From an uncultured Acidobacteriota bacterium (GTDB taxonomy: Bacteria; Acidobacteriota; Terriglobia; UBA7540), in the NCBI GenBank assembly GCA_963804995.1, contig CAWDSK010000006.1, positions 1,536,001 to 1,600,000 of the forward strand: a stretch of DNA of 64,000 nucleotides. Direction: 5' to 3'. How positions within the stretch are numbered: position 1 is the stretch's first letter; each line of letters opens with the position of its first letter. Below the pieces are notes generated by a model. That model saw only the letters and a program-made list of their open reading frames with translations. It had not been told where the DNA came from and searched no databases. Shown piece after piece: positions 1 to 64,000 of the stretch. A program made the translations under genes and the position numbers.

Positions 1-127
1 GTTCTCGAACTTTTTTCCAAGCCAGGGGGTCGGGGATAATTGCTGGGGCCGCGGGGACCGGCCGCAGGGGGCGCGGGTCCGGCTCGACCACTACGGGTAT
101 ACGAATTTCTCTCGCTTCGTTGTCCAT
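1..127 (-). CDS. possible N-terminus of a gene running off the left edge
   Basis: ATG at 127 opens MDNEAREIRIPVVVEPDPRPLRPVPAAPAIIPDPLAWKKVRE with no stop before position 1; no recognisable domain. Confidence 0.3.
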   Translation of the reverse strand, partial: MDNEAREIRIPVVVEPDPRPLRPVPAAPAIIPDPLAWKKVRE

Positions 128-298
128 CGCAGACGCCTTACGCCATCTGGGCGCGGGGAATACCTTACCCGCTCAGCGCGCTTCGAGGCGCCTCGCTGGG
201 GGTACAAGCTCCCCAGAAGAAAGCTCAGATTTAAGAAGACCATAGTGTACCGCGCGAGCGGCTGACTTACAACTGCTTGTAGGGGGTGTTGCCAGAGT

Positions 299-374
299 GT
301 AGCCGCCCGTGATTGGGGTTTGTGGGTTTTGCAAAGGAAGAACCGCGGACCCCAAATGCGGGGGACCGCGCTAC
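299..374. repeat. degenerate GTAG-family REPIN (family A)
   Basis: Right arm ACCGCGGACCCCAAATGCGGGGGACCGCGCTAC matches the other family A copies; left arm from GTAG at 299 is degenerate. Confidence 0.6.
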
Positions 375-431
375 GAACATGTCCCGGCGCTCGTGTCAGG
401 ATGGTTTAGTACGGGAAGGGCGCAAGATTGT

Positions 432-567
432 GTAGCGCAGACCTCCGCCGTTGAGGTCTGCGGCTCTTCGTGTGCCATTTGAGCGAAGGCGGCGTGGCGA
501 AGAACCGAGAGTGGCGCAGATTTTCAAACGAAGTACCGCGGACCCCAAAACCGGGGGACCGCGCTAC
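432..567. repeat. GTAG-family REPIN (family A), 136 bp
   Basis: GTAGCGCAGACCTCCGCCGTTGAGGTCTGCGG...CCGCGGACCCCAAAACCGGGGGACCGCGCTAC: two inverted hairpins with GTAG/CTAC ends; 2 mismatches to 4210-4345. Confidence 0.9.
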
Positions 568-607
568 ACTTGATGCTAACGATGCGGAGGAAGCAAACGT
601 CGTAGCG

Positions 608-2520
608 GTTGCGGTAGGGATACCGGTTACCCGGTACCCCCCGCACGGATCCGTACGTGCGCTGGTTAGCGCATACGGCTCTTATCTCGGATGTGTGGCG
701 GCGAACCGTTGGGCTGGCCAAGGATGCACAACGTGCGGAGCAGGCAACCAGCAGGCCGCAAGCTTCCCCAGTCGGTCCCAGTTGAGGCGGTGGCGTTGAC
801 TGCGTTGACGCAGTTGTGTTCGCCACAGTCGGGTCAACCGTTCCCGAAAGATTCGCAGGCGGTCGAGGTTTCCCGGTACCGCGTGATAGTTGAAGTAGCC
901 TTGCACGACCGACCGGAGCCATTTACCCGTATCCGCGATGGGATCGTGCCGACGCTGCCGGAGTTGTTGCTTGAGTTCCTGCAACTTCCCCCGCAGGCGC
1001 TTGCTGATCGTCTTCCGCTTCACGGTAAATTGCCCCCTCCGGTTCTTCCCGCTGATATGCGTGAAGCCCAGAAAGTCGAACGTCTCCGGCTTACCTTCTC
1101 CTCTCCGTTTCCGGTAAAGTTCGGCAAACGGCCCGAACTCGATCCGGCGCGTTTTGTCAGGATGCAGTTCCAATCCAAACTTCCCCACCCGCTCCCGGAA
1201 ATCCTCCAGAAAGCGGTCGGCTTCCGTCTGCGATTGGAATCCAAGGACCGTATCGTCGGCATACCGCACCACGACCACGTCTCCCCGGGCGTGCTTCTTG
1301 CGCCACGCCTGCACCCACAGGTCAAAGACGTAGTGCAGATAGATATTCGCCAGCAGGGGCGAGACCACCGCCCCTTGTGGCGTACCCATCTCCGTCTCCG
1401 ACCATTCGCCTTCCTCCCTCACCCCGGCTTTCAGCCATTTCTGGATGAGCCGGAGAATCCGGGGGTCGGCGACGCGATGCTGCACGAACTTGAGCATCCA
1501 TTCGTGGGATATCGAATCGAAAAATCCACGAATGTCCGCGTCAAGAACGTAGTTCACGTGCTTCACCGTGAGCGCGTACGAGAGCGCGTCCAGCGCTTGA
1601 TGCTGGCTGCATCCCGGTCGAAAGCCATACGAGAAGCCCAGAAAGTCTTCCTCGTAAATCGCCTTGAGGATGGTGACCACGGCCTGTTGGACGATCTTGT
1701 CCTCCAGTGCCGCAACCCCCAACGGACGTTGCCGCCCGTCGCCTTTCGGGATATACGCCCTTCGCGAGGGCTTCGCTCGGAATGCTCCGCGGTGGACCCG
1801 GCTGTGCAGATCGACGAGTCGACCTTCCAGCCCGCTTTCATACTCCTGCCACGTCATGCCGTCTACTCCCGGTGCAGCTTTTCGCTTCAAGGCGTAAAAG
1901 CTTTCCCGCAGCAGATCGACCGTTAAGTGGTGGAGCAAGGCCGTGAACTTCATCTCCCTGTGTTCCTTCGCGGCTTTCCGCACACCCGCGAGTCCCTGGG
2001 ACACGCGTGCCCCGCTCTGTGTCGGGTGCGTGTTAGGCCAACGGGTGTTCTCCTTGATCAGCGGCCTTCCCTCCTCATTCTCCGCCAACGGCTTCCCGTC
2101 TTTGTTCAAATGATTCATCGGTACTGTTCCGCTGTCCGACTCCTCGAAAGCGTGCAGGCGGGCTGTACGGCCATCGCCTTTTCCCGCCGTCCGGCCACGA
2201 TCTACGGCGGCCGGCGCCTCCGAGGTCTCCCGGTTCTCGTGCAGAAAGTGTCTAGGCGTGTCTGGGGTCTACGACTACGCAGGACTGTGCCGGAACTCGC
2301 GTTGGCGTCCCGGCCTCATGTTGCCTTCCGTTTAGTCTGAAAACGTCGGCGTCCTGATTGGACATTTTCGAAGCTCAATACCCAGCCCACCTATTCCCCT
2401 GTTTACGCTTCACCGTGCGCCTCACGACGCCCAGCGCAAAACTCGGGGCCGAGTGGATCGCTACTCCTTCCTCGTGAGAAATTTTCATTCTCTGCTTTCT
2501 GCCGGTTTATCCCGGCGCAC
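608..2520 (-). mobile_element. complete group II intron (IIB-like ribozyme, probably bacterial class E)
   Basis: 5' end GUGCGCCGGG at 2520; domain V GAGCCGUAUGCG..CGCACGUACGGAUC with AGC triad; domain VI ending CUACCGCAAC at 608; EBS1 loop CAGACU at 2334-2339; internal RT ORF. Class assignment is from memory of the FTALLHH-type N-terminus. Confidence 0.93.
682..2118 (-). CDS. ltrA: group II intron reverse transcriptase/maturase without endonuclease domain
   Basis: AAPGVDG, YIPKGDGRQRPLG, GFRPG, GTPQG..SPLLANIYL, RYADD, FDFLGF, X domain GYFNYH; no C-terminal HNH. Confidence 0.96.
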   Translation of the reverse strand: MNHLNKDGKPLAENEEGRPLIKENTRWPNTHPTQSGARVSQGLAGVRKAAKEHREMKFTALLHHLTVDLLRESFYALKRKAAPGVDGMTWQEYESGLEGRLVDLHSRVHRGAFRAKPSRRAYIPKGDGRQRPLGVAALEDKIVQQAVVTILKAIYEEDFLGFSYGFRPGCSQHQALDALSYALTVKHVNYVLDADIRGFFDSISHEWMLKFVQHRVADPRILRLIQKWLKAGVREEGEWSETEMGTPQGAVVSPLLANIYLHYVFDLWVQAWRKKHARGDVVVVRYADDTVLGFQSQTEADRFLEDFRERVGKFGLELHPDKTRRIEFGPFAELYRKRRGEGKPETFDFLGFTHISGKNRRGQFTVKRKTISKRLRGKLQELKQQLRQRRHDPIADTGKWLRSVVQGYFNYHAVPGNLDRLRIFRERLTRLWRTQLRQRSQRHRLNWDRLGKLAACWLPAPHVVHPWPAQRFAATHPR

Positions 2521-2743
2521 CAGACCTCCGCCGTTGAGGTCTGCGGTTTTTCGTGTGCCAATTGAGCGAACGTATCGTGGCGAAGCAGGCCGCCAGGGTT
2601 CGGAATTTGAAGAATTTTTAAAACGAAGAACCGCGGACCCCAAAACCGGGGGTCCGCGCTACGAAACATGCCTACGCTTGCTGCTCGCAATGGGTCAAGA
2701 ACGGTAATACCATACTCATGTGACGTCCCCGGGGGCTCCTAGC

Positions 2744-4192
2744 ATGAAGGTCTGCCCGAAGTGCAAAAATACCTATAGGGATGGCTTTGGTTACTGCTTG
2801 CGCGACGGTTCTGCCCTCCAGAAGGTGATCGAGGAGATCACAGCCGCCGAAGAAACTACTTCGCAAGACCTCCGACCGATCCAGCTTGCCTTGCTCGACA
2901 CCGCTCCCTCCAAATCCAGTGCGCTGCTTCCTACCCAGCGCGCCGGTGCGGATGTGCAGCTTGCCAGGCAGCACTTCGAGCGTGGGAAGCAACTAGACCA
3001 GCAACATGATTGGGAGGACGCCGAGGCCGAATACCACGAAGCGATCCGGCTGGATCCCGATTGCTTTGAGGCACACTATGAACTTGCCGAGCGGTTCCGT
3101 GGGATGGAGCTTTGGGACGACGCGATTCCGGAGTTTCGCGAGGCAATCCGGCTGAAACCCAATGACGCGCAGATCCTCAACGAGTTCGCCGATATGGTTT
3201 TAGAGAACGGCTTGCGCGGCCAAGTCGACGTTTTTCGCGCGTTTGCACGGCTGAAACCCGATGACCCCGATGCGCATTTCTACCTTGCCGGGGCGCTTTC
3301 CATCGAACATGACTTGGATGGGGCCATAGCCCAGTATCGCGAGGCGATCCGGCTGAAGCCTGACAACATCGGTTTGCACTTCATTCTGGCTCGCACCTTG
3401 AAAAACAAAGGAGATTTGGACGGTGCGATAGGTGCCTACCGCGAAATGGTTCGGCTGAAGCCTGATATGGAATTTACCCACTCCGAACTCGCGAGGGCGC
3501 TCCGCGACAAGAGAGACCGGGACGGTGCGATTGCCGAGTATCGCGAGGCCATCCGGCTGAAGCCTGATGCGCAGGAGAACCACATCATCCTCGGAGACCT
3601 ACTTTGCGAGAGGGGGGACCTGGCCGATGCGACTGCCGCGTATCGTGAGGCGGTTCGTCTGAAACCCATTGACGCCCAGGCGCGCATGGCACTCGCCTCA
3701 AACCTGGCGGCCAGATTGTACTATGACGAGGCGACTGCTGAGTACCTGGAAGCGATCCGGCTGAAACCCGATGACGCGCAGGTCCACTACGCGTTCGCCT
3801 CCATGCTGCGCGATGAACATATGGACGGCGCGGCTGCCGAGTTTCGCGAGGTGGTCCGCCTGAAACCCGGAGAGGCTGACGCCCATAAGGACCTTGCGTG
3901 GGCGCTTTTAGAAGAGATGGACTTGGACGGCGCGATTGCCGAGTTACGCGAGGCGATTCGGCTGATGCCGGGTGAGGCATGGCTACACCACTCCTTGGGA
4001 AAGGTGCTTTGCGACAAAGGCAACTTGGACGGTGCGATAGCCGAATATCGCGAGGTGATCCGATTGGAGCCTGATAACGGTGAGACGCACTCTGAACTTG
4101 CCAAGCTTCTGGCGAGGAATTGGCAGGTGTTTGCCGCGATTGCCGAGTATCTCAAAGCGATCTGGCGGAAGCGGCGGCGGAAAAACGCCTAG
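2744..4192 (+). CDS. tetratricopeptide repeat protein with N-terminal zinc ribbon
   Basis: MKVCPKC..YCLRDG, then about 11-12 34-aa repeats (GDLDGAIAEYREAIRLKPD). Confidence 0.88.
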   Translation: MKVCPKCKNTYRDGFGYCLRDGSALQKVIEEITAAEETTSQDLRPIQLALLDTAPSKSSALLPTQRAGADVQLARQHFERGKQLDQQHDWEDAEAEYHEAIRLDPDCFEAHYELAERFRGMELWDDAIPEFREAIRLKPNDAQILNEFADMVLENGLRGQVDVFRAFARLKPDDPDAHFYLAGALSIEHDLDGAIAQYREAIRLKPDNIGLHFILARTLKNKGDLDGAIGAYREMVRLKPDMEFTHSELARALRDKRDRDGAIAEYREAIRLKPDAQENHIILGDLLCERGDLADATAAYREAVRLKPIDAQARMALASNLAARLYYDEATAEYLEAIRLKPDDAQVHYAFASMLRDEHMDGAAAEFREVVRLKPGEADAHKDLAWALLEEMDLDGAIAELREAIRLMPGEAWLHHSLGKVLCDKGNLDGAIAEYREVIRLEPDNGETHSELAKLLARNWQVFAAIAEYLKAIWRKRRRKNA

Positions 4193-4209
4193 AAATTGTT
4201 GTCTTGAGA

Positions 4210-4345
4210 GTAGCGCAGACCTCCGCCGTTGAGGTCTGCGGCTCTTCGTGTGCCATTTGAGCGAAGGCGGCGTGGCGAAGAACCGAGAGTGACGCAGATT
4301 TTCAAACGAAGTACCGCGGACCCCAAAAACGGGGGACCGCGCTAC
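4210..4345. repeat. GTAG-family REPIN (family A), 136 bp
   Basis: Near-identical to 432-567. Confidence 0.9.
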
Positions 4346-4375
4346 GAACCGTGTCTACGCTTGCTTTTGTGTATC

Positions 4376-4555
4376 ATGACCAAAGTCGAATTTACGTCAT
4401 TTGTAGAACGAACATTGGAAGACGGGACCCCGATAATTGTGGCGATCGTCGCCGGGTATAGTCCCCGTCCATTTCAGAAGAACTGGACTGGGAGGGATGG
4501 ACCCTTCGTGTTCATTATTGGCCAACCGTTTTTGGATAAGCTCAGGGGGAAGTAG
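4376..4555 (+). CDS. small hypothetical protein or gene remnant (59 aa)
   Basis: MTKVEFTSFVERTLEDGTPIIVAIVAGYSPRPFQKNWTGRDGPFVFIIG reads as protein-like; lies between two repeats; its stop is the TAG of the next repeat's GTAG. Confidence 0.4.
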   Translation: MTKVEFTSFVERTLEDGTPIIVAIVAGYSPRPFQKNWTGRDGPFVFIIGQPFLDKLRGK

Positions 4556-4620
4556 AGGCGGCGGCATTCATCCCGATCAGATCGGGACGCCGCCATATGG
4601 CGAGGTAAACTCGCCGCTAC
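4552..4620. repeat. GTAG...CTAC palindromic element (family B), 69 bp
   Basis: 68/69 identical to 48455-48523; two hairpins. Confidence 0.9.
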
Positions 4621-4657
4621 AACATCAGATCGACCCCCTCCACCACCTTCACCTTCC

Positions 4658-4686
4658 TTGTCAACTCCCGCACAGGGCCGTACAAT
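4658..4686 (+). promoter_or_regulatory. sigma70-type promoter of secA
   Basis: TTGTCA-N17-TACAAT, 40 bp upstream of the secA ATG. Confidence 0.6.
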
Positions 4687-4726
4687 AGTAAGGTTGGAGT
4701 ATTGGGCCAGAAGAAATATATAGACT

Positions 4727-7975
<3,249 letters not shown>

Positions 7976-8090
7976 CCTTACGCCCTGCGCTTCGGGTTCG
8001 CTCGAAACATAGGCGCGAAACCCAGGCCAGGGTTACAATTCTAACCACTAACTGAAATAGAATCCTCTGTCACACTCGGAGAAACCCGCG

Positions 8091-8636
8091 ATGAGCATCG
8101 AGGAACTGCACGAAATGGAAGAGAACGCCGAGCACGGCGCGCACGACCCATCGCTTGTGCCTGTGACCTTTACCATGGCCCTGCTGGCGGTCGTACTGGC
8201 GGCAACTTCATTGCTGGGCCACCGCGCCCACACGGAAGAATTGCTATTTCAAAACAAGGCGACAGACCAGTGGGCGTATTACCAGGCGAAGAATATCCGC
8301 CAGCATACCTATGAGCTGTTTCTCGATCTTCTTACCGTTACTCCGGTGAAGGATGCGACGCAGGCCGATCAGTTGAAGGAGAAGTACTCGAAGCAAGTGG
8401 GGCGTTACCAGGAAGACCTGAAGGAGATTCAAACGGAAGCGCGCGGGCTCGAAACCGAAGTTCAAATGGAACAACGCAGGGCGAATCGCTTCGACCTGGG
8501 TGAAGTCTGCTTGGAAGCCGCGATCGTGATAGCCTCGCTCACCCTCCTAACCAAGCGGCGGATGTTCTGGCAGTTGGGAATCGGGATGGGAGTACTCGGC
8601 CTGGGGGTAGCTCTGACCGGATTCCTGGTTCACTGA
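8091..8636 (+). CDS. DUF4337-like membrane protein
   Basis: N-terminal TM helix, ATDQWAYYQAKNIR motif, coiled coil, two C-terminal TM helices. Confidence 0.75.
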   Translation: MSIEELHEMEENAEHGAHDPSLVPVTFTMALLAVVLAATSLLGHRAHTEELLFQNKATDQWAYYQAKNIRQHTYELFLDLLTVTPVKDATQADQLKEKYSKQVGRYQEDLKEIQTEARGLETEVQMEQRRANRFDLGEVCLEAAIVIASLTLLTKRRMFWQLGIGMGVLGLGVALTGFLVH

Positions 8637-8678
8637 AATCACAGCAGTGCCTCGGCGTATCCTGAGGTTCGAATCCCG

Positions 8679-9527
8679 CTACGGCCCCGCGGACCCGTCG
8701 ACAAAATCCTTGAGACAAGCCAGATAACTTTTGCCACCCATGTCGAGGACATCGTTGTGGCCGGCGCCTTCGATGGAATAGAAACGCTTGGGCTCGGGCG
8801 CGGCAGCGAATAAGCTCCGGCCCATTGCGAAGGGCACCACTTCATCCCGCGTGCCGTGGGCGATCAGGATAGGGGCGCGCACCTTGCGAATTTGCTCGAG
8901 CGAATCGAAACGCGACTTCGGCACGTATTCAATGAGCGGAATCCCGAACATGCGCCGGGTCATGGCGCGCGCGTTCGAGAACGAGCTCTGGACGATCAGG
9001 CCTCCACAGGGCCGGCGAGCCGCCAGGTTGATGGCCACGGCGCCACCGAGCGAAACTCCATAAATGAAAATATCCTGAGCACGGATTTGCCGCTGCTTCA
9101 CCAGGTAGTCATGGGCGGCATCGGCGTCGTGGTACACCCCTGCTTCATTCGGCGTGCCTTCGCTCTTACCGTAACCCCGGTAATCAACGGCCAGGATGTT
9201 CACTCCGATCTGCGAAAGCATTTTCATTTGGGGAAGGCCGTAGCCAATGTTTTCTGCGTTCCCATGAAACCAGAGCAGAACTTTTGGGGAGGATGAATTT
9301 GCGTAGTAGAAGGCGTTGATCCGCACGCCATCCTCCGTGGTCAGCCAAACGTCCTCCACGGGGATGGCATGATTCGCGAGTGCCGCAAATCCGTCGGGGT
9401 AGCGCGGGGGAAAATAGATGAGCCGATTCTCAACGACTCGGATGGTGACGACAACCAGCAGGATTCCGGCTGCGGCTGCGATCAGGACCAGCATCAGAAG
9501 TCTCTTCACCTTGGTGCCGCTCGGCAT
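8679..9527 (-). CDS. alpha/beta hydrolase (ABHD/BEM46-like)
   Basis: FHGNAENI, DYRGYG, GVSLGG nucleophile elbow, HGTRDEVVP, GAGHND. Confidence 0.92.
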   Translation of the reverse strand: MPSGTKVKRLLMLVLIAAAAGILLVVVTIRVVENRLIYFPPRYPDGFAALANHAIPVEDVWLTTEDGVRINAFYYANSSSPKVLLWFHGNAENIGYGLPQMKMLSQIGVNILAVDYRGYGKSEGTPNEAGVYHDADAAHDYLVKQRQIRAQDIFIYGVSLGGAVAINLAARRPCGGLIVQSSFSNARAMTRRMFGIPLIEYVPKSRFDSLEQIRKVRAPILIAHGTRDEVVPFAMGRSLFAAAPEPKRFYSIEGAGHNDVLDMGGKSYLACLKDFVDGSAGP

Positions 9528-9542
9528 TCCTAGGAAGGCGCT

Positions 9543-9623
9543 GGGGACTGGGCTACGGTTCTGGGGGCGGGGATTCGAGGTTTGGCGATTCCCTAAACCC
9601 TAGCTCCCAACCCCCAGTCCCTG
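9543..9623. repeat. degenerate inverted 7-bp-period repeats
   Basis: GGGGACT/GGGGATT-like units facing TCCCTAA-ACCCTAG-CTCCCAA-CCCCCAG-TCCCTG. Confidence 0.45.
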
Positions 9624-9626
9624 AGG

Positions 9627-11165
9627 TTATTGATTGTCACCACCGTCATCATTCGGTGAGATGACCACATAGGCGCCCGAGCCTTGCCGATTGACGCGCA
9701 GCAGCACTTGGCCCTTCGCTCCCGCAGCTAGTTGGTTAAAGTCCGTAACGTTGCGCACGGGCTTGCGATTGATGCCCTCGATCACGTCACCCTCCTGGAG
9801 GCCGAAATGTGCCGCCGGGCTATTCGGATCAAGTTCGACGATCACCACCCCAGTGGCGTTGGCGGGCAAGCCCAACTGGTCGCGGAGCGCGGGCGTGAGA
9901 TTCTGCACGGACATGCCACGCAGCGTCCCTTCCTGAACCATTCCCCCACCGCCCCGCGCGCTGAGGTTTGAGGGACGCTCACCCAACGTCACCTTGAGGG
10001 TCATGGGCTGGCCGTCACGGAGGATATCCAGCGTGACTTCGGAGCCCGGACTCGTGCTCGTAATCAGCGCGGTGAACTGGCCCGAGTCCTCAATTTCCTG
10101 ACCATTGAGTTTGCGAATCACATCACCGTTTTTGATTCCAGCCTTATCCGCCGGGCCGCCGGCGCTCACATCCTCCACAAGTGCGCCCCCGGTATCCGGC
10201 ACCTTGAATTGCTTGGCCAGATCCTGGTCCAGGCTTTTGATCCCGACTCCCATATAGCCCCGGCTGACCTTGCCTGTCTTGATCAAGTCTTCCATGACGT
10301 GCTTGGCCATATTGGAGGGGATGGCGAAACCGATCCCTACGAACCCACCTTCTCCGCCGGGTCCGGAATTCCCGCTCAAGATAGCCGTGTTAATACCAAT
10401 GACCTGACCGTGCACGTTCACCAGCGCCCCGCCGGAGTTTCCGGGGTTGATGGCGGCATCGGTCTGGATGAAATTCTGAAACTCTTCAATCCCCCCGCCG
10501 GAGCGGCTCAAGGCGCTCACGATACCGCGCGTCACGGTAAAATACTGCCCGAAGGGGTTCCCGAACGCCATAACCGTATCCCCAACCTTAAGTTGGTTGG
10601 AATCTCCAAAGGGGGCGGAAACCAGACTCGTCCCTTCAATCTTGATGACGGCGACATCGGTTTGGGGATCAGCTCCTACAACTTTTCCCTTGAACGTCCG
10701 CTTGTCGGACAGCGTCACCTGGATTTCCGTGGCCTTGGCGATGACGTGATTGTTGGTCACAATGTATCCGTCGGGCGAAACGATGACGCCGCTTCCCAGC
10801 GCATGCTCACGCTGCTCGCGGGGAACTTGGGGAAACATATTCCCAAAGAACTGGCGGAAGAAGGGATCCATTAAAAGCGGTGATTGTTGTTGCTTAATCA
10901 CCTGGGTAGACTGAATCGCCACAATCGCCGGAGTCACCGTTTTGGCAATGCGCTCGTAGGCTTGATTCTGCCGTTCCAGGGAGTCGATATCCGGGCCATC
11001 CAATCCCTTTCCCTGGGCTAGCGCTAAGTTCGGAAACAGTTGATGCCCTTGATACATCATGACTGACATACCCAGGACGAGAACCCCTATCAAGGTGAGA
11101 CTCAATCCCCCGAGATTCTCACGCAGGAATTGCTTGTCAAATCGCATGAAGTCTTCCTCCTTCAA
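9627..11165 (-). CDS. HtrA/DegP/DegQ serine protease with two PDZ domains
   Basis: GSGVI, TNNHV, TDVAV, QTDAAINPGNSGGAL, two PDZ domains. Confidence 0.97.
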   Translation of the reverse strand: MKEEDFMRFDKQFLRENLGGLSLTLIGVLVLGMSVMMYQGHQLFPNLALAQGKGLDGPDIDSLERQNQAYERIAKTVTPAIVAIQSTQVIKQQQSPLLMDPFFRQFFGNMFPQVPREQREHALGSGVIVSPDGYIVTNNHVIAKATEIQVTLSDKRTFKGKVVGADPQTDVAVIKIEGTSLVSAPFGDSNQLKVGDTVMAFGNPFGQYFTVTRGIVSALSRSGGGIEEFQNFIQTDAAINPGNSGGALVNVHGQVIGINTAILSGNSGPGGEGGFVGIGFAIPSNMAKHVMEDLIKTGKVSRGYMGVGIKSLDQDLAKQFKVPDTGGALVEDVSAGGPADKAGIKNGDVIRKLNGQEIEDSGQFTALITSTSPGSEVTLDILRDGQPMTLKVTLGERPSNLSARGGGGMVQEGTLRGMSVQNLTPALRDQLGLPANATGVVIVELDPNSPAAHFGLQEGDVIEGINRKPVRNVTDFNQLAAGAKGQVLLRVNRQGSGAYVVISPNDDGGDNQ

Positions 11166-11319
11166 ATCTGGTCACCATGGCGCTTGCAATGCTGGCGGCG
11201 CTGTAATTTTCCCAATCTCGGCTCAGCCGGAGACGATAGCCATGAACAACGCCTCGGCAGTACGGCGCTGGCTCACCACGCGACGGTAGCAGCTCCTCCG
11301 GGGGCACTGCCTATATGAG

Positions 11320-11346
11320 TTAGACGTATCCTTCCTCTTTCGGTCA
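11320..11346 (-). promoter_or_regulatory. candidate ECF-sigma promoter upstream of HtrA
   Basis: TGACC-N15-CGTCTAA on the minus strand; a CGTC -10 is typical of ECF promoters and htrA genes are often ECF-controlled. Confidence 0.3.
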
Positions 11347-11585
11347 TCGCGGCAGGTGCCCGGACAATCCATCCCAATGTGATATTTCTCTATCGCGCCT
11401 TTCGGAAGCCCGATCATAACCGTCAGATTAATGCTACTACGTTTGATGCGTCGGCGTGAAGGAGGGTTTCACCCACCCGCTGGGGGGGAGATTCGGAATC
11501 TATGACCAGCGCGGGAAACCTTCCCCTCGCCTGCAACCAGGTGCGGCCGCCCCCAGGAAACCAAGGAGAGAGTCAGAGCGGAGAG

Positions 11586-13544
11586 TTATGGCGCAATGTG
11601 AAGAGTGTCGGCGAAGGCCCGCACGACTTTCGGGTCGTAGCGGCCTCTATCCATACCTTTGAAAATTTCACTCATTGACACGCGCGAATCCCATGCGTCG
11701 TGATAAGGCCGCCAGGAAGTCAGAGCACTGTAAGCCTCCGCCACCGAAGTGATCCGCGCTCCCAGGGGAATGGCTTCGCCCCGCAAGCCGTCAGGAAACC
11801 CGCTACCGTCCCAGGCTTCGTGGTGATGGAGAACGATTTCGAGAAGACCGGGATCGACGTAACCCATTCGCCGGCAGGTGGCAACGCTTTCTACCACATA
11901 CTTTTCGAGCAACTTGGATTCCTGATCGGTCAGGCTGCCCCGGCGATTCAGGACGTGATGAGGGACTGCCTCCTTGCCGAGATCCTGAAGATATCCGGCC
12001 AGCAGGATGGTTTTCTTCAATTCGTCATTCAGCTTCAACCGGTCCGCTATGGCGTAGGAGAGCAGCGCCACAACGCGGCAATGGCCAATGGCCCCGTCCA
12101 GGGCTTCGACCGCCAGGACCACGTCCTCCGGAATCTCAATGTGCGACTGGGCCTTCCCGTAAGCCACCGCCACGGCGGGAGGTATTACGGCGGGGTCGCT
12201 CCAGCGGTCCCGAATCTCGTTCACCTCATAGACGGTGATCTTCTGCACTTTGCCCTTCAACTGGATCTTTTCAAATTCATCCCGTTTGATATTGGCATCA
12301 GCATAGGCCAGTTTGATTTGCGTGGAGTCGGGGTCCAGGGCGAGAGCGCGCTCAAAGTAGCGAATTGCCGAGGTGGCATCGTGGAGCTCGAAATTGATTT
12401 TTCCCAGTTGATAAAGAAGTTCCGGGGTCTCATTTTCCCGGCTGAGTTTTTCCTCTAGTGCTGTCATGCGATCGACCAGGTCATGATCGGACTGGCGGCC
12501 GTACCCCATGTTGCGAAGCCGCGTGGCGGTCACAAAAGGCTCGACCGCGCGGAAGGTCGGTTCGTCGATGTACACTTTGCCGGCTTCGCAAATCTCCTCG
12601 AGCCGCTTGGCCACGTTGACGCGATCGCCCACGGCGCTATAAGCCTGCCGCCGCACCCCCAACATACCCACTACCGTGTTCCCGGTCGCAATGCCCACGC
12701 GCAGACGCCACGGCAGATCGAGCGTCTTCATCCTCTGTTGCATGCGGAGCCCGGCCAGGACCGCCAACAGCGCGTGCCGGTCGAAATCCACAGGGGCGCC
12801 AAATTCCACCATCACCCCGTCACCCATGTACTTGTCGATATGCCCACGAAAGAGTTCCACGACGGGTTCGATCTGGCCCAGGAAGCGATTCAGTTCCTCT
12901 AACACTAACTCCGCCCGGTTCTTGTCCGAGTAGCCCGTGAAGTCGGTGAGATCCGTGAACATGATGCTGATTTCACGCTTTTCGATGCGGAGCTTTCCCT
13001 CTGTAGCCAGCTTCGCCACCACCGGGTCCATCGTGGCGTACAGAGCCTTTTCCACTTTCTCCTTCATCTCTTCGGTTACGCGGCTGCGCTTCAGTTCCTC
13101 ATAAAGTTGGCGGGTCTCCGCGAAACCCTTCGCGAGTCTCTCCTGAAGCGAGCCAATGGCAGCACTGGCGAGGATCAGGAACCCACCCCAGGTTGCCAGC
13201 ACCAGAAGAGCATTCAGCCGCGTTCCCGTCACCGCAAACCAGCCGGGGCGGTAGTACGCAAACAGGACCCCTGAAAGGAAACAGAGGACGGCACTCATCA
13301 CTGCCTGACGCTTGCCCAGGAAGTACGCAGCCGTCAAGACCGGCAGGTAAAAGAAATTGAGGAAGGCGATCTTGTAGGGAAAAAGGTAGAAGACGCTGAC
13401 CACGATGCTCAAGAGCAGGAGGATGAATAATCCCTCCAGATGCCGAATGATAAAATTCCGAAATCGCAGCGGCCAGGTCCCTCCCAGACCAATGGGAAAG
13501 GCGTTTTCATCCACCAAGGACACGTGATATTTGTCTTCTGCCAT
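11586..13544 (-). CDS. membrane-anchored class III adenylate cyclase with TPR insert and C-terminal degenerate HD-GYP domain
   Basis: 4 TM helices; [50 protein letters not shown]. Confidence 0.9.
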
Positions 13545-13594
13545 GGGTCGCCCCAGACATGCATGAATATGAAGTCACTTAGATCTCGTCGCGT

Positions 13595-13623
13595 ACTATA
13601 ACTTCGGATTTCCCAAAGGGCAA
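13595..13623 (-). promoter_or_regulatory. sigma70-type promoter of the cyclase gene
   Basis: TTGCCC-N17-TATAGT, 50 bp upstream of ATG. Confidence 0.5.
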
Positions 13624-13953
13624 GTGAAGTCTTGTAGAACAGTCTGATATTAGTTACTTAGCATTTTAGTTATATCGTGTGCACCTCTAACCCCGGGGCA
13701 TGTGTCCCTCCTCGCCTGCCTGAGCAGGCTTTCGAGCACCCCCCCGCAGCCAGGTTAACGCGGTGCCACGGGTTGGGCCAGACCGTTCCGCGAGGGGGGG
13801 AAACGTCCGCCCTCAACGGCACCGCTGTTGAGAAGCCGCCTCTGTTGTAGAATCAAGGTCTGCCGCCTGGGCTCCAGGGTGCCTTCCTGACCACATCGGA
13901 AAATACACCCGGCTATCGGCGCGGAGTTTCGACTTCCGGCTGACTCTGAACCC

Positions 13954-16383
13954 ATGAAACGATTTCTCAAGCGTCTGGCCCTCCTCCTCGTTAGCATCCT
14001 TCTGGTGGCGCTGGTAGGCGGCATGTGGCTCTACCGGCGCAGTCGCGCCTGCCTTCCCCAGCTCGACGGCACAATCCCAATGCCGGGGCTTTCCGCTCGA
14101 GTGGAGGTTCGGCGCGACGCCCACGGCGTGCCGCACCTCCGCGCCCAAACGCTTCCCGACGTTCTCTTTGCGCAGGGTTACGTCACGGCCCAGGACCGCC
14201 TCTGGCAAATGGACCTCAATCGCCTGCACGCGGAAGGGCGGCTGTCAGAAATCTTTGGCGATCGCACCTTGCGCCTGGACATTGAGAGCCGCACCTTGGG
14301 CCTGCCCCGCCTGGCCGAGCAGGGTCTCGCCGACCTCGATCCGGGCGCTCGTGCCCTGCTTGCTTCGTACACCCGGGGTGTGAATGCATTTATCGAAAGC
14401 CACCGCGACCGTCTTCCCCTCGAATTCCTGCTCCTTCGTTACCAGCCCCAACCCTGGAGAGATATCGATTCTGTGGCCGCGGTTTTAAATCTCTCCAGTG
14501 CCCTCAGCCAGACCTGGCGAGATGACTTGATGCGTGAGCACATCACGGCCAAGTTGGGCAAGGATCTCGCCTCCGACGTTTTGCCTGACCATTCTGCTCT
14601 CGATGTGCCGGTGGCAGAGGTCGCAGCCACAGCTCCGGCCAAGGCTGGCGCCAAAAGGGCCAGCGCCTGGCTTGAGGAGAGCCCGCTCGACGATCAGTTG
14701 CTCGCGACCGTGCTGGCTCCCTCGAACCTTGATTCGCAGGGTGGAGGTGGAAGCAATAACTGGGTCTTGCAGGGCTCCCACACCAAATCGGGCAAGCCTC
14801 TGCTGGCCAACGATCCGCATCTCGGCCACAGCATCCCGAGCGTCTGGTACATGATTCATCTTAAGGCGCCCGGACTGAACGTAAGCGGAGTCAGCCTGGC
14901 AGGCTTGCCGCTCGTGGTCATTGGCCATAACGAACATATCGCCTGGGGCATGACCAACACCGGTCCCGATGTTCAAGACCTTTACATGGAGAGCTTCAAC
15001 CTTGCCAACCCCAAGAAGTATCTCCACAACGGCCAATGGGTGGACGCGGAAGTGCGCGACGAAATCATCAAGGTCCGTGACCAGCGCGATTACCACCTCA
15101 CCGTCAAGGTCACACGGCACGGGCCGGTGGTTTCCCACGACGGCAACCGCGACCTGGCCTTGCGCTGGACTGCGCTCGAACCCCACGCCATCCGCCTTCC
15201 CCTGCTCGCCATCGATCAGGCGACCAATTGGCAGGAGTTCACAACCGCCCTCTGGGACTTCACGGTCCCGATGCAGAATTTTGTTTATGCGGATGTGGAA
15301 GGAAACATCGGGTATTATGCGGCGGGACTTGTGCCCATCCGCAAGCAAGGTGATGGCTCCGTTCCGGTGCCGGGGAGTACGGACGACTACGATTGGACGG
15401 GCTTCATCCCGTTTAAGGATCTTCCTCATGCTTACAATCCCGCCAGCGGGATGATCGCAACCGCCAATGGGCGCATTGTTCCTGACAACTATCCCTACGT
15501 GATCACCCGGAAGTGGGATGCTCCCTACCGCACCGCGAGAATATTCGAGCTCATCCGCGAAAGAAATTCCTTCGTTCCCTCCGACATGCTGCGGATCGAG
15601 ACTGACATCAACGCGCTCGACGACCAGTGGCTGGCCAAGCAACTTCTTTCGGCTGCCGCACAACGTGCTCCGGATGGACCCGAGGCCCAGTACGCCCTCA
15701 GTGTTCTAAAGGACTGGGACGGCCAGGCCCGCGCTGACTCCGCCGCCACCCTCATCTGCGAAGTCACACGCCGCGCCCTGCTGGAACGCATCCTCAAACC
15801 GAAACTGGGCGATAATCTTTCCGGGTATCATTGGCCCATGAGCACCATTTTTCTTCAGAATGTTCTGGAGCAGAATCTTGCCCGTTGGCTGCCTCCGGGG
15901 GATGCGGATTTCAACCTGACCCTGATGAAGAGCTTGGAGGAAGGTATCAAACGAATCCCTTCCTTGGTTCACAATCAGAGTCACTCCGCCTGGAGATGGG
16001 GCGACACCATTCCGTTGACCTTCCACCATCCGCTGAGCGTTGGGTTGCCGCTCCTGGGGCGCCTGCTGGATGTCGGACCTTTCCCGCAGGCAGGGACTGG
16101 CACCACCGTGAAACAGACAACTCCTCAGCTTGGACCTTCCATGCGCATGGTGGTGGATTTCTCAAACTTTGACGAGTCGATGCAAAATATCACCTTGGGG
16201 GAATCGGGCGAAGTCTTCAGCCCCTATTATCAGGACCAATTCGAAGCGTGGTACACCGGGCGGAGCTTCCCTATGCTGTTCAATGACACCGCCGTGGAGA
16301 AGGGCACAGTTCACAAGCTGGTGTTGGCGCCGGGGCGTGTCCCAGTTGGGGAATCCGGCGGTTACAGCGCGCCACTCCAATGA
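13954..16383 (+). CDS. penicillin acylase family Ntn-hydrolase (peptidase S45)
   Basis: RDAHGVPH, AQDRLWQMD, GSNNW autoproteolysis site, ANDPHL, GESG..FSPYYQDQ. Confidence 0.96.
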   Translation: MKRFLKRLALLLVSILLVALVGGMWLYRRSRACLPQLDGTIPMPGLSARVEVRRDAHGVPHLRAQTLPDVLFAQGYVTAQDRLWQMDLNRLHAEGRLSEIFGDRTLRLDIESRTLGLPRLAEQGLADLDPGARALLASYTRGVNAFIESHRDRLPLEFLLLRYQPQPWRDIDSVAAVLNLSSALSQTWRDDLMREHITAKLGKDLASDVLPDHSALDVPVAEVAATAPAKAGAKRASAWLEESPLDDQLLATVLAPSNLDSQGGGGSNNWVLQGSHTKSGKPLLANDPHLGHSIPSVWYMIHLKAPGLNVSGVSLAGLPLVVIGHNEHIAWGMTNTGPDVQDLYMESFNLANPKKYLHNGQWVDAEVRDEIIKVRDQRDYHLTVKVTRHGPVVSHDGNRDLALRWTALEPHAIRLPLLAIDQATNWQEFTTALWDFTVPMQNFVYADVEGNIGYYAAGLVPIRKQGDGSVPVPGSTDDYDWTGFIPFKDLPHAYNPASGMIATANGRIVPDNYPYVITRKWDAPYRTARIFELIRERNSFVPSDMLRIETDINALDDQWLAKQLLSAAAQRAPDGPEAQYALSVLKDWDGQARADSAATLICEVTRRALLERILKPKLGDNLSGYHWPMSTIFLQNVLEQNLARWLPPGDADFNLTLMKSLEEGIKRIPSLVHNQSHSAWRWGDTIPLTFHHPLSVGLPLLGRLLDVGPFPQAGTGTTVKQTTPQLGPSMRMVVDFSNFDESMQNITLGESGEVFSPYYQDQFEAWYTGRSFPMLFNDTAVEKGTVHKLVLAPGRVPVGESGGYSAPLQ

Positions 16384-16454
16384 AGATCGATAATGAAGTC
16401 AGCCTGGGTAGTAGGCGGAAGGAATAAGCTGTTGGCTATCAGCTTCCGGTTTAC

Positions 16455-16530
16455 AGCCCTCGCCCCCTTGGGGGAGAGGGTGGACCGCTGCCGGCGTTTT
16501 CATCAGCCGGAGCGGGACGGGTGAGGGGGT
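16455..16530. repeat. palindromic repeat family C
   Basis: CCCTCGCCCCCTTGGGGGAGAGGG...CGGCGTTTTCATCAGCCG...GGGTGAGGGG; the same core occurs inside the MITEs and at 50050-50270. Confidence 0.85.
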
Positions 16531-16600
16531 CATCCTGTAACCGATCTGGGATTCTGTAGCGCCGCGATCGACGCTGCGATTCAAGAGTCGATAGGATCAA

Positions 16601-18541
16601 ATGGAAATGAACCCATTGCCGCGACAACGTGATTCATCAGACCCGAGAAGAATAAGCTCGCTGGTGAAGTTAACCCGCTATTCCTATGTTCCTGCGATCT
16701 TGCTGCTCATTTACGTGACCCTGGGCCTTGCCACCGGGTCGCTCGCCGCACAGTCGCCCACCTTGCCGCCCTTGGAACTCGAGTACACGTTGCGCGTGTC
16801 CCGTCCGACAACACATCTGGTGGGCGTGGAAATCTTGGCGCGCAAGGTGGGAACCACTGACTTGGATTTCGTCCTGCCGGCCTGGGCGCCCGGCCGCTAC
16901 GCAATTTATGATTTCTCGAAGAACGTCCAGGAATTCTCCGCGCTCGGTACGAACAACCAACCTCTGGCCTGGAGAAAACTTGACAAGCAGACATGGCGAG
17001 TGGAGGCGCGCGCCGGCGGCGGGACGGTCAAAGCGAGTTACCAGGTCTTTGCCAATGACCTGACCGGATCGTTCTCGCAGGTTGACAGCATGCACGCCAA
17101 CCTGAATGGACCTTCCATTTTCATGTATGTCGATGGGCACAAGCCGGACCCCATCACTTTGAAGATCGAAGCCCCCACCCCCTGGCAAGTGATCAGCGGG
17201 TTTTCGACCTCCACCACCGACCGGACACTCCAGGCCCCCAATTACGATAGGTTGGTGGACACGCCGCTCGAAATCTCCGCCGAGTGTACGGTCGATCAGT
17301 TTCAGGAACAGGGAAAAACCATCCGGATGGCCGTGCACACTTTCAGTGAGGGGGACACGGATCGGTCGGAGCTCCTCGAGGGGCTCAAGAGAATTGTGCA
17401 TGCGGAAATGGCGGCCATGCCTCCGCCGGATTTCCCCCATTACCTTTTCATCTTTCACTTTGCTCCCGACATCGCGATGGGCGATGGCATGGAGCATTTG
17501 AACTCGACCCAGATCATTACGTCGGGCAGTCTGCGCGGATCGACCCGCGAGGCGCTGGAGACTGCCGCGCACGAATTCTTCCACGTCTGGAACGTGAAAC
17601 GCCTCCGTCCCTTGGCCTTGGGACCGTTCGATTACACACGGGAGAACTATTCGCCGTCGCTCTGGTTCGCGGAAGGGGTTACGACCTATTACGGTTATCT
17701 TTTCCTGCTCCGCTCCGGATTGTGGTCGCGCGGCGAGTTCCTGAATCATCTGGGGAGCGAGATCTTCTCCCTGGAGAGAGAACCCGGGCGTAAACTTATG
17801 TCGGCTGAATCTTCCAGCTTCGGCGCCTGGTTCTTTGACCGCTCACCGCAAATGCAGGAGACAAATTTCGCAAACTCAACTATCTCCTATTACAACAAGG
17901 GGGCGCTTCTGGGGATGTTGCTGGATTTGCAAGTCCGCTCCCGCACGGAGGGACGCAAATCCCTGCTGGATGTTATGCAGGCTATGTACCACAAGTTTTA
18001 TGAAGCTGACCCCACGACCTACTACGGACTAGGCCGAGGTTACGAGGAAAGGGATGTGGTGGAAGCGCTGAACGCCGTGACCGGGTCCGATTTTGCGCCG
18101 TTCTTTGAGTATTATGTTCGCGGCACGGAAGATCTCGCGTATGCCGAAACCCTCAAGTGGGCGGGCTTGGAGGTGCGGACGGAGGTTGCCCCCGAGGCAG
18201 CGCCCTCCCTCGGAGTGCTCGTGCAGCCTGAGAATATTGGCGCGCGGATCTTTGCCGTCATTCCAGGAGGCGCAGGGGACCGCGCCGGGCTCAGCCGCGA
18301 CGACTTGCTAATCGACGTTGATGATCAATCGCTCGCGACTGAGGATCTTTCCTCGCGCCTGCGACCTTACCCGGTCGGCGCTACAGTTCCCCTCACCGTG
18401 GAGCGTCACGGGCGCCGTGAACGTGAAAGGGTTACGGTAACCCTTGACCCGCCGGTCCGAACCCTGTACTCGATCGTGCCTTTACCCGGCGCAACCCCGG
18501 AACAGGAAGCCTTCCGTAACGCCTGGCTCGCTACGCAGTAG
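16601..18541 (+). CDS. M61 glycyl aminopeptidase family metallopeptidase with PDZ domain
   Basis: PAWAPGRY, GMEH, HEFFHVWNVKRLRP, LWFAEGVTTYY, C-terminal PDZ. Confidence 0.95.
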   Translation: MEMNPLPRQRDSSDPRRISSLVKLTRYSYVPAILLLIYVTLGLATGSLAAQSPTLPPLELEYTLRVSRPTTHLVGVEILARKVGTTDLDFVLPAWAPGRYAIYDFSKNVQEFSALGTNNQPLAWRKLDKQTWRVEARAGGGTVKASYQVFANDLTGSFSQVDSMHANLNGPSIFMYVDGHKPDPITLKIEAPTPWQVISGFSTSTTDRTLQAPNYDRLVDTPLEISAECTVDQFQEQGKTIRMAVHTFSEGDTDRSELLEGLKRIVHAEMAAMPPPDFPHYLFIFHFAPDIAMGDGMEHLNSTQIITSGSLRGSTREALETAAHEFFHVWNVKRLRPLALGPFDYTRENYSPSLWFAEGVTTYYGYLFLLRSGLWSRGEFLNHLGSEIFSLEREPGRKLMSAESSSFGAWFFDRSPQMQETNFANSTISYYNKGALLGMLLDLQVRSRTEGRKSLLDVMQAMYHKFYEADPTTYYGLGRGYEERDVVEALNAVTGSDFAPFFEYYVRGTEDLAYAETLKWAGLEVRTEVAPEAAPSLGVLVQPENIGARIFAVIPGGAGDRAGLSRDDLLIDVDDQSLATEDLSSRLRPYPVGATVPLTVERHGRRERERVTVTLDPPVRTLYSIVPLPGATPEQEAFRNAWLATQ

Positions 18542-18836
18542 CAACCGCATACTGGTTTGGGAAGTTTGCGGCTCGCCTCGTCTTAACAGTGAAAAGCCAC
18601 AAGCCAAATGAGATCCTAAGCCAGATTTCGGTCTTTTTGGCCGACCTCTTCACACAAAGCGCTGACATTAAGTCACTATTTGAAGGAAAGTCGAATTTTT
18701 CTGTCACTTTTCCCCACAAATTGCATTCATGTAGGTGAGGTGAGTGAAATGCACACCCGAGGCACATGGAAGATTTACTCCCCACCTCCGCGGCAAATTG
18801 TGGTGTGCAGAGCACTGACGAAAACTGGGGTGATTC

Positions 18837-19283
18837 ATGATTGAAGGCAAATTGCGTTTAACCACTGCGGAAGGCACAGGGCGCCAGTTCGTGGCCACGT
18901 CGGGCACCGGCCACGCGTTTGTGATGGACGACGCGGACGGGCACAGCGGCCCCAAGCCCATCGAATTCGCGCTCCTGGCACTCGGGGGGTGCGCGGCTTT
19001 CGACGTGATCAGCATCCTGCGTAAAAAGCGCCAGAATGTGACCGGCTACGAAATTGAAGTGCGCGCCGACCAGAACCCGGAGCCGCCGGCCTATTTCACC
19101 CGCGTGGAGATCAAACACCGATTGCGCGGCCAGATCGATCCCGAAGCTGTCGAAGCCGCCATTCACCTGTCGGAAACCAAGTACTGCTCGGTCGGCGCCA
19201 TGATTTCGAAGACGGCCAAACTCGAAACCACCTTCGAAATCCTCCCGGAGGAATCCCCGGAAATCCACCGCAAGGCAGCCTGA
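18837..19283 (+). CDS. OsmC/YhfA family protein
   Basis: GPKPIE..LGGC, KYCSV. Confidence 0.92.
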   Translation: MIEGKLRLTTAEGTGRQFVATSGTGHAFVMDDADGHSGPKPIEFALLALGGCAAFDVISILRKKRQNVTGYEIEVRADQNPEPPAYFTRVEIKHRLRGQIDPEAVEAAIHLSETKYCSVGAMISKTAKLETTFEILPEESPEIHRKAA

Positions 19284-19298
19284 GGGCACAATTCTCTT

Positions 19299-19327
19299 GT
19301 GACAATCCCCTCCACTGAGAATAGAAT
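19299..19327 (+). promoter_or_regulatory. sigma70-type promoter
   Basis: GTGACA-N17-TAGAAT upstream of the aminotransferase. Confidence 0.45.
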
Positions 19328-19412
19328 CCCGAGTTCAGGTTTCGTGGGTGGCTGACTTCGTCTTTCCCATCCGTTCAGCCTGGGTCTCAGCCACTCGACT
19401 CCGAGGATTCGC

Positions 19413-20518
19413 ATGAAAGTTCCCTATTCTGATTTGAAAGCCCAGTATGCCACGTTGCGCGAGGAGATTCTGGCGGCCCTCGACCGCGTGGGCAACCAGG
19501 CAGCATTTATCCTGGGTAAAGAGGTCGAAGGGCTAGAGTGGGAATTTGCGGCCTACTGTGGTGCGAAGCATTGCGTGGGCGTAAATTCCGGGACCAGCGC
19601 CTTGCATCTCGCCCTGCTCGCCGCGGGCGTAAAAGCCGGCGACGAAGTCATCACCACACCCAACAGCTTTATCGCCACCGCAGAAGCCATTTCCTATACG
19701 GGCGCGAAACCCGTGTTCGTAGATATCGACCCCCGGACGGCCAATATCGACCCCGGAAGATCGCGCAAGCTCTCACCCCTCGCACGCGGGCCATCCTGCC
19801 GGTACACCTTTATGGTCTGCCTGCCGAGATGGACCCGATCCTGGAGATCGCTTCGCGACACGGCTTGGCCGTTATTGAGGACGCTTGCCAGGCGCACGGT
19901 GCACGTTACCACGGCAAGCGCGTGGGGAGTATCGGAACGGCTGCGGCGTTCAGTTTTTATCCCAGCAAGAATATGGGCGCGTATGGAGAAGGCGGAGCGC
20001 TTACAACGAACGATGATGCGGTGGCCGCCCTGGCTCGCACGCTCCGCTCGCACGGTGAGGTGCGCCGCTACGCGCACGACCACATCGGATACAACTATCG
20101 GATGGAGGGCTTCCAGGGGGCGATTCTGCGCCTCAAGCTGGAACGGCTTGACCGGTGGAATGCGCGTCGCAAGCAGCTTGCTGAGATCTATCGGCGCGTC
20201 CTGGCCGGGGCGCGGGTTGAGGTGCAGGAAGATGATCCCCGCCACGAGAGGGTTTATCACCTGTGGGTGGTATATGTTGAGGGCCGTGACGCCGTCCGCG
20301 CGAAGCTGGAGGAACGCGGTGTCGAAACCGCGATCCATTATCCGGTCCCGATTCATCTGCAGCAGGCCTACCAGTTTCTTGGCTATTCCAAACGAAGCTT
20401 CCCGCACGCCGAGCAAGCTTGCGAACGAGCCATCAGCATGCCGCTTTATCCGGAGCTGACCGACGAGCAGGTGACCTACGCGGCAGAGAGTCTGCGCGAA
20501 ATTGTGGGAGCGAACTAG
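19413..20518 (+). CDS. DegT/DnrJ/EryC1/StrS sugar aminotransferase (frameshift near 19755)
   Basis: NSGTSALHLAL in one frame; PVHLYG, EDACQAHG, SFYPSKNMG, GYNYRM in the next frame. Confidence 0.9.
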
Positions 20519-22533
20519 CCGAACTTTCGCACTTCAGGGTGTTGAGTTGGGTTAACTCGCTTCTTTTCAGTACAGGCATTGCCAAGGTCTGGCCTACAAA
20601 CGCAGCATTCCAGCAGGAAAGATTTCCGGCTGGACCGTGATCCTGGGCGGTGGCTGAGTGGGGAGCACGAGCTGCAGTTCGTGCAACAGGAGCTTTTGTT
20701 CGGGTGTCGGCTCGGTGTAGCGGGGCATCACTAATCGGCGCCCATCCGTGGTCGGGAAAGACACATCGAGCATCTGCATGCCCGCCAGCTTCTCCAGCAC
20801 CGCTTTCGGCGTCAGGCCCGGAGCGTGGGCCTGCAGACGCTGTTTCAGCGTCACCCACAAGCCGTACGCCAGAAAGGCAATGAGGATGTGGGCCTCGACG
20901 CGATGTTCTATTTGATGATAAATCGGCCGAATTCCCAGCTCACTCTTCAAACACTTAAAGGCCGCTTCGATCTGCGCCAGTTGCATGTAGCGGTCCCACA
21001 ACACCTCGGGATTTTCCCCCGTCAGATTGGTGCGCAACAGATAATGTCCATCGCGCCGCTCCGCTTCCTCCAACTTGCTGCGCTCGAGCCGGAACTGGAA
21101 GGTCTGGCGAGTCACTTCTTCCTGGGCCTTGGGCACGCTGATCTTCACGAAACCGAAGGCCCGTCCGGCTTCACTCTTGGCTGCTCCGATCTTCATCAGC
21201 AACGCATCACGCGTCGGACACACGCGCCGCAAGGCCCGCAGCCTCCACAACAGCCGTGCCAGCTTGCGTCGACGGATGGCCATCTCTTTCGCCTGGCGGC
21301 CTGCGCTCTTCGCCAGCACATACAACTCGCCTTCCTCCGCGAACAGTTTCACCTCTACCGACTCGCGCACCTTCCGCCACGGCAGTTCCGTCCACTTCGC
21401 TTCGTACTGCCGGATCTTGCCCCGTGGCGTCCCCACCAGGTAAAACATCTCCCGCCCCGGGGTGCGCATCTCCGCCAGCAGTTCTTCACTGGGAACTCCC
21501 CGATCCATCATCCACACCCGCCGTGCCTTGCCGTACACGCTCTCGATCTTGTCCAGAAAACCGCGCAAGCTGTTCCGGTCGGAAGTATTCCCCTCCATCA
21601 CTTCGTAGGCCAGCGGGAAACCTTCCGGCGTCAGCACCAGGGCGATCACCACCTGCCGACAGTCGAACCGCCCGTCCCGGCTGTAACCGTGGCGGGCTTT
21701 GGGAATCGCTTCCGCCTCTCCTTCCACATAGGTGCTGGTGAGATCGTAGAGGAGCAGATCAAAGCGCGCCGCAAAGAGGTCTTGCCACCGCAGCCGCAGG
21801 TGCTGGAACAACTCCGCCTTGTGCGCCAGTATTCGATCCAGACAACGATAGAGCCGGTCCTTCTCGGCCACCGCGAAGTTCACTGCCAGCAACTCGGCCA
21901 TGGCGGTCTGATCGAACCAGTGCCGATGCACACGGAATTCGCTGCCCGGCTCGATCAACCGGTTCACCACCAGCAGCCGTAGCACCTTCTCCCACGGAAC
22001 TCCCTCGCGCCCTTCCGGCAACCTCGCCTGCCAGAACTCGTCCAGCTTCAACTGGCGCCACAGCTCGCAGCCCAACCAACAGCCACCGAAGGTGCGCGGC
22101 CGCTCAACGCGCATTTCACTCAACTTCACTTGTACGCCGTCCACAGCATCCGCAGGAAGTTCGCGGTCCTCCGGGAAGAGGCTCAGGGACGCGAGGACGC
22201 GACGGTCCTCGTCAAAAACCTCCAGCGTCTTGCGCCACGCGGATTGTTGGCTGTCGTTGATTTCGCCCAGATACAGCACCGTCCGATGCACGACCTTCAA
22301 GCGCGACACGCGCCGACTCTCGACGATGCTGAAATAACGATGTTCCTTGCCGTCCTTTTTGCGTCGATGAATCTTCAGGTGCACGCCCCAGAATGCCAGA
22401 CCTTCGCGCCCCAGAAAAGAGGGTAGGTCGGGCCTACAAGCACTCTTCAACCCGCGCCCATTGAAGGCAAAGACCTTGTGCACCGCAAGCTGCCAAAATC
22501 AGCCCGGTAGCGGGTGGAAGTGCGAAAGGCAGG
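20519..22533 (-). mobile_element. IS1634-family insertion sequence
   Basis: Imperfect TIRs CCGAACTTTCGCACTTC / CCTGCCTTTCGCACTTC flanked by CTAG at 20515-20518 and 22534-22537; contains a transposase. Confidence 0.88.
20594..22384 (-). CDS. IS1634-family DDE transposase
   Basis: LYLGEIN, YDLTSTY, GYSRD, MDRG, IEAAFKCLK..RPIYH; probable GTG start at 22384. Confidence 0.93.
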   Translation of the reverse strand: MHLKIHRRKKDGKEHRYFSIVESRRVSRLKVVHRTVLYLGEINDSQQSAWRKTLEVFDEDRRVLASLSLFPEDRELPADAVDGVQVKLSEMRVERPRTFGGCWLGCELWRQLKLDEFWQARLPEGREGVPWEKVLRLLVVNRLIEPGSEFRVHRHWFDQTAMAELLAVNFAVAEKDRLYRCLDRILAHKAELFQHLRLRWQDLFAARFDLLLYDLTSTYVEGEAEAIPKARHGYSRDGRFDCRQVVIALVLTPEGFPLAYEVMEGNTSDRNSLRGFLDKIESVYGKARRVWMMDRGVPSEELLAEMRTPGREMFYLVGTPRGKIRQYEAKWTELPWRKVRESVEVKLFAEEGELYVLAKSAGRQAKEMAIRRRKLARLLWRLRALRRVCPTRDALLMKIGAAKSEAGRAFGFVKISVPKAQEEVTRQTFQFRLERSKLEEAERRDGHYLLRTNLTGENPEVLWDRYMQLAQIEAAFKCLKSELGIRPIYHQIEHRVEAHILIAFLAYGLWVTLKQRLQAHAPGLTPKAVLEKLAGMQMLDVSFPTTDGRRLVMPRYTEPTPEQKLLLHELQLVLPTQPPPRITVQPEIFPAGMLRL

Positions 22534-22561
22534 CTAGGTGGCCGCAAACGAGGAGATGAAA

Positions 22562-22764
22562 GGATTTCACCACAGAGTGCCAGCCCGCCGGATGGCGGGT
22601 CCATAGTGCCGGAAATGAAGTTTCTGGAGAGGCCACAGAGGTCACGGAGGACAGACGCGGATAAAAACTGACGGTCAACAAATCAGGGAACCTTAATTCC
22701 AAATCATTCCAGCAGAAGTACTTTTCTCTGTGGTCTCTGTGCGCTCTGTGGTGAAGCTCTTCTT
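22562..22764. repeat. inverted-repeat element with 9-bp period (family D, CACAGAG)
   Basis: GGATTTCACCACAGAG...GTGGTCTCTGTGCGCTCTGTGGTGAAGCTCTTCTT; both ends shared with 51830-52269. Confidence 0.8.
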
Positions 22765-22780
22765 ACTGCGGAAAACGCTT

Positions 22781-22809
22781 TTGACCCTTTCTTCCCGGCA
22801 TGGTACTTT
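22781..22809 (+). promoter_or_regulatory. sigma70-type promoter of the glycosylation operon
   Basis: TTGACC-N17-TACTTT with extended -10 TG. Confidence 0.5.
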
Positions 22810-22865
22810 CAGGAACGAAACCCGAGGTCGCCGGGTTCACGAGTAAAATTGCACAGGCTCCAAGG

Positions 22866-23981
22866 ATGATTTCAGTCGTCATTCCGACGTACCACGAGGC
22901 GGCGGTAATCGAGGAGACCCTTCGCCGCGCGGCAGCAGCTTTACGCGCCGCATCCGTGGATTTCGAGCTGGTGGTCGTCGACGATTGCAGTATGGATGGA
23001 ACAGCAGGGTTGGCCCAATTGTTAGCCAAGGAAATGCCGGTGCAGGTGTTGATGCGCCCGGGGCGACTGGGGCTGGCCACGGCAGTGCTGGATGGGTGGA
23101 AGCTCGCGAGTGGCGACGTGTTAGGGGTCATGGACGCGGATCTCCAACACCCTCCGGAGGCGCTGACGGCGCTCGCGAAAGCAATTCAGCAGAAGGACGT
23201 GGACCTCGCCATCGGCAGTCGTTACGTGCCCGGCGGCGGCACTTCTGATTGGACCTGGGTGCGTCGCTTCATCTCCCGCACCGCGACGCACATGGCAGCG
23301 ACTGTGCTGCCGCTTAAGCTCTCGACGGTGGGCGACCCCATGTCGGGATTGTTCCTGGTTCGAAGGTCGGCTCTTAAGGATGCTTACCTGAATCCGTTAG
23401 GTTACAAGATTCTGTTGGAGGTAATCGCCAAAGCTCACTACCGGAAGCTGGTGGAAGTGCCTTATGTTTTCCAGGAACGTAAGCGGGGTGGCTCAAAGCT
23501 CGGCGCGCGCCAGTATTTGGAATATCTGCTCCACCTGGTCCGGCTGGCCGTGGGGACCGGGCAACTCATGGGCTGGATCCGCTACGGCACCGTGGCGCTG
23601 GTGGGTGCGTTGGTGGACGTTGGCCTGTTCATCAAGCTGGTTGAGCAAAAGGCCTGGCCGCCCGTGGGCGCTTTAGCCGTGGCAATTGAAGCGGCCTTGC
23701 TCAGCAATTTCTTTTGGAGTGAAGTCTTCACTTTTCGGTCGGCTGAAGCCTCCAAGTTTCGACGCGGAGTTTTGGGCCGCTTGCTGCGCTACGAAGGGAT
23801 CTGTATTCCCGGCGTGATCCTCAATATCCTCGTGACTCTCCTCTGGCTCTCGCAGGGTGGAGGATTGCTGACTGCTGCGACGGCGGGCGTTGTGGCGGGG
23901 GGTGTATTTAACTTTATAGTCAGTGTTCCCGCTATCTGGAGGACATGGGGAAGGCGACTTCCGGGGCGGCCGACCTCCTAG
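22866..23981 (+). CDS. polyprenol-phosphate glycosyltransferase (GT2, DPM1-like) fused to a GtrA flippase-like domain
   Basis: SVVIPTYHE, VDDCSMDGT, MDADLQHPP, DPMSG; C-terminal 4-TM GtrA-like region. Confidence 0.92.
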   Translation: MISVVIPTYHEAAVIEETLRRAAAALRAASVDFELVVVDDCSMDGTAGLAQLLAKEMPVQVLMRPGRLGLATAVLDGWKLASGDVLGVMDADLQHPPEALTALAKAIQQKDVDLAIGSRYVPGGGTSDWTWVRRFISRTATHMAATVLPLKLSTVGDPMSGLFLVRRSALKDAYLNPLGYKILLEVIAKAHYRKLVEVPYVFQERKRGGSKLGARQYLEYLLHLVRLAVGTGQLMGWIRYGTVALVGALVDVGLFIKLVEQKAWPPVGALAVAIEAALLSNFFWSEVFTFRSAEASKFRRGVLGRLLRYEGICIPGVILNILVTLLWLSQGGGLLTAATAGVVAGGVFNFIVSVPAIWRTWGRRLPGRPTS

Positions 23982-24023
23982 CGGGTTTGACCCGGAAGGC
24001 AGTTGAGTAGAACGGGCACAACA

Positions 24024-24785
24024 ATGACACACAAAAGCATACCGCTCAGCAGCATCAGGCTGTCTGTTGTGGTCACGGTGTTTTCAGAGACCTTCTCCAT
24101 TGACGAGACTCTGAACATTCTGCTCGGCCGCGATCGCAACTACATTAAGGAAATCATTCTGCTGATATCACCGCGCGCCTCGCAGGAAACCTTTGACATC
24201 TGCAACCGATGGGTTTCGAAAGAACCTCGTGTCAGGTTGGAGGTTCAGAAAAACAATCCGGGAATCGGCTGGGCGTACCGCGAAGGCATGCAGGCCGCCA
24301 CGGGGAATTACGTGGTGTTGATGGCCGGTGATCTGGAAACCGAACCCGCCGCCGTGGACCGTATGGTAGAAAAGATCGCGGAAACGGGCTGCGACGAAGT
24401 GATTGCCAATCGCTGGCTGCCGGGTGGCGGTTTTACCAACTACGACCCCTTGAAATACGTCCTCAATTGGATTTTCCAGAAGATCTTTAGGGTATTGTTC
24501 TGGACCCGCATTGGGGACTTCACTTTCGGATTTAAGATTCTCAGCAAAGAGCTCACCCAAGCCGTGGCCTGGGAGGGCACGCTGCACGAGATCTGTATCG
24601 AGACCACCTTGAAACCTCTTAAGAACGGCTACTATCTGGAACAGGTTCCTACTGTTTGGGTGGGCCGAAAAGAAGGCCGCAGCGTCAACCCCTTACTCCG
24701 AAATTTCCGCTACGTGAAGATGGGATTCAAGATTTTTCTGACGCCGGTCCGGGCTGCGAATCCGAAATCTGAGGAGAGGGCGTGA
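24024..24785 (+). CDS. GT2 glycosyltransferase
   Basis: NPGIGWAYREG, MAGDLETEP, DFTFGFK, EQVPTVW. Confidence 0.85.
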   Translation: MTHKSIPLSSIRLSVVVTVFSETFSIDETLNILLGRDRNYIKEIILLISPRASQETFDICNRWVSKEPRVRLEVQKNNPGIGWAYREGMQAATGNYVVLMAGDLETEPAAVDRMVEKIAETGCDEVIANRWLPGGGFTNYDPLKYVLNWIFQKIFRVLFWTRIGDFTFGFKILSKELTQAVAWEGTLHEICIETTLKPLKNGYYLEQVPTVWVGRKEGRSVNPLLRNFRYVKMGFKIFLTPVRAANPKSEERA

Positions 24786-24890
24786 AAGAAATTTGCCCCA
24801 TGGGGTTCACCAAAATTCATCAGCGGAACCCGACCTTGCCCCTCCCCGGTTGTCGCCCTATACTGTGGTGGCGGAAGCAGGCGAGCGGCA

Positions 24891-25493
24891 ATGAACATTT
24901 ACCGGGTTCTGGAGATACCCCTGGTCTATCAAATGGCCCAGGCCGTCTTGGCCCCCGGTATGGCCCGCATCGTTACCGAGCGTCTTTCCGGGACTTTTGC
25001 GCAGATACCGACCCCGGCGACAGTTCTCAACGTCGGATGCGGACCATCCTCCTGGCTTTGGAAGTTCGGCATGAAGCCGGTGGGGCTTGATCTCTGCCAT
25101 GCCTACACCAAGAAATTTCGCGACGCCGGCAACCTGTCCGTCACAGCTTCGGCCGCCATCTTGCCGTTTCCGGCTGATTCTTTTGACCTGGTGTTCAGTT
25201 ATGGCCTGCTTCATCATCTCCCGGACGCCATGGCACGCGAGACCATAGGGGAGATGGTCAGAACCACGCGGGCCGGTGGGCGCGTAGTCCTGTTTGACCC
25301 CGTGCTGCCCAAAGCGGCCTGGCGGCGTCCGCAGGCATGGGCGCTCTGCAAGCTCGATCGAGGCAGATTCATTCGATCTCAGGGCGATTACGAAACCTGC
25401 ATTTTGGGGGCAAGGGAATGGAAGACCATTCGGTTCACCCATTCCTACCTGGGCACAGAAGGTGTGCTGACCCTTCTGCAAAAGGGCCATTGA
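24891..25493 (+). CDS. class I SAM-dependent methyltransferase
   Basis: VLNVGCGP, LPFPADSFDLV, LHHL. Confidence 0.88.
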   Translation: MNIYRVLEIPLVYQMAQAVLAPGMARIVTERLSGTFAQIPTPATVLNVGCGPSSWLWKFGMKPVGLDLCHAYTKKFRDAGNLSVTASAAILPFPADSFDLVFSYGLLHHLPDAMARETIGEMVRTTRAGGRVVLFDPVLPKAAWRRPQAWALCKLDRGRFIRSQGDYETCILGAREWKTIRFTHSYLGTEGVLTLLQKGH

Positions 25494-25544
25494 GGACAAT
25501 ATTCAAGCGGCCAGCCCGGTAGTCAACTGGTCTGAGGGAGTGAG

Positions 25545-26492
25545 ATGAATCTTTTGGACGAGCGATTCTTCGTGACGGGGGCGACGGGGTTCGTGGGTGC
25601 GTCCCTGGTGCGGAAGCTAGCCGGAATGGGATGCGAAGTGCATGCGCTGGTGCGCGAAGGCGCGGACCTGTGGCGGCTGCGGGGCCTCGAGCAGAAAGTG
25701 CACTTGCACACGGGCGACCTGACCGGGGCCGAGCACCTGCGCGATTTGGTGTCGGCCATCCAGCCCAGCGTCGTCTACCATCTCGCCGTGCATGGAGCGT
25801 ATCCCGACCAGACCAACGCCGACCAGATCATCCTCACCGACATTTTCGGAACCTGGAACCTGCTGAAGGCCTGCGCCGAGGTGGACTACAAAGTGTTCGT
25901 GAACACAGGTAGCTCGTCCGAATACGGCGCTAAATTGCACGCCATGCGCGAGACCGACCTGCCGGAGCCCAACAGCTACTACGCCGTGGCGAAATGCGCG
26001 CAAACCCTGGTGTGCCAACACATGGCGAGGGCTGACCGGCGCCCCGTCAACACTTTCCGGTTATTCTCGGTCTACGGCCCGTATGAGGCCCCCTCGCGCC
26101 TGATTCCCACCGTCATCCGACGATGTCTGGAAGGGAAGGACCTGGAGATGGTCTCACCCGACACCGCGCGCGATTTCATCCATGTGGACGACGTTGTGGA
26201 AGCCTTCTTGCAACTCGGCCAGTTGAGCCTGCAATGCGGGGAGACCTTCAACATCGGGACCGGGGTACAATCGACCTTGCGGGATGTGGTGAAGGCGGTC
26301 GTGGGTGCGACCGGGGCCAAAGTCAAAGTGCATTGGGGAAGCATGCCAGCGCGAGTCTGGGATACGGAAACGTGGCTGGCAGATCCCAGCAAGGTGAGGC
26401 GAGTATTGAAGTGGGCGCCCAAGATCAGCCTGACCGAAGGAATCGAGAGGACCACGGAATGGTTTCGGCGCAACTTGGCCGGGGCGCAATGA
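25545..26492 (+). CDS. NAD-dependent epimerase/dehydratase/reductase
   Basis: TGATGFVG, SSSEYG, YAVAK, VYGP, RDFIHVDD. Confidence 0.94.
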   Translation: MNLLDERFFVTGATGFVGASLVRKLAGMGCEVHALVREGADLWRLRGLEQKVHLHTGDLTGAEHLRDLVSAIQPSVVYHLAVHGAYPDQTNADQIILTDIFGTWNLLKACAEVDYKVFVNTGSSSEYGAKLHAMRETDLPEPNSYYAVAKCAQTLVCQHMARADRRPVNTFRLFSVYGPYEAPSRLIPTVIRRCLEGKDLEMVSPDTARDFIHVDDVVEAFLQLGQLSLQCGETFNIGTGVQSTLRDVVKAVVGATGAKVKVHWGSMPARVWDTETWLADPSKVRRVLKWAPKISLTEGIERTTEWFRRNLAGAQ

Positions 26493-27389
26493 TTCACACG
26501 CAGTGCGCCATCTGCGAGAGCGACGCCTGGGACGCCGAATTGTATGGCGATCAGTTGGGGGAGGATGCGGCCACTTGTGAACGGTTTTCGGCGCAACGGC
26601 AGCCAGACAGGGTGCACTACCGCATGGTCCGTTGCCGGAAATGCGGGCTGATCCGCTCCGACCCGGTACTGCCGGAAGCAGAACTGGCGCGCTTATACCA
26701 AGGGAGCTCCTTCGACTATGCGGAGGAATCCGGGTGTGCAGGTCGCACTTATGCCCGGTATGTGCGGGATAGCTTGCCGCTGTTTAAGGGAAGAGGCAGG
26801 TTGTTGGAGATAGGCTGCGGGAACGGGTTCTTCCTCGAAAAGGCGCGTCGAGCTCGGGTTTGCCGAAGTGCAGGGGGTCGAGCCCAGTCGGCAGGCGGTC
26901 GAGGCAGCGCGCCCGGCAGTGCGAGACCGCATTAAAAACGACCTGTTTCAGGAAGGTTTGTACCCCCCGGGATGGTTCAGCTTGATTTGCGGGTTCCAGG
27001 TTTTGGATCACCTGACGCGACCGAACGAAGTACTGCGAGCCTGCCGGGTGATGTTGCAGCCCGGTGGAGTGGCGCTGTTCATCAACCATGACGCGGGAGC
27101 CTGGACAAACCGCATTCTGGGCGAACGCAGCCCGATCATCGATATCGAGCACACCTATCTGTACGACAAGAAGACCATGGCGGAGATCTTTCGCAAGAAC
27201 GGCTTTGAGGTCCTGCGGGTTTTTCCGGTGCGGAACGAATATCCGCTCGCGTACTGGTGTAAGATGGCGCCATTGCCGTCGTGGTTGAAAACTAGACTGC
27301 TGCCTGCCGTGAAGCGGTCCCCATGCGGGCAGTGGATCGTGCCGATGAGAGCGGGCAACTTGGGGATTTTGGCCCGGGCGGGAGGGTGA
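26489..27389 (+). CDS. Zn-binding class I SAM-dependent methyltransferase (frameshift near 26846)
   Basis: CAIC..CRKCG, LEIGCGNG in the first frame; GVEPS, FQVLDHL, EHTYLY in the second; ATGA coupling to the upstream gene. Confidence 0.85.
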
Positions 27390-27395
27390 GAGCGG

Positions 27396-28118
27396 GTGCG
27401 TCGTGAGAACGTGGAGGTATTCAATCGCGACGCGGCGGCTAATGCCGGCTACGGGTATACGACCGGCGAGCGGCTGAGCAGCCGGATGGCTACCCAGCGC
27501 TCGACGGATGTGGTCACGCAGACTGAGGAGTTCGCGGGCCGCCTGGTTCTGGATCTGGGTTGCGGCGACGGCTTCTATACGGCCCGGATTTGGGACATCG
27601 GGCGGCCGCGGGGCTTGGTGGCGCTCGACGCGGCGGTGGCGGCCGTGCGGGTAGCGGCAAGCAAATTGGGTGAGCGTCCAGTGCGGTTCCTGGCTGCGGA
27701 CGGCCATCGACTTCCTTTCCGGGACGATACGTTCGATGTGGTTTTGCTGCAGAGCATCCTGCATCACGACGACACGCCAGAGGATATGGTGAAGGAAGCG
27801 CTGCGGGTGGCTCCGCGGATGGTCGTGCACGAGCCGAACGGGAACAACCTGGGGTTGAAGGTCATCGAGCGGGTATCGAAGTATCACATCGAGCACGGGG
27901 AGAAATCATACACACCGCGGCGGGTGGGCAAGTGGGTCCGAGCCGCGGGAGGAGCCGTGGTGTCCTGCCGCTTCGCGGGCTTCGTGCCGATGTTCTGCCC
28001 GGACGTCCTGGCGCGGTTGACGAAATTTCTGGAGCCCTTGGTGGAGCGCCTGCCGCTGGTGAATGCGCTGGGGTGCGCGGTATACGTGATCGTGGTGGAG
28101 AGACATGGCCGGGGCTAA
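27396..28118 (+). CDS. class I SAM-dependent methyltransferase
   Basis: VLDLGCGDG, LPFRDDTFDVV, ILHH. Confidence 0.88.
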   Translation: MRRENVEVFNRDAAANAGYGYTTGERLSSRMATQRSTDVVTQTEEFAGRLVLDLGCGDGFYTARIWDIGRPRGLVALDAAVAAVRVAASKLGERPVRFLAADGHRLPFRDDTFDVVLLQSILHHDDTPEDMVKEALRVAPRMVVHEPNGNNLGLKVIERVSKYHIEHGEKSYTPRRVGKWVRAAGGAVVSCRFAGFVPMFCPDVLARLTKFLEPLVERLPLVNALGCAVYVIVVERHGRG

Positions 28119-28924
28119 CTCCGTCGAAGAGCGAGCGCGTGCCATCCGTGCGAGGATCGTCCGCATGGCGCACGCCGGCAGGACGCCGCACGTGGCTTCA
28201 GCCCTCTCCTGCGCCGATGTGCTGGCAGCCTTGTATTTCGAGGTGTTGCGCATTGATCCCGCGGCGCCGGAGGACGAGGGGCGCGACCGATTCATCCTCA
28301 GCAAAGGGCACGGGTGCATGGCTCTGTACGCGGCGCTCGCCGAGCGCGGGTTCTTTTCCGAGGAAGTGCTCGAACGAGTACGCGAGGGAGGGAGGGCGAC
28401 TGGCCGAGCATCCGACCCCACGCTGCGTGCCGGGCATGGAGGTGGCCACCGGCTCGCTGGGCCATGGGCTTTCGCTGGGAGCCGGTCTGGCGCTGGCGGC
28501 CAAGATCCGCCAGCAGAGCCACCGGGTTTTCGTGCTGCTGAGTGACGCCGAGTGCGCGGAGGGCAGCGTCTGGGAGGCCGCTCTTTTCGCCCACGCGCGC
28601 GGGCTGGACAATCTGATAGCGATTGTAGACTACAACCAATGGTCAGCGATGGGCCGGACGAGCCCTTACCTGGAGCCGCTGGTGGAGAAGTGGAAGTCCT
28701 TCGGGTGGTCGTCGGTGGAGATCGACGGGCACGACGCGGGGGTGATTGCTGCCACGCTCTCACGGGCGCCGTTCGAGCCTTCCCGGCCGGCCGCGGTGGT
28801 TGCGCATACCGTCAAGGGCAAGGGCGTATCGTTCATGGAGAACGATCTGGAATGGCATTATCGCCCGCCCAACGACAACGACCTGAAGCGCGCGCTCGAG
28901 GAAATCAAGGGGTCCCGGCCATGA
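28105..28924 (+). CDS. transketolase-like ThDP-binding N-terminal subunit (frameshift near 28374)
   Basis: DRFILSKGH; then EHP, TGSLGHG, SDAECAEGSVWEA, HTVKGKG, WHY. Confidence 0.9.
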
Positions 28925-29848
28925 GGGACGCGTTCATCCGCGGGATGATGACGCTGGCCGAGCAGGACCGGCGAGTCGTGCTGCTGACCGGCGACCTCGG
29001 CTTCAAACTTTTCGACAACTTCGCGGCGCGGTTTCGAGGACGTTTTTACAATGCCGGTGTGGCGGAAGCCAACATGATGGGCGTTGCCGGCGGGCTGGCC
29101 CTGGGCGGACTCAGGCCCTTCGCATACTCCATCGTGCCGTTCGCAACCTTGCGTTGCCTGGAACAGATTCGGAACGATATCTGCTATCAGGAGGCGGCGG
29201 TAACCGTGGTGGGCGTGGGCGGCGGGTACAGCTATGGCGCCAACGGCCCGACCCACCACTCCCTCGAAGATATTGCGGTTATGCGCTGCTTGCCGAACAT
29301 GACCGTGGTGTGTCCGGGCGATCCCGTGGAAGCGGAGTTGGCTACGCGGGCGGCGGGCGCGCACGCGGGTCCGCTTTATCTGCGGCTGGGGCGTGCGAGG
29401 GATGCCGTGGTGCATGGAAGTGTACCGCCGTTCTCAATCGGTCGGGCGATTGTGGTGCGGGAAGGCGGCGACTGCGTGCTGATTGCGACCGGCGGGATCC
29501 TGCCGGTGGCGGTGGCCGCGGCCGCGCAGTTGGCGGGTGAGGGCATCGGCTGCCGGGTGGTCAGCATGCACACGGTGAAGCCGCTCGATGAGGCTTTGCT
29601 CGAACCGGTGCGCGGCGGAATTCGGGGCCCTGTTCACGATCGAAGAACACGGCCTGATCGGCGGACTCGGCTCGGCGGTGGGAGAATGGCTGGCTGCGAG
29701 CGCCGTTCGCTGCCGGTTGCAGAGTTTCGGGGTGAGGGACGGGTTCGCGCACCTGTGCGGCAGCCAGGAGTATTTCCGCCGGATGCAGGGCCTCACCGCG
29801 GAACAGATTGCCGGGCGCATTCGCGAAGCGCTGAGGGAGCGGGTCTAG
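28921..29848 (+). CDS. transketolase-like C-terminal subunit (frameshift near 29604)
   Basis: GVAEANM, EQIRND, GPTHHSLED, YLRLG, TVKPLD; then IEEHGLIGGLGS. Confidence 0.9.
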
Positions 29849-30052
29849 TGTGGTGTCCCGCGTTAGAGTTGACAATGGGTAGAACCCCCTCACCCGTCTG
29901 GCATCGGCTGATGAGAACGCCTCGGCCAGCCACCCTCTCCCCCAAAGGGGCGAGGGCAAGAAAATTTACTCTCCCCTCGCCCCTTTGGGGGAGAGGGGCT
30001 GGGGGGTGAGGGGGTCCGACAGCCTTGTCAAATATTAACCGGGACACCACAC
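29848..30052. mobile_element. MITE-1, 205 bp, TA duplication
   Basis: TIR GTGTGGTGTCCCG/CGGGACACCACAC flanked by TA; family C palindromes inside; copies at 41733 and 44668. Confidence 0.9.
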
Positions 30053-30054
30053 TA

Positions 30055-31065
30055 GTGCTAACCGGGAAGGCGATTTCCGTCGTGGTGGCATGCTATCGCG
30101 ACGGGGGCAACGTCCGCGAAATGTACCGCCGGCTTACCGAAGTGCTGGCTCAGGTGACGTCGCGCTACGAAATCATTTTTGTGAATGACAACAGCCCCGA
30201 TAACGCGGAAGAACTGCTCGCGGAACTGGCGGCTCAAGACGCGCGCGTGACCGTGATCTCGCACAGCCGGAATTTTGGGTCGCAGATGGCCTTCACCAGC
30301 GGCATGCGGGCGACCGTGGGCGACGCGGTTATCTTGATGGACGGCGACCTGCAAGACCCTCCTGAGTTGATTCCCGCGTTGGTGCGCGAATGGCTGGCGG
30401 GCTACGACGTGGTTTACGGAGTGCGCGAGCGGCGGCGCGAAGGCCGCCTGATGCAGGCGACGCGGAAGATTTTCTATCGCATTTACCGGCGGCTCTCCTA
30501 CCTGGAGATGCCGCTGGACGCTGGCGACTTCTCCATCATGAGCCGGCGTGTGGTCGAGGCGTTGTTGTCGATGCCGGAGCGCGATCGCTTCCTGCGCGGG
30601 CTGCGGACCTGGGTGGGATTCCGCCAAACGGGTGTTCCCTATACGCGCGCCGAGCGCTTCGCCGGGCATTCCACCAACTCGCTTCTCAACAACATCCGGT
30701 GGGCGAAACGCGGGATTTTCTCGTTCTCCTACCAGCCGCTGGAGATGATTTCGATGCTGTCATTCCTGATGACGCTGGTGACCGCAGTGGGTATTGTAGT
30801 TTACATCGTGCTTTACTTCATCCTCCCCAGCGCCCCGCGTGGTTTCCTGACGCTGCTGGTGGCAATTCTGTTCCTGGGAAGCCTGCAGTTATTCTGCCTG
30901 AGTATTCTGGCGGAATACATGGGACGCATCTTTGAGGAAGTCAAGCAGCGCCCGGCCTTCATCGTGCGCAGTATCCTGAACGACCACCGGGAGGCGTCAG
31001 GAACGGCAGCCGCAAGCGGCCTCACGGCCGGCGTGAACCAGGGCAACGCACAACCGCCCCGCTAA
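30055..31065 (+). CDS. GtrB/ArnC-like polyprenol-phosphate glycosyltransferase (GT2)
   Basis: FVNDNSPD, SRNFGSQ, MDGDLQDPPE, GDFS, RFLRG, two TM helices, EYMGRIFEEVKQRP; GTG start at 30055. Confidence 0.94.
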   Translation: MLTGKAISVVVACYRDGGNVREMYRRLTEVLAQVTSRYEIIFVNDNSPDNAEELLAELAAQDARVTVISHSRNFGSQMAFTSGMRATVGDAVILMDGDLQDPPELIPALVREWLAGYDVVYGVRERRREGRLMQATRKIFYRIYRRLSYLEMPLDAGDFSIMSRRVVEALLSMPERDRFLRGLRTWVGFRQTGVPYTRAERFAGHSTNSLLNNIRWAKRGIFSFSYQPLEMISMLSFLMTLVTAVGIVVYIVLYFILPSAPRGFLTLLVAILFLGSLQLFCLSILAEYMGRIFEEVKQRPAFIVRSILNDHREASGTAAASGLTAGVNQGNAQPPR

Positions 31066-31106
31066 TTCATTCAGTCCCCATCGAAAAGCCTACAAATTAA
31101 TTATTT

Positions 31107-32844
31107 TCAAGGTACTGCTGGGGCGGGCGTGGTGGGCCGCTGGTCCGTCGCAACGGGATAGGGTGACAGCCTGGGAGGCGCTAGATCCGGTTCCGCAAGC
31201 CACACGCGCCGATCCGGGAAATAGCGGATTAACTCGGCGTTTTCGGCATCGTGCATTTCACGCCCCCAAACCACTTTGGATTTATCTATGTCCGCCCGGT
31301 TATAAACCCATTCATTGCTCGTATCATGGTACCGATTGTAACGGACAATAACGAGATGTTTTCCCGGCAATCCCTCTATTTCGGCCGCTGCCCTGGCACG
31401 GTCCAGGTTCTGGAAGTGCTCTGACTCCCAGTTATAGTGCCATTCGACGGGTGTAGGAATGTGCAGTTGAGGCGCGAAGGAACGCAGCAGGAGCATCAGG
31501 ACGCAGATGGCTGGTATGGCCCGTACCAACCCCAGCCCGACACGTTTTCCGCGCCAACTCCACAAGCGCAAGTGCCGCATGGTTTGGAGCAACAGCACAT
31601 AGATCGCAGCGGTCATGGGCGCCGCGTAATGCGGGGCGAAAGGGAAGGGCAGCGACAATCCGACGCAGGTAATACCGCAGACCGCCACCATAAAGCCCGT
31701 CTTGCCCACCAACGCTTTGCGAAGAAACTGTCGGGGATGGAAGGCCAACAACACGACAAAGGGCAGCGCCAGCACCGGCCCGAGGAAGAAACGGTAGAGG
31801 TCCGAGACCTTGCCCGCCAACACTTCCAAGGGGTGCTGGCGGGCGTGAAGGTAATCAAAGTACGACCAGTCATGTTTAAAGAATTTAGCCATCACCGGGT
31901 GGTTATAGTGGTGAGTGAGATTGAGAGGTTGCCAGGCGAAATGCGGCACCGCCTGATAGGTATTCATGTACACCACGTAGGGTGGAAGGAAGGGGTTGCC
32001 GGTGGTGCGCCAGTTGTAATAGGCCATCCATCCACCCGTTGCCGCCAGCAGAAGACCGAGCGGCAACACGATCCGCAGAAATGAATACGGGAGCGGTGGG
32101 CCCTTCTTTCCCAGCATCCAGGCGAAGAGTGCAAAAGCCACGGGCAAACACAAAAATACACTCTCGTAGGGACGGGTATTGGCCAAAATAGCCAGACCCC
32201 CGCCCATGATGAGGGCGTACTTCGTTTGCCGGTACCGCTTGAGCCGGGGCAGGCTGCCCAGAACCAAGGCCCCCCCGATTGCCGCCAGAGCGCCCAGGCA
32301 GTAAGAGTTTGCCCAATAGCTGAAAGTGCCAAGGCGTATAACGGCTAGCAACCCACCCAGCAGAGCCCAACCCGCCGGCAACCAGCCTTGCAACATCCAG
32401 CAAATCGCTGCGCACATCACGCCTGCGCAAAGCCACACACCCACATAGGGGTGCCCGAGCACCTGCCCCAACGCCAGAACCAGGCCCTGGGCAGGATAGA
32501 ACAACCCCCCATACGTGGGCTTTTGGTTAATGTGGAAGGTCTCAAAGTGCATCCACATCGGGTGAGTCGGATTCGCCAGGCGGCCGTGTGCGTACGTGTC
32601 ACCCATCAACAGGTAGGTAAACTCATCGTGGATGCCGGGTTGCGGAACTGGCAGGTTGGGCAGCACGGCGGCGCGAATTGCCAGACATAGAACGCCCACC
32701 ACGACAACCGAAAGGGCGCGCCTCCGTGCCAAGCGGCCAAATTGATTTTCCGTCGCTTGGAGCCACCCGGAGGGGAAGCTGGGGAGGAAATGCGAGTGCC
32801 AGGATCAATAACGCGACCAACCCATACTCGATGAAAAAGAACAT
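31107..32844 (-). CDS. multi-TM GT-C-like membrane protein (frameshift near 32790)
   Basis: HDEFTYLL..DT..GRLANPTHP, NTRPYE, many TM helices; MFFFIEYG start lies in another frame. Confidence 0.75.
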
Positions 32845-33316
32845 ACTTGTCGTGCCCAGACTTAAGCCACCCGGGGAAAAGTGCCTGCTTCTCCTTCCAA
32901 ATCTTCCCGAACGGCCACGTTGGGTTGACTCCCTCGAATTTAAGCTCTGACGGCAATCACGCCGCTAATAGGGAGCAGTTTAGCACGAAGTCTCAGCCGT
33001 CACCAATTTGCGCACCCACGCTGGTTCCCCCTGTGCCATGCGGCCGGCCGCGGGGCATTAAAGGCAGAGATTGAGTGTCCCGTCGCACCGCTCCGGGCAA
33101 GCACTTACCTGTGCGCAGGGCAAGTTGGTGCACGGCAAGATGGCTGTGTGCTGATGATTTCTGTGATAACATCCTGCAACTGCCTCCGGCCTCAGCATGT
33201 AGTTTGTACAGGACGCGAATTACGCGCCTGTCCTTCAGGCGCGCCGCCCGGTCGCAGGATTGCGGCCCTGCTGTCTCGAACGGGGGAGGCAAGCCAACCA
33301 CTGGAGAGGGGTACAA

Positions 33317-34072
33317 ATGGAACAGACGACGGAACCCACAGGACTGCGGGGAAAAACTGAAAACTCACGGATAATAACCATCCTCCTGGTTGCCCTCTAT
33401 CTGATGGTTGGAGTGTTGATCGGATGGACCGTTACCAGCGAGCTGAGGAAGCCCGCACCGTTTCCAATCGACCAGGTCGAAGCGTATGCAGGGTGGTACT
33501 ACCGGAATCAAAAAACCACTTTCGAAAACACCTATTGGCGTGGCGTCCGAATTGACAAGTGTCCCTTGGATGCCTGGGTCTACCAGGAATTGATTTACGA
33601 GATCAAGCCCGATGTGCTGGTCGAAACCGGAACCTTGTTTGGCGGCAGCGCCTACTTTTATGCCACCCTGTTTGACTTGCTGAACCACGGCAGGGTTATC
33701 ACTGTTGATATCCTTGAGCAACCCGGCAGGCCGCAGCATCCCAGAATTACATATCTGCTGGGATCTTCGACCTCCGAGGAAATCTTACAGCAGATCAAAC
33801 AGTCGATTCGGCCGGGCGAGAAAGTTATGGTCTCGCTCGACTCTGATCACCACAAGGCCCACGTGCTCAAGGAATTGGCGCTCTACCACGATCTGGTGAC
33901 GGTGGGGAGTTACCTGGTGGTCGAAGACACGCGGCCAGATCCGAACTACCCAGCCGCTTGGGATGCCTTGCGCGAGTTCCTGAGGACAAACTCCGATTTC
34001 GTTCCTGATAAGAGCCGCGAAAAGTTTGGCTTTACCGTGTTTCCAAATGGATGGCTCAAGCGAATACGGTAA
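33317..34072 (+). CDS. CmcI (cephalosporin hydroxylase-like) family methyltransferase
   Basis: KCPLDAWVYQELI, ETGTLFGGS, LDSDH..HVLKEL, YLVVEDT. Confidence 0.9.
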   Translation: MEQTTEPTGLRGKTENSRIITILLVALYLMVGVLIGWTVTSELRKPAPFPIDQVEAYAGWYYRNQKTTFENTYWRGVRIDKCPLDAWVYQELIYEIKPDVLVETGTLFGGSAYFYATLFDLLNHGRVITVDILEQPGRPQHPRITYLLGSSTSEEILQQIKQSIRPGEKVMVSLDSDHHKAHVLKELALYHDLVTVGSYLVVEDTRPDPNYPAAWDALREFLRTNSDFVPDKSREKFGFTVFPNGWLKRIR

Positions 34073-35748
34073 TGACTACGGACCTCCCAATTTCGGGACA
34101 GCAGGAAACGCACCGGCCTGAGATCTCCGCGGAAAATGTGCGCTCCACACTCACCCGGCGCTCGCGTTGGTGGTTTTGGGGGGCAATGGCGTTGGCCTTT
34201 CTGCGAGTGCTACCGGCGCTGCGCTTTCCGATTGGGCGTGACGAGGCTACCTACGCCGTTATCGGTCAGGGCTTGCTGCGCGGTCAACTCCTCTACCGCG
34301 ACCTTTGGGACAATAAACCACCCGGCATCTTCTATATCTACGCGGTCATCGTGAAGATTTTCGGCCCGGTGATGTGGTCAATCGGAGTTGTCGACATTCT
34401 CTGGGTAATCGCGATCTCCCTCTGCATCTTCTTCTTTGCCAAGCGGTACTTGGGCGCGCCGGCCGCTGCTGTTTCCGTGGTCTTCAACGTGGTTTGGCAC
34501 TCATCGTGGGGTTACATTCACGCCGCGCAGCCGGACGATTTCCTGACCTTGTTCGTGTTCCTCGCATACTTCATCTTGATGTCGGAAAAAGCGCGGACCT
34601 GGACGGTCAACTTTGCCGCGGGCCTGGTGTGCGGTGCGGCATTCTGGGTAAAGTACAACGGTGCGCCGTTCTTCCCGGTATTGACCTTCCTGCCTTATCT
34701 CGACTTCAGCCGCTTTGACGAGCTGCCGCGGCGGGTGCGCTTGACCATTCCCTGGCCGCTATGGTTCAAACGTACGCTGGCCGTCGTGGCCGGCTTCGTG
34801 CTCGTGCTCCTCGCCGTCATTGTTTACTTCTGGGCCGTGGGCGCGTTGCCTGCCCTGATGGAGGTGCAATTCGAAGTTCTGCCGCGCTATGGGTCAATCT
34901 TCCTCGAACATATGCCGCGCTACTATTACTTTGCCATCGCCTTGACTCGCCTGCATCTGGGAGCGTGGACCGAGGCTGCCTTCGGAGCAACTTTGCTGGT
35001 TGCCTGGTGGCGGCGGCAACTGCGTGTCGTCGCGCCCGTGCTGCTGATGGCCATCGCGGGGTTTATCTGCACGGCCTCGCAGATTCGATTCAGCTCCTAC
35101 GCTTTTGAATCGGCCTTCCCTTTCTTCGCCATGCTCTGGGGGTACTTGACCGTTCAACTTTACGAGGGCTTTGTCTACCTGCGTGGTTTCTTCAACCGCC
35201 GGGGGTGGCGTTTGGCGAGTATCCTTTTGTGGCTGGTGGCGGCGGAGGTGGTCTACTACCCGCTTCCGGAGTACGCGTTTAGCATCGGGGAAGATTACCG
35301 GGCCCTGGCGGACTGGGTGCATAACCCGCAACTATCATACGAAAATTATCTTTTCCCCCATCCCCTTGAGAAGCTGCATGACCAGTTGGCAATTATCAAC
35401 TATGTGGAAAAGAATTCGGCGCCGGGGGAGGGAGTCTTTGTGTGGGGCACGGCTCCGCTGATTAATTTTCTGACGCAGCGTCCAAACCCCAGCCGTTTTG
35501 TCTCCAACTTTGCGCTGATTTCTCCCTGGGGACCGGCGCGCTGGCGACAGGAATTGATCGGAGAATTGCACCGGAAGCCGCCACGATTCATCGTCGTAGC
35601 GCGTCACGATAACATCCCCGTGGTGACGCTTACGAATGATGATTCCGAGCAATGCCTGAAAAAGTACCCCGCCCTGGCTGCGTTGATTGCGGAGGGTTAC
35701 GAAACGGCCGAAGACCTGCAGGATTTTGAGGTTTACCAAGTTAAATGA
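34072..35748 (+). CDS. GT-C glycosyltransferase (ArnT/PMT-like)
   Basis: RDEATY, YRDLWDNKPPG, about 12 TM helices; TAATG coupling. Confidence 0.85.
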   Translation: MTTDLPISGQQETHRPEISAENVRSTLTRRSRWWFWGAMALAFLRVLPALRFPIGRDEATYAVIGQGLLRGQLLYRDLWDNKPPGIFYIYAVIVKIFGPVMWSIGVVDILWVIAISLCIFFFAKRYLGAPAAAVSVVFNVVWHSSWGYIHAAQPDDFLTLFVFLAYFILMSEKARTWTVNFAAGLVCGAAFWVKYNGAPFFPVLTFLPYLDFSRFDELPRRVRLTIPWPLWFKRTLAVVAGFVLVLLAVIVYFWAVGALPALMEVQFEVLPRYGSIFLEHMPRYYYFAIALTRLHLGAWTEAAFGATLLVAWWRRQLRVVAPVLLMAIAGFICTASQIRFSSYAFESAFPFFAMLWGYLTVQLYEGFVYLRGFFNRRGWRLASILLWLVAAEVVYYPLPEYAFSIGEDYRALADWVHNPQLSYENYLFPHPLEKLHDQLAIINYVEKNSAPGEGVFVWGTAPLINFLTQRPNPSRFVSNFALISPWGPARWRQELIGELHRKPPRFIVVARHDNIPVVTLTNDDSEQCLKKYPALAALIAEGYETAEDLQDFEVYQVK

Positions 35749-37475
35749 CGGTTGCTTCCATACCCAAGCCCCAGCCCGGACGCGCCTGGTTACTTGCCGG
35801 GCTGGTGGTGGTTTTCCTGCGAGCGCTTCCCAACCTGCGCTTCCCTATCGGACGTGACCAAGCCACCTACTGCGTAATCGGGCAGGGTCTGCTGCACGGG
35901 CAACTGCTTTATCGTGACCTTTGGGATAACAAACCTCCCGGAATTTTTTATATTTACGCGCTGATCGTAAAGATTTTCGGGCCGGTGATGTGGTGCGTGG
36001 GAGCCGTGGATATCCTTTGGCTGCTGGTCATCTCCTGCTGCATTTTCTATTTCGCCCGCCGTTATATGGGCGCCCCGGCCGCGGCCCTGGCGATGGTCTT
36101 CAATGCTGTGCGGCACTGCCGGCAAGGGTACATCCACGCTGCGCAGCCCGAGACGTTCTTGATGCTCTGTGTGTTCGCGGCCTATTTTCTGTTGCAGGAA
36201 AGAGAACCCTCACCGGCCCTTGCGCCCCGGGCGCTCTCCCCCCAAGAGGGAGAAGTAGGGGCAAGCCATGGCGTGCCCTTACGACCATCCTCTCATCAAG
36301 AGTACGGGCAAGTTTGGACCCTGCGAATGGCGCGATGCTTTGCGGCGGGGATGATCCTGGGCGCGGGGTTTTGGCTGAAATACAACGCCGTGGCGTTTTT
36401 CCCTTTCGTCGCCCTGGTGCCGTTTTTGGATGTCCGGGAGTTGGATGAGGGCCTGGGCCGCGTCCGCCTGGCAATCCCCTGGGGGGACTGGTTCAGGCGC
36501 ATGCTGGTGGTGGGCGCGGGCTTCGTTTTCGCGGTCGCCGGGGTCCTGGCCTATTTCCGGGTTTCGGGCGCCTGGCCGGCTTTGATGGAAGTGCAGTTTG
36601 AAGTGCTGCCGCGCTACGGCGCCATGGTCTTTCATTGGGACCTCGCCTTCCTCCTTTGGGCTATCCGGCAAAGCCAATTCCACCTGGGATTCTTTGCCGA
36701 AATCATGGCGGCGCTCACTTTGTTGATCGGCTGGAGGCGCCGCGAGATGACCTGGGTCGCGCCCGCATTATTGCTGGGGTTCGCCGGATATGTTGCCGCC
36801 GCCATGCAGGGGCGTTTCCATGCCTATTATTTCGAAACGTGCTATCCCTTCTTTTCGATGTTCTGGGGATATGTGTGCGTCAAGACATACGAAGGCTTCA
36901 AATACCTTCGGCAGGTATTCGCTCGAAGGCAATGGGGCATGGCCCGCGCCCTGTTGTGGGTACTGCTGGCCTGCCTCGGCTCATCCTTGTTTCCGGAAGA
37001 GAGCATCCGGGTCGCCCAGCAATATCATTTCCTGGCGGACTGGTGGCGAAACCCGGAGATGTCCTACATCGTTTACTGGTGGCAACTCCCGCTTGATAAG
37101 CTCTCGGGGCAACTGCGGGTCATCCACTATCTCAAAGAAAACTCCAGCCCCGAGGATGAGGTTTACGTGTGGGGAACTGCTCCGCTCATTAATTTCTTGT
37201 CGCAGCGGAGGAATCCCAGCCGTTTCGTTTCCAACCTGGCGCTGATCTCCACCTGGGGGCCCCCCCGCTGGCGCCAGGAACTGGTTCGTACTCTGGAAAC
37301 GAAGCGCCCGCGCTATATCGTGGTGGCGCGCAACGACTCCATCCCCAGCGTTTCCTATACCCTCATGGACTCGGAACAATACCTCCAGGTCTATCCCGCC
37401 TTGCGTGACCTTTTGGATCGCCAATACCAGGTGGGCGTTAACTTCTGGGAATTCGAGGTTTATCAACGGAAATAG
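35745..37475 (+). CDS. GT-C glycosyltransferase, tandem paralog with repeat-derived loop
   Basis: RDQATY, YRDLWDNKPPG; colinear with the upstream paralog. Confidence 0.85.
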   Translation: MTVASIPKPQPGRAWLLAGLVVVFLRALPNLRFPIGRDQATYCVIGQGLLHGQLLYRDLWDNKPPGIFYIYALIVKIFGPVMWCVGAVDILWLLVISCCIFYFARRYMGAPAAALAMVFNAVRHCRQGYIHAAQPETFLMLCVFAAYFLLQEREPSPALAPRALSPQEGEVGASHGVPLRPSSHQEYGQVWTLRMARCFAAGMILGAGFWLKYNAVAFFPFVALVPFLDVRELDEGLGRVRLAIPWGDWFRRMLVVGAGFVFAVAGVLAYFRVSGAWPALMEVQFEVLPRYGAMVFHWDLAFLLWAIRQSQFHLGFFAEIMAALTLLIGWRRREMTWVAPALLLGFAGYVAAAMQGRFHAYYFETCYPFFSMFWGYVCVKTYEGFKYLRQVFARRQWGMARALLWVLLACLGSSLFPEESIRVAQQYHFLADWWRNPEMSYIVYWWQLPLDKLSGQLRVIHYLKENSSPEDEVYVWGTAPLINFLSQRRNPSRFVSNLALISTWGPPRWRQELVRTLETKRPRYIVVARNDSIPSVSYTLMDSEQYLQVYPALRDLLDRQYQVGVNFWEFEVYQRK

Positions 37476-37559
37476 GGAAGAGCTTACAGATCACCACCAA
37501 GACACCAAGGCACCAAGAAAACCCATTCCCAAGGAAAAGGAAAGAAAAGGGAAAGAAGA

Positions 37560-38042
37560 ATGAACCACCAAGACACCAAGGCACCGAGAGAGCCCATTCC
37601 CAGGGAAACGGATGAGGTTGCTACGAAAGTCGTCGATGCGGCATTTGCGGTGCATTCGGCGCTCGGCCCGGGCCTGCTGGAGAGCGTCTACGAGATCTGC
37701 CTGGTGCACGAACTGCAAAAGCGTGGGCTGAAAGTGGAACGGCAAGTCTTACTTCCCGTCGTCTACGACAACCTTCACCTCGATGCCGGATTGCGGCTGG
37801 ACCTGGTCGTGGAAAAGCAGGTGATTATGGAACTGAAAGCTGTCGAGACACTGTTGCCGGTTCACACAGCTCAATTGCTCACCTATCTCAAACTTTCCGG
37901 CCATCGGCTAGGTTTGCTAATAAATTTCAATAGCAGCCTCCTCAAGCAAGGGATCCACCGACTAGAGCGGTTTCGATTTAAGTGCTTACATATCCGCAAG
38001 AGGCGAAGAAGTTTGTGCACTCGCTTGGGGAGACCGTATTGA
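37560..38042 (+). CDS. GxxExxY protein (PD-(D/E)XK-like); last two codons displaced by IS630
   Basis: LGPGLLESVY, RLDLVV, ELKAV, AQLLTYL, GLLINF; pre-insertion end GIHRLAL* rebuilt with 38987-38995. Confidence 0.93.
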   Translation: MNHQDTKAPREPIPRETDEVATKVVDAAFAVHSALGPGLLESVYEICLVHELQKRGLKVERQVLLPVVYDNLHLDAGLRLDLVVEKQVIMELKAVETLLPVHTAQLLTYLKLSGHRLGLLINFNSSLLKQGIHRLERFRFKCLHIRKRRRSLCTRLGRPY

Positions 38043-38984
38043 GCAACTCCCCGATTTCCTTCCAGAGGGCCTCGATATCTCGTTTGGCGGCTTTGCGGAG
38101 CCGCGCCTTGAGTTTGGCAAAGAACTTTTCTATCGGGTTCAGATCGGGAGAGTAGGGTGGCAGAAAGAGTACGATGGCTCCGATCGCGGTGATCGCTTCC
38201 TGGACTCCCGCCACCTTGTGACTGCTGAGGTTGTCGAGGATCACGGTGTCTCCGGGTTGGAGCGTTGGGCACAGGAATTGACGCACATAAGCCAGAAACA
38301 TCTCGCCGTCCATCGGCCCGTCGGTGACCATGGGCGCGGTCAATCGGCGGCGGCGCAGGGCGCCCACAAAGGTCGTCGTCTCCCAATGCCCGTGCGGCGC
38401 CGAGTCGAGGCAACGCGTCCCTCTGGGCGCACGCCCGTAGCGGCGCGTCATGCTGGTCGATGTCCACGTTTCATCGATAAACACGAGTTTTTCGACTTCC
38501 ATCGTGGGCAGTGCTTGCCGCCACGCTCGGCGCGCCTGCTGCACGTCCTCGCGTTCTTGCTCGCTGGCGTGCAGCGTTTTTTTTGAAGGTAAGATTCCAT
38601 TTGTTCAACTGATGCCACAAGGCGCCGATCTTGATCGATACGCCTTGCTCGACCAGCCGTGCGCATAACTGGGCCAAGCTCAGACCCGGCTCCTGTTCGA
38701 TCCAGGCGCGCAGCACGGCCTCCATCTCCGCGACCCGCGAACGGCGATGCCCGCCGATCTGAAAACTGGTGCGGTTGCCCGTTTTCTGCTCCCGTCCCCG
38801 AACCTGGTAAACCCAGACGCGACTGACTTCCAGCCGCCGCGCAATCGCCGTCGGACGTTCACCGCGATCCAATGCCCATAACACCCGATCCCGCAAGTCC
38901 TGTGAATAAGATTGCATCCTTGCCTCCCCTCTACCGGCAGAGGCATCATAGCACATAATGTATACACTTAAATTAAAAACGCTC
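37965..38984 (-). mobile_element. IS630-family insertion sequence, 1020 bp
   Basis: TIR GAGCGGTTTCGATTTAAGTG / GAGCGTTTTTAATTTAAGTG (17/20); TA duplicated at 37963-37964 and 38985-38986. Confidence 0.93.
37978..38917 (-). CDS. IS630 transposase, OrfA/OrfB joined by -1 frameshift
   Basis: MQSYSQDLR HTH; A8 slippery run at 38577-38584; FIDET, DNLSSHK, LPPYSPDLNPIE. Confidence 0.93.
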
Positions 38985-39146
38985 TAGCCTTGTGATTCTC
39001 TTGGTATCTTGGTGGTTGATTTTTCTATTTTTTCCCGAGTGAATTGATTTTCTTGGTGCCTTGGTGTCTTGGTGGTTGCTTTTTCTTTCCCTTTTCTTTC
39101 CTTCGCCTTGGGAATAGGTTTTCGTGGTGCTTTGGTGTCTTGGTGG

Positions 39147-41648
39147 TTATATTTCCACCTTGCTGAAAGCGAGAACCACCATTGTGGCCAGGGTGAGCAG
39201 CGAAATAACCAGTCCGGCGCGCAGGCCGCGCTGGTGGTAGTCATAGCGGATCTCGTGACGGCCGGCGTCCGCGTAAACGGCGCGGAAGATTTGGTTGGCG
39301 CGCCAGACGGTGGCAGGGTGACCGTCGATCGTGGCTTCCCAACTGGGATCGTACCGGTCCAGCAGGACGACATAGCCGGGGCGGGAGAGTTGGGCCTGAA
39401 GGGTAACCGAGTAGGGATCGCGATGCACAATTTCGACCTGGCCGGCTGAGCCCTCGCCGCGCACCGTGGGCGCTGAGCCTTCCGGAGCAGCAAGAATCAC
39501 GGTGTTGAGCACGTCAAAATCCCGCGAGGCCAAGTGGTCGAGGGTCGCCGCGGAGTCCGTAGAGAACAACGAAGTGCCTGCCACGTAAGTCCGGGGAACA
39601 AAGCACAGGTCCTCATACAAACGGCTCGGCACGGAGGAGCCATTGAAGACGTTGCCCAGGGGCCGAGTGGCAGCCGTGTCTGCGGGCAGGGGCCGGATGA
39701 TGTACTTCACATTCGTGCGCCCCAGCAGGCAATCGACGCGCAAGGGATTCTCGGCCTGTTGGCTCTGGTAAATTTCGATGTCGTAGAGATAAGGCGGCAG
39801 CGAGCGCTCCAGGTCCAGGTTGATGCTGCCCTCGACTTGGTTAATCATGGAACCGGCGGCGAGCTGGGTCCGGGTCTGGAACGCCCCTTGCGCCATGGGT
39901 GGAAGGTCCGCAGCTTCCGGAACAGAGTCAAAATTGACAAAGGTTTGCAGGTTCTTGGTATCCGGCGTCAGAGTAATGGGCCAGAAGGAAGTGACGCGAT
40001 AGCTTCCGGGTGGGTCCTTGAACTCAGCCAGCACCGGAGGCCGATAGGTGAAAAAGCTTTTGGGTACGGTAGGGTTGGCGTCAGAGTTTACCATGACCAG
40101 TTGGGCCATCGCCAGTAACGCAAACCCATAGAGTCCTGGACGCGCCCACCTTGCCCTTTGCTCAAACCCGACGGCCAGAACAATTCCCCCCAAGCAGAAT
40201 CCGGCCAGGCCAGGCAGTTGGACCTGGAGCGTGGAGACAAGAAATTCCGGCATATGAAGAAGGTTAAATGGGGTTTCCCCGAGGGTGTTCAGCACGTGGC
40301 GGGTGGGCGACTCAATCAGCGTCGGCGCCAGCCAGGCGATGGCCAGGACGAAGACAATGGCGCCCAAGAGGACCTCGAGGGGCACGACCAGCCGCTGTCG
40401 GCGGGCCTTCCAGAGAGTTGTGGGCGAGAGCAGCGCGTCCAGCCCCCAGCCCGCCAGAATCGCCAGAAGGAACGTGACCATGACCAGCAGCTTGACGGGA
40501 TAGCGCACCACCGTCAGGGGCGGTATCAGCAGATACGCCAGGGAGAAGAAAGGTGTGAAGTGGCCAAAGGAAAGCAGCAGGAAAATACCGGCCGCGCCCA
40601 CCAGGAAGTTGCGCCGGCGGTCAGAGCCCAAAGCCCACCCGGCCAGCGCCAGGAAGAGCGGTATGAAGCCCAGGAAGACTGAAAGAAAGTAGGGAACGTT
40701 GCGGTCGGACATCAGCCACAGCCAGCCCGTGGGACCGGCAACGCCGGAGCCGAAGAAGTCCGGTATGATCATTTCCGGCAAGGAAAAGGGATTCACGGCC
40801 CAGTTGGCGGTCTCGCGAAAACGCAAGCCCTGCACGCCTCGACGCGAATGGCTGAGCAGGTCGGAGGCGGGCAGGAACTGGACTGCACAGAGCAATAACA
40901 TTCCAGTGCCCACCAGAAAGAAGATAGTGGCCAACCGGAAATTCGGTTTGGACCAAAGTTTGTTCCAGGCGCCGCAGCGATACATGGCGTAGGCGAACGA
41001 CAGCCCAAACGTCGCCAGCATGGTCAGCGGTTCCCCTGCCAGCCATTGGCAGGAAAAAATGCCAATCAGCAGCACCCACGGCCGGAACCGCCGGCTTTCC
41101 AAAGCCCGGTCGGTGGCGAGCAAGGCCCACGGAATCCAAGCTGCGCAGGCCGATTGATTGTAGAGGTCGCCGAGGGAAAGCACAGGCCCACTGAAGGTAA
41201 AAAAGAAAGCCGCAAAGAAGGCTGCCAGGTAAGTCTGTCCCCACCGGCGCGCCAGCACGTAGACTCCGATACCGGCCAGAGCAAAATGCACGATGAAGTG
41301 CAGCGTGTAGGCGATATCGGCCGGCAGCAGAACAATCAGGAGTGTAAAGGGATAGAAGAAGAGCAGGTTGGGATTGGCCAGCACCGCTTGCCCGTAGTTT
41401 AAATAAGGATTCCAGTAGGGAAGAAACCCCTGGTGGCAAATGTCATGAATGAACCGGGCGCTCGGGTAGGTGTAATTGTAAACGTCGCGATAAAAGAACA
41501 TCACGGAGGTGAAGATCACCCTCCAGAACATGCCGATGAGGCTCAAGACCAGCAGCGCCATCGCGGCCAAGTCACGGCGATTTAGTCGCAAAGGTTGCGG
41601 CGTCGCGTCAGGGGCTTCCGTTGCAGGGTGGGAATTGAGTGTCGCCAT
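39147..41648 (-). CDS. YfhO-like GT-C membrane protein
   Basis: RD..NYTYP, PYWNPYLNYG, many TM helices, C-terminal YDPSWEATIDG..RAV..GRHEI. Confidence 0.85.
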   Translation of the reverse strand: MATLNSHPATEAPDATPQPLRLNRRDLAAMALLVLSLIGMFWRVIFTSVMFFYRDVYNYTYPSARFIHDICHQGFLPYWNPYLNYGQAVLANPNLLFFYPFTLLIVLLPADIAYTLHFIVHFALAGIGVYVLARRWGQTYLAAFFAAFFFTFSGPVLSLGDLYNQSACAAWIPWALLATDRALESRRFRPWVLLIGIFSCQWLAGEPLTMLATFGLSFAYAMYRCGAWNKLWSKPNFRLATIFFLVGTGMLLLCAVQFLPASDLLSHSRRGVQGLRFRETANWAVNPFSLPEMIIPDFFGSGVAGPTGWLWLMSDRNVPYFLSVFLGFIPLFLALAGWALGSDRRRNFLVGAAGIFLLLSFGHFTPFFSLAYLLIPPLTVVRYPVKLLVMVTFLLAILAGWGLDALLSPTTLWKARRQRLVVPLEVLLGAIVFVLAIAWLAPTLIESPTRHVLNTLGETPFNLLHMPEFLVSTLQVQLPGLAGFCLGGIVLAVGFEQRARWARPGLYGFALLAMAQLVMVNSDANPTVPKSFFTYRPPVLAEFKDPPGSYRVTSFWPITLTPDTKNLQTFVNFDSVPEAADLPPMAQGAFQTRTQLAAGSMINQVEGSINLDLERSLPPYLYDIEIYQSQQAENPLRVDCLLGRTNVKYIIRPLPADTAATRPLGNVFNGSSVPSRLYEDLCFVPRTYVAGTSLFSTDSAATLDHLASRDFDVLNTVILAAPEGSAPTVRGEGSAGQVEIVHRDPYSVTLQAQLSRPGYVVLLDRYDPSWEATIDGHPATVWRANQIFRAVYADAGRHEIRYDYHQRGLRAGLVISLLTLATMVVLAFSKVEI

Positions 41649-41732
41649 CGAGCCTTTAGATGATCGAGTCTAATATAGCACTCCTGACCGCACAATCCTG
41701 CATGGGCAATTTGTTGGGGGGGTAAACAACTA

Positions 41733-41937
41733 GTGTGGTGTCCCGTGTTAGAGTTGACAATGGGTAGAACCCCCTCACCCGTCTGGCCTCGGCTGATGAG
41801 AACGCCTCGGCCAGCCACCCTCTCCCCCAAAGGGGCGAGGGCAAGGGAATTTACTCTCCCCTCGCCCCTTTGGGGGAGAGGGGATGGGGGGTGAGGGGGT
41901 CGGACAGCCTTGTCAAATATTAACCGGGACACCACAC
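41733..41937. mobile_element. MITE-1 copy, 205 bp
   Basis: Same TIRs and TA flanks as 29848-30052. Confidence 0.9.
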
Positions 41938-44009
41938 TAGCGCGCGGTGTAAGGCAAACTTTTGAGTTCCTCTTCTTCGGGAATCTGTTGCTGGTGTATA
42001 GAGGTTTCCGGGTCCGAACCGAAAAGAGCTTGCACTGAACCGGGAGGGGTAGTGCCGTCCGTGCGCGCCAGGCGAGGCTTTTTCGCTTCGAGGTCAGGCG
42101 AAAAATCTCGTCCGGCGAAGGCCAGCAAGTACCGCGTCTCACGCCAGGGACGGTAGGACCGTTTGATGTAGATTACCAGGCGCTCCTTGAGCTCTGCGCA
42201 CACTTTCTGTCCTTCCGGCGTAGAGGCGAGGTTTATTTGCTCTGAGGGGTCCGTCCTCCAGTGATAGAGTCGCGTGCGATTCTCACTGGGCGTGTAGATG
42301 AAGTGCCAATCGTCTGTCGTCAAACTGATCATTCCGTGGGGGCCGGAGGCAGGGAAAGGATCAAGGACCTCTGAAATCATTGCGTGGTCCCGATTCTCAC
42401 CCTGGTACCCAGCAGGCGTCCAGAACCGGCGCAAGCTTGTCCGATCAAAAAGGGGACCGTGTAAACCCGCCATTTCCATCACTGTCGCAAAGAGCTGCCG
42501 GGTTTGAACCACGTTGGAAATGCGCACCCCCTCTGGAATTCCCGGACCTGCGATGATGAGCGGGACGTGAAGCTCCTCGCGATAAAGGTCGAATCCGTGG
42601 CCGTAGCTATCGTGTTCGCCAAACGCCTCGCCGTGATCCGAGGTGAGAATAACGTAGGTGTTGGACCATTCCGGGGTGCTGGAAAGAGTATGCAGAAGGT
42701 CCTCCAACTGAGCGTCCATGTAATTCAGGCAATTGTCATAGGCGGCGATAACGCCCTCCCGCTCGCGCGGAGGAAAATACAGCCGTCCGAGTTTGGCCCT
42801 TTCTATCATATCGTTCGTTTGCTTATCGGTTTGCTCAGAAAAAAGGTGATTGTAGGGGGCAGGGACCTGGTAGGGCCTGTGCCCATCAATGTAGTTGACG
42901 TAGAGAAAGTAAGGGCGGTTATAGCGTTGCTCAAGCCAGCCCTTAATCTCTTGATTAATATATCGCGCACTGGCCTTATTGGGGCTACGGACACCGAACC
43001 ACGAAGGGCCATATTCGTCGGATAAAGTGCGGCCGAGAACGGAGGCACCCAAGTTGTAACCAAACGTCTCCGTGCTGTCCACATAGGTTTCGAAGCCTTG
43101 TGCCAGACCCCAGGTAGGTAGCCCATAATAAACGTTGCCACTAAAACCCGCCGTCTCGTAGCCGCGTGACGCAAGGATTTCCGCCAGCGTTCTCGGTCCA
43201 CCTCCTAAGGGTATATCGGAGCTCGCCCCGTGTTGGTGGGGCAGGAGACTGGTAAATATGGAGGCTATCGAGGGCAGCGTCCAGGACGAGGCCGAGTTAG
43301 CGTTCTCAAATAGCACGCCGCGCCGGGCAAGCTGGTCCAAATAAGGCGTGGTCTGGCGACGATAGCCATAGGAAGACAAATGGTCAGCGCGAGTTGTGTC
43401 CCACACAATCAGAATAATGTTGGGACCCGTCACGCTGCTGGCAGCATTCGCTTTGGCGCCTCCCCTAGGGTGGTAGAACCTATTGAGGGTCACTCCGGCT
43501 ACGAGAATGACTAAGCTTAGAGACACTCCCCAAGCCCACGACCGTAGCGGTATCTTCTCCAGAGCCCCGAACTCGGAACCCTGTTTTCTCGTTGCCCAGA
43601 GCATGAGCAAATTCCACGTAAAGATTGTTCCAAAGCAGATTTCTGGCGTCATGTAGGGATGCAGGACAATAAACCAGGGGCTTCCTTGCTGCGAAAACTG
43701 GAGCGCCCACCCAAAATAGGCGCCCGAGAGACCAAGAAGGGTTGCGACCAGAAACTTGACGATGAAGGGGTGCCGAAACCATGCGCCAAGAAGGCCTATG
43801 ATCAGGCCGAGTACCCCAAATGCCAGACAGGTCAGGAGAGGCGCTAAGAACCAAAAGAGCGGGGTTACAGCAGGCTTGTGAAAAAGTAAAGGTGCGTCTG
43901 TGAAATGCAAGAATGCAGCTTCAATGAGCCCGACGACAATCCCCACACTTGCACCCAGCAGGGTAGTTCTGCATATGACTCTTCTGAGACGGGCAAGTAT
44001 GGTTTCCAT
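41937..44009 (-). CDS. membrane-anchored sulfatase/alkaline-phosphatase-fold protein
   Basis: About 5 TM helices; PNIILIVWDTTRADH, SWTLPS, TSDHGEAFGEH, HVPLII. Confidence 0.9.
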   Translation of the reverse strand: METILARLRRVICRTTLLGASVGIVVGLIEAAFLHFTDAPLLFHKPAVTPLFWFLAPLLTCLAFGVLGLIIGLLGAWFRHPFIVKFLVATLLGLSGAYFGWALQFSQQGSPWFIVLHPYMTPEICFGTIFTWNLLMLWATRKQGSEFGALEKIPLRSWAWGVSLSLVILVAGVTLNRFYHPRGGAKANAASSVTGPNIILIVWDTTRADHLSSYGYRRQTTPYLDQLARRGVLFENANSASSWTLPSIASIFTSLLPHQHGASSDIPLGGGPRTLAEILASRGYETAGFSGNVYYGLPTWGLAQGFETYVDSTETFGYNLGASVLGRTLSDEYGPSWFGVRSPNKASARYINQEIKGWLEQRYNRPYFLYVNYIDGHRPYQVPAPYNHLFSEQTDKQTNDMIERAKLGRLYFPPREREGVIAAYDNCLNYMDAQLEDLLHTLSSTPEWSNTYVILTSDHGEAFGEHDSYGHGFDLYREELHVPLIIAGPGIPEGVRISNVVQTRQLFATVMEMAGLHGPLFDRTSLRRFWTPAGYQGENRDHAMISEVLDPFPASGPHGMISLTTDDWHFIYTPSENRTRLYHWRTDPSEQINLASTPEGQKVCAELKERLVIYIKRSYRPWRETRYLLAFAGRDFSPDLEAKKPRLARTDGTTPPGSVQALFGSDPETSIHQQQIPEEEELKSLPYTAR

Positions 44010-44108
44010 ACTCTAACGTTTTCCGGACGGGGAAACCTTTCCTTCAAGTGACCCAATTCACCGTTCGGATTTCGGAATCTTCAGTAGTCCCCTCAGCCCA
44101 AACCGCTA

Positions 44109-44330
44109 GTGTCGTGTCTCAGAAGTTCGCCGACAAAGTCTCACTGGGTTCAAAGGCGACCCCCTCACCCCCGGCCCCTCTCCCCCAAAGGGGCGAGGGG
44201 AGAGTTAATCTGAATTTGTCGCCCTCGCCCCTTTGGGGGAGAGGGTGGCCCGCCACCGGCGTTTTCATCAGCCGGGGCGGGACGGGTGAGGGGGTTCTCT
44301 AATAATCAGCGAACTTCTGAGACACGACAC
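44109..44330. mobile_element. MITE-2, 222 bp, TA duplication
   Basis: TIR GTGTCGTGTCTCAGAAGTTCGC/GCGAACTTCTGAGACACGACAC; family C interior; empty paralogous site near 47084. Confidence 0.9.
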
Positions 44331-44417
44331 TAGCTGCGGGAGGAGCCCTCGAGACGAAACTTATAAAGGCAACCTCCGGCAGGCCCCAACAGACTGTGCA
44401 AACCTTGTACCAATCGG

Positions 44418-44635
44418 TACATTATTGGTTTCTCAAAGAGCCCCTCGGGAATCACACCGCCAAGAAGCATTGTAACTCCGCAGAATCAAGGAGATAGACG
44501 TTGTTTTCCCCCCGTAGCACAGCCCTGTAAATATCCTACGTCACGACCTGGGAAGAGGCCACGGGGAACAATTTTTGTCGCTCATAGGTCAAACGAGTGT
44601 CAACGAGTTCTGGTTTCCCGGTGATTACCCAACTT
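44418..44635 (-). pseudogene. decayed copy of the 3' end of the SDR gene
   Basis: Colinear with 47658-47875 (e.g. GAACAATTTTTG, CGAGTGTC, GGTTTC.CGGTGAT). Confidence 0.7.
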
Positions 44636-44667
44636 CCTCAAACCCCCGGGTAGATAAATCCGGGTTA

Positions 44668-44899
44668 GTGTGGTGTCCCGGTTAATATTTGCCAAGGCTG
44701 TCCGACCCCCTCACCCCCCAGCCCCTCTCCCCCAAAGGGGCGAGGGGAGAGTTAATTCTCTTGCCCTCGCCCCTTTGGGGGAGAGGGTGGCTGGGCGAGG
44801 CGTTCTCATCAGCCGAGGCCAGAAGGGGGCCCCACGTTCTGCTTGTCGTGGGGGTGAGGGGGTTCTACCCATTGTCAACTCTAACTCGGGACACCACAC
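44668..44899. mobile_element. MITE-1 copy, inverted, 232 bp
   Basis: Same TIRs, TA flanks, extra internal segment. Confidence 0.9.
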
Positions 44900-46974
44900 T
44901 AGGGCCCAGCTTCGCCATAAGGAAGGCTTCTGAGCAAATCTTCGTCAGGTTTCTCAGCCTTTGGAGTTTCCGGGTCTTGCGGAAAAAGGAGTTGCACGGC
45001 TCCGGCCCCCGGGGATAGCAGCGGAGCGCCCGGAGTTGCTTGACGCGGATGATGGGCCCCGATAAGGCTCAGGATACCGGGTTGGGAGAGCGCCAGCAGG
45101 TAGCGGGGATCGCGCCATGGCCCGTTCGACCTCTCGACGGTGGAGATCAAGGCGCTCTTCAGGTGGTCCACGATGGCCTGGTTTCCCGGTTGTTCCGCAA
45201 CATCCTGTTGCTCCACGGGGTCCGTGGGCCAATGGTAAAGCTGGCTGCGCTGTTGGCCGGCGCGGTAAATCAACTGCCACTCGCGGGTGGTAACACTTAT
45301 CATGCCCTGCGGTGACGGCCCTTCCGTGGCATCGATGACCTCTGACAGCGTGGGCTCATCCGGATTGTCCACTTGGTATCCGGGGATCCAGAAGCGGCTC
45401 AAGCTTGTCCGTTCAAAGAGGGGACCGCGTAAACCTGCCATCTCCAGCACCGTCGAAAAGAGCCGCCGTGTTTGAACCACGTCGGAAACGCGCACCCCCG
45501 TGGGAACTCCCGGGCCGGCAATGATCAGCGGGACGCGCAACGCCTCGCGATGCAGGTCCCATCCGTGGCCGTAGATGCCGTGTTCGCCAAACGCCTCGCC
45601 GTGATCCGAGGTGAAGATAACGTAGGTGTTGGACCATTCCGGGGTGCCGGAAAGGAAACGCAGGAGGTCCCCCAACTGTGCGTCCATGTAATGAAGACAA
45701 TTGTCATAGCCGGAGATGAGGCCCTCCCGCTGTGCCGGGGGAATGCGCACCCGCCCGAGTTTCGCCGTTTCCACCCTGTCGCTCGCGCGCTTGTCGGATT
45801 GCCCGTAGAGCTGATTGTAGGGGGCGGGAACCTGGTAGGGCCCGTGCGCATCCATGTAGTTGACAAACAGGAAGTAGGGCCGGTTGGAGCGATGCCCCAG
45901 CCAGCCATAGACCTGCTGGTTAATATACTCGGCGCTGACCATATTAGAGCGAATAATACCGAACCACTGATTACCGTAATGTTGGACAATATCGCGCCCC
46001 AGGACGGAGGCATCCAGGTTGTAACCGAAGGTCCCCCGGCCGTCCACATAGGTCTGGAAGCCTTGCGCCAATCCCCACTCGGAGAGCCCAAAATAAGTGT
46101 TGGCGTTGAAGCCCGCAGTCTCGTACCCGCGGGATGCCAGGATTTCCGCCAGGGTTCGCGGTCCCCCTCCCAACGGTATATCCGCGCTCGCCCCATGTTG
46201 ATGGGGCAGGAGGCTGGTGAACATTGAGGCCATCGAGGGCAGCGTCCAGGACGAGGCCGAGGTGGCGTTCTCAAACAGCACACCGCGCCGGGCAAGCTGG
46301 TCTGCGTAAGGCGTGGTTTGGCGATGATAGCCGTAGGAAGACACATGGTCGGCGCGGGTCGTGTCCCACACGATCAGGATGATATTCGGACCGGGCACGG
46401 CGGTGGCGGCATCCGCTTTAGAAGTTTCCGCAGGGTGGTACAAGGTGCCCACGGCGGTCCCGGTCACCAGAATTGCCAGGACTGCGGACGCCACGCGAGC
46501 CCAGGAGCGCAAGGGAATCCGCTCGAGCGCCCCGAACTGAAACCCCTGTTTCCTGGTTGCCACGAAGGCGAGCAGAGTCCACGCCAGAAGCGCGCAAAGC
46601 TGTATTTCCGGCGTGAGGTAACGCTTCATCACAATAAACCAGGGGCTGGCTTGCTGCGAAAATTCCAGTACCGATCCCAGATAAGCCCCCGCCAAACCGA
46701 CCACCATAACGTTCAGAACCATCCCGATATAACGGTTTGGAATCCAACCGGCAAGAAAGGAGGTGAGTAAACCAAGCGTTCCGAAAGCCACCAGGGTCAG
46801 AAGAGGTGCAAGGAACCAAAAAACTGCTGTTACGTGCGGTTTCTGAAGGAATAGAGGTATGTCCGTAAGCCGCATGCAGGCAGCTTCCACGAGCCCAACC
46901 AGAAAGCCCACACTTGCCCCCAGCAGCGTAGTTCTGCACATGACCCTTCTGAAATGGGCAAGTCTGGTTACCAT
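44899..46974 (-). CDS. membrane-anchored sulfatase-fold protein, tandem paralog
   Basis: Colinear with 41937-44009; start chosen by alignment (MVTRLAHFRRVMCR vs METILARLRRVICR). Confidence 0.9.
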   Translation of the reverse strand: MVTRLAHFRRVMCRTTLLGASVGFLVGLVEAACMRLTDIPLFLQKPHVTAVFWFLAPLLTLVAFGTLGLLTSFLAGWIPNRYIGMVLNVMVVGLAGAYLGSVLEFSQQASPWFIVMKRYLTPEIQLCALLAWTLLAFVATRKQGFQFGALERIPLRSWARVASAVLAILVTGTAVGTLYHPAETSKADAATAVPGPNIILIVWDTTRADHVSSYGYHRQTTPYADQLARRGVLFENATSASSWTLPSMASMFTSLLPHQHGASADIPLGGGPRTLAEILASRGYETAGFNANTYFGLSEWGLAQGFQTYVDGRGTFGYNLDASVLGRDIVQHYGNQWFGIIRSNMVSAEYINQQVYGWLGHRSNRPYFLFVNYMDAHGPYQVPAPYNQLYGQSDKRASDRVETAKLGRVRIPPAQREGLISGYDNCLHYMDAQLGDLLRFLSGTPEWSNTYVIFTSDHGEAFGEHGIYGHGWDLHREALRVPLIIAGPGVPTGVRVSDVVQTRRLFSTVLEMAGLRGPLFERTSLSRFWIPGYQVDNPDEPTLSEVIDATEGPSPQGMISVTTREWQLIYRAGQQRSQLYHWPTDPVEQQDVAEQPGNQAIVDHLKSALISTVERSNGPWRDPRYLLALSQPGILSLIGAHHPRQATPGAPLLSPGAGAVQLLFPQDPETPKAEKPDEDLLRSLPYGEAGP

Positions 46975-47175
46975 ATTCGACGTTTGCGGGATGAGCGAAC
47001 CTTCCCTCCGAGTGATCCTAGCCACCCATCCGATTTCGGAATCTCCCTAAGCATCCCTTCTGTAAGTCCCTCAGCCCAAATCACTAGCTGCGGGAGGAGC
47101 TCTCAAGACAACACTTTTGGGCACCGTCGCCGACAGGCCCCAGCATCGCAAGCAGACCCAGTGCCAAGGGTTAAA

Positions 47176-47385
47176 TCATAAGTTTCTTAAAGAATCTCTT
47201 GAGGATCGCACCGACCGAGGGCATTATAACTCTCCAAGCGCATGGAGGATAAATTTTTTTTACCCTCAGCAAAAGCGGTAGATACCTCACGCCAAGACTT
47301 AGTTAGAAACTCCTAAGAACAATTTTTGCCGCTCTTTTATCATACGAGTGTCAATGGATCCAGGTTTCACCGTGATGACCCCAAC
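47176..47385 (-). pseudogene. second decayed copy of the SDR 3' end
   Basis: AAGTTTCTT, ATCGCACCGACC, CTAAGAACAATTTTTGCCGC, ATCCAGGTTTCAC shared with 47658-47875. Confidence 0.75.
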
Positions 47386-47402
47386 CCCTTTATCTTGTCA
47401 GC

Positions 47403-47510
47403 ACCACCCCGTCGCTCGGCGCGCCACCCCTCCTCATCTGAGGCAGGGAGCCTTAAAGCGGAACTCCCCTCCTGATTTAGGAGGGGTGGCGCGCCGAGCG
47501 ACGGGGTGGT
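47403..47510. repeat. palindrome with perfect 32-bp arms
   Basis: ACCACCCCGTCGCTCGGCGCGCCACCCCTCCT and its exact reverse complement. Confidence 0.85.
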
Positions 47511-47657
47511 TACCGGCAGCGCTCCGAGCGCCAGGGTGGTTACCGGCGGTACCCCGGGGGCCGGGGGGGTTGTGCGACCCTGCCCGGCCCTGAATCCACA
47601 AGTATTGGGCACGCCTCGGTGTCACCGCTGGTTAGCCGGCAAGTGCCATGTCAACAA

Positions 47658-48398
47658 TTACATATGAAGTTTCTTGAAGAGTCTTTCGGGAATCGCACCG
47701 ACCAGGAGCATTATCACTCCCCAAAACCAGGGAAGATAAACAGTGTTCTTTCCCCGCAGCACGGCCCCGTAGATACCCCGCGCCACGGCCTGGGGAGAGG
47801 CGACTAAGAACAATTTTTGCCGCCCATATATCATTCGAGTGTCGACGAATCCAGGTTTCACGGTGATCACTTTAACTCCGGCGTGGTAAAGCCGGTTACG
47901 CAGGCCCTGAAGATAAGTCGTCAGGCCGCCCTTGGCCGAGCCATACAGGTAATTGCTCTGGCGGCCGCGGTCGCCGGCCACGGAAGAAATTGCGCAGATA
48001 AATCCCTGGCGCTTCTGCTCAAAGTGATTGGCAAGCACGTTGAGGGCGAGGACGGAGCCGGTAAAGTTTGTGTCCAGAATTCGGCGCGCTTCGGCGAGAT
48101 TGTCTTGCGCCTGCGCCTGATCGCCCAAATAGCCGACGCACAGCACCGCTCCCCCGAGTGCACCTCCGGCTTGTGCCAGGCAGGCCTTCAGCGTAGATTC
48201 CATCCCGTCGAAGTCCAGCACATCGAAACTTTGGGCGTGGGCGCTCACCCCGTGGCGCAGGTTCAGATCCGCCGCGAGGGCTTGCAGTTCTTCAAGGTCG
48301 CGGCCGGCCAGGATAAGATCGTAGCGGTGCGAGGCGAACTCCGCCGCCAGGGCCCGGCCAATGCCCGAAGTCGCACCCAGGATCAGAACAGTAGGCAT
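47658..48398 (-). CDS. SDR oxidoreductase, DprE2-like
   Basis: GATSGIG, SSVAGDRGRQSNYLYGSAK, KPGFVDTRM; downstream of the DprE1-like gene. Confidence 0.88.
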   Translation of the reverse strand: MPTVLILGATSGIGRALAAEFASHRYDLILAGRDLEELQALAADLNLRHGVSAHAQSFDVLDFDGMESTLKACLAQAGGALGGAVLCVGYLGDQAQAQDNLAEARRILDTNFTGSVLALNVLANHFEQKRQGFICAISSVAGDRGRQSNYLYGSAKGGLTTYLQGLRNRLYHAGVKVITVKPGFVDTRMIYGRQKLFLVASPQAVARGIYGAVLRGKNTVYLPWFWGVIMLLVGAIPERLFKKLHM

Positions 48399-48410
48399 AA
48401 GAGTACCTTT

Positions 48411-48558
48411 TGGATTGCCGATTTTCGATTGTCGATTTTCGATTGTCGATTGATGTAGAGGCGGCGGCATTCATCCCGATCTGATCGGGACGCCGCCATA
48501 TGGCGAGGTAAACTCGCCGCTACGTCAATCGGAAATCGTCAATCGAAAATCGACAATC
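48411..48558. repeat. inverted 7-bp arrays (CGATTKT / AMAATCG) enclosing a family B element at 48455-48523
   Basis: About 6 units on the left and 5 on the right in opposite orientation, filling the DprE1-DprE2 intergenic region. Confidence 0.85.
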
Positions 48559-49915
48559 AAACAATCCCCACCCTCCGCGCCTGCGAGGACGACATCAGCC
48601 TTTGCGGGTCCAATTTGCGCTGCATGCTTCGAAACTCCTCGAGTTTGGGATACATGACCGCAAAATCCGCAGCGCGCACGACGGCGTCTTTTGCCAGGTA
48701 AATCCTGCCCCCGTGATCCAAAGTCATGCGGTTGAGCTCGTGCAGGAAGGGGCGAAGTCCCGAGGCCACGGGAATATCCAGGGCCAGGGTGTAACCGCGC
48801 AGTGGAAACGAAAGCAGGCCGGGGTCGCCATCGCCAAACCGTTTCAGGACCGCCAGGAACGAGGCGCGGCCGGAGCGGGCCAGCCGGTTGAGGATGGTGC
48901 GCAGGCCTTCCCTCCCACTCGCCTGGGGCAGCGCGATCTGGTACTGCACAAAGCCGCGCTTGCCGTACATCCGGTTCCACTGCAGGATCGCATCGAGGGG
49001 ATAGAAAAATTTCTCAAAGCTCACAAGCTGCTTCGCGACACTGCGGTGCAGAGCGTAGTAGGTGGCGTTAAATGCCTTCACGCTGAGGCTGTTCAAAGCC
49101 ATCGCAGGAAAATCAAAAGGAAGGTTCCAGCGGGGCCCGGCGGGGAAGGCAAGTGGAGCCCGAACGCGCTTCGGAAGCTCAGCCGCCGGGGCATGATTGC
49201 CGCGCATCAGAACGCTGCGGCCCATGGCTTGGCCAGTGGTGAGGCCGTCAATCCACGCCACGGAGTATTGGTAGCGCTCGTCAGACTCCTCCATCGTGAC
49301 CAGGGCGTCCTCGAGGTTCCGGGCCCGGTGATAGTCCACCCACACGAAGGCGGAATCAACTCGCCGCAGGTCGAGCCGGGCCGTCAGGATGGCGCCCGTC
49401 AGACCCATGCCGCCCACCGTGGCCCAGAAGATTTCGGCATGGGAGGTGGGAGAGCAGAGCAGAACTTCGCCCGTGGGAACCAGGAGTTGGAAATCCCGCA
49501 CAAAATTCGAAAAGGATCCATCCTTGTGGTGATTCTTGCCATGGATGTCGGCGGCGATGGCTCCGCCTACGGTCACGAACTTGGTCCCCGGCGTGACCGG
49601 CAGAAACCAGCCGCGCGGCAAAAAATACTGAATGATTTCCGCCAGGCTTACTCCGCTTTCACATTCAAGCACACCGGTGGAAGCGTCAAAGGCGAGAAAT
49701 CGGTTCAGTTGCCCATGCCCGATCACGCCCGTATTTTCATTGAGCGCCGCATCGCCATAACTGCGCCCCAGGCCGCGCGAAATGTAGGAGGGCTCAAGAC
49801 CTGACCCGAGCGTAGCGGCCACCTCACTGCGCTTCTCCGGCCGAAAGACGTGGCACGACTCCACCGGATATCGGCCCCAGCCGGAAAGCGCTTTGGTTTC
49901 GAATGTAGGGGACAT
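48557..49915 (-). CDS. FAD-binding oxidoreductase, DprE1-like
   Basis: RGLGRSYGD, VTPGTKFVTVGGAIAADIHGKNHH, FFYPLD..WNRMYG..GFVQYQ, GRIYLAKD. Confidence 0.93.
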   Translation of the reverse strand: MSPTFETKALSGWGRYPVESCHVFRPEKRSEVAATLGSGLEPSYISRGLGRSYGDAALNENTGVIGHGQLNRFLAFDASTGVLECESGVSLAEIIQYFLPRGWFLPVTPGTKFVTVGGAIAADIHGKNHHKDGSFSNFVRDFQLLVPTGEVLLCSPTSHAEIFWATVGGMGLTGAILTARLDLRRVDSAFVWVDYHRARNLEDALVTMEESDERYQYSVAWIDGLTTGQAMGRSVLMRGNHAPAAELPKRVRAPLAFPAGPRWNLPFDFPAMALNSLSVKAFNATYYALHRSVAKQLVSFEKFFYPLDAILQWNRMYGKRGFVQYQIALPQASGREGLRTILNRLARSGRASFLAVLKRFGDGDPGLLSFPLRGYTLALDIPVASGLRPFLHELNRMTLDHGGRIYLAKDAVVRAADFAVMYPKLEEFRSMQRKLDPQRLMSSSQARRVGIV

Positions 49916-49921
49916 GGGCAG

Positions 49922-50010
49922 TCAGCTATCAGCTTTCAGCTATCAGCTTTCAGCGGTCAGCGGTCAGCGGTCAGCTTTCAGCTCTCAGCTATCAGCTCTC
50001 AGCTCTCAGC
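49922..50010. repeat. 7-bp tandem array (TCAGCNN) x12
   Basis: Directly visible; reverse complement of the 50694-50788 array. Confidence 0.95.
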
Positions 50011-50049
50011 GTGTTACACAGAGTCTCGTGCTTTCCGAGAAGTTGAAAT

Positions 50050-50270
50050 CATAGCCCTCTCCGAGGGGAGAGGGTGGACCGCCGCCGGCGTTCTCATCAG
50101 CCGGGGCGGGACGGGTGAGGGGTTACTTCACCACCCGATGCGCGGACCCGCACCCAAACAAGAACCATAGCCCTCTCCGAGGGGAGAGGGTGGACCGCCG
50201 CCGGCGTTTTCATCAGCCGGGGCGGGACGGGTGAGGGGTTACTTCACCACCCGATGAACGGACCCGCACC
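50050..50270. repeat. two direct ~105-bp copies of palindrome family C
   Basis: 50050-50154 and 50166-50270 are nearly identical. Confidence 0.9.
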
Positions 50271-50668
50271 TATCCCTCAGCTCTCAGCGGTCGCGCGCCG
50301 GCTTTCACTTTTCCCAGGAGGGTGGCGAGCATGCGCTTCACTTCGACAACGTCCTCTGTAAGTTGATGGAACACCTCATCATTAAGATAGCGCAGGTCAT
50401 GTGACAGGAGCAGATGGTATTCCAATTCGCTCGCTGAACCCATCGCCATCTGAAGGAATCGACCGAACTCCGGGTCGCCACCTCTGCCACAGCCTTCCGA
50501 AATGTTCGCAGGCACGGAACCAGCCGCGCGGCGCAACTGGCTCGTCAGGGTAAAGAGCTCCTCCTTTGGGAATTTCCGTGTCTCCTTGTATACGGCCAAG
50601 ACCAAGGCGTGACTCTTCTCCCAGACCTTGAGGTTCTTGAAATCCTGTATCGCGATCCCCCAATGCAT
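50270..50668 (-). CDS. four helix bundle protein (23S rRNA IVS protein / Avd-like family)
   Basis: FKNLKVWEKS, FPKEELFTLTSQLRRAAGSVPANISEGCGR, AMGSASELEYHL. Confidence 0.95.
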   Translation of the reverse strand: MHWGIAIQDFKNLKVWEKSHALVLAVYKETRKFPKEELFTLTSQLRRAAGSVPANISEGCGRGGDPEFGRFLQMAMGSASELEYHLLLSHDLRYLNDEVFHQLTEDVVEVKRMLATLLGKVKAGARPLRAEG

Positions 50669-50693
50669 TGACCTCGAACGGACAATGTAACCA

Positions 50694-50788
50694 AGCTGAA
50701 AGCTGAGAGCTTATAGCTGAAAGCTGAAAGCTGATAGCTGAAAGCTGATAGCTGATAGCTGATAGCTGAAAGCTGATAGCTGATAGCT
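50694..50788. repeat. 7-bp tandem array (AGCTGAW) x13
   Basis: Directly visible; overlaps the UbiA-family stop codon. Confidence 0.95.
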
Positions 50789-51731
50789 AAAGATAAATGA
50801 TCAAAATCACCGATGCCGCCCATATCAGCACGACGGAAAGCAATACTGGGTCTGTAAATAGAGCCCGCGTGGGATTTCCGCCCTCCTCCTGGTTGTGAAC
50901 AAGATGGAGATAGCGGAAGATCCCAAACAGCACAAAGGGGATGGTGATTTCCAGGCGCTTACCCGGAAACTTGGCTTGCACGTCGGGCGACAGCGTGTAG
51001 AGCGCATACGATACGACCGTTGAGGCCGTGACAATGCCAATCAACTGATCCAGGAAGTAGGGGGTATAGGTCGCCAGAATGGCACGATGGTCGGAGGCAC
51101 GATCGCCCAGTAACACCAGTTCATGCCGGCGTTTGCTGAGGGCAATGAACAGCGCCAGCAGAGTCGTGCACACAATCAACCAGGGAGAGATGGCCACGCG
51201 AATAACCAGGCCCCCGGCAATCACTCGAAACAAAAAGCCGGCCGCCACGATGAACACATCCAGAAGCGCAATTCTCTTGAGGAAAGTGGAATAGAGGGCA
51301 TTGATGGCGAGGTAAGCCACCGCCACGGCGAAGAAGCTGTGATTCAGCCGCCAGGCCTCGGCCAGACCGCCGGCTGCCAGTAAGACTCCCACCACGCCTG
51401 CCGTTCTGGCGCTGATGCGGCCTGAGGCAATGGGCCGGAGCTTCTTTGTAGGATGGTGACGGTCCTCGGGGGCGTCGAGAATGTCGTTCAGAACGTAGGC
51501 GGCGCTCGAGATCGCGCAGAAAACCAGCGCGGCCAGCATCACCTGCCGGCAGCGGTCCCAACGCGTAAGGCTTTGCGAAAAAATAAGGGCGGCAAAGATG
51601 AATCCGTTTTTGACCCACTGCTGCGGGCGCAAGGTTTCGATCAGCGCCTTAAGCGTGGCATTCTGGCTGCGGGCCACGGTCTCGGCAGGCAGCGAAGTTG
51701 TGGGTGAATCCATCCAGACTCCCCAAGTCAC
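50787..51731 (-). CDS. UbiA-family decaprenyl-phosphate phosphoribosyltransferase
   Basis: RPQQWVKN, NDILDAPEDRHHPTKKLRPIASG, KRRHEL, GIFRY. Confidence 0.93.
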   Translation of the reverse strand: MTWGVWMDSPTTSLPAETVARSQNATLKALIETLRPQQWVKNGFIFAALIFSQSLTRWDRCRQVMLAALVFCAISSAAYVLNDILDAPEDRHHPTKKLRPIASGRISARTAGVVGVLLAAGGLAEAWRLNHSFFAVAVAYLAINALYSTFLKRIALLDVFIVAAGFLFRVIAGGLVIRVAISPWLIVCTTLLALFIALSKRRHELVLLGDRASDHRAILATYTPYFLDQLIGIVTASTVVSYALYTLSPDVQAKFPGKRLEITIPFVLFGIFRYLHLVHNQEEGGNPTRALFTDPVLLSVVLIWAASVILIIYL

Positions 51732-51829
51732 AACTTAGATTGAAGTACAAGCCGGAGCGTCCTCGCGGCCCATGCAAATTCAGGTTAGCTGAACGATGCG
51801 GGATATTCAACGCGAATCGGTTCGCAGAT

Positions 51830-52269
51830 GGATTTCACCACAGAGTTTACGGAGCAATCGTAGCGCGGTCCTCCGCCGTTGAGGTCCGCGGCTCTTGATG
51901 CGCATGAACCCCAAATCTCCACGCCCGCAACCGTAGCGCGGTCCTCCGCCGTTGGGGTCCGCGGTTCTTCCTTTGGCGAGATTTGGGGTGAGACCCGCAA
52001 GCGGGAAATCTGCAAATCCGGCTCAACGAGGGGGAAGGAAATCGGGCCCGGCATCCGGGTCCGCTGCGACTAAAATTTCATAGTCCCACGATTTTTTGTC
52101 AATGTGGGACATGTCCCACTTGTTGCTCTCCGCGGGGCATAGCGAGCGAGGTCCCACTTATTTCCCCAACTCCCTACGTTTTTCACCATGCCTTTTCGTC
52201 AACGGCTCCACCGCGCTGCTACCTGCTTCTCTCAGTGGTCTCTGTGCGCTCTGTGGTGAAGCTCTTCTT
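51830..52269. repeat. family D element containing two nested family A REP half-sites (51860, 51933)
   Basis: Ends shared with 22562-22764; GTAGCGCGGTCCTCCGCCGTTGRGGTCCGCGG occurs twice inside. Confidence 0.75.
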
Positions 52270-52285
52270 GGTTAGCCCAGGACGA

Positions 52286-53953
52286 TCAGGGGATCATCCA
52301 GGTCAGCCAGTAAGCTTGCGCGAAGGCAATCAAGCTGAGCAGAAGTGCCAGCAGCAGGCTGTGGAAGAACGTGGAGCGCAGCACCTCTCCTTCATGCCCC
52401 ACCAAGCCCACGGTGGTCACACCCACTGCAATGTTCTGCGGAGAGATCATCTTTCCGGCTACAGCTCCGGAAGAATTGGTGGCGGCCAACAGGATCGGGT
52501 TCACACCGATCTGGTGAGCCGCGGCCACCTGAAGATTCCCGAAGAGGAGGTTGGCGGAAGTATCGCTGCCGCTCAGGAAGCAGGCAACCCAGCCCAGAAA
52601 TCCGCTAACCAGCGGGAAGAGTCTTCCCAACCCCGCCAAGGACGCGCCCAGGGTGAAGGCCATGCCGGAGTAGTTGTACAAGTAGGCGAGCGCGACGATC
52701 AGCCCCACCGTCAACCCTGGCTTCTGGAGTTGCCGCAGAGTCTTCCACCCTGAATTCACAACGACGCTGAAAGGGGTTCGAAAAAGCAAGGCGGTAAGGA
52801 TCATCGCCGTAAGTGCGCCGGTCCCCGCCGCCAGAAGCTGAAACGAGTAGATGGCGGCGTAGGGCTTCTGGTAAAGCGTGATAAAAATCTCATTGTGCAG
52901 ATGAGGAATCGGAATGGCGGTTTGGGCAACGGAAAAGAGTTTGAAATAACTCCAGACAATCATCACGCCCGCCAGCAGCACCCAGGGCGCCCACGCGGCC
53001 AGCGATTCCCGGCGGGTGAGAAGGCTATCTGAAGCGGGAGCCGGGCTTGCGGACCCCGGCGCCGTGGCGGGTTTCCAGACGTGGAGAAGCCCCACCACGC
53101 AGACGATCGAGGCCATGGCGGCGACGATGTCGGTCGCATACGGCCCCCAGAAATTCGAAGAGGCGTATTGCGCCAAGGCGAAGCTCCCGCCACCCACCAG
53201 CGCGGCAGGCCATGCCCTCTTCAATCCCTGGCGCCCCGCGACGATCCAAACCAGGTACCCTGGCAGGACCAAGGAGATGAACGGAAGTTGCCGCCCCACC
53301 ATGGCGGAGAGCTTCAGGGTGTTGAGGCCCGTCACTCCGGCCAGGGCCACGATGGGAATTCCCAATCCTCCAAAGGCTACCGGCGCAGTGTTGGCGATCA
53401 GGGCAAGGGTCACCGCTTTCCGGGGAGTGAAGCCCAGTCCGAGCAAGAGAAACCCTGCCACGGCCACGGGCGAGCCAAATCCGGCCGTCCCTTCCAGCAA
53501 CGCGCCGAAGCAGAAAGCCACCAGGACGGCCTGGATGCAAGGGTCACCGGAGGCATGTTCGCTCATCCAACGCCGCAGCAAATCGAAGTTGTGGGTATCA
53601 ACCGAAAGATTGTAAAGCCAAAGCGCTGCGAAGACAATCCACAGAATCGGCCAAAGCCCGTAAACAAAGCCAAAGGCTCCGCTCAGACACGCCATCTCGG
53701 CAGGCATGCCCCAAACGAGAATGGCGAGAAGGAAAGCCGTGGCCAGGCCCGCCGCGGCGGACAGAGCTCCGCTTCGGCGCAGGCCGCCCATGAGGACGAG
53801 GACAACCGCCAGGGGAATTGTGGCTAAGAGTGCGGAGAAGGGGAGATTTACGACCGGCGCCAGCGGCTGAGGCCACACGAAAGCGAGACTCGATATCCCC
53901 ACCGGCGAAAGCGCTGAGATCCAAGAGAATTGGAGAGACATGAATGGGTGCAT
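52286..53953 (-). CDS. L-lactate permease (LctP family)
   Basis: FGALLEGTAGFG, ANTAPVAFG, GSDTSANLLFG, GKMISPQ; exact start uncertain. Confidence 0.95.
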   Translation of the reverse strand: MHPFMSLQFSWISALSPVGISSLAFVWPQPLAPVVNLPFSALLATIPLAVVLVLMGGLRRSGALSAAAGLATAFLLAILVWGMPAEMACLSGAFGFVYGLWPILWIVFAALWLYNLSVDTHNFDLLRRWMSEHASGDPCIQAVLVAFCFGALLEGTAGFGSPVAVAGFLLLGLGFTPRKAVTLALIANTAPVAFGGLGIPIVALAGVTGLNTLKLSAMVGRQLPFISLVLPGYLVWIVAGRQGLKRAWPAALVGGGSFALAQYASSNFWGPYATDIVAAMASIVCVVGLLHVWKPATAPGSASPAPASDSLLTRRESLAAWAPWVLLAGVMIVWSYFKLFSVAQTAIPIPHLHNEIFITLYQKPYAAIYSFQLLAAGTGALTAMILTALLFRTPFSVVVNSGWKTLRQLQKPGLTVGLIVALAYLYNYSGMAFTLGASLAGLGRLFPLVSGFLGWVACFLSGSDTSANLLFGNLQVAAAHQIGVNPILLAATNSSGAVAGKMISPQNIAVGVTTVGLVGHEGEVLRSTFFHSLLLALLLSLIAFAQAYWLTWMIP

Positions 53954-54017
53954 ATCCGGTGCATTCCCCTTCCAGCCGCATCAGGACGCGGTCCAATCGG
54001 TAAGCGAACAAGTAAGC

Positions 54018-54155
54018 GTAGCGCGGACCTCCGGTGTTGAGGTCCGCGGTTCTTTTTTCGATTCACGCTACCGAATCCTAGGGCAATTCCCATCGTTGAG
54101 ACCTACGGTTTTTCGCGTGAAGGGCCGCGCACCTCAACCCGGAGGTCCGCGCTAC
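54018..54155. repeat. family A REPIN variant overlapping the murB 3' end
   Basis: GTAGCGCGGACCTCC..GAGGTCCGCGG ... GGAGGTCCGCGCTAC. Confidence 0.85.
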
Positions 54156-55278
54156 GATCCCCGAACTCGGCAATTTCCTGTTCAGTAAACCCCACCAATT
54201 CCGGTTCAATCGCGAGGGTCATGCCCGTACGCGCGTAAACAGTGTGCCGGACGTGTTTTGCCAGCGCCATCACATCCTGTGCTGTGGCGCCACCTTGATT
54301 GAGCAAAACCAGCGGCTGGTTCGCGTTCACCTCGGCGCCCCCCACAAGCTGCCCCTTGAGGCCGCAAATCTCGATCAAGAACGCGGTGGGAATCTTGATT
54401 CTCGTGGAAGACGCAAATCGTTTCCGGATCTCGTCCAATCGCGCCAGCTCTTGCGCCGAGAAGTTGCGCTGGAGATTCGTGCGCAACCCTGCGAACTCCG
54501 GTTCGGTGAGCGATAGATTCTTGAAGAAGGAGCCTGCATTCCCACCCCGCTCCTCGCGGGGAAAAGGAAATTTCCGGTCGCGAATTGCGATAATAGCACG
54601 CCGGATTTCCAGGAGCGGTGGCTCGCTCGCGCCGCGCTCTGCGAAATAGGCTTTGACGTCAGGGTAATCGAGATGTGGCCGCGTGTGTTTCGCCAGCCGG
54701 AGCGTCAACCGCAAGATAATGAATTTCCCCCGCGCGCCGGTGTTGAAAATACTCCGCCGATAGCCAAAGCCACATCCACTTGCGCTCAAAACCTGCACGC
54801 CACCGGTAGCGATCTCCATCACCGCGACGGACTCCAATACATCGCTGACCTGTTGGCCGTAAGCCCCGATATTTTGAACGAGCGCGGCTCCGGCCTGCCC
54901 GGGGATGTGAGAGAGGTTCTCAACTCCCCGCCAATCACGCTCCACGGCGAAGGCCGCGACCTCATCCCAGGTTTCGGCGGCCTCCACTTCCACGGTGGCG
55001 CTCGTAGCATCCTCGTGCGTAACCCGGATGCCGCGGCCGACGGGATGCACGACCACTCCTTCATAGCCGTGGTCGCTCACCAGGATGTTGCTGCCGCCGC
55101 CGAGGATAAAGAGCGGCAGACTTTTCTGTGTGGCCAGGGCCAGCGCCGCGCGGAAATCCTCCTCGGTTTTTGCGCACACGAAATACCGCGCCGGGCCACC
55201 AATCTTGAAAGTGGTGTAAGGTTTGAGCGGTTCCTGATGCTTGATTACAGGCTCTGCAAAGCCTGGGTCGGGCGACAT
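54103..55278 (-). CDS. murB: UDP-N-acetylenolpyruvoylglucosamine reductase
   Basis: TTFKIGGPA, LGGGSN, IPG..QNIGAYG, FGYRRSIF, NAGSFFKN, EPE. Confidence 0.96.
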   Translation of the reverse strand: MSPDPGFAEPVIKHQEPLKPYTTFKIGGPARYFVCAKTEEDFRAALALATQKSLPLFILGGGSNILVSDHGYEGVVVHPVGRGIRVTHEDATSATVEVEAAETWDEVAAFAVERDWRGVENLSHIPGQAGAALVQNIGAYGQQVSDVLESVAVMEIATGGVQVLSASGCGFGYRRSIFNTGARGKFIILRLTLRLAKHTRPHLDYPDVKAYFAERGASEPPLLEIRRAIIAIRDRKFPFPREERGGNAGSFFKNLSLTEPEFAGLRTNLQRNFSAQELARLDEIRKRFASSTRIKIPTAFLIEICGLKGQLVGGAEVNANQPLVLLNQGGATAQDVMALAKHVRHTVYARTGMTLAIEPELVGFTEQEIAEFGDRSADLRVEVRGPSREKP

Positions 55279-55297
55279 AGAGCGTGATTGTAGCAGC

Positions 55298-56890
55298 TTA
55301 CTGGACACGCCGCTCGCGGCCCGCCCAGTATTTTTCACGGAGGATTTTCTTCAGAATTTTCCCGGTCCCGCCCTTGGGCAGGTTCACCATAAACTCCACG
55401 GATTTGGGAACTTTGAATCCCGCCAGATGCTCGCGGCAGTGATCCATGACCTCCGTTTCGGTGGCTTGGCATCCGGGCTTGAGAGTGATGACAGCTTTCG
55501 CTACTTCTCCCCATTTGTCGTCGGGGATGGCGATAACCGCGCACTCCAGAACGGCGGGGTGCTGGTAGAGGATGCGTTCGATTTCGGCGGACGCCACATT
55601 CTCGCCACCGCTCAGAATCATGTCCTTGGAGCGATCGACGATGAGGATGTAGCCCTCCGCATCGATGGTGGCGAGGTCGCCGGTGTGGAACCAGCCGTCG
55701 CGAATGGCCGCAGCCGTGGCTTCGGGCTGTCGCCAGTAGCCTTCCATCACCACGTCGCCGCGCACCACCACTTCGCCCACCTCGCGACCGTCCCAGGCTA
55801 CGTCGTGGCCATCCACATCGAAAACTCGAATTTCACTTCCCGCCAGGGCGTAACCTGCCGTTGCCTTGCGGTAGAGATTCAGGTCTTCGGGATCGCCCGC
55901 CAGGTGCTCCTTGATGCGAGCCATGGAGATGACCGGCGAGGTTTCCGTCAGCCCGTAGCCTGTCATGGCAACGCACCCGGGGATCTTCTTTTCCACTTCG
56001 CGCAAGAGCGTGGTACTGGAGGGCGCGCCGCCCGTCATGAGTTCGCGCACCGAGCTCAGGTCGCATTGGGAAAATCCCGGATGATTCAGCAGCGCGATGA
56101 CCATGGCGGGAACCATGTGCAGGTGCGTGACACGCTCGCGTTCAACCAGAGCCAGAACCGTGGCCGGGTCGAATCTCCTGATCATCACGTGCCGCGCGCC
56201 TTGCAAGGTCATGATGTGCGGGGCGCCCCAACTGTTTACATGGAAGAGCGGCACGGTGTAGAGGTGCACATCGTGGTCAGAGCCCCGCAGCGCCACGGCA
56301 GTGTAAAAGGCGTGCAGGTAAAGGTTGCGGTGCGTCAGCATCACGCCCTTGGGATAGGCGGTCGTGCCGCTGGTGTAGAAGAGTTCGGCGAGGGAGTTCT
56401 CGTCAATCTCGCGGTAATCAAGCTTCGCGGGTTGGGCTTCAGCCAGCAACTCGTCATAGAACCTGGGGTGCGCCCAGGCCGGCTTGGTGTCTCGCAGTGC
56501 GATGTAATGCTCAACGGAATTGACCCGGGGCCGCATCGCTTCCACCAAGGGAATGAATTCGGGATCGAAGCAGAGGACTCGCGGTTGAGCGTCATTCAGG
56601 ATGTAGGTCAGTTCCTCAGGGCTCAGGCGGATATTCATTGCCAGCAGGACGGCGCTGATTTGCGGTACCCCGAAATAGGCTTCCAGCAGCCGATGGCAGT
56701 TGAAGCTGAGGTAGGCGACGCGCTCGCCCTGCTGTATTCCCAAGTGCAAAAGCGCGGCGGAGAGCCGGTCGGCGCGGTTGTCGAACTGGCGATAGGTGAA
56801 GCGCTCTTCACCGCACACCACGCCGATCTTGCGGCCAAAAATCTCCGCCGCGTGCCGCTTCAACCGGACAGGAGTCAGGGGGAGAAGCAT
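55298..56890 (-). CDS. long-chain fatty acid--CoA ligase
   Basis: YTSGTTAYPKG, GYGLTET, WFHTGD, DRSKDMILSGGEN, PKGGTGK. Confidence 0.95.
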   Translation of the reverse strand: MLLPLTPVRLKRHAAEIFGRKIGVVCGEERFTYRQFDNRADRLSAALLHLGIQQGERVAYLSFNCHRLLEAYFGVPQISAVLLAMNIRLSPEELTYILNDAQPRVLCFDPEFIPLVEAMRPRVNSVEHYIALRDTKPAWAHPRFYDELLAEAQPAKLDYREIDENSLAELFYTSGTTAYPKGVMLTHRNLYLHAFYTAVALRGSDHDVHLYTVPLFHVNSWGAPHIMTLQGARHVMIRRFDPATVLALVERERVTHLHMVPAMVIALLNHPGFSQCDLSSVRELMTGGAPSSTTLLREVEKKIPGCVAMTGYGLTETSPVISMARIKEHLAGDPEDLNLYRKATAGYALAGSEIRVFDVDGHDVAWDGREVGEVVVRGDVVMEGYWRQPEATAAAIRDGWFHTGDLATIDAEGYILIVDRSKDMILSGGENVASAEIERILYQHPAVLECAVIAIPDDKWGEVAKAVITLKPGCQATETEVMDHCREHLAGFKVPKSVEFMVNLPKGGTGKILKKILREKYWAGRERRVQ

Positions 56891-56903
56891 GGGCACCTCA
56901 TTT

Positions 56904-57025
56904 GTGATCGGGTGATCGGGTGATCGGGTGAGCAAAGACCGAAACTTGAGACCCGGATCGCGGATGGCGTCCAGATTCTCAGTTGCTCATGCTATCACCC
57001 CGTCACCCTACCACTCGATCATTCA
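56904..57025. repeat. inverted 8-bp-period repeats (GGGTGATC)
   Basis: About 3.5 units on the left; degenerate ATCACCC units on the right. Confidence 0.5.
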
Positions 57026-58810
57026 CTTCGCCACGCGAGCGATATTGGAGTACGCAGACTCGCCTGCGCCGTTGAGCGTCCGCACCCGGTAACAGAGGGT
57101 CTCACCCGAGTGTGCGGCGGAATCACGATAGGATTTTGCATCGGCGGAAAGTTTCGCAACGCGCTCCCACGCTCCGCGATTGCCCTGGCGGCGTTCGACT
57201 GCGACGCCGGTAGTCCCGCTGCCATGCACTTCCCAGGAAAGCTCCACGGAGCCGCCGGAGGCCCGCGCGCCGAGCGCACTCGGCGCCTCAGGGAGTTGCT
57301 CCCAATCGAAAAAGTTCTCATCCGTGATGGCCATTACGCTGTCGCGGACGGGAAGGCTTTCGAGCGTATCGGTCGTGCCGCTCTTCCAATTAAGCGGTCG
57401 GATTTCACCGGAAACCACGTCAATCAGCACAGGGTGCTTGATCCCGGAATTCTTAAGAGTGAGCGTGGCCGCGAGGGGCGGGAAGACGTTCCCAGGATTG
57501 CTGTGCGCGGCCATCCAGTAAGCGATGATGGCCTTGCCGGAGGTGGTGCGGAAGCCGTGCGCCAGGAAAGACGCGCTCGCCTGGCGGTGCAGGGCGGGAA
57601 TATCGCTCGAATCGATCTCGATCCCCCGGTCAAGCGTGGTGTCAGAGAACAAGGCGTTGGCATTCTGAAAGGCCGAAAGCACCGGCCGCGGCGTGAAATC
57701 ATCGGGCAGATTCCGCAGGCCGTGGACCAGCCCGAAGTCGTCGTACTCATTGCCGTCCGTGCCGGCGGTAAGCAGCCACACAAACGTCTTGACCCCCTCC
57801 GCCCAGTTGTAGAGCAGGCCCCGCACCACGTACTTGGATTGCACGGATTCGTCCATGCCAATCCAGCTCGGAATAGCATTGAATTCATCGTCCCAGAAGG
57901 GAATGTCCTGGCGAATGCCCGGGTAGTGGCGGACCATATCGCGCAGCTTGGACGGTGATTCCAATCCGTACGCCCCGCCGTCCATGGATTCCGGATTCAG
58001 GTTCTGCCCGTAGCCGGGATAGGTGTGGTAGGCGAATACATCAATGCCCGAAGCGCACTGGCAGGCATCGAGAGAGCGCCGCGCGAAGTCGCGGATGGGG
58101 TCAGCCAGGCCTCCATAAATCACCTTCGCTTCCGGATCAGTCTCGTGCACGGCGGGAATGAAAGCTTTCAGCAAGCGCCCGTACTCCTCGGGGTTTCCCC
58201 ACGAATTCCAATAGCCAATGTCCTGCTCGTTCCAGAGCGCGTAATAATGAATGCGCCCGCGGAAGTGTGCCACCGTCCAGCGGACGTAGTTGGAGAAGGC
58301 TTCGATCTGCTCGGGCGTGGTGGGCGGCCAGAAAATCGAATAGAGGCTGCGATCGTTGTTGTGGAAATTGCCCGGCTCCGGCGTGATCTGGTCCGGCCTT
58401 TTTCCCGACGGGGATGTGTACATGGGGTTCCCGTACATGAGTTGGACTTGAACATCGACGCCGTTGTCGACCAGCGAATCCACGTAGTCGTCAGCCTCCG
58501 GCGAAATCGAGTAGACGCCGCGCTTCTGCTCAACCCAGTCCCAACTGGTGGGCTCAGAGCTGTTCTCATACTGACCGATGCGAATCCACTTCACACCCGT
58601 GTCGAACATGCGAGTCCACCACCAGCGATTCCAGGGCAGATAGGGCTCGCGCGGCAGGTTGGAGTTGACGCCGAAGCCGTCATGAATTTGCGACGAGCGT
58701 TTGGGCGGAACATGGTCCGGCAGGCGCCGCTGGCCTTGGGCGAAAGCGGAAGCTCCGGGGAGGGCAAGACAAAAGGCTGCCACGGCTACGGCGAGCCACA
58801 ATCGACGCAT
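57023..58810 (-). CDS. secreted clan-A glycoside hydrolase (GH39/GH5-like) with FN3 domain
   Basis: Signal peptide, WDWVEQKRG, WNEQD acid/base, AYHTY, DEFN nucleophile region, C-terminal YRVR..GESAYS. Confidence 0.75.
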   Translation of the reverse strand: MRRLWLAVAVAAFCLALPGASAFAQGQRRLPDHVPPKRSSQIHDGFGVNSNLPREPYLPWNRWWWTRMFDTGVKWIRIGQYENSSEPTSWDWVEQKRGVYSISPEADDYVDSLVDNGVDVQVQLMYGNPMYTSPSGKRPDQITPEPGNFHNNDRSLYSIFWPPTTPEQIEAFSNYVRWTVAHFRGRIHYYALWNEQDIGYWNSWGNPEEYGRLLKAFIPAVHETDPEAKVIYGGLADPIRDFARRSLDACQCASGIDVFAYHTYPGYGQNLNPESMDGGAYGLESPSKLRDMVRHYPGIRQDIPFWDDEFNAIPSWIGMDESVQSKYVVRGLLYNWAEGVKTFVWLLTAGTDGNEYDDFGLVHGLRNLPDDFTPRPVLSAFQNANALFSDTTLDRGIEIDSSDIPALHRQASASFLAHGFRTTSGKAIIAYWMAAHSNPGNVFPPLAATLTLKNSGIKHPVLIDVVSGEIRPLNWKSGTTDTLESLPVRDSVMAITDENFFDWEQLPEAPSALGARASGGSVELSWEVHGSGTTGVAVERRQGNRGAWERVAKLSADAKSYRDSAAHSGETLCYRVRTLNGAGESAYSNIARVAK

Positions 58811-59123
58811 TGGAAAGCGGGTATCAGGGACGCGCATCTGGGTTCTCCTATGAGGGAATTTGTTCGATCAGACATTATGAACCGCGGAATATACCACAGG
58901 AGGGGAGGTAAGAAGGAAGGGTTTACGAACCCCGTGGGTTTGTGCTTGACAAAGCAAGGCCGTGCGCAGAGTATCTGTAGCCGCGGGCGGACTGAAAACT
59001 GGAATTCCGCTCCAACTCACCTGACAACGTAGCCGGTCGTTTGTAATCTTTGCCTCAGGCTCAAGACATCATCATGGCTTCCCGAACTTTGGTACAGCCC
59101 TGTTTCCTGAAAGGAGAAGTGTA

Positions 59124-62100
59124 ATGCTACAGACCCATAAGATAACTTTATTTAAGCTGGCCCTACTCTTCGGATTGATAATTCCGGTTGCCTATGCCGG
59201 AATTACAGCGAGCATTTCAGGCACGGTGACCGACCCCACGGGGGCGGTTATTCCCGGGGCTTCGGTGACTGCCCATAACACCGAAACGGGAATTAACACC
59301 TCGAACTCAGACCAATGCCCAGGGCTTCTATTCTTTTCCCGTCCTCACTGCGGGCAAATATGAAGTACGCATCAAGGCCCCCGGATTCCAGGAATACCGG
59401 GAGACGGGGTTGGTGTTGGATGTCAACACCGCCTTGCGCCTTGATGCCGCGATGAAGGTGGGCGCCGTGACTCAGGAAGTCAGCGTCTCCTCCACCGCCA
59501 TGCACGTTGAAACCAGCAATACCCAGATGGGCGAGGTGATCGGAACCACCAAGATGACCACGCTACCTCTGAATGGCCGCAGCTACACGGACCTGCTCGC
59601 TCTGCAACCCGGCGTGGCTCCTACCTCCAGTGGCGAGGGTGGGGGTCAGCCCGTTTCGGGAAACCTGAACCCGGGCGCGCTTTCGGTAAGTGGACAGGGG
59701 GAATCCGCCAACGGGTTCATGGTCAACGGCGGCAGCGCCGAGGAAAAGCTTTACAATACCAGCGGCATCATTCCCAATCTGGATTCCATCGCGGAGTTTC
59801 GCATTCTGACCAACAATGCGGACGCGGAGTATGGGAACTATTCCGGTGGGTTCATCAACGTACTCACCAAATCAGGCACCAACCAGTTCCATGGAAGCGC
59901 CTTCGAATTCATGCGCAATCCCCATCTCGATGCGCGTTCCTTCTACTCTCCCGAACGCGGCTCCCTGCACCAAAACCAGTTCGGAGGCACGGGAGGCGGG
60001 CCGATCAAGCATGACAAAGTTTTCTTCTTCGCCGACTACCAGGGTACGCGTCTGGTGAATGGCGTGGACACCGGGCTTATCACCGTGCCGTCGGTCGCCG
60101 ACAAGACCGGCAATCTGGCGGACCTGGCGAGTTCACTGAGTCAGACTTGTCTTACGAATGATAATCCTCCCAAAACCATTCCTTGCTACACGGTGAACGG
60201 CGGGGCCTGGGCCAATATCCTGGCGACGAGGCTGGGCTACGGGGTCACGGCCGGCGAGCCCTACTACACAACTGGTTGTACAACCAGCGCCCAATGCGTG
60301 TTTCCCGGAGCAGTTATCCCTCAGTCCGCACTTTCTGCACCCGCCAAGGCACTGACAAAGTACATTCCAGATCCAAACTCGGGTGCGTACTTCACCACCT
60401 CAGCCTATAAGGCAACGTTAGGGGACAACAAAGGCAGCTCGCGGCTCGATGCCAACACCCGCCTGGGCATGATTTCAGGCTACTATTTCATGGACGATTA
60501 CGCGGACATTAATCCTTATGGCGGAGCATCCGTTCCCGGGTTTGACTCCAGTGACCATGGCCGGGCGCAGATGTTCAACTTAGGCATCACCAAATCGTTC
60601 GGCGCGAGCTCCGTTAACGAACTCCGGCTTCACTACATGCGGAGTGTGCGATTTGGCGGCGCCCCGCATGGCGGCCTGGGCGTTTCACTGGCCTCCCAGG
60701 GTTTTACGGGCATCTTCCCGATGAATCCCGCCTTCGAGGGCGTTGAATCCATCGGCTTCAATAACTTCAACATCGGCGCCGCCAATGGCTTCCTGCGAAC
60801 CTACGACAACACTTACCACGTATCGGACAACTTCTCCAAGGTGATTGGAACCCACACGGTGAAATTCGGCGGGTCCTTCAGTTACGACCAGGTCGAATAC
60901 CGATTCGCCCTGAACCTCAATGGATCGTTCGGATTTAATGGCAACGAGACGGGCAGTGATTTTGCCGATTTCCTGATTGGGGCGCCCAACGGTTATTCTC
61001 AGGGCCTCCAATTACCCGTGTATAGTCGTGGCCGGTCTTACGGCCTATATGCCCAGGATAGCTGGCGAGCCACCCAGAACCTTACCGTGAATTACGGATT
61101 GCGCTGGGAAGTCAGCACTCCCTGGTGGGAGGCCCACAACGAATTCGAAGCGCTCGTTCTCGGCTGTCAGTCGAAGACGTTTCCGGGAGCGCCCGTCGGC
61201 TGGTGCTTCCCGGGTGATCCGGGGATTCCCTCCACGCTGGCCCCGACTCGTTATAACAACTTCGCCCCACGCCTGGGTCTAGCCTATTCTCCCCATGTCG
61301 ACGGAGGCTTCCTCCACAAGTTGTTGGGTGGGACGGGCCAGACGAGCATCCGGGCGGGGTTTGGCATCTATTATACGTCTCTTGAAAATCGCATCCTCGA
61401 GCAGGAGAGCGGGGATGCCCCGTACGGGTACTGGTGGTCGAATCCTGCACCCCCCATGTTTGAGACCCCCTTTGTGGATCGTCCCAGTGGGCTGGACAGG
61501 GGCCAGCGCTTCCCCGTGCCCGTACCCCCTCTCACCGTGTCACCCTCTAATCCTGACAACTCCATCAACTGGGCACAGTTCGAGCCCATCACCAGTTCCC
61601 CGGGCTTCTCCCTGACCAACCGGCTTCCCTACGCCGAGCATTACAACCTCTCCCTGCAACGGCAATTCGGACCGGCCACCATACTTTCGGTGAGCTACGT
61701 CGGGACAGAAGGGCACCGGCTTCTCGCTACCATGGAAGCCAATACGGGGAATCCGGCTCTGTGCATGAGCCTAAGCCAGATAAGCCAAGTGACGGATGGG
61801 GTCACCTGCGGCCCTTATGGAGAAAACGGCGTCTACCACCCCATCGGCGGCGGAACCATCACTACCACGCGCGGGCCCTTCAGTGATGCTTTCGGCAGCA
61901 ACGGCTACATGTCGACCATGGCCAACTCCAACTACAATGCGCTGGAGGTCACGCTGCGCCGCACCATGGGCCGAGTGGAATTTCTTACCGGCTACACCTG
62001 GAGCAAGTCGATCGACAACGCTTCCGGCAATGGATTGGGCCAGGGCGACAACATCAACCCCCTCAACCCCAAAATCACCCGGGGGTTGTCCGCCTTCGAT

Positions 62101-62655
62101 GTCACCCACAACTTCGTCATGAGTTACAGCTACCGGATACCCTTTGACAAACTGGGGCACTCCAACCGCTTGACCAATGGCTGGGTCCTCAACGGAATTA
62201 CGCGCTTCGCCACGGGCTTTCCGGTGTATCTCACGGAAGGTGACGATAATTCGCTCCTGGGGACTTTCGGTACAGGTCAGGGCAATATGATCGATGTGCC
62301 GAACCGCCTCCCGGGCTCGCTCAACATCACCGATCCCCGCAAGGGAGATCCGGCCAGCGGGACGAATCCCTACTTCAACACTTCTTTGTTCGTAAGAGAG
62401 TCCCTTGGCCAGCTCGGCAATTCCAATCGCCGGTTTTTCCACGGACCGGGTTTCAACAACTTTGACCTGTCCGTGACCAAAGACCTCAAACTGACGGAAT
62501 CAAAATCCCTGCAATTCCGGGGCGAGTTCTTCAACACCTTCAATCATGCCCAATTCTGGGGCCCCACGGGGGAAATCGTAAACGCCAATTTCGGCTTTGT
62601 GACCAGCGCGCACGATCCTCGCATCGGCCAGGTTGGCATGAAGTTCATCTTCTAG
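59124..62655 (+). CDS. TonB-dependent receptor, Oar-like (frameshift near 59304)
   Basis: ISGTVTDPTGAVIPGA, LPLNGRSY, TKSGTNQFHGS, NNFAPRLG, terminal MKFIF. Confidence 0.93.
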
Positions 62656-62671
62656 TGAGTCTCGATGGTCT

Positions 62672-62694
62672 GGGGCGGGAGCCGATCCCGCCCC
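62672..62694. terminator. GC-rich hairpin after the TonB receptor
   Basis: GGGGCGGGA-GCCGA-TCCCGCCCC; no clear U-tract. Confidence 0.35.
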
Positions 62695-62936
62695 GGGCCG
62701 CGGGGCATAGGACAAACAAAGAGTAGGGGCTGCAATTACGGCGTGGCTAATGAGTTTACGTCCCACGCCGTGCCCTTCCAACTGCCCTCAGAGCATCCCA
62801 GCGTGGTGAGAAACCCGATCTAACAACAATTAACACGCAGGTAATGGCCGAGGTGATTGGCTTGTTGTATACTTGCCGCTTGTCACACCGCTTGTGCGGT
62901 GGTGCATATCCCATAATTTCTCCATAGGGGCGCCAC

Positions 62937-63791
62937 GTGGAAGTTGTCGACAAACGTCGCAGCGATCGCGTTCATGTTGAGTTGCGTATTCAATTGAGTG
63001 GAGTAGACGCCGCGGGGAAGATCTTCACGGAGCAGACTCGCACGCTGGTGGTCAACCGGCACGGCGCGAAGGTTGTCTCCCAGAACGTCCTCCTCCCGCA
63101 ACAGGCCATAAGCCTCCGTTGCATCAGGACCGGCCAGGAAACGCTTGCCCGGGTGACGGGTCAAATCGATCACCACGGCAACGAGATTCACTACGGTCTG
63201 GAGATATCGGACCTGAGTGCGAATATTTGGGGCATTGAGTTCCCCGAGCTGGCGGAATCAGACCTTGCTGCCGGACGGGTGCTGCTCGAGTGCCTGGGGT
63301 GCCATGTCCAGCAGATCATTCACCTGGACGCGTTTGCCCTGGAAGTTCTGGTGGCCAATCAGTGCCTGGTGCGGCCCTGCTCGCGATGCACCGACCGGCG
63401 GGTCAGTGTGTGGAAGCGGCCCTCCCTGGAGGAGATCGACGTGCCCCCCGCCCGCGCAAATCCTCTACCTCCCCGCATCAGCGACAACCGAAAACAAATG
63501 CGTCTAAGTTTAAAGACGGAAGTCTGCCTTCGTCATCCCGAATTAGGCGACGAGGTGGCCATTACCGACAACGTTTCCGGTGGGGGGATTCGTTTCAAGA
63601 GTCATCGTCGCTACAATGTGGGCACGGTCCTGAGCGCCGCGTTGCCCTATACGCCGGGCACGCCTTTTGTTTTTTCCCCTGTCTGCGTCGTGTACGCCGA
63701 GGAGCTGCCCGCGGAAGGGGCCTTCGCGTATGGTGTTACCTTCGTGCAAGCCGATAAGCCCGATAAAGCCCGCGCTCAGGGAGCCGGCTAG
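62937..63791 (+). CDS. PilZ - zinc ribbon - PilZ protein
   Basis: RRSDR..; CLGC..CSRC; RKQMR..DNVSGGG. Confidence 0.8.
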   Translation: MEVVDKRRSDRVHVELRIQLSGVDAAGKIFTEQTRTLVVNRHGAKVVSQNVLLPQQAISLRCIRTGQETLARVTGQIDHHGNEIHYGLEISDLSANIWGIEFPELAESDLAAGRVLLECLGCHVQQIIHLDAFALEVLVANQCLVRPCSRCTDRRVSVWKRPSLEEIDVPPARANPLPPRISDNRKQMRLSLKTEVCLRHPELGDEVAITDNVSGGGIRFKSHRRYNVGTVLSAALPYTPGTPFVFSPVCVVYAEELPAEGAFAYGVTFVQADKPDKARAQGAG

Positions 63792-64000
63792 GTCCGCACT
63801 TTCACGCCGGCCAGCTCTTCCAAAAACGTAACGATGGCGGCGTAATCCAACTCGCCTTTGCCCTGCGCCTTGGCGGCCATATAAACCTCTTTCACGGCCG
63901 CGAGAGTGGGCATGGGAACGCCTTGCGCGTAGCCGGCTTCAGCCGCCAGTTCCAAATCCTTGTGCATGAGCTTGAGCGGGAAATAAGGGGTAAAGTCGCC
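63788..64000 (-). CDS. C-terminus of a 3-hydroxyisobutyrate/6-phosphogluconate dehydrogenase family protein (partial)
   Basis: Hand translation GDFTPYFPLKLMHKDLELA...GKGELDYAAIV..VKVRT*. Confidence 0.85.
   Translation of the reverse strand, partial: GDFTPYFPLKLMHKDLELAAEAGYAQGVPMPTLAAVKEVYMAAKAQGKGELDYAAIVTFLEELAGVKVRT

Follow-up and report, generated by a model that had tools for sequence, protein, structure and literature searches.

An endonuclease-less IIB-like group II intron found in one strand of a multicopy GTAG-type REP

Introduction

What directs a group II intron that has no endonuclease domain to its insertion site, when that site lies inside a short palindromic repeat dispersed through a genome? 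The question is raised by a 1913-nt intron of this kind on the complementary strand (2520-608) of the window, by which we mean the whole stretch of 64,000 nucleotides that was analysed. According to a review, bacterial introns have three kinds of target specificity, for homing sites, for terminators and for attC sites, and hairpin motifs are given for class C only; such IIC introns insert downstream of a terminator or attC stem-loop motif. They also have no EBS2 and miss part of EBS1, according to the available text of Nagy et al. 2013 (PMC3753933). The first-pass annotation of the locus had proposed an intron that is not IIC, that is specialised on a dispersed GTAG-type REP and that possibly reads the REP hairpin in place of IBS2.

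Intron RNA, protein and class

On the complementary strand the complete intron runs from GTGCGCC (2520) to CCGCAAC (608), i.e. 5′ GUGCG ... 3′ CGCAAC. The 5′ exon terminates in ...CAGACCTCAACGGCGGAGGTCTG at 2521 and the 3′ exon opens with CGCTAC (607-602), and after removal of the intron the junction reads GGAGGTCTG|CGCTAC; its reverse complement is GTAGCG|CAGACCTCC. The exact boundaries and the joined exons thus confirm the earlier reading that excision restores a GTAG-type REP. All the features of a group II intron are present, namely GUGCG at 2520, the domain V triad, the branch A at 615 and an ORF for a reverse transcriptase (RT)/maturase. Domain V (681-648, 34 nt) has an AGC triad and a non-GNRA loop, (U)AACC(A), and domain VI (645-608) carries the bulged branch A, placed from the sequence and from Rfam matches; the match to Rfam RF00029 (39.2 bits) is slightly below the cut-off of 40. 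The intron-encoded protein, taken as the longest ORF (2118-682), has 478 aa and scores 342.5 bits against TIGR04416 (cut-off 300), and Pfam returns RVT_1 alone for it, with no nuclease domain. The true start of the ORF may be the Met at 1953 instead of 2118, and accordingly the ribozyme without the ORF is 476 nt long (start at 2118) or about 641 nt (start at 1953). An AGC-triad, IIB-like domain V and the lack of an endonuclease had both been claimed before, and both hold.

The domain I core (2485-2265) matches Rfam RF02005 (group-II-D1D4-6) over the full model (173 bits, E 2.3e-51), and the consensus fold of domain I in 23 relatives has 82 pairs, with compensatory changes in 43. A IIC assignment by domain I RNA was ruled out, D1D4-6 being the best clan member over the full model and D1D4-3 being the model that we take to be the probable IIC-type domain I. 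One phage intron supports the latter equation in the available text of PMC12350094, and beyond this single IIC example we found in the literature no mapping of the Rfam D1D4 models to classes. A IIC assignment by a short EBS1 and a missing EBS2 was ruled out by the 6-bp EBS1 and by EBS2 covariation across 24 distinct cores, and one by insertion after a stem-loop was ruled out by a site that lies within a 10-bp stem with IBS1 as its 3′ arm, and by relatives' targets, 49 of 57 of which lack a nearby stem of 5 bp or more. The first-pass view that the intron is not IIC is therefore borne out by the D1D4-6 match, the 6-bp EBS1, the covarying EBS2 and the domain I fold. The protein gave no such separation: phmmer against PDB chains returned 6me0 (presumably a CL RT) at 6.4e-41 and 5hhl, 7uim and 6ar1 (presumably class C RTs) at about 1e-39, and Pfam and NCBIfam returned generic group II names alone. 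The best plasmid matches of the RT, at 58-61% identity, are from Microvirga, Cupriavidus, Acidithiobacillus, Pseudomonas, Ralstonia, Burkholderia relatives, Rhizobium and Sinorhizobium, and we infer that they are class E.

It may be added that IIE/IIF introns are reportedly the subject of studies by Toro et al. in 2002 and Simon et al. in 2008, the latter of which is said to define classes E and F. In the available text of Nagy et al. 2013 (PMC3753933), the IIE/IIF introns Cl.be.I2, Pe.th.I2 and Ge.ur.I1 resemble the present one in an IIB-like RNA, in the position of α′ in the terminal loop of the domain I d3 hairpin (a hallmark of these classes), in a non-GNRA domain V loop, in a length of 450-700 nt without the ORF, in the lack of an endonuclease and in having EBS1 together with EBS2. 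Here α′ (CGC, 2301-2299), placed by the consensus fold and by its pairing with α, occupies the terminal loop of the next hairpin after the EBS1 one, and α (GCG, 2461-2459), placed by the α′ pairing in the relatives' alignment, is a loop sequence of a hairpin early in domain I. The two are paired in 98.6% of cells, with one compensatory change each in two of the three pairs. The size of 476 or about 641 nt falls within the IIE/IIF range, and RVT_1 is the only protein domain. For domain V the IIE/IIF criterion is a 5-nt loop, not a 4-nt GNRA loop; the loop here counts 4 or 6 nt, and 3 of the 23 aligned relatives (L013, L014 and L030) have a clear 5-nt loop. By its RNA features, and not by a labelled RT phylogeny, the intron is IIB-like with IIE/IIF-type features.

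Guide sequences

EBS1 (CAGACU, 2339-2334) was located by its pairing with IBS1 and by the consensus fold. The stem-loop CGTTT-T-CAGACT-AAACG (2345-2329), which had been singled out at first pass, reappears as a terminal loop in the fold of the 23 relatives, and EBS1 within it forms five Watson-Crick pairs and one G-U pair with IBS1 (GGUCUG, 2526-2521). EBS3, the G at 2272 that follows GUAGUC, pairs with the first base of the 3′ exon (IBS3, C at 607). No EBS2 had been found earlier, but a short EBS2 is present in the clade and covaries with the targets. A probable EBS2 (UGUC, 2364-2361) lies in the 12-nt internal loop AAAAUGUCCAAU of domain I, as placed by the consensus fold and by covariation across the 24 distinct cores, and faces GGCG (IBS2, 2532-2529), the last four bases of the REP loop, with two Watson-Crick and two G-U pairs.

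These assignments were compared with 59 intron/target pairs of relatives. The mean anchored EBS1-IBS1 run was 6.24, as against 3.26 after permutation, with runs of at least 6 in 53 of the 59, and EBS3-IBS3 was paired in 58 (permuted mean 46.5, maximum 52). The exon positions that covary with EBS2 are -9/-10 to -12/-13, where the mean run of 2.96 (1.44 after permutation) was reached in 0 of 2000 permutations. At the present intron the EBS2 pairing is weak (4 bp, of which two are G-U), and its use by this particular intron is probable. Among favourable-orientation sites in the genome, an IBS2 score of at least 3 did not separate occupied (22/26) from empty (17/26) sites, and neither did a 4/4 IBS2 match among all sites (18/32 occupied, 48/103 empty, p 0.42); selection on IBS2 gives no contrast within the genome since the REP loops are too uniform for the test. 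In one IIE and one IIF intron EBS2-IBS2 is dispensable for self-splicing, as given in the available text of Nagy et al. (PMC3753933), a result that is silent on DNA targeting.

The REP target and its occupancy

The part of the REP in the 5′ exon (2546-2521, complementary strand) consists of the arm CAGACCTC, the loop AACGGCG and the arm GAGGTCTG, and the part in the 3′ exon (CGCTAC, 607-602) is the complement of the GTAGCG head. A second, inverted REP with a GTAGCG head (GTAGCGCGGACCCCC..GGGGTCCGCGG; 2662-2630, complementary strand) forms a REPIN-like doublet with the targeted one. The same doublet is found without the intron at 432-567 and 4210-4345. Within it, identical empty target REPs were located on the forward strand at 432-457 and 4210-4235 by pattern search of the window and folding, GTAGCGCAGACC being intact at both 432 and 4210 as had been described, and the variant REPs at 51860 and 51933 (both CGGTCC) and at 54018 (CGGACC) are likewise as listed earlier. 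The REP head pattern occurs 13 times in the window, where 0.65 matches would be expected. The GTAGCG head, the hairpin and the inverted doublets make the target a putative REP/REPIN element; the head of family B is CTGGCG and not GTAG, and none of the six best of 14 Y1_Tnp matches in the genome is flanked by these REPs. The claim that the 5′ exon ends in a hairpin stands in part: the hairpin does fold (-7.3 kcal/mol, z -2.8), but the empty site at 425-470 folds better (-12.1 kcal/mol, z -3.8) into a stem of 10 bp that includes the +1 C and +2 G, and the intron is thus inserted within the stem and not after it.

The genome has 38 full-length copies of the intron with 99.6-100% identity, of which 37 have an intact ORF, and EBS1, the EBS2 core and EBS3 do not vary among them. 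The 5′ flank is readable in 37 copies, and all 37 lie after ..G[GA]GTC[TC]G and before CGC[CT]A, with +1 to +3 (CGC) and +5 (A) invariant. Divided by repeat, 23 copies are in REP family A (CGCTAC), 13 in family B (CGCCAG) and one is at a CGCCAT site. The aligned flanks hence present the same kind of site far above chance and none of the 37 sits at an unrelated GGTCTG|C site, which favours the first-pass annotation, as does a genome census in which none of the 34 GGTCTG|CGCYA sites without a flush hairpin is occupied (p 4e-4). The intron locus was carried by none of 24 sequencing runs (at most 8% of sampled words in each).

Flush-hairpin GGTCYG|CGC sites number 248 in the genome. A single IBS1 mismatch lowers occupancy from 32 of 135 GGTCTG hairpin sites to 3 of 100 GGTCCG sites (p 4e-6), and the closest relative, with EBS1 CGGACU, is inserted in ..TCCG/..CCCG REPs; the proposed match of EBS1 to IBS1 is upheld by both. 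The two strands of the palindrome are also told apart. Flush hairpins that end in GGTCTG and continue with CGC are occupied in 32 of 139 cases, whereas on the opposite strand, where CGG (95 sites) or other bases (52) follow, 0 of 147 are occupied, even though 90 of the 147 are in the favourable orientation. Occupancy was also divided by local GC skew, which is a weak and noisy proxy and the sole basis for the leading/lagging assignment; by this measure 29 of 101 sites are occupied with the G-rich strand and 6 of 134 with the other (p 4e-7). Among perfect GGTCTG sites alone, the G-rich strand has 27 filled and 24 empty targets and the other strand 5 filled and 79 empty (p 7e-10).

Among the relatives, L009/L010 (RT 93% identical) have EBS1 CGGACU and EBS2 CGUU and are inserted in REPs that end in ..GACGGGGGTCCG and ..AGCGGGGGCCCG. 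In these two, in L002 and in the present intron, IBS2 coincides exactly with the final four bases of the loop. The closest relative has 6 copies in genome G001; all are in REPs, and 5 of them are at REPs with an internal IBS1 mismatch (GGGCCG, GGCCCG), which implies that something besides EBS1 holds the intron to REPs. A second lineage in that genome, with the EBS1 of the present intron (CAGACU), has 4 of 5 copies at non-hairpin TGTCTG sites. Hairpins are not enriched at the relatives' targets (8/57, against 9.3% of 2849 control windows); 49 of 57 have no stem of at least 5 bp nearby, and in mean folding energy they do not differ from controls.

Discussion

We consider it likely that these observations reflect base-pair-guided retrohoming of an endonuclease-less IIB-like intron into one strand of a multicopy GTAG-type REP (a REPIN arm), and that, taken jointly with this reading, the intron is active or was so very recently. 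EBS1 (CAGACU) would pair with the final six bases of the REP 3′ arm (GGUCUG), the short EBS2 (UGUC) with the final four bases of the loop (GGCG or RRCR) and EBS3 (G) with the +1 C, while the protein probably recognises the invariant +2 to +5 bases (GC-Y-A, complementary to the REP head). Insertion would take place into the lagging-strand template at replication forks, as expected from the absence of an endonuclease. REPs being multicopy and intergenic, the intron could in this way multiply to about 40 copies, with about half of the best sites filled. Overall the intron seems to home in the ordinary way, to a target that is harmless and unusually plentiful.

The strand bias agrees with what is expected of endonuclease-less retrohoming at replication forks, a lagging-template bias being seen by the GC-skew proxy, and we infer the mechanism from this agreement. 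Introns of the RmInt1 type without an endonuclease use the lagging-strand template, as stated in the available text of PMC5894124, where the same bias is shown experimentally. It may be asked if transcription or selection could give this bias instead, with copies lasting only at sense-transcribed REPs (through splicing and expression) and gene orientation tracking GC skew. The bias test used GC skew only, and in most bacteria gene orientation is correlated with replication direction, which gives this explanation some ground, but the copies are at least 99.6% identical and have therefore had little time for differential loss; along with the RmInt1 precedent, this makes it unlikely. That the intron is itself immobile and was carried by REPIN copying (through a RAYT transposase) or by recombination between repeats is very improbable, though the genome does contain 14 Y1_Tnp matches along with REP doublets. 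At least two REP families are occupied that have distinct stems, loops, heads and upstream sequences, and since they differ in this manner the intron must have moved on its own; occupancy tracks EBS1 complementarity and strand, and the intron (at least 99.6% identity) is far more uniform than its host repeats. No family A or B heads were found beside the six best of the 14 Y1_Tnp loci; one family-A-type head lies about 900 nt away in L083.

More evidence can be cited for a dependence on the hairpin that converges on IIC introns, whereby the RNP needs a folded REP stem-loop, e.g. on the single-stranded lagging template, either through protein recognition or through IBS2 in the loop as a toehold from which EBS1 then invades the stem. 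A flush and perfect stem of 6 bp or more is present at all 36 occupied census sites, the 34 sites without such a stem are empty (about six of these being half-REPs or imperfect REPs whose 3′ half is intact), IBS2 coincides with the end of the loop in this intron, L009/L010 and L002, and the G001 copies accept IBS1 mismatches and yet remain in REPs. Stem-loops upstream of some IIB introns are also proposed in the available text of Sonbol and Siam 2021 (PMC7923331). Against this, IBS1 itself closes the 3′ arm and the site is within the stem, so that EBS1 can pair only once the hairpin has melted; the opposite strand offers an identical hairpin with GGTCTG and a +1 C and is left unused (0/147); most relatives' targets have no nearby stem and fold like controls; and the second G001 lineage uses non-hairpin sites with the same EBS1. 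The non-hairpin control sites also lack positions -12 to -7, so that their emptiness is explained by sequence alone, and for sites with the 3′ half and an imperfect 5′ arm the count (0 of about six occupied) is not significant. We thus regard hairpin-dependent targeting as improbable, and the more specific suggestion that the hairpin stands in for IBS2 finds no support, given the EBS2 covariation of the clade, the lack of opposite-strand use and the targets of relatives, which are not rich in hairpins. The structure may still play an assisting part, as every occupied site does have a hairpin. A hybrid IIB/IIC targeting is a more speculative idea that we hold doubtful though somewhat less so, in which the REP would fold on the single-stranded lagging template, the loop IBS2 would serve as a toehold for EBS2 and EBS1 would invade the 3′ arm. 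A non-IIC lineage would on this idea depend on the hairpin as its structure-specific entry point, with the REP-homing branch of the acidobacterial clade co-diversifying with REP variants (EBS1 CAGACU with GGTCTG, CGGACU with GGTCCG).

The preferred reading, guided homing to REPs by base pairing, has parts in common with several known systems. RmInt1 and RmInt2 of Sinorhizobium meliloti (class D, IIB3), as covered in the available text of PMC5894124, also have no endonuclease, read their targets with EBS1, EBS2 and EBS3, home to a multicopy mobile element mainly through the lagging-strand template and have many copies per genome. They differ in that the RT here is of another lineage (478 aa, E/F-type RNA, with RmInt1-type plasmid matches absent from its best matches), in that their target is an IS element and not a REP hairpin of about 26 nt with hundreds of copies, and in copy number, which for RmInt1 in strain GR4 is 10 by the same text against about 40 here. 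For the IIE/IIF introns, whose likeness to this one is by RNA features and not by RT phylogeny, the available text of PMC3753933 describes no REP target or comparable copy number. The IIC introns (B.h.I1, O.i., GsI-IIC and E.r.) likewise have no endonuclease and adjoin a DNA hairpin in intergenic multicopy motifs at many sites, whereas here we find a 6-bp EBS1, an EBS2, a site within the stem, a D1D4-6 match, an AGC triad and, in relatives, targets without an enrichment of hairpins. REPs are also used as landing pads by insertion sequences (ISPpu9, ISPpu10, IS1397, ISPa11 and ISPsy8; Tobes and Pareja 2006, PMC1525189, in its available text), but these are DNA transposons with site recognition by protein, in contrast to an RNA guide acting on one REP strand, with 37 of 37 copies in REPs. 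In the literature on REP, RAYT and acidobacterial retrohoming we found no published account of REP homing by a group II intron, the sole trace being a table entry in the available text of Tobes and Pareja 2006 (PMC1525189), by which 2 of 9 group II intron copies in P. putida KT2440 are REP-associated.

REP homing by an E/F-type intron adds to the known safe havens of such elements. It provides a clean natural case of how a high copy number is attained without harm: the guides are directed to a short repeat that is intergenic and multicopy, and in the permissive orientation about half of the best sites are now filled. With about 250 natural target variants, occupied or empty, in one genome, the targeting rules of an endonuclease-less IIB-like intron, including the cost of a mismatch, the choice of strand and the requirements in the 3′ exon, can be read directly, and they could aid targetron design. 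The intron also separates the REP head from its hairpin and may in this way disable REPs as transposase substrates. If REPs are thus disabled for their transposase, the locus would represent an interaction between two kinds of selfish element.

Intron structure and insertion site

A complete group II intron of 1913 nt with the 5′ end GUGCG lies on the minus strand at 2520-608, as placed by its sequence ends. Its domain I core gives a full-model match to Rfam RF02005 (group-II-D1D4-6; 173 bits, E 2.3e-51), and domains V and VI match RF00029 with 39.2 bits, slightly below the family cut-off of 40. Domain V (34 nt, AGC triad by Rfam and sequence) is at 681-648, the branch A at 615, and the EBS1 stem-loop claimed in the first-pass annotation was found at 2345-2329, all on the minus strand. 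The group II RT/maturase ORF (2118-682, minus strand; 478 aa; TIGR04416, 342.5 bits) has RVT_1 as its sole Pfam match, with no nuclease domain. Translation may begin at Met 1953 rather than at 2118. It may be noted that codons 1-55 (2118-1954, minus strand) overlap the expected ribozyme domains III and IV, and that tblastn matches residues 1-478 in most relatives; conservation of the residues before this Met would reflect either a genuine N-terminal extension or conservation of the RNA instead.

Removal of 608-2520 restores the REP, as had been observed, with ...GGAGGTCTG joined to CGCTAC..., the complement of GTAGCG^CAGACCTCC (^ marks the insertion site). The identical empty head and arm at 432 and 4210 are both intact, and the variant REPs at 51860, 51933 and 54018 are present as listed; the REP head pattern has 13 matches in the window against 0.65 expected. 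A second GTAGCG REP (2662-2630) forms an inverted doublet with the targeted one, and empty versions of this doublet are at 432-567 and 4210-4345. The intron had been described as adjoining a hairpin. The hairpin is present, but since the stem formed by the empty site is 10 bp long (-12.1 kcal/mol, z -3.8) and takes in both +1 C and +2 G, the insertion is inside the stem, two bp from its foot, and not behind it. A third REP variant (GTAGCGCGGTCCCC.. / GTAGCGCGGACCCC..) is frequent in the window (363-374, 556-567, 4334-4345, 51860-51944 and 54018-54155) and forms doublets with family A (GTAGCG head, CGCTAC on the intron strand). Its IBS1 equivalent, GGACCG or GGTCCG, is a mismatch to the EBS1 of this intron, and L009, a related locus, has an EBS1 that fits the GGTCCG form. 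The Y1 transposase family (RAYT/IS200-like) has 14 matches in the genome (six strong; ORFs of 147-187 aa), among others at C3:495229-495582, C5:1138341-1138697, C6:2002130-2002465 and C6:1027102-1027446. No family A or B heads directly flank the six strong loci, and none of the six is thereby marked as the transposase behind the spread of these REPs.

Copies across the genome

The assembly (7.55 Mb, 9 contigs) carries 38 full-length intron copies of 99.63-100% identity, 37 of them with the RT ORF intact, and a further two cut by contig ends. Of 24 sequencing runs compared, none carries this locus, each containing at most 8% of the sampled words. On collecting all copies and aligning their flanks, as the first-pass annotation had proposed, all 37 readable 5′ flanks end in G[GA]GTC[TC]G after the complementary arm, and the 3′ flank at these same 37 of the 38 copies is CGC[CT]A. 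Family A sites (...GGAGGTCTG^CGCTAC) hold 23 copies, family B sites (CTGGCG head, CGCCAG on the intron strand; ...GGGGTCTG^CGCCAGCC) hold 13, and the one remaining copy is at a CGCCAT site. The two families are unlike in stem, loop, head and upstream sequence; therefore the intron has moved on its own and not as a passenger of one repeat. Four contig ends fall in or at a copy (C2:6-649, C7:1-1904, C9:388252-390164 and C6:2170751-2172663), which indicates that the assembly breaks at the intron repeat and that the true copy number is probably greater than 40. At the end of C6, two copies are separated by 265 bp and share the same 3′ flank.

Guide pairing in relatives

A scan of species genomes gave 565 related RT loci, of which the best 79 have 63-93% identity and come nearly all from Acidobacteriota/Terriglobia assemblies; both intron ends could be placed in 61 related copies. 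The domain I consensus fold from 23 relatives has 82 pairs, 43 with compensatory changes, and shows a terminal loop holding EBS1, an upstream internal loop of 12 nt (AAAA-NNNN-CAAU), and a single-stranded base after GUAGUC at the expected EBS3 position. For 59 intron/target pairs the anchored EBS1-IBS1 run has a mean of 6.24 as against 3.26 on permutation (1000 permutations, maximum 3.97), and the EBS3 base is complementary to the first 3′-exon base in 58 of the 59 (permuted mean 46.5, maximum 52). The internal loop contains four variable bases, and their pairing with the exon at -9/-10 to -12/-13 has a mean run of 2.96 versus 1.44 permuted, a value reached in none of 2000 permutations (24 distinct cores). 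Because these bases covary with the exon, the clade possesses an EBS2. The first-pass annotation had found none; a short, probable EBS2, UGUC, is placed at 2364-2361 (minus strand) by its position in the internal loop of the relatives' domain I fold and is backed by their covariation. Its potential partner is GGCG at -12 to -9, the final four bases of the family A loop, through 2 Watson-Crick and 2 G-U pairs; in the family B target the available bases are RCR at -11 to -9. In L009/L010, the closest relative (93% RT identity), EBS1 is CGGACU and EBS2 is CGUU, and the targets are REPs ending GACG-GGGGTCCG^CGCTAC and AGCG-GGGGCCCG^CGCTGC; its two guides have changed together with the repeat.

Other relatives occupy different sites. 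The largest group, with EBS1 UGUAAU or UGAAAU, is found at another dispersed motif, approximately TTGNCGNAAAATCNCNATTACA^CTCAT, in many Terriglobia genomes (5′ flanks of L019-L021, L023, L031, L038-L040, L046-L054, L058, L064, L065, L069 and L071), and another group at ..GAGTGNTATGGCGATGTTA^CGCCAAC. Non-canonical 5′ ends (GAGCG, UUGCG, and a lineage with G(U/A)AAGCG, which seems to have two bases more than GUGCG) are seen at L001, L002, L012, L014, L022, L045, L074 and L076, and at L092-L097 and L100 of another genome, G001. Tandem or nested copies occur at L045, L004 and L057: at L045 the intron adjoins the 5′ end of another copy (3′ exon beginning GAGCGCCGGGATAAAC), at L004 additional intron ends lie inside or beside the element, and L004 and L057 have second 5′ and 3′ intron matches.

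Occupied and empty sites, strand bias and the hairpin

Where a flush hairpin precedes CGCYA, the intron occupies 32 of 135 GGTCTG sites as against 3 of 100 GGTCCG sites (p 4e-6); a single A-C mismatch in EBS1-IBS1 goes with an about eightfold loss of occupancy. Site orientation was assigned by whether GC skew is positive or negative over the surrounding 200-kb window, the skew being weak and noisy in this genome. By this measure the intron occupies 29 of the 101 sites of the G-rich strand versus 6 of the 134 of the opposite strand (p 4e-7), and when perfect GGTCTG sites alone are counted, 27 are occupied and 24 empty versus 5 and 79 (p 7e-10); slightly different filters give 26 and 26 for perfect sites in the favourable orientation. 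RmInt1-type introns lacking an endonuclease are described in PMC5894124 as inserting in the lagging-strand template. The bias agrees with such insertion, although the GC-skew proxy may mix replication and transcription orientation.

The first-pass annotation had suggested that the intron reads the REP hairpin in place of IBS2. In the census each of the 36 occupied sites carries a flush, fully paired stem of 6 bp or more, and none of the 34 GGTCTG^CGCYA sites without such a stem is occupied (p 4e-4), though the upstream positions too are missing from most of these, and no more than about six of them, half or imperfect REPs, keep the 3′ half intact. The other strand of the palindrome counts directly against the suggestion, as it carries the same hairpin and is never occupied. 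Flush GGTCTG hairpins followed by CGC (head side) number 32 occupied and 107 empty, whereas those followed by CGG (other strand of family A) are 0 and 95, and those with different bases next to them, in most cases CGAT (other strand of family B), 0 and 52; in the favourable replication orientation only, 27 sites are occupied and 26 empty on the head side, as against 0 and 90 on the other strand. The hairpin, IBS1 and +1 C are common to both strands (likewise +2 G in the inspected sites) and are not sufficient, because the other strand shares them yet stays unoccupied. What separates the two strands is the loop, with IBS2, and positions +3 to +5. In the 57 distinct targets of relatives, a stem of at least 5 bp ending within 8 nt of the site is present in 8, compared with 9.3% of 2849 control windows, and on average these targets fold no more stably than the controls (mean energy -2.8 against -3.2). 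G001 has a second lineage, whose EBS1 is also CAGACU, and 4 of its 5 copies are at TGTCTG sites without a hairpin. The L009-type intron of the same genome is always in REPs, 5 of its 6 copies being at REPs with an internal IBS1 mismatch, which speaks against a picture driven by EBS1 alone. The loop-borne IBS2 as a toehold is a live possibility. Separately, an 11-copy repeat (e.g. C1:515297, C2:159331) carries ..GCGAGGTCAAGGTCTG^CGCCATCTGGAG, the intron core motif without hairpin or IBS2, and is never occupied.

Class and relation to known systems

The RT is equally distant from two sets of solved RTs, which we take to be CL and class C, and its best plasmid-borne relatives (58-61% identity) are in Proteobacteria. 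The domain V loop is non-GNRA, of 4 or 6 nt here and 5 nt in 3 of 23 relatives. The hallmark given for IIE/IIF by Nagy et al. (PMC3753933), α′ in the terminal loop of the domain I d3 hairpin, is present, with α-α′ 98.6% paired over 23 sequences and one compensatory change in each of two of the three pairs. We infer membership of class E or F from these RNA features rather than from a labelled RT tree. That the intron is not IIC, as previously noted, holds on its both guides, its site inside the stem, a different Rfam model and the AGC triad; IIC introns, in contrast, lack EBS2 and part of EBS1 according to section 4 of PMC3753933, and insert after terminator or attC motifs in the account of PMC4424553. 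As far as that review describes them, the known specificities are homing sites, terminators and attC, with hairpin-type motifs credited to class C only. Sonbol and Siam 2021 (PMC7923331) suggest, from slender evidence, that some IIB introns near attC sites have a stem-loop upstream. Our literature search gave no published account of REP homing by group II introns, the sole trace being a table entry in Tobes and Pareja (PMC1525189) in which 2 of 9 P. putida intron copies are REP-associated. The closest system in mechanism is RmInt1 homing into ISRm2011-2, both being RNA-guided, endonuclease-less and in a multicopy selfish element. The target is of a new kind, a short REP/REPIN arm for which the genome offers about 250 candidate sites.

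Follow-up and report, generated by a model that had tools for sequence, protein, structure and literature searches.

In REPIN-RAYT systems, as at the locus described here, a gene lies between cognate inverted repeats and gene-less doublets occupy extragenic space; according to the portion of 10.1101/2021.07.10.451892 cited here, RAYT trees track those of the host and RAYTs do not move. The seg/mob genes of T4-like phages encode nucleases, lie between conserved genes, often lack a promoter, and spread site-faithfully while co-converting their flanks (PMC2988022, in the sections cited); the cassettes studied here resemble them in patchy occupation of one intergenic site, in lateral spread and in co-conversion, the last seen as the tract of a single event. 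The intervening sequences of 23S rRNA with an S23p ORF, as outlined in part of PMC4990558, share with them a unit of ~430-640 nt, complementary ends that form a stem, one small ORF in the loop and a patchy distribution; one junction is occupied alternately by GxxExxY and four-helix-bundle cassettes. Cas4 (SSO0001), Hjc and proteins of the restriction-endonuclease fold have a PD-(D/E)XK core in common with GxxExxY proteins, whose family PF13366 is entered as 'Unknown' in the relevant section of PMC3424549. A search of the literature, covering the main texts of mostly non-subscription papers, found no description of the gene-plus-arm unit.

Results

Structure of the armed unit

The window, a 64,000-nucleotide stretch of DNA from an uncultured Acidobacteriota bacterium, had been described in a sequence-only reading as carrying a GxxExxY gene in a unit of about 640 bp, between ungapped 100-bp inverted repeats of 90% identity built from 9-bp CACCAAG units in ~70-bp blocks. 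These dimensions were confirmed: the left arm (37490-37589, + strand) and its inverted copy, the right arm (39051-39150, − strand), are identical at 90 of 100 ungapped positions (101 of 119 for the extended pair), and the unit measures 639 bp after in silico removal of an IS630 element. The CACCAAG words recur in 9-bp phase, in blocks that start at 37493 and 37564 in the left arm (spacing 71 bp) and at 39000, 39060 and 39131 on the right (spacings 60 and 71 bp); the inner right block (39000-39026, − strand) lies directly 3' of the native stop codon, likewise in sister cassettes. The left arm, with its two 71-bp-phased blocks, contains a purine-rich ribosome-binding stretch and the ATG of the gene (37560), and its block 1 duplicates the 5' end of the gene itself. 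The proposal that the left repeat encodes the start and N-terminus thus held for the ATG and MNHQDTKAPR but not for EPIPRET, which comes from a weaker extension reaching 37608-37612. The 7.55-Mb genome has 40 strict three-word arms and 2 Mb of order-4 Markov sequence has 0, which places the arm structure far above chance expectation.

As also noted from the sequence, the unit fills the space between two convergent genes and overlaps one stop codon. Upstream and co-directional with the cassette lies a PMT_2-family glycosyltransferase gene (35745-37475, + strand), whose stop codon (37473-75) is 14 bp from the left arm; downstream and convergent is a gene for a YfhO-like membrane protein (39147-41648, − strand; weak Pfam match below cut-off), whose stop codon (39147-49) is provided by the right arm. 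The GxxExxY ORF as read now (37560-38042, + strand) encodes 160 residues, of which 1-135 are native and the last 25 derive from the IS630 end. This IS630-family element (NF033545; 37965-38986, − strand, 1022 bp including one TA copy; ORFs 38471-38956 and 37978-38544) has 30-bp terminal inverted repeats and a duplicated TA target (37963-64 and 38985-86), and sits in the last codons of the gene, where its tail of 25 residues replaces the last two native ones; the displaced end of the original gene, with TGA at 38993-95, is found at 38987-38995 (+ strand). Removing the element restores a gene of 137 codons ending in IHRLAL-stop, the same length and ending as in the closest database homolog (P0002, 93%). 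The IS630 insertion is secondary to the cassette, and its DDE protein is the only one at the locus.

The sequence-only reading had called for a search for empty sites, and we found the GxxExxY gene at none of the 18 relative loci with both flanks. Since all 18 lack such a gene at the junction, the window unit is an insertion. The gene ends overlap at nine of these loci, and at two of the 18 the window junction holds a remnant from another arm lineage, its gene deleted. No sequencing run contained half of the search words, and among the contigs of four runs no piece spanned the unit. Read joints from ~37517 to 39050 were considered as empty sites and rejected, as they are gene-less hairpins from other loci.

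Arms and repeat words at homologous loci

A check of the flanks of many GxxExxY genes for inverted 9-bp arrays had been suggested, and most homologs do have inverted arms: these were detected at 48 of the 72 homologous loci examined, the remaining 24 falling under the arm threshold, and at only 1 of 124 controls. The best stem is mostly 20-45 bp long at these loci, and the 100-bp length in the window is a local elaboration. All six full paralogs in the window's own genome are armed, with several different words among them, the other five being 42-56% identical to the window copy. Divergent paralogs number up to ten per genome, and broken copies are frequent.

When repeat words were mapped on the protein tree, 14 changes were required versus 36.3 after shuffling, showing that the arm word is co-inherited with the protein and that each protein lineage has its own word. 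Columns associated with word class concentrate in the first helix (residues 17-30); among five independent pairs tested for residue-to-word co-evolution, too few to bear out the earlier proposal that the protein recognises its own repeats, none was significant, and the clustering of words with proteins may be plain co-inheritance. Homogenisation of arms within a locus was not supported, an arm's best match being its own partner in only 3 of 8 cases.

Exchange of cassettes and access to new junctions

Cassette trees were compared with flanking-gene trees at two fixed junctions, in two genera other than that of the window. In the genus of G045 (a Hymenobacter record), cassette-flank distance correlations were 0.00 and −0.07 versus 0.48 between the two flanks, which agree only partly with each other; the 17 intact cassette proteins form one clade (support 83), and the flank clade was rejected on cassette data by the AU test (p = 1.7e-10). 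At the radA junction (a Bacteroides record), congruence of cassette and flank was rejected in four AU tests, and distances were still correlated (0.50). Here the cassettes of L283 and L284 are identical over 475 bp with flanks 7.9% apart, yet L301 and L302, whose flanks are likewise 7.9% apart, have genes 38% apart and different words. The arm begins 0-1 nt past the stop codon in 12 of 12 radA copies. In L285, the sequence is sister-like up to −4, and 13 of the 14 sites between +27 and +198 are donor-like, giving a one-sided donor tract of ~200 nt in the downstream gene; this is a single event, three other trios not being clear, and a further donor-like tract, unrelated to it, spans −724 to −583. 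At the asd|dapB site of the host genus the cassette-flank correlation was 0.27, calculated from five copies only. The comparisons at the G045 site and radA show that the cassette at a given junction passes laterally between related species, leaving most of the flanking DNA behind.

New junctions are, as judged from the sequences, also reached occasionally: the window's protein clade is found at no fewer than four unrelated junctions within one genus. At trpE|trpG, different protein clades share a junction (AU p = 0.008, monophyly being tested on a hand-chosen 39-row subset), whereas at trpD|trpC the grouping of two cassettes as one clade was not rejected (p = 0.20). A clade at several unrelated junctions and a junction shared by different clades fit reading of the arms better than reading of a long target. 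No cassette match was found in the phage search, and the plasmid search gave only eight records, none mobilizable.

In the near-isogenic pair L284/L286 at radA, the cassette substitutes for an 80-bp spacer with no target duplication; none was seen at trpE|trpG either, and the asd|dapB and window junctions, read by eye, are compatible with 2-4 bp duplications. The earlier idea of a transposon-like or homing-like element was thus borne out as regards insertion, arms, occupation of unrelated junctions and site-faithful exchange, but the classical transposon signature, namely consistent target duplication and identical multicopy elements, was not seen.

Decay, gene-less hairpins and other cassettes

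Three of 18 and three of six copies were broken in two copy sets, and the gene-less L249 is the sister of the gene-bearing L250; cassettes are thus shown to decay, as far as these relationships can be read, into pseudogenes and gene-less hairpins. The genome has 131 arm-bearing sites, only four of them in called ORFs, and an internally deleted derivative retains both ends (G000 C6:1724469-1724665). Against a background of 21%, 25 of 126 hairpin sites lay in divergent promoter regions as delimited by a crude gene caller, i.e. these regions were not avoided. In the CGCAGAG family, 48 of 79 sites adjoin a different inverted repeat, compared with 0 of 19 for CACCAAG, and another element may be the carrier of many gene-less hairpins; given these 48 sites, the copy number of gene-less CGCAGAG hairpins was rejected as proof of mobilisation by the GxxExxY protein, but that of CACCAAG hairpins was not. 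One junction hosts unrelated cassette types (GxxExxY, four-helix bundle, other hairpins and other genes). The four-helix-bundle cassettes contain no nuclease and occupy the same kind of junction, alternating with GxxExxY at one, a sign that cassettes with hairpin arms may not need this enzyme to spread.

Predicted fold of the GxxExxY protein

The protein matches TIGR04256 with 149.6 bits (curated cut-off 35) and PF13366 with 145 bits (cut-off 22), and no further families; 7961 of 8000 scored candidates passed E ≤ 1e-20, and an Atlas search gave no usable match outside PF13366. Its GxxExxY motif is G38-L-L-E41-S-V-Y44. In 89 sequences E41, D81, E91, Q105 and Y109 are invariant and K93 is at least 90% conserved; E41, D81, E91 and K93 are the putative catalytic residues, and Q105 and Y109 belong to a QxxxY motif. 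The structure model (pLDDT 92) has a PD-(D/E)XK, restriction-endonuclease-like fold, and both the alpha/beta core and E...D...E-x-K are present in the fold matches and conserved residues. The earlier assignment to PD-(D/E)XK-like proteins therefore agrees with residues and model alike, and the window protein, which keeps this site, is predicted to be a nuclease.

The best structural match was SSO0001 (Cas4; Z 7.5, rmsd 3.7, 97 residues aligned), tied with BglII, BpuSI and others, and Hjc resolvase followed at Z 6.3; no match was outstanding (none with E ≤ 0.001 or Z ≥ 8), and no DDE, HUH or recombinase fold appeared. A sequence search for solved structures returned no relative, and the conserved columns of the 89 sequences contain no cysteines suited to an Fe-S cluster. 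The modelled fold does not tell what the substrate would be. The dN/dS values were 0.02-0.10 in the 11 of 17 pairs that were not saturated, showing that the protein is under purifying selection; the cassette is nevertheless dispensable.

Transcription and RNA folding

No promoter-like site was found in 37300-39300 and Rfam gave no match at E ≤ 1 in the same interval; the PMT_2 gene is the likely source of cassette transcription, and the upstream gene is co-directional with the cassette in 68 of 84 loci. The suggestion that the RNA forms a long stem was supported in part, in that the whole unit folds in silico into a ~100-bp stem spanning the start codon. Among arm mismatches, G-U pairs were not enriched on the coding strand (82 vs 98, 21 vs 24 and 8 vs 19, from noisy local alignments of 42/80, 11/31 and 8/20 loci), and for this reason selection on RNA alone is not supported.

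Discussion

We favor, with a probability of roughly 0.45, the explanation that this unit belongs to a family of selfish, promoter-less cassettes, in which a small PD-(D/E)XK gene is carried between lineage-specific, 9-bp-phased arms at intergenic sites, usually just after a stop codon, spreads in a homing-like manner with occasional jumps and decays, its nuclease acting on its own arms. The nuclease would recognize these arms when paired as a hairpin or cruciform, and nicking or cutting at the arm boundary could render the cassette recombinogenic. Host recombination would then copy it to the matching junction on a related chromosome, whether incoming or resident; one end of the copy would be joined sharply, and a short tract would be co-converted at the other. 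In the transcript, paired arms may mask both the start codon and the ribosome-binding site, which would hold nuclease levels down. Counting against this explanation are the inconsistent target duplication, the lack of an RNA-pairing bias, the nuclease-free cassettes at such junctions, the recombination seen in the flanks themselves and the loci under the arm threshold. An extension that we hold only tentatively, and consider rather doubtful, is that GxxExxY proteins are the motors of an undescribed, cross-phylum class of mobile DNA: a minimal nuclease would read a lineage-specific 9-bp-phased hairpin code at its own ends and place the cassette immediately behind stop codons, by a chemistry other than DDE, HUH or recombinase and with no need of a long target, after which the cassette would spread between species at that junction, with several mutually orthogonal lineages per genome.

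The gene could instead be cargo with a host role, for example in defence or RNA turnover, with regulatory RNA hairpins for arms, through which the insertion is tolerated much like a 23S rRNA intervening sequence; ordinary host recombination within the conserved neighbouring genes would then exchange cassettes at permissive junctions. Several unrelated cassette types at one junction, the background recombination evident at the G045 site and radA, and a ~100-bp stem over the start codon below a mostly co-directional gene all agree with this. However, it would not account for the lack of a coding-strand G-U excess or of a bias of hairpin sites against divergent promoter regions; a crossover as close as 3 nt to a heterologous block, seen in one event, is unexpected in plain homologous recombination, and up to ten divergent paralogs per genome with frequent broken copies fit selfishness better. 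We regard this account as unlikely. Somewhat less likely still is a classical free-standing homing endonuclease whose cut in the cassette-less allele falls within or beside a conserved neighbour gene, double-strand-break repair copying the cassette and the arms serving only to regulate expression or aid rare jumps. Lateral exchange within a site-specific clade, the co-converted tract in the downstream gene and the pattern of invasion, decay and loss are what it predicts, and free-standing T4 endonucleases are likewise intergenic, often promoter-less and flank-converting in the sections of PMC2988022 cited above. On the other hand, a single domain of 137 residues would probably leave little room for long-target reading, one clade occupies at least four unrelated junctions in a genus, the conserved arms with their lineage-specific words are left unexplained, and the phage search found no copies.

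A small transposon of the conventional type with terminal inverted repeats, whose MITEs would be the gene-less hairpins, could explain the repeats themselves, the deleted derivative with both ends, the 131 arm-bearing sites and the possible 2-4 bp duplications (by eye) at asd|dapB and the window junction. We consider it improbable, as identical multicopy elements were absent, the other full paralogs being only 42-56% identical, L284/L286 shows replacement of a spacer with no duplication, and the protein lacks a DDE, HUH or recombinase fold.

The very large GxxExxY family has no listed function, and the present analysis supplies a substrate hypothesis for it. Natural material for a test is at hand in genomes that hold cognate and non-cognate arm words and in the near-isogenic pair of filled and empty alleles. 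If the selfish-cassette explanation is true, a widespread homing-like element would exist in bacterial chromosomes beyond introns, inteins and phages, many unexplained intergenic hairpins would be accounted for, and a 137-residue nuclease with swappable repeat specificity would be of practical interest.

The cassettes differ from the systems that they most resemble. RAYT is an HUH/Y1 tyrosine transposase whereas the GxxExxY protein has the PD-(D/E)XK fold; REPINs are short palindromes, whereas each GxxExxY arm is a 9-bp-phased array and pairs with the one at the far end; and in contrast to RAYTs, GxxExxY cassettes disagree with their flanks in AU tests at two junctions (a comparison with flanks, not with a whole-genome tree) and reach new junctions. 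From 23S rRNA intervening sequences, as presented in the cited part of PMC4990558, they are set apart by their position between protein genes rather than in rRNA and by a cargo with a nuclease fold. The seg/mob genes, in the cited sections of PMC2988022, reside in phages and encode GIY-YIG and HNH folds, with no counterpart of the conserved inverted arms in those sections, whereas GxxExxY cassettes are found in bacterial and archaeal chromosomes and encode a protein with no separate DNA-binding domain.

Anatomy and insertion of the window cassette

The inverted arms of the window cassette (37490–37589 and 39051–39150) match without gaps at 90 of 100 positions and are made of CACCAAG words in 9-bp phase, as the sequence-only reading had described, and the ORF at 37560 scores well over the TIGR04256 and PF13366 cut-offs. 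An IS630 is lodged in a duplicated TA within the last codons of the GxxExxY gene; with the IS630 taken out, the unit measures 639 bp (about 640 bp in that reading) and the gene has 137 codons, the usual length among its closest homologs. The start codon and N-terminus are indeed arm-encoded (MNHQDTK..., common to most of the 120 closest homologs), and close homologs are named as Terriglobia proteins, which makes an acidobacterium the probable host. On the left, the arm begins 14 bp beyond the PMT_2 stop codon; on the right, it provides the stop of the convergent YfhO-like gene, the overlap noticed earlier. Relatives of the IS630 in the window's own genome (G000) are a full one (90.5%, C6:801392–802414) and a partial one (92.7%, C6:298150–298503). 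Two more arms, of CACAGAG type, lie in the window at 22752 and 52257. In the ORF listing, the YfhO-like gene is preceded (41650–41850) by GC-rich hairpin repeats, which we take to be the type found beside DUF559 genes.

Twenty-nine relative loci were fetched via the YfhO-like protein, and both gene ends were visible in 18 (one genome contributes two of these loci, and in one locus an additional gene separates the ends). Since none of these 18 had a GxxExxY match at the junction and the flanking genes overlap in 9, the window cassette is an insertion; looking for empty sites, as had been proposed, yielded junctions that lack the gene. What L087 and L094 retain at this junction is the remainder of a cassette of another arm lineage whose gene has been deleted, and therefore at least two cassette lineages have occupied it. 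Members of the window's protein clade were found in 3 of the 28 further genomes of this genus, at different junctions, whose neighbour genes we judged from their translations. At yet another junction, the own genome carries an internally deleted sister of the window cassette (L205, C6:1724311–1724737) that retains both ends; here too, the far right arm repeats the gene's 5′ end in inverted orientation, and we assume its neighbours to be two genes resembling type I restriction-modification subunits.

Arms across the family and the host genome

Among 80 homologous loci, 250 nt were available on both sides in 72, and an inverted match scoring at least 14 (taken as an arm) was present in 48 of these 72 compared to 1 of 124 shifted controls, so that the proposed survey of GxxExxY flanks extended the arms well beyond the window. 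In the own genome, each of the six full paralogs is armed; the words are CACCAAG, CGC(A/T)GAG, CAC(A/T)GAG, CACAGAG and CGCAGAT. In the 104-protein tree (7 sequences with stops omitted), words changed 51 times (74.5 when shuffled) and their last three letters 14 times (36.3 when shuffled; 91 classable rows); this clustering shows co-inheritance and not recognition, because independent protein-word pairs are too few.

Across the own genome, 131 sites contain a total of 224 arms; 4 of the sites lie within called ORFs, and the sites have no orientation bias. In the largest arm family, 48 of 79 sites adjoin a second, unrelated inverted repeat, which could be the carrier of these sites; none of the 19 CACCAAG sites adjoins it. 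About 70 short sites (e.g. C2:415811, C6:1872741) are CGCAGAG hairpins inside an outer 14–16-bp inverted repeat, often itself within a REP-like palindrome, making a three-layer composite repeat, and a 1.9-kb locus with similar ends (L206) contains a 525-aa transposase-like ORF. In L245–L263, L272–L304 and L207–L235, many right arms terminate in GGTGA a few nucleotides upstream of the following start codon (3–10 nt at radA), a motif that resembles a ribosome-binding site.

Exchange at fixed junctions

Five junctions were followed in other genomes. At that of the G045 genus (Hymenobacter record; 40 loci, namely the 20 best matches and 20 picked from the match table), the 30 loci with both flanks comprised, as classed by eye, 18 cassettes, 8 gene-less hairpins and 4 short spacers, scattered over the flank tree. 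Cassette distances did not follow those of the flanks (correlations 0.00 and −0.07; flank vs flank 0.48), and the flank clade was rejected on cassette data (AU test). Among 133 proteins, the 17 intact ones from this junction group together as a single clade (support 83).

At radA (Bacteroides finegoldii record and genus of G709), a cassette was present in 13 of 32 loci, and in 12 of 12 the arm follows the radA stop by 0–1 nt. The 475-bp cassettes of L283 and L284 are identical, with flanks that differ by 7.9%; in L301 and L302, whose flanks likewise differ by 7.9%, the genes are 38% apart and the words are not the same. Congruence of cassette and flank was rejected in four AU tests, although their distances nonetheless correlate overall (0.50). 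Compared with its empty sister L286, L285 is sister-like until 4 nt before the cassette, and between +27 and +198 it matches the donor at 13 of 14 sites; L284 behaves similarly (12 of 18 sites within 300 nt, p = 7e-6). Farther upstream is another, separate stretch of donor-like sites, and the pattern in three other trios was unclear. The final 240 nt of radA are the same in L284 and L286, and in L284 the cassette replaces an 80-bp spacer with no target duplication; such spacers may themselves be old remnants.

For trpE–trpG and asd–dapB, we take the neighbours to be the genes so named. At trpE–trpG in the family of G048, 7 of 31 loci have cassettes, whose proteins were rejected as one clade (p 0.008), and 7 have 10–34-bp spacers. 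Unrelated small accessory genes also lie after trpE in L210 and L213, and this junction is therefore a general insertion hot spot. At asd–dapB in the host genus, 6 of 27 loci carry a cassette (3 with internal stops), 7 of 27 have an overlapping stop and start, and one hairpin lacking the gene has a gene-bearing copy as its sister; right-end remnants there outlast loss of the gene. The junction of the G046 genus gave 2 GxxExxY cassettes and 13 loci with other inserts (387–697 bp), two of which were confirmed as four-helix-bundle genes (TIGR02436; L164, L169). Such genes, and repeats in 7-bp phase, take the place of GxxExxY cassettes in some loci of a junction and not in others (L164–L178, L246–L263), which suggests a parallel cassette family.

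The protein

E41, D81, E91, Q105 and Y109 are invariant in 89 sequences and K93 nearly so. Among the PD-(D/E)XK folds that the structure model (pLDDT 92) matches, no single relative stands out: restriction enzymes tie with Cas4 SSO0001 (Z 7.5), and Foldseek gave no match at E 0.001 or better. The gene is patchy in distribution and often broken despite a low dN/dS (0.02–0.10 in 11 pairs; 6 further pairs saturated). From conservation and the model, the protein looks like a working nuclease.

Mechanism and relation to known systems

The proposed mobile cassette is borne out by the insertion at the window junction and by exchange at fixed junctions elsewhere: the pattern is that of a cassette that invades, spreads laterally at a given junction, then decays and is lost, and that now and then jumps. 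No phage and only 8 plasmid records had a match. In the likeliest reading, to which we give a probability of roughly 45%, the nuclease would act on its own paired arms and host recombination would complete the transfer. We prefer it because one clade occurs at unrelated junctions, different clades share one junction, the protein leaves little space for a domain that would read a long target, and the one event that is clear ends sharply at the arm. Passive cargo carried at recombination-permissive junctions is a distinctly weaker candidate, classical homing, in which the protein would cut the empty allele, is unlikely, and a plain TIR transposon is improbable. Of the long RNA stem looping out the ORF, also raised by the sequence-only reading, it stands that the transcript can form a ~100-bp stem burying the start codon, but mismatches have no G-U excess on the coding strand.

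Our literature search found no description of the gene-plus-arm unit and only passing mention of the family name in the texts accessible to us; the accessible portion of PMC3424549 gives PF13366 as 'Unknown', and that of PMC3184786 holds nothing on it. That the cassette is a mechanistically new class is doubtful, and we class it as kin to known kinds of selfish element. As far as the accessible accounts go, rRNA intervening sequences are alike in shape only; REPIN-RAYT systems are alike in layout, but the GxxExxY cassette has neither an HUH enzyme nor vertical inheritance; and free-standing homing endonucleases are alike in behaviour, whereas the GxxExxY cassette is chromosomal and armed.
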